A stretch of DNA of 8,139 nt. Origin: a virus. Its lineage: Duplodnaviria; Heunggongvirae; Uroviricota; Caudoviricetes. Each line of letters starts with the position of its first letter. Within the stretch, counting starts at the first letter, position 1. Positions 1 through 8,139 of this stretch are shown one piece after another. A model generated the notes under the pieces. That model searched no databases, was not told the origin of the DNA, and worked only from the letters and a program-made list of their open reading frames with translations. The stretch lies in the IMG/VR virus record IMGVR_UViG_2703718820_000003, positions 1 to 8,139 of that record; one strand, given 5' to 3'. Position numbers and translations under genes: made by a program.

Positions 1-1
1 G

Positions 2-250
2 ATCGACCCGGTTAAGGAAGCTGAAGCCTGGAGAATTCAGATCCGGGGTGGTGCAGCGACAGAATCTGACTGGGTGCGTGCCGGCGGGCGCAATCCGGAT
101 GAGGTCAAACGTCGCCGCAAGGCTGAAATTGATGAAAACAGCAGACTGGGGCTGGTCTTTGATACTGACCCCGTCAACGACAAAGGAGGCAACAGTGCCG
201 GAACTGAACGACAGTATCAGCGTGACACCGAAAGCCAGCATGAAGAATAA
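2..250 (+). CDS. Putative portal protein, C-terminal fragment (5' end outside window)
   Basis: Frame 2 is open from the window edge to TAA at 248-250 with no in-frame start, so the ORF track missed it. The translation (..ESDWVRAGGRNPDEVKRRRKAEIDENSRLGLVFDTDPVNDKGGNSAGTERQYQRDTESQHEE*) is charged and protein-like, unlike the N-terminal extension of the 48..2219 ORF. Portal assignment rests only on its position upstream of the protease/capsid gene. Confidence 0.4.
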   Translation: MDPVKEAEAWRIQIRGGAATESDWVRAGGRNPDEVKRRRKAEIDENSRLGLVFDTDPVNDKGGNSAGTERQYQRDTESQHEE

Positions 251-2219
251 ATCCTGGTTCAGGATGCAGGCTGGGGGGCCGGGTGACGCGGATATTTATA
301 TTTATGACGAGATTGGTTTCTGGGGAGTTACCGCGAAGCAGTTTGTCAGCGAACTGAATGCTCTGGGTGATATCACCCACATTAATCTCCACATCAACTC
401 ACCGGGTGGCGATGTCTTTGAAGGCATCGCCATTTTTAATTCCCTGAAAAATCAGGGGGCGACCATTACCGTGTATGTGGATGGCGTTGCCGCCTCGATG
501 GCATCTGTGATTGCGATGGCCGGTGATACGGTCATTATGCCGGAAAATGCCTTCATGATGATCCATAAGCCATGGGGATTCAGTGGCGGGGATGCTGAGG
601 ATATGCGCAGTTATGCTGATTTGCTGGATAAAGTCGAATCGGTACTGTTGCCAGCCTATGCGCAGAAAACCGGAAAAACCACCGATGAAATTGCCGCCAT
701 GCTGGCGGATGAAACCTGGATGTCCGGTGCCGAATGTCTGGCACACGGATTTGCTGACCAGGTAACACCCGCTGTTGAGGCAATGGCATGTATTCAGTCA
801 AAACGTACAGAGGAATTTAAAAAGATGCCGGAATCCATCCGAAACATGATTACTCCGCCACGCAACAGTGCCCCGCGTGATACCACAGTGACAATCCCTG
901 CACCGGCGGTAACAGAACCATCACCGGTACCGGCAGTGTCTGATGAGGCGACCATTCGCGCCCGCGTTATGGCTGAGCAGAAAGCCCGCATGTCAGGCAT
1001 TAACGATCTGTTTGCCATGTTTGGCGGTCGCTATCAGGCGCTTCAGGCGCAGTGTTTGGCCGATCCTGACTGTTCGCTGGAAATGGCCCGCGAGCGCCTT
1101 CTGAATGAAATGGGCAAGGAGTCATCGCCGACCAACAAAAACACACCGGCCCATATTTATGCCGGAAACGGCAATTTTGTGGGAGACGGGATCCGCCAGG
1201 CGATGCTGGCCCGTGCCGGATTTGAAAATGTCGAGAAGGATAACGCCTATAACGGGATGACCCTGCGTGAATGGGCTCGCATGTCACTGACGGAGCGCGG
1301 TATTGGGGTGGCCAGTTATAACCCCATGCAGATGGTCGGGCTGGCGCTGACGCACAGCACCTCTGATTTTGGCAATATCCTGCTGGATGTGTCGAACAAG
1401 GGGCTGATCCAGGGCTGGGAGGAATCAGAGGAAACCTTCCAGAAGTGGACCCGTAAGGGCCGCCTGTCAGACTTCAAAACAGCGTATCGCGTGGGGATGG
1501 GCGGTTTTGGTTCTCTGCGTCAGGTTCGTGAGGGGGCGGAGTATAAATACATCACCACCTCAGATCGCAAGGAAACCATCGCACTGGCCACTTACGGGGA
1601 AATTTTCTCCATCACCCGTCAGGCCATTATCAATGATGACCTGAATATGCTGGTGGATGTGCCGATGAAGATGGGGCGCGCGGCGAAGGCAACAATTGGT
1701 GACCTGGTCTACAAGGTGCTGACGGATAACCCGAAACTGTCAGACGGCAAGGCGCTGTTCCATGCCGATCACAAAAATATTGCCACCGGGGGGATCTCGG
1801 TTTCCGGACTGGATGCGGCCCGTCAGATGATGCGCCTGCAGAAAGAAGGCGAGCGCGCCCTGAATATCCGTCCGGCCTTTATGCTGGTACCGGTGGCACT
1901 GGAGACGGTGGCGAACCAGACCATCAAATCGGCCAGTGTGAAAGGGGCGGATGCAAACGCCGGTGTCATTAACCCCATCCAGAACTTTGCTGAGGTGATT
2001 GCGGAAGCGCGTCTTGATGCGGCAGATCCGAAAACCTGGTATCTGGCGGCGGCACAGGGCACAGACACCATTGAAGTGGCCTGGCTGGATGGTGTGGACA
2101 CGCCATACATTGATCAGCAGGAAGGTTTCACCACTGACGGCATTGCCACAAAAATTCGTATTGATGCCGGTGTGGCACCACTTGACTGGCGCGGTCTGGT
2201 GCGTTCGTCGGTGGCCTGA
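195..2219 (+). CDS. Tripartite head gene: ClpP-like (S14) prohead protease, linker/scaffold, HK97-fold major capsid domain (Gifsy-2-type)
   Basis: Single open frame. Preferred start is GTG 195-197, 5 nt after a perfect AGGAGG (184-189); ATG 240 is the alternative. ClpP catalytic motifs are visible: Ser in GVAASMA (codon 495-497) and His in MMIHKPWG (codon 564-566). A Pro-rich linker (ITPPRNSAPRDTTVTIPAPAVTEPSPVPAV) and an Ala/Gln-rich helical segment follow, then a ~330 aa C-terminal domain resembling HK97-fold/Mu gpT-like capsid proteins (from memory). It ends in tandem stops TGA TAA (2217-2222). Confidence 0.85.
   Translation: MPELNDSISVTPKASMKNKSWFRMQAGGPGDADIYIYDEIGFWGVTAKQFVSELNALGDITHINLHINSPGGDVFEGIAIFNSLKNQGATITVYVDGVAASMASVIAMAGDTVIMPENAFMMIHKPWGFSGGDAEDMRSYADLLDKVESVLLPAYAQKTGKTTDEIAAMLADETWMSGAECLAHGFADQVTPAVEAMACIQSKRTEEFKKMPESIRNMITPPRNSAPRDTTVTIPAPAVTEPSPVPAVSDEATIRARVMAEQKARMSGINDLFAMFGGRYQALQAQCLADPDCSLEMARERLLNEMGKESSPTNKNTPAHIYAGNGNFVGDGIRQAMLARAGFENVEKDNAYNGMTLREWARMSLTERGIGVASYNPMQMVGLALTHSTSDFGNILLDVSNKGLIQGWEESEETFQKWTRKGRLSDFKTAYRVGMGGFGSLRQVREGAEYKYITTSDRKETIALATYGEIFSITRQAIINDDLNMLVDVPMKMGRAAKATIGDLVYKVLTDNPKLSDGKALFHADHKNIATGGISVSGLDAARQMMRLQKEGERALNIRPAFMLVPVALETVANQTIKSASVKGADANAGVINPIQNFAEVIAEARLDAADPKTWYLAAAQGTDTIEVAWLDGVDTPYIDQQEGFTTDGIATKIRIDAGVAPLDWRGLVRSSVA
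1649..1656 (+). other. Chi octamer GCTGGTGG
   Basis: Exact 8-mer on the + strand inside the capsid domain coding region. A single occurrence is within chance expectation. Confidence 0.5.
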
Positions 2220-2233
2220 TAACCGCGTTATCA
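2217..2233 (+). other. Perfect inverted repeat TGATAAC-cgc-GTTATCA overlapping the capsid tandem stop codons
   Basis: Read directly from sequence: 7-bp arms with a 3-nt spacer. Could form an RNA hairpin or be a dyad-symmetric protein-binding site. Confidence 0.4.
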
Positions 2234-2241
2234 CAATCACT

Positions 2242-2260
2242 GCCCGAAAGGGCTTTTTTT
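2242..2260 (+). terminator. Candidate intrinsic (rho-independent) terminator downstream of the capsid gene
   Basis: GCCC-GAAA-GGGC (4-bp GC stem, GNRA-type loop) immediately followed by T7 (2254-2260). The stem is short, so it is probably partial/attenuating. Confidence 0.45.
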
Positions 2261-2271
2261 ATGCCTGAAAA

Positions 2272-2290
2272 ACAGCCCCACAGGGGCTGT
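2272..2290 (+). other. Strong hairpin ACAGCCCC-aca-GGGGCTGT just upstream of the next gene's ribosome-binding site
   Basis: 8-bp perfect GC-rich stem read from sequence. On the minus strand it would be followed by a U5 run (complement of A 2268-2272), so it could act as an antisense-direction terminator or an mRNA stability element. Confidence 0.4.
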
Positions 2291-2306
2291 CCGGAGAAAC
2301 AGCATT

Positions 2307-2633
2307 ATGGCGAAAAATTTTGTACAGGACGGCACCACCATTGAACTGGTGAATGCCGGAGATCATACCATCCTGAGCGGTGCTGCGGTGGTGGTCGGCA
2401 GTATGGTGGCAGTGGCCATTACCGATATTCCTGCCGGTGATGCCGGTGACGGTTTTGCCGAAGGCGTGTTCCTGCTGCCCAAACAGTCTGCTGACGATAT
2501 TCAGTCCGGCGCGGTGGTTTATCTGAAGGACGGGGTTGTGCAGCTGGCTGCAGACGGTGCGGTGGCCGCGGGGGTAGCCTGGGAAAATGCCCCTGCAAAC
2601 AGCGCCACTGTGGCGGTAAAAATCAATGTCTGA
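2307..2633 (+). CDS. Small Gly/Ala/Val-rich head protein, DUF2190-like; possible capsid decoration/cement protein
   Basis: 108 aa ORF with GGAG at 2293-2296 upstream of ATG 2307. It sits right after the capsid gene, and its stop overlaps the next start (ATGTCTGA, 2626-2633). The functional call is from family recollection and position only; it shows no obvious similarity to lambda gpD. Confidence 0.6.
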   Translation: MAKNFVQDGTTIELVNAGDHTILSGAAVVVGSMVAVAITDIPAGDAGDGFAEGVFLLPKQSADDIQSGAVVYLKDGVVQLAADGAVAAGVAWENAPANSATVAVKINV

Positions 2634-2907
2634 TCTGTTTACGCGAATGTGTTGCCGGATGGACGGGGCGACCGTTCGGGTGATGGGCAAACAGGCGGAG
2701 ATTAACGGCGTCGTGTACGACGTGATGCCGGAGGAAGAGTCCGCGGAGATGGGGGCGCTTTCGGGCAGCCAGCTGTCACTGGTGGTGTTTTCAGCCCGGT
2801 ACCGTCCGGCCCGTCATGATGTTGTTGTGTTTGCGGGGCGCACACTGACGGTGACCCGTTATGACACGTACAACGGTAAACCCCGGATTTTTGTCGAACA
2901 GGAATGA
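2626..2907 (+). CDS. Head-tail joining/head completion protein, lambda gpFII-like
   Basis: 93 aa ORF coupled to both neighbours (start overlaps the upstream stop; its stop overlaps the Z region in ATGA at 2904-2907). Size, position before Z and overall pattern resemble gpFII-type proteins; the family assignment is from memory. Confidence 0.6.
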   Translation: MSDLFTRMCCRMDGATVRVMGKQAEINGVVYDVMPEEESAEMGALSGSQLSLVVFSARYRPARHDVVVFAGRTLTVTRYDTYNGKPRIFVEQE

Positions 2908-2909
2908 GT

Positions 2910-3533
2910 ATGGCAATAAAAGGTCTGGCGCAGGCCATGAAAAATCTGGATGCAATTGATCGCCGTGCCGTTCCCCGGGCCTCTGCCACGACACTGAACC
3001 GCGTGGCGGGGGCCATTATTGCGAAAACGGCCTCTTCAGTTGCCAGGAAGCTGGCCGTTCCCCGCCGTCTTATCCGTGCCCGCATCCGGTTAAGTCCGGC
3101 ACGACCGGATAAGGTTTACGCAAAGGTTTACATCAATACCGGCAACCTGCCCGCCATCAAACTGGGGGAGGCCCGCGTTCGACTTTCCCGCAGAAAACGG
3201 AGAAAGAAAGGACAGCGTGCGGCCCTGAAAGGGGGCGGCAGTGTGCTGATTGTGGGGAAAAGACGGATCCCGGATGCCTTTGTCACCCGCCTGGCTAACG
3301 GACGCTGGCATGTGATGCAGCGTATGCCGTGGGCATCATCGTCCACCGGCGCGGACAGCAAAGGGAGGCCGAAACGCCACCGTCTGCCGATCGAAGTGGT
3401 GAAGATTCCGACTGCCGGACCGCTGGCAGAAACCTTTGAACGTGAACGGGAGCGGATGTACCGGGAAAAATTACCGGCGCAGATGATGAAAGCCATGACG
3501 CATCAGTTACGCCTGGTGCTGAAAAGAAAATGA
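2910..3533 (+). CDS. Z: Minor tail protein Z (tail completion)
   Basis: Translation from ATG 2910 (MAIKGLAQAMKNL..RLSRRKRRKKGQR..NGRWHVMQR..HQLRLVLKRK) closely matches lambda gpZ as I recall it, including the polybasic RRKRRKKGQR motif. AGGA sits 7 nt upstream of ATG 2910; the ORF-track start at 2904 has no usable SD spacing. Confidence 0.9.
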   Translation: MAIKGLAQAMKNLDAIDRRAVPRASATTLNRVAGAIIAKTASSVARKLAVPRRLIRARIRLSPARPDKVYAKVYINTGNLPAIKLGEARVRLSRRKRRKKGQRAALKGGGSVLIVGKRRIPDAFVTRLANGRWHVMQRMPWASSSTGADSKGRPKRHRLPIEVVKIPTAGPLAETFERERERMYREKLPAQMMKAMTHQLRLVLKRK

Positions 3534-3545
3534 CAGGGAGGGTGT

Positions 3546-3944
3546 ATGAAACACCGTGAAATACGGGCGGCAATATTGTCTGCTCTGAAAGAAAATATTT
3601 CTGACCGGGTGACCTGGTTTGATGGCCGTCCGGTATTTATTGATGAACAGGAACTGCCTGCGGTGGCGGTTTATCTGACAGATGCTTCTGCGACGGAGGA
3701 GTTTGTTGACGAGGGGACCTGGGAGGCCGTGCTTCATATCGAGGTGTTTCTCAGGGCGAAAGAGACGGACTCCGTGCTGGATATGTGGATGGAAGAAAAA
3801 ATCCTTCCGGCGCTGGAGGCGGTTCCCGGGCTCAGTGCATTACTGCTGAAGATGAATCTTCAGGGGTATGACTACCGCCGGGATGATGAATATATGATGT
3901 GGGGATCGGCAGATCTCCTGTGGAAAATTACCTACGAGATGTGA
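3546..3944 (+). CDS. U: Tail terminator protein U
   Basis: 132 aa, [67 protein letters not shown], very similar to lambda gpU (131 aa) end to end. GGGAGGG RBS at 3536-3542. Confidence 0.92.
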
Positions 3945-3951
3945 GGACGAT

Positions 3952-4701
3952 ATGGCAACACCAAATCCCCTGGCGCCGGTAAAAGGTTCCGGCACCACGC
4001 TCTGGGTTTATACCGGAAATGGCGATGCCTGGGCAAACCCGCTGTCAGATGATGACTGGACGCGCCTGGCAAAAATAAAGGATCTGACACCCGGCGAGAT
4101 GACGGCGGAATCTTACGACGATAACTATCTGGATGATGAGGATGCTGACTGGGTATCCACCGGGCAGGGGCAGAAATCCGCCGGTGACACCAGTTTTACG
4201 CTGGCCTGGAAGCCCGGTGAGAAAGGGCAGCGTGATTTGATTGCCTGGTTTGACAGCAGCGAGACCCGGGCCTACAAAATCCGCTTCCCGAACGGCACGG
4301 TGGATGTGTTCCGGGGCTGGGTGAGCGCCATTGGTAAATCCGTGACCGCCAAAGAAGTGATCACCCGCACTGTGAAAATCACCAATATTGGTCGTCCGTC
4401 GCTGGCTGAGGATCGGGGAGAAATCACACCGGTCACCGGTATTACCGTGACGCCACTAACGGGGAATGTGGCAAAAGGTCAGAATATCACCCTGACCGTG
4501 GCCGTTCAGCCGGAAGGCGCAACGGATAAAACGTTCCGCGCAACCTCAGCGAATCAGAATTTCGCCACCATTACCGTGAAGGGGAACACGATCACCGTGA
4601 AAGGTGTTGCGGCAGGTAAAGCGCAGATCCCTGTTGTCACCGGCAATGGTGAGTTTGCGGCGGTGGCGGAGATCACCGTCACGGATGGCGCTGCGGGCTG
4701 A
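3952..4701 (+). CDS. V: Major tail tube protein V with C-terminal Ig-like (Big_2-type) domain
   Basis: 249 aa. The N-terminal ~155 aa ([68 protein letters not shown]) is near-identical in pattern to lambda gpV. The C-terminal ~90 aa (..[33 protein letters not shown]) is the Ig-like domain. GAGGA RBS at 3943-3947. Confidence 0.93.
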
Positions 4702-4716
4702 GGGGGGAGATAAAGC

Positions 4717-5139
4717 ATGTTTCTGAAAACAGAACAATTTGAATATAACGGGGTGTCCGTCACGCTGTCGGAGCTGTCTGCGCTGCAGCGGTTTGATTAT
4801 ATGAAGTTTGTTTCAGACGCAGCACAACAGGAGACAACGGAGCATGATGCCGTGCACATTAACCAGCGATATCTGGAAACGGCATCCCTGCTTGTGGCGA
4901 TGTCGCTATGGCATTCCCATTCCCTCAAAGGCACTCTGGCCTCTCCGGAGACAGAGATGCAGCAGATCCGCCGTGAAGTGATGCTGGGATGGCCTGCTGA
5001 TGCACTGAATCAGGCAACGAACCGGGTGCTTTATCTTTCAGGTATGCTGGATAACCGGCACGATGCCGATCCTGAACCAGCCGGGAAAGCAGAAGCGACT
5101 GAGCCGGTAACATCAAAAAAGCATTCGAAGGCGAGCTGA
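4717..5139 (+). CDS. G: Tail assembly chaperone G
   Basis: 140 aa, MFLKTEQFEYNGVSVTLSELSALQR.. matches the lambda gpG N-terminus. G-rich RBS at 4702-4709; stop TGA 5137-5139. Confidence 0.9.
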   Translation: MFLKTEQFEYNGVSVTLSELSALQRFDYMKFVSDAAQQETTEHDAVHINQRYLETASLLVAMSLWHSHSLKGTLASPETEMQQIRREVMLGWPADALNQATNRVLYLSGMLDNRHDADPEPAGKAEATEPVTSKKHSKAS

Positions 5140-5474
5140 ACTTTGTCCTGAAACTGGCGCGTGAGATGGGGAGAGCCGACTGGCGCGCCATGCTTGCCGG
5201 GATGACATCCACCGAATATGCCGACTGGCGACATTTTTACTGCACGCATTATTTTCAGGATACCCAGCTGGATATGCATTTTTCCGGGCTGACGTACGCC
5301 GTACTCAGCCTGTTTTTTTGCGATCCGGATATGCATCCGGCGGATTTCAGCCTGTTCGCTCCGGAGGCAGAGGAAGGGCAGGCAGAGACGCCGGACGAAA
5401 ATGATGTACTGATGCAGAAGGCGGCGGGCCTCGCCGGTGGAGTCCGTTTCGGGGAGGAGGGAAGGAGGTTGTGA
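4717..5474 (+). CDS. T: Tail assembly protein G-T fusion via programmed -1 ribosomal frameshift (join 4717..5121, 5121..5474)
   Basis: The T frame is open only from 5103 (TGA at 5100-5102) and overlaps the G frame across the slippery heptamer. After a -1 slip it reads ..KKAFEGELNFVLKLAREMGRADWRAMLAGMTSTEYADWRHFY.. to TGA 5472-5474. The ORF-track Met at 5166 has no SD, and lambda T is known to be made only as G-T. Confidence 0.8.
5115..5121 (+). other. -1 frameshift slippery heptamer A_AAA_AAG for G-T
   Basis: In the G frame the codons are tcA AAA AAG (5113-5121), an X_XXY_YYZ heptamer in correct phase, 5 codons before the G stop. After slippage the T frame continues AAA AAA GCA. Confidence 0.75.
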
Positions 5475-5517
5475 CAGTTATTGATGGCATCAGAGGACAT
5501 TTCAGGAGGTGACCACG

Positions 5518-8139
5518 ATGGCAGGTAATTTTGCCGATCTGACAGCCGTGCTGACACTGGATTCTGCCCGTTTTTCTGAAGAGGCAGCGCGGGTAAAAAA
5601 AGAGCTGGGTGAAACCAGTGCGCTTGCTGATTTGATGTCCGGGAAAGTCAGTCAGTCTTTCAGAAAACAGGCTGATGCTGCTGAGCAGAGTCTGAGCCGA
5701 CAGGCGCTGGCTGCACAAAAAGCCGGGATATCAGTCGGACAGTATAAGGCTGCCATGCGCACACTGCCCGCACAGTTCACGGATATTGTCACTCAGCTTG
5801 CCGGTGGTCAGAATCCCTTCCTTATCATGCTGCAGCAGGGGGGGCAGATCAGCGATTCATTCGGTGGACCGCTCAGCCTGCTTACCCTGCTGAAGGAGGA
5901 ACTTCTCGGGATCAGGGATGCCTCTGAATCATCAGAGGATTCGCTGTCAGATACGGCAAATGCACTGGCTGAAAATGCCCGGAATGCCGGTGAACTGGGA
6001 CGATTTATGTCGGTGGCCCGTGTGGCGGCAGGTGGCGGGGTTGCCGTACTGGCCGCGCTTGCTGCCGCTGCCTGGCAGGCAGAGCAGGCTGACCGGGCCT
6101 TGTTGCGTTCACTGACCCTGACCGGAGGGGCGGCTGCCACCACAACGGCAGAATTGTGGAAAATGGCCGGGGTGATCAGCGATGAAGCCGGTGGTGGTAT
6201 CAGACAGGCGGCAGAAAATCTGGCCCGTCTGGCAGAAAGCGGGAAATATACCGCCGGGCAGCTACGGATCATGGGGGAAACCTCTCAGAGATGGCTGCAG
6301 ACGGTGGGGGACGATGCCGGGAAGGTGGAAAAAGCCTTTGAAGGGATTGCAGCTGATCCGGTGAAGGCGCTGGCCTCCCTGAATCAGCAGTATAACTTCC
6401 TGAGCGTTTCCCAGTTACGCCATATTGATGAGCTTGAGCGCACGAAAGGTAAACAGGCTGCGGTAACGGAGGCGATGTCCCTGTTTGCGGATGTCATGAA
6501 TGCACGTCTGGAGCAACTTGATAAAGCGGCCACGCCGGTGGAAAAAATCTGGGACGATGTTAAAACCTGGACTTCTGACGCATGGGCATGGATAGGTGAT
6601 CATACACTGGGGGCACTCAGTCTGATCACTGACGTGGTGGCCGGAACCGTTGAACAGGTGAAGCTGCTGCTTGTGCAGGGGGATCTGGCGCTGGCTGAAT
6701 TTATTCAGTCAGCCTGGGAAACGACAAAGAATGTGCCCGGCGTTGGTGCGTTGTTTGGTGAACTGGCAGAAGAGAACCGCGTATTTATTGAGAAAACAAA
6801 ACGCGATGAACTGGCGCTGAGAAAATCCATTGCGGAACGGGATGCGCGTATACGCCAGGGGGAAATGGGGTACATCAACCGTTCGCGTGCAACAGGCGTC
6901 AGCAAAGGTCCGGGGCAGCAGGAAGCCGTCAGCCGTCTGGCTGAAGAGCTGACAGGTAAAAAGCATACATCACCGAAAACGCGCTCTGCCGGGGAGAGGG
7001 AAGAGGAGCAGGCAAGAGAGGCTCTGCTTGCCCTTGAAGCTGAGCTCAGGACGCTGGAAAAACACAGCGGTGCGAATGAGAAAATCAGCCGGCAGCGCCG
7101 TGATTTATGGAAGGCGGAAAGTCAGTATGCGGTCCTGAAAGAGGCTGCCACGAAACGACAGTTATCCGGGCAGGAAAAATCCCTGCTGGCCCATGAGAAA
7201 GAGACGCTGGAGTACAAACGCCAGCTGGCTGAGCTGGGCGACAAGGTTGAATACCAGAAACGGCTGAATGAGCTGGCACAGCAGGCGGCACGGTTTGAAG
7301 AGCAGCAGAGCGCGAAGCAGGCCGCCATCAGCGCAAAAGCCCGTGGTCTCACTGACCGTCAGGCTCAGCGGGAGTCTGAAGAGCAGCGTCTTCGTGACGT
7401 GTATGGCGATAATCCGCAGGCGCTGGCCCGGGTCACCGGGGCACTGAAACAGACATGGGCGGATGAAGACATGCTGCGCGGTGACTGGCTGGCCGGGCTG
7501 AAGTCCGGCTGGGGGGAGTGGGCGGAAAGTGCGACGGACAGTTTTTCGCAGGTTAAAAGTGCTGCCACGCAGACCTTTGATGGTATTGCACAGAATATGG
7601 CGGCGATGCTGACCGGTGCAGAGGCAGACTGGCGGGGATTCACCCGTTCGGTGCTGTCCATGATGACAGAAATCCTGCTTAAACAGGCCATGGTGGGCAT
7701 TGTCGGGCGTATCGGCAGCGCCATTGGCGGTGCTTTCGGTGGTGGTGCATCTGCTTCCTCGGGGACGGCCATTGAGGCTGCGGCGGCGAACTTCCATTTC
7801 GCGACCGGAGGATTTACGGGGACGGGCGGCAAATATGAGCCTGCGGGGATAGTTCACCGCGGGGAGTTTGTTTTCACGAAAGAGGCAACCAGCCGGATAG
7901 GTGTGGGGAATCTTTACCGCCTGATGCGCGGCTATGCGGAAGGGGGGTATGTGGGTGGTGCCGGAAGTCCGGCGCAGATGCGGCGGGCGGAAGGTATTAA
8001 TTTTAATCAGAACAATCACGTGGTGATTCAGAACGACGGTATCAACGGACAGGCGGGGCCGCAGCTGATGAAGGCGGTGTATGACATGGCCCGCAAGGGG
8101 GCGCAGGATGAGCTCCGGCTGCAGTTGCGTGATGGCGGT
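5518..8139 (+). CDS. H: Tail tape measure protein H (3' end outside window)
   Basis: Open for 874 codons to the window edge. The N-terminus (..EQSLSRQALAAQKAGISVGQYKAAMRTLPAQFTDIVTQLAGGQNPFLIMLQQGGQISDSFGG) and the C-terminal ~350 aa (..LLALEAELRTLEKHSGANEKISRQRRDLWKAESQYAVLKEAA.. to ..NNHVVIQNDGINGQAGPQLMKAVYDMARKGAQDELRLQLRDGG) closely match lambda gpH as recalled. The middle ~300 aa are divergent. AGGAGG at 5503-5508. Confidence 0.93.
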   Translation, partial: MAGNFADLTAVLTLDSARFSEEAARVKKELGETSALADLMSGKVSQSFRKQADAAEQSLSRQALAAQKAGISVGQYKAAMRTLPAQFTDIVTQLAGGQNPFLIMLQQGGQISDSFGGPLSLLTLLKEELLGIRDASESSEDSLSDTANALAENARNAGELGRFMSVARVAAGGGVAVLAALAAAAWQAEQADRALLRSLTLTGGAAATTTAELWKMAGVISDEAGGGIRQAAENLARLAESGKYTAGQLRIMGETSQRWLQTVGDDAGKVEKAFEGIAADPVKALASLNQQYNFLSVSQLRHIDELERTKGKQAAVTEAMSLFADVMNARLEQLDKAATPVEKIWDDVKTWTSDAWAWIGDHTLGALSLITDVVAGTVEQVKLLLVQGDLALAEFIQSAWETTKNVPGVGALFGELAEENRVFIEKTKRDELALRKSIAERDARIRQGEMGYINRSRATGVSKGPGQQEAVSRLAEELTGKKHTSPKTRSAGEREEEQAREALLALEAELRTLEKHSGANEKISRQRRDLWKAESQYAVLKEAATKRQLSGQEKSLLAHEKETLEYKRQLAELGDKVEYQKRLNELAQQAARFEEQQSAKQAAISAKARGLTDRQAQRESEEQRLRDVYGDNPQALARVTGALKQTWADEDMLRGDWLAGLKSGWGEWAESATDSFSQVKSAATQTFDGIAQNMAAMLTGAEADWRGFTRSVLSMMTEILLKQAMVGIVGRIGSAIGGAFGGGASASSGTAIEAAAANFHFATGGFTGTGGKYEPAGIVHRGEFVFTKEATSRIGVGNLYRLMRGYAEGGYVGGAGSPAQMRRAEGINFNQNNHVVIQNDGINGQAGPQLMKAVYDMARKGAQDELRLQLRDGG

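Follow-up and report, generated by a model that had tools for sequence, protein, structure and literature searches.

In phage lambda, translation of the scaffold protein Nu3 begins at an internal in-frame start codon within the protease gene C. In HK97, the protease gp4 is encoded by a separate gene and belongs to a different family, and gp5 is a fusion of the delta domain with the coat protein. The herpesviral UL26/UL26.5 arrangement yields nested in-frame products, namely a minor chain with the protease and a major assembly protein that lacks it. [quoted passage not shown] 2010 (Virology 402:355). The same work on Gifsy-2 is also cited in a passage of PMC8538268, according to which HK97 relies on covalent cross-links and has no cement protein. 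Protease-(scaffold)-capsid fusions are furthermore described as a recurring feature of small actinobacteriophages (Arthrobacter clusters AM/AU/AN and Microbacterium cluster EE), with little or no mutual sequence similarity (PMC5513430, PMC7302621).

The window analyzed here is a stretch of 8,139 nucleotides, positions 1 to 8,139 of the IMG/VR record IMGVR_UViG_2703718820_000003; all features are located on the plus strand unless stated otherwise. Judged from its sequence, the open reading frame at nt 195–2219 (674 codons, 73.1 kDa) represents, in a lambdoid (Stx-type) prophage of E. coli, the orthologue of the tripartite capsid gene of Gifsy-2. This type of gene is already known, since the score against the curated family NF045540, the identity and synteny with Gifsy-2, and the presence in E. 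coli genomes assign it to a class described for Gifsy-2-like lambdoid prophages. Such fusion genes are very common in prophages of E. coli and Salmonella, including Shiga-toxin phages, and the gene was found in 1769 of 5426 complete E. coli genomes at a coverage of at least 80%. A scan of viral contigs returned close relatives only, and a scan with P0134 gave no match. Considered as a whole, the explanation given below, which combines a fused gene, a maturation scheme and a nested start, is very probably the best one.

Protease, scaffold and coat modules in one reading frame

No stop codon interrupts the frame between nt 48 and the terminal TGA at nt 2217–2219. NF045540 represents the [quoted passage not shown] and has a curated cutoff of 475 bits; the gene scores 1005 bits, with residues 32–672 covering positions 2–651 of the 652 profile positions. 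The gene also matches PHROG 133, and the RefSeq product name agrees with its identity as a fusion. Two potential start codons were compared. GTG195 is preceded by the Shine-Dalgarno sequence AAGGAGG (nt 183–189) with a spacer of 5 nt and an anti-Shine-Dalgarno duplex energy of −11.6 kcal/mol; in relatives, this sequence and a GTG or ATG codon are kept. For the start given in RefSeq, ATG240, the corresponding energy is only −0.1 kcal/mol. On the basis of these comparative data, GTG195 is favoured. In databases, the start of the fusion gene is placed at three different codons, and its product is variously named "Clp protease ClpP", "scaffolding protein", "Nu3", "head maturation protease" or "major capsid protein". 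Given these variable names and starts, the practical value of the analysis lies in annotation. The RefSeq start had escaped the original prediction, as had the Glu in the third position of the catalytic triad and the probable nested start ATG825, which are both described below.

The original prediction assigned a single open reading frame to protease, scaffold and coat together, and expected a domain scan to detect a ClpP-type domain at the N-terminus and an HK97-fold capsid domain at the C-terminus. Both domains were found by Pfam in one polypeptide: CLP_protease at nt 330–767 (E=3.9e-36) and Phage_capsid_4 (PF25209) at nt 1344–2207 (E=5.4e-56). The three-module composition is further supported by NF045540, AlphaFold and Foldseek. 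The fused architecture is shared by 73 aligned homologues and by thousands of clusters in the databases, and is therefore not due to chance. In its checkable parts, the original prediction is confirmed.

The 3' end of the portal gene (nt 1–250) lies in another frame and shares 56 nt with the beginning of the fusion gene; at the corresponding place, RefSeq lists a "phage portal protein". The fusion gene is followed by a terminator-like short hairpin, GCCCGAAAGGGC, with a T7 run (nt 2244–2261), and a rho-independent terminator is annotated at the equivalent place in mEp460. The gene of a capsid cement/decoration protein follows at nt 2307–2633 (Pfam Phage_cement_2, E=7.8e-19) and occupies an equivalent position in Gifsy-2, mEp460 and F10. 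Between the portal and the tail genes, none of the three functions protease, scaffold and coat was found to have a gene of its own, and the open reading frame at nt 195–2219 is their sole source in this head-tail module. Minus-strand open reading frames that overlap the fusion gene (e.g. nt 1740–2240) were judged spurious; they lie wholly inside the conserved coding region. Farther downstream, GGGAAAG at nt 5083 was rejected as the G-T frameshift site because it is out of phase; the site that is in phase is A AAA AAG (nt 5115–5121). Neither Rfam matches nor meaningful repeats nor a convincing promoter were found in or around the fusion gene.

The ClpP-like domain and its catalytic residues

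The ClpP-like (S14-type) head maturation protease domain spans nt 288–767. It reaches 223.6 bits with NF045542 (cutoff 120; residues 32–190) and 125 bits with Pfam CLP_protease PF00574 (cutoff 20.2), and solved ClpP chains are matched with E-values down to 2e-18. The Ser and His codons predicted to be catalytic are in frame and intact. Ser101 (TCG, nt 495–497; GVAASMASV) aligns with Ser111 and His124 (CAT, nt 564–566; MMIHKPW) with His136 of E. coli ClpP (precursor numbering), and both residues also align with solved ClpP chains. The position of the catalytic ClpP Asp185 is occupied by Glu173 (GAA, nt 711–713). Each of the three residues is invariant in 73/73 homologues, whereas the adjoining Asp172 is variable. 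The putative triad of the fusion protein is Ser-His-Glu, compared to Ser-His-Asp in ClpP, which is a conservative change. Because the third residue is a Glu and not the Asp of ClpP, proteolytic activity of the domain on head proteins is an assumption.

Linkers, scaffold-like domain and coat domain

For the complete protein of 674 residues, AlphaFold with a shallow alignment (75–99% identity) gave a pLDDT of 37. Using a diverse alignment, the 464 residues that follow the protease domain from Met211 onwards (linker, scaffold and coat) were modelled with a mean pLDDT of 90.3. This part begins with a flexible linker (nt 825–944; pLDDT 51–66), which is hypervariable in length and sequence. Its Pro content of 23% over nt 840–944 agrees with the Pro-rich linker that had been predicted at about nt 840–940. 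The linker is followed by a three-helix scaffold-like domain (nt 945–1121), whose helices comprise residues 41–64, 71–79 and 85–99 of the 464-residue product (pLDDT 94–98) and which contains the conserved motif R..GI...F..FG....L...C..D....A...LL. Here, the expectation of a helical Ala/Gln-rich segment is correct for the helices, which are confidently modelled; Ala is only mildly enriched (16% versus 12% overall), and Gln is not notably enriched at all. Its position and the description of Gifsy-2 suggest that this domain acts as scaffold.

The inter-domain linker SSPTNKNTPAHIYAGNGN (nt 1122–1175) is the candidate region for maturation cleavage. It consists of a variable TP(T/S)N part and a subsequent conserved HIYAGNGN; its pLDDT values are 58–67 and drop below 50 at AHIYAG. 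Coat-only homologues start near this linker. The boundary between scaffold and coat is formed by the conserved but flexible AHIYAGNGN (nt 1149–1175), which is the candidate cleavage site. The module boundary mapped to nt 1122–1175 falls within the window of nt 1000–1250 in which a processing site had been expected.

The HK97-fold major capsid protein domain comprises nt 1176–2216. Profile searches match it to solved capsid proteins of the Mu GpT type (E=1.4e-9). The model contains a hairpin at residues 250–264 and a long helix at residues 273–301 of the 464-residue product. A Foldseek search of the PDB gave 369 matches (E≤0.001), the best 50 of which are all HK97-fold capsid proteins or encapsulin shells. 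HK97, other phage capsids and encapsulins are among the matches listed, with a probability of 1.00. As modelled, the coat part adopts the HK97 fold.

A candidate nested start at ATG825

An in-frame start at ATG825 (Met211) would give rise to a nested open reading frame (nt 825–2219; 464 codons, 50.5 kDa) that codes for linker, scaffold and coat, and lacks the protease. The candidate Shine-Dalgarno sequence GAGGA (nt 810–814; duplex energy −6.0 kcal/mol) is located 10 nt upstream of the ATG, a spacing on the long side, and its strength equals that observed at the starts of the cement and major tail genes in the window. ATG825 is invariant in 73/73 homologues, and AGGA/GGAG is retained in 61 distinct homologues, although the encoded residue varies between E, Q, K and G. 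At codon −5, the third base is a G in all of 39 representatives, compared to 17–75% in 19 control columns. Among the conserved start-codon columns, that of ATG825 is the only one with a uniformly strong Shine-Dalgarno sequence, the weakest energy being −5.1 kcal/mol. Furthermore, averaged over 40 homologues, residues 203–218 correspond to the least structured and most AT-rich mRNA window of the gene. An in-frame start codon and a ribosome-binding site are thus found, and both are conserved beyond the needs of the protein sequence. Gifsy-2 likewise possesses an internal GAGGAG-N9-ATG, and in the separate fusion family NF045541 the same junction carries a Shine-Dalgarno sequence plus ATG in 17 of 22 loci. 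This conservation at the nucleotide level makes it probable that ribosomes also start at ATG825 and synthesize a protease-free scaffold-coat protein of 50.5 kDa.

Among more distant fused homologues (36–45% identity), the position of Met211 is often occupied by Ala, Val, Ile or Pro, and only 23 of 61 contain a Met within 8 residues of the aligned position. Such fusions thus do not generally depend on an internal start. Of the distant homologues compared at the DNA level, the two with the Met have a Shine-Dalgarno sequence and the two lacking the Met do not. Stand-alone scaffold-coat proteins beginning with MP were considered as unfused relatives and rejected; they stem from a 1.5-kb contig, from an open reading frame that is open to the contig edge, and from a frameshifted draft genome. 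For the gammaproteobacterial Gifsy-2/Stx-prophage clade, the sequence comparison slightly favours the view that the "single" gene consists of two nested genes that would set the ratio of protease to coat, and that the same device recurs in NF045541. If the nested start is real, it would explain how one protease per coat subunit (approximately 415 per T=7 shell) is avoided.

Proposed head maturation and alternative explanations

By analogy with HK97 gp4/gp5, lambda C/Nu3/E and Gifsy-2, the coat domains would build a T=7 procapsid whose interior holds the N-terminal parts. If ATG825 is used as well, the full-length 73-kDa chain would supply only a subset of the protease copies, a situation similar to that of lambda C/Nu3 and herpesviral UL26/UL26.5. 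The tethered protease would next digest scaffold, linkers and itself, as deduced from related families. Cleavage would most likely occur in the AHIYAGNGN linker and would leave a coat protein of approximately 38 kDa. The shell would then expand and be stabilized by the cement protein, again as in related families.

The most serious alternative is that the 73-kDa polyprotein is the only product and that a protease accompanies each coat subunit. The AGGA and ATG at nt 810–827 would then serve otherwise, as a ribosome pause for folding of the protease, as a signal at the RNA level, or as a constrained remnant of an ancestral gene boundary. Evidently, the polyprotein can be sufficient by itself, to judge from the many distant fused homologues that lack a Met at the position of Met211. 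In addition, no nested CDS is annotated at nt 825 in the database records inspected, and the spacing of 10 nt exceeds the optimum. A literature search, which reached the primary Gifsy-2 paper through citations only, found no description of a nested start. However, a pause or a remnant leaves unexplained why the ATG is invariant, why the minimum of mRNA structure within the whole gene is located exactly at ATG825, and why the Shine-Dalgarno sequence is present with the Met and absent without it. A remnant would moreover be lost under the saturation of synonymous sites at 47–77% protein identity. Production of the polyprotein only is thus considered unlikely, although it deserves more weight than the following two alternatives.

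The presence of Glu173 at the position of the ClpP Asp could also mean that the ClpP-like domain is catalytically dead and serves solely as an internal scaffold or plug, any processing being due to a host protease. It is known that Glu is able to stand in for Asp as the acidic member of a triad. The invariance of Ser, His and Glu among residues that vary argues against a dead enzyme, as does a score that clearly exceeds the cutoff of the curated model for ClpP-related head maturation proteases; we regard this possibility as very improbable. Finally, prophage genes often decay, and the fusion might be an artefact or a decay product of a cryptic prophage caused by a lost stop codon or a frameshift. 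In line with such decay, the copy in VT1-Sakai is split by IS629 and a copy in a Vibrio draft genome is frameshifted. In contrast, the uninterrupted fused reading frame is conserved in the plaque-forming or induced phages mEp460, F10, ASU11 and LLS and in 73 diverse genomes, curated families exist, and the copy in the window aligns over its full length without gaps or stops. To judge from this conservation, the assumption of decay is effectively refuted and its probability is close to negligible.

Comparison with known systems

The described system that most resembles this locus is Gifsy-2 (STM1034.3n), as had been proposed originally. The three modules occur in the same order in one open reading frame, and the proteins share 61.7% identity over 97% of the length. 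The gene order is equal: the portal gene lies upstream, and a gene for a cement-type protein and tail genes of the lambda-like Z/U/V/G/T/H series follow downstream. The two differ in their host and by a sequence divergence of approximately 38%, and the copy in the window starts at a GTG with a strong Shine-Dalgarno sequence. Capsid structure, processing and decoration have been shown for Gifsy-2 and are presumptive in the prophage studied here.

NF045541, the "prohead protease/major capsid protein fusion protein" (e.g. of Ralstonia phage YO122_2), has a homologous linker, scaffold and coat with 33% identity from residue 204 onwards, and most members possess an SD-like motif and ATG-Pro at the junction of protease and linker. 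In contrast, the protease domain at its N-terminus shows no relation to ClpP and has no Pfam match. By sequence, NF045541 thus appears to be an independent fusion. As the same start device recurs in this independent family, such fusions may have arisen by read-through from a protease gene into a gene for scaffold and coat, which retained its own start. Small actinobacteriophages have also merged head assembly functions in one gene, a likeness that is based on descriptions; hosts and genome sizes differ.

In lambda, equal functions (C/Nu3/E/D) are encoded at an equal genomic position, and both systems possess a decoration or cement protein. However, the lambda coat protein E is the product of a separate gene, its protease is no close relative of the ClpP-like domain, and the cement protein of the window is assigned to Phage_cement_2 and is not named gpD. 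The contrast with lambda C/Nu3/E that had been drawn originally holds with respect to the one open reading frame. With respect to a single gene, it is weaker than stated because a nested in-frame start at ATG825 is probable, and this start would follow the logic of C/Nu3. The putative product of ATG825 has the design of HK97 gp5, i.e. an N-terminal assembly domain followed by an HK97-fold coat, and the coat domain matches the structures of HK97 Prohead II and Head II by fold. The herpesviral system differs in that an internal promoter gives rise to the nested product, the coat protein is encoded by a separate gene, and the protease belongs to another family. If real, the nested start would extend the principle of lambda C/Nu3 and herpesviral UL26/UL26.5 to a gene in which the coat protein is encoded as well.

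The protease-scaffold-coat gene and its neighbourhood

The window covers a head-to-tail module of a lambdoid prophage and shares 98% identity with Stx2a-converting phages and 95% with VT1-Sakai. Its gene order is the 3' end of the portal gene (to nt 250), the plus-strand fusion gene that overlaps it (195-2219), a Phage_cement_2 gene (2307-2633), a PF13856 gene for 93 residues (2626-2907), lambda-like Z, U, V, G and T genes, and the start of the tape measure gene. As originally predicted, one open reading frame serves for protease, scaffold and coat protein: CLP_protease (E = 3.9e-36) and Phage_capsid_4 (E = 5.4e-56) were found by Pfam on one chain, and the module contains no separate gene for any of the three. 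No stop interrupts the frame between nt 48 and the TGA at 2217-2219. PHROG 133 matches the protein end to end, and NF045540, the NCBIfam model for ClpP-like prohead protease/major capsid protein fusions, reaches 1005 bits (cutoff 475).

The tripartite fusion is a known, curated and very common gene, and as a finding it is ordinary. RefSeq carries a 98% identical gene under the NF045540 fusion name, and 1769 of 5426 complete E. coli genomes contain the fusion gene at a coverage of at least 80%. In an exhaustive profile search the scaffold-coat part had relatives in 11,029 representative clusters, and among the best 150 most are as long as the fusion. The Gifsy-2 gene, to which the original prediction likened it, is indeed 61.7% identical over 97% of the length, and gene order is shared. 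Two papers credit fused protease and coat genes (PMC12315714) and a trimeric cement protein (PMC8538268) to Effantin et al. 2010; protease-capsid fusions have also been described in actinobacteriophages (PMC5513430, PMC7302621). What we add is a better start codon, Glu at the third triad position, a location for the module boundary and, most usefully, a comparative case for a nested start.

Downstream of the fusion gene, before the cement gene begins, comes the short hairpin GCCCGAAAGGGC with seven T after it (2244-2261; fold z-score -2.45 for 2217-2275). A terminator is annotated at the equivalent place in mEp460, and the hairpin may likewise terminate transcription, in a leaky way that tunes the expression of the genes beyond it. 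The ATG of the PF13856 frame overlaps the end of the cement gene by 8 nt. Pfam labels this family 'Gifsy-2', with the description of an ATP-binding sugar transporter from prophage; the RefSeq name is 'DNA breaking-rejoining protein'. Both look like misnomers, as a place after the cement gene points to a role in head-tail joining. The major tail protein of the lambda V type (3952-4701) carries an Ig-like Big_2 domain at its C-terminus, as does lambda gpV. Close to the end of the gpG homologue, an in-phase slippery heptamer A AAA AAG (5115-5121) leads in the -1 frame into the gpT frame, as expected of a G-T tail chaperone frameshift; GGGAAAG at 5083-5089 was ruled out because it is not in phase. 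T is annotated by RefSeq as an incomplete pseudogene in a related genome.

Start codon and catalytic triad

GenBank records disagree on the fusion gene, with at least three start codons and five product names among them. The RefSeq (PGAP) start, ATG240, has no Shine-Dalgarno sequence (-0.1 kcal/mol), whereas GTG195 follows AAGGAGG at a spacing of 5 nt (-11.6 kcal/mol), and relatives have GTG or ATG at the equivalent position behind the same motif. The start at 195 chosen in the original prediction is the better one. More than ten database clusters hold proteins of 1158-1159 residues that join the portal and the protease-scaffold-coat protein in a single frame. The two examined change frame at different points of the overlap equivalent to 195-250, which points to separate 1-nt indels or sequencing errors and away from a programmed frame switch.

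The Ser codon at 495-497 (TCG) and the His codon at 564-566 (CAT), previously proposed to be catalytic, align with the nucleophile and general base of ClpP. Where ClpP has its Asp, this protein has Glu173 (nt 711-713). All 73 homologues, at 47-77% identity, keep Ser, His and Glu173 without exception but vary at the adjacent Asp172, so that the family, if active as we assume, appears to use a Ser-His-Glu triad.

Domain map and candidate cleavage site

The 464-residue stretch that starts at Met211 was modelled with AlphaFold from a diverse alignment of 78 sequences (mean pLDDT 90.3). The model consists of a disordered linker (nt 825-944; pLDDT 51-66), a three-helix domain (945-1121; 94-98), a second flexible segment SSPTNKNTPAHIYAGNGN (1122-1175; 58-67, below 50 at AHIYAG) and the coat domain (1176-2216; mostly above 90). 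The Pro-rich linker anticipated in this region is evident, with 23% Pro over nt 840-944. So is the HK97 fold of the C-terminal coat domain: among the matches listed, all structural neighbours are HK97-fold capsid or encapsulin proteins, including HK97 itself, and a profile search also matched solved Mu GpT-type capsid proteins.

The second linker comprises a variable part and a conserved HIYAGNGN motif, near which coat-only homologues start. A maturation cleavage site would be expected to combine such conservation with a flexible setting between domains. We therefore propose nt 1149-1175 as candidate site, within the range of 1000-1250 suggested originally; the predicted coat protein would have about 38 kDa. 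In VT1-Sakai of E. coli O157:H7 Sakai (AP000400.1, 1221-2530), IS629 splits the gene at the scaffold/coat linker, equivalent to nt ~1115. The halves are annotated 'scaffolding protein' and 'hypothetical protein', and this prophage should lack the ability to form heads of its own.

A probable nested start at ATG825

The in-frame ATG825 (Met211, followed by Pro) is invariant in 73/73 homologues. AGGA or GGAG always lies nine to ten bases upstream, while the encoded residue varies between Glu, Gln, Lys and Gly. The Shine-Dalgarno codon is GAG, CAG or AAG and never GAA, CAA or AAA, even in AT-rich Pasteurellaceae. In a synonymous-site control with 40 representatives below 80% pairwise identity, its third base is G in 39/39 cases, compared to 17-75% in 19 other columns conserved as Glu/Gln/Lys. 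No other conserved start-codon column shows strong anti-Shine-Dalgarno pairing in every sequence (weakest value here, -5.1 kcal/mol); the copy in the window, at -6.0 kcal/mol, pairs as strongly as the starts of the cement and major tail protein genes beside it. In the mean of the 40 representatives, no other 40-nt segment of the gene is as unstructured or as rich in AT as that of residues 203-218.

A similar arrangement occurs in NF045541, an independent prohead protease/major capsid protein fusion family whose protease domain is unrelated and has no Pfam match. Where protease and linker meet, 17 of 22 loci have AAGGA, GAGGA, AGGAG or GGAG 6-8 nt ahead of an ATG; the ATG is usually followed by a Pro codon, and the surrounding linker is hypervariable (locus L168, 2495-2527; loci L237-L265). 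Among four distant homologues compared at the DNA level, both with the Met have the Shine-Dalgarno sequence and both without it lack it. In fused homologues at 36-45% identity the position is often Ala, Val, Ile or Pro, with a Met nearby in 23/61. The putative device is thus clade-specific, and elsewhere the polyprotein alone evidently can suffice. Stand-alone proteins starting at the same Met-Pro were rejected as artefacts. The inspected records of the fusion gene annotate no internal start; the primary Gifsy-2 description might already discuss one. On this comparative sequence evidence, we consider it fairly likely that the site at 825 is a functional translation start, which would probably yield a 50.5-kDa linker-scaffold-coat protein without protease.

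Proposed head assembly and known systems

What the window itself shows is gene content and folds; the steps of assembly we infer from HK97, lambda and Gifsy-2. Translation from GTG195, probably coupled to the overlapping portal gene end, would give a 73-kDa chain, and translation from ATG825 a protease-free chain. The coat domains of both would come together around the portal to form a T=7 procapsid that encloses the linkers, the scaffold domains and the tethered proteases. All parts N-terminal to the coat domain would next be cut away by the protease; upon DNA packaging the shell would expand and the cement protein bind. The predicted nested product has the design of HK97 gp5, and the putative arrangement at ATG825 would rest on the principle known from lambda C/Nu3 and herpesvirus UL26/UL26.5.

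Follow-up and report, generated by a model that had tools for sequence, protein, structure and literature searches.

A probable lambda-style −1 ribosomal frameshift at A_AAA_AAG in the G-T tail chaperone genes of a lambdoid E. coli phage module

How is the T protein made from a lambdoid tail module in which T lies in a different reading frame from G and is annotated as a gene of its own? We addressed this question in a window of 8,139 nucleotides, the whole stretch of viral DNA analyzed here, for which an initial annotation had proposed that ribosomes shift by −1 from G into T at the heptamer A_AAA_AAG rather than at the G_GGA_AAG of lambda. In lambda itself, the site at positions 10109 to 10115 is the experimentally established G-T shift site (Levin et al. 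1993; Xu et al. 2013), and tail assembly depends on a G:G-T ratio of about 30:1 (Levin 1993; Xu 2013, 2014), as related in PMC5009743. The same paper, citing Xu et al. (2004), describes the G-T frameshift as conserved across long-tailed phages and its slip sequences as variable.

The window carries the tail module of an E. coli phage or prophage that is lambdoid and of the Stx-phage type. Its identity is 99.1 to 99.3% to several Stx2a-converting phages and phage 1720a-02 and 97.7% to VT1-Sakai; a prophage of E. coli FORC_069 matches it at 99.8%. Of 5,426 complete E. coli genomes, 2,364 contain related copies. The same module occurs in phage ASU11, which was obtained by mitomycin C induction. 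Genes of the matching Stx phages and E. coli prophages are annotated as homologues of lambda G, T, and H, and the gene upstream of G is annotated as V in VT1-Sakai. The gene order is V-G-T-H, with G and T located between the tail tube and tape measure genes (Table 1). G matched the equivalog model TIGR01674 (phage_lambda_G) with 119.9 bits against a cut-off of 74.45, and the T segment read after the proposed slip matched the equivalog model TIGR01715 (phage_lam_T) with 174.4 bits through its residues 5 to 114, covering profile positions 1 to 110 of 111. Judged by sequence, both proteins are genuinely homologous to their lambda namesakes.

Table 1. Features of the G-T region and its neighbors, in window coordinates
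Feature	Position	Strand	Basis or remark
Major tail tube protein V homologue, upstream of G	3952..4701	+	Pfam Phage_TTP_12 1.4e-66, plus Big_2
G tail assembly chaperone, zero-frame product of 140 aa	4717..5139	+	PF06894 8.5e-35; TIGR01674; SD −11.7 kcal/mol
GGGAAAG, out-of-phase decoy	5083..5089	+	Phase; position before T-frame stop
TGA closing the −1 (T) frame upstream of the slip	5100..5102	+	Missing in 5 loci of the same lineage
Slippery heptamer A_AAA_AAG, inferred −1 ribosomal frameshift site	5115..5121	+	In phase; position homologous to lambda G_GGA_AAG
T segment, −1 frame after the slip: 117 codons + TGA 5472-5474	5121..5474	+	TIGR01715; PF06223 2.9e-12
Candidate downstream hairpin, weak	5130..5198	+	Outer stem 5130-5136/5192-5198, inner stem 5155-5161/5184-5190
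G stop codon, five codons past the heptamer as in lambda	5137..5139	+	
ATG, annotated start of stand-alone T; probably an internal Met codon	5166..5168	+	Weak anti-SD pairing; Phe in relatives
Tape measure protein H homologue, runs off the window	5518..8139	+	TMP_2 1.8e-45; Tape_meas_lam_C 8.2e-21; SD −11.6 kcal/mol

We looked into the geometry of the two frames with a frame check of the window, which placed G at 4717 to 5139 with its TGA at the end and reproduced exactly every coordinate proposed for the end of G, the T-frame stop, the heptamer, and the GGGAAAG upstream of it. Relative to G, T is read in the −1 frame. The TGA at 5100, in frame with the ATG at 5166, closes that frame, which is then open from 5103 to 5474 and overlaps the G frame for 37 nt (12.3 codons). 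Within G the AAAAAAG word is phased A_AAA_AAG, its codons being AAA (5116-5118) and AAG (5119-5121). The claim that this was the only in-phase slippery heptamer of the overlap proved to be true of the entire G ORF, where no other heptamer has the in-phase form X_XXY_YYZ. A −1 shift after AAG would yield a product of 252 aa with the junction ...TSKK-AFEGELNF..., the size and junction peptide that had been predicted. The AAAAAAG word is not enriched in the window (3 copies, with 1.25 expected), and the window's genes contain five in-phase X_XXY_YYZ heptamers per 2,510 codons; over the 11 phased positions of the overlap, the chance expectation for an in-phase heptamer is 0.022.

We also considered GGGAAAG as an alternative site and rejected it. 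Read in the G frame as GGG AAA G, it is not in phase, it precedes the T-frame stop and so is a decoy outside the signal, and it is not conserved, close relatives having GGGAAAA or GGTAAAG. Elsewhere in the window, an in-phase A_AAA_AAA with seven A's is found at 5595 to 5601, 26 codons into the tape measure gene H, and is identical in 16 close relatives; the −1 frame there stops after three codons, and a shift would only abort H.

Next, we compared the slip regions of the window and lambda (J02459). The lambda G_GGA_AAG at 10109 to 10115 aligns with the window's A_AAA_AAG, and the distance from the heptamer to the G stop is five codons in both: lambda reads ...TCT GCG GGA AAG TGT TCG ACG GTG AGC TGA, and the window reads ...ACA TCA AAA AAG CAT TCG AAG GCG AGC TGA. 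Similarity in the T frame begins directly after the heptamer (AFEGELNFVLKLAREMGR in the window and VFDGELSFALKLAREMGR in lambda). The proposal that this phage keeps the G/G-T recoding strategy with a heptamer other than lambda's is borne out, as A_AAA_AAG sits at the position of G_GGA_AAG. Heptamers other than lambda's are, however, already well documented at G-T sites.

To define the family, we combined two scans of viral contigs with one of genomes, which gave 191 loci with a locatable site. The slip site was G_GAA_AAG in 83 loci, G_GGA_AAG in 69, A_AAA_AAG in 38, and G_GGA_AAA in one. Heptamer positions 4 to 7 were AAAG in 190 of the 191 loci, and base 1 equaled base 2 in every one, a match to be expected if re-pairing in the P site after a −1 shift is selected for. 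Within the window's own lineage, A_AAA_AAG was invariant (38/38 loci), always with exactly six A's, while nearby bases varied. The survey is in effect a small natural experiment, with three interchangeable heptamers at one homologous site that have A_AAG in common.

The frame arrangement was equally consistent across the family. Homologous phages with G and T in one frame had been named beforehand as evidence that would speak against the frameshift, and this arrangement was found in none of the 191 related loci. The G stop lay five codons past the heptamer in 161 loci, one codon past it in 29, and 13 codons past it in one. In relatives, the open T frame reached back 3 to 29 codons from the slip, giving overlaps of about 10 to 35 codons, and the TGA at 5100 was absent from five loci of the window lineage. 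The overlap of the window had been described as extremely short; its length of about 12 codons is exact, but in view of these relatives it is neither unusual nor conserved, and hence not distinctive.

The 83 more distant relatives with G_GAA_AAG (L101-L104, L108-L109, and L117-L196) comprise Kluyvera, Atlantibacter, and Entomohabitans prophages and many viral contigs, and carry this heptamer at the position homologous to 5115-5121. G_GAA_AAG is one substitution away from the lambda heptamer and two from that of the window, and it is non-canonical with respect to X_XXY_YYZ, in that the post-shift P-site tRNA-Glu would face GGA. The codon preceding it is CCG, CTG, GCG, or GTG, that is, codons for four amino acids that all end in G. 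The occurrence of G after four different preceding codons suggests that base 1 of this heptamer is under selection.

Two further observations came out of the survey. One locus (L057) is a mosaic that has the G end and the G_GGA_AAG of the common E. coli prophage type and is of the window type downstream of the heptamer, a make-up that points to a recombination junction at or near the slip site. In addition, loci L088-L093 and L095-L100 carry a lambda-type G-T on contigs assigned to unrelated genera (Neobacillus, Oceanobacillus, Pseudomonas, Kitasatospora, Shewanella, Chromatium, and others). These loci match the query with identical identity and E-value, those with enough flank have lambda's exact slip-site context, and coverage is near 1 for many of the contigs whose title states it; most likely, they are lambda control DNA contaminating the assemblies.

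With the proposed shift supported by lambda homology, frame geometry, and a conserved site, we think it very probable, on this comparative evidence, that an ordinary lambda-style −1 ribosomal frameshift yields a G-T tail assembly chaperone here. Most ribosomes translating G would terminate at the TGA at 5137 and release the 140-aa chaperone G. A small fraction would slip back by 1 nt with tRNA-Lys in both the P site (AAA 5116-5118) and the A site (AAG 5119-5121); the two tRNAs would shift simultaneously on A_AAA_AAG and re-pair with AAA AAA, after which reading would resume in the T frame at GCA (5121-5123) and end at the TGA at 5472-5474 to give the 252-aa G-T. If assembly proceeds as in lambda, H, the tape measure protein, would be coated by many copies of G and few of G-T; the T part would recruit the tube protein V, and both G and G-T would be absent from the virion. 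We infer the slippage, its low efficiency, and the role in assembly from lambda and from published reporter work.

T could instead be made alone from the ATG at 5166, perhaps by reinitiation of ribosomes that have terminated at the G stop, in which case the heptamer would be incidental. This ATG is present 27 nt past the G stop and is used by all public annotations, and the 102-aa T that starts from it is recorded on 778 contigs in a collection of about 15 billion proteins, although that number reflects gene callers and not experiments. Against this, the ATG has no SD: its anti-SD pairing of −2.3 kcal/mol is below the median of the window's ATGs and weaker than 77% of them, compared with −11.7 kcal/mol for G and −11.6 kcal/mol for H. 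The residue homologous to its Met is Phe in 36 of 56 unique relatives. Moreover, conservation extends over the 15 T-frame codons that separate the slip from the ATG, with E5, F8, L12, A13, and E15 invariant, and the same stretch is variable in the G frame, which stops after one codon in 29 loci. The match to TIGR01715 likewise starts 11 codons upstream of the ATG, and the lambda T domain works as part of G-T (PMC5009743). We regard independent translation of T as very unlikely. The suspicion that the stand-alone T ORF (5166..5474) is a misleading call was well placed: starting T at 5166 is probably wrong and would truncate it by 15 conserved codons. The absence of initiation signals for T is established here, as are the frames, their phase, the homology, and the conservation of the site.

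This bears on how the locus is annotated. G and T are annotated separately in every record that we inspected (VT1-Sakai, ASU11, Stx2_14040, 1720a-02, and three PGAP-annotated chromosomes), and the old lambda record J02459 also lists T separately, with its start at 10115. No joined G-T entry was found among the records and protein entries inspected, and the collection of about 15 billion proteins, in which the 140-aa G is recorded on 865 contigs, does not contain the exact 252-aa fusion. The window is a further member of a well-known recoding class, missed by public annotations, and its site raises no new question on frameshifting or tail assembly. Its value lies mainly in annotation, where the 252-aa G-T is omitted and T is given as a separate 102-aa protein, a listing that affects thousands of E. 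coli genomes and Stx-phage records. Annotating T separately drops 15 residues of the T domain and hides an assembly protein that, by analogy with lambda, would be essential.

A shift at the level of RNA was also weighed, in which RNA polymerase would slip on the A6 run and add one A, and standard translation of the altered message would give G-T. The protein sequence would be identical to that from a −1 ribosomal shift, and poly-A runs are known transcriptional slippage sites (PMC3711429). Transcriptional realignment is, however, cited for runs of more than seven A's (PMC3711429), and the window's run has six. Relatives with G_GGA_AAG or G_GAA_AAG reach the same outcome with just 3 to 4 A's, so that the conserved feature is tRNA re-pairing and not the homopolymer, and in dnaX and IS elements ribosomes are proven to shift at A_AAA_AAG (PMC4066793, PMC3711429). 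Slippage by the polymerase is in our judgment highly improbable.

That the locus is a decaying remnant, with T unexpressed in a prophage and the heptamer there by chance, is scarcely credible: many such E. coli prophages are defective, and in FORC_069, the closest chromosome match, PGAP marks the T homologue as incomplete and the V gene as frameshifted, but the window's T segment covers all but one position of TIGR01715, short T forms of 110 to 118 aa occur in several lineages, the inducible phage ASU11 has the same module, the heptamer is held constant in 38 loci amid varying bases, and chance would place only 0.022 in-phase heptamers in the overlap.

We also compared the lengths of T. The post-slip T is shorter in the window lineage (117 residues) than in lambda (144) or in other E. 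coli prophages (about 150; coordinates compared: window 5121-5474; lambda, L005, 1216-1650; FORC_069 prophage, L002, 1267-1569). The T of the window lineage is without the C-terminal extension that carries a second GGVRY motif, and there is no overlap between T and H in this lineage. The relatives from Kluyvera, Atlantibacter, and Entomohabitans also have short T segments (110 to 118 residues), and these fit TIGR01715 with its 111 positions. Because short forms in several lineages fit the model, the "missing C-terminus" label that PGAP attaches to the T of FORC_069 is probably an artefact. The V homologue of the FORC_069 prophage (L002, 55-802) is a frameshifted pseudogene according to PGAP and is intact in the window.

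Published E. coli reporter data (PMC4066793, Table S3) give nearly equal efficiencies for A_AAA_AAG and G_GGA_AAG. With no stimulator, A_AAA_AAG shifted at 0.291% and G_GGA_AAG at 0.277%; the respective values were 4.26% and 3.80% when the IS911 stimulators were present and 39% and 43% when the IS3 pseudoknot was. Given this near equality, exchanging one heptamer for the other would probably be close to neutral for the G:G-T ratio. No SD-like stimulator was found 6 to 17 nt upstream of the heptamer, where GCGACTGAGCCGGTAACATC contains no GGAG, GAGG, or AGGA.

Downstream of the heptamer, a two-level hairpin appeared in the folds of both the window and lambda, with an outer stem starting 8 nt past the heptamer. 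We evaluated it by folding single sequences and an alignment, by counting pairs, by examining 57 unique contexts, and against a null of synonymous recodings. The 7-bp outer stem was 100% paired in 11 diverse sequences and included one compensatory change from G:C to A:U, which may be a single event. The excess in stability was marginal (z-scores of −2.0 and −1.6 against dinucleotide shuffles and of −1.6 and −1.9 against synonymous recodings). The outer stem contains a G:G mismatch throughout one clade of 13 unique contexts (34 loci), and three of its pairs are lost in another group. In the gpG cluster of PMC4066793 (Table S8), a hairpin is reported in 51%, with no excess stability. These folds make the hairpin a suggestive candidate for a stimulator, short of significance. 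It is doubtful that it is a so far unrecognised stimulator of the lambda G-T family that, with A_AAG, sets the G:G-T ratio. If it were, the hairpin would lift the roughly 0.3% slippage of the bare heptamer to the few per cent needed, and exchange of the P-site codon (GGA, GAA, or AAA) would be tolerated, the ratio being set by A_AAG and the hairpin.

Finally, we compared the window with known systems. A_AAA_AAG is listed as a "true" case in another family of E. coli prophage tail chaperones, represented by ECs1801 (PMC4066793, Table S4). ECs1801 (Sakai Sp9, HK97-like, cluster A_AAA_AAG_25) has the same heptamer near the end of a chaperone gene that lies, as in the window, between the tube and tape measure genes, and a related GeneTack cluster was measured at 6 to 7% (PMC3711429). 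The ECs1801 heptamer stands immediately before the stop codon, whereas that of the window stands five codons before the G stop, and blastp between ECs1801 and the window's G gave no significant similarity (E = 1.3 over 39 residues). We considered whether ECs1801 could count as an earlier report of the window's gene and concluded that it could not; it belongs to an unrelated HK97-like chaperone family and is a precedent for the heptamer alone. The literature searched, with Xu et al. (2004) and Xu et al. (2013) outside its scope, does not name an A_AAA_AAG site for a lineage of the lambda G family.

A_AAA_AAG is the classic E. coli shift heptamer, used by dnaX and by many IS elements. The cassettes of dnaX and of the IS3 family (IS911 and IS3) have it in common with the window, as well as the same reliance on the single E. 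coli tRNA-Lys (PMC5009743, PMC4066793). Their stimulators are strong and well defined, consisting of an SD upstream and a stem-loop or pseudoknot downstream, and shifting in them can attain about 50%; the window, in contrast, has no SD-like element and a weak candidate hairpin, and its expected level would be a few per cent. The remaining system is lambda G-T itself. The two fusions are 56% identical, with equivalog models and gene order in common, and in both T lies in the −1 frame and the A-site tetramer is A_AAG. The P-site codon is GGA (Gly) in lambda and AAA (Lys) in the window, and the base before it has changed in step (GCG/GGA in lambda, TCA/AAA in the window). Unlike lambda, with its 144 post-slip residues, the window has a T of 117 that is missing lambda's C-terminal extension, and its T and H do not overlap.
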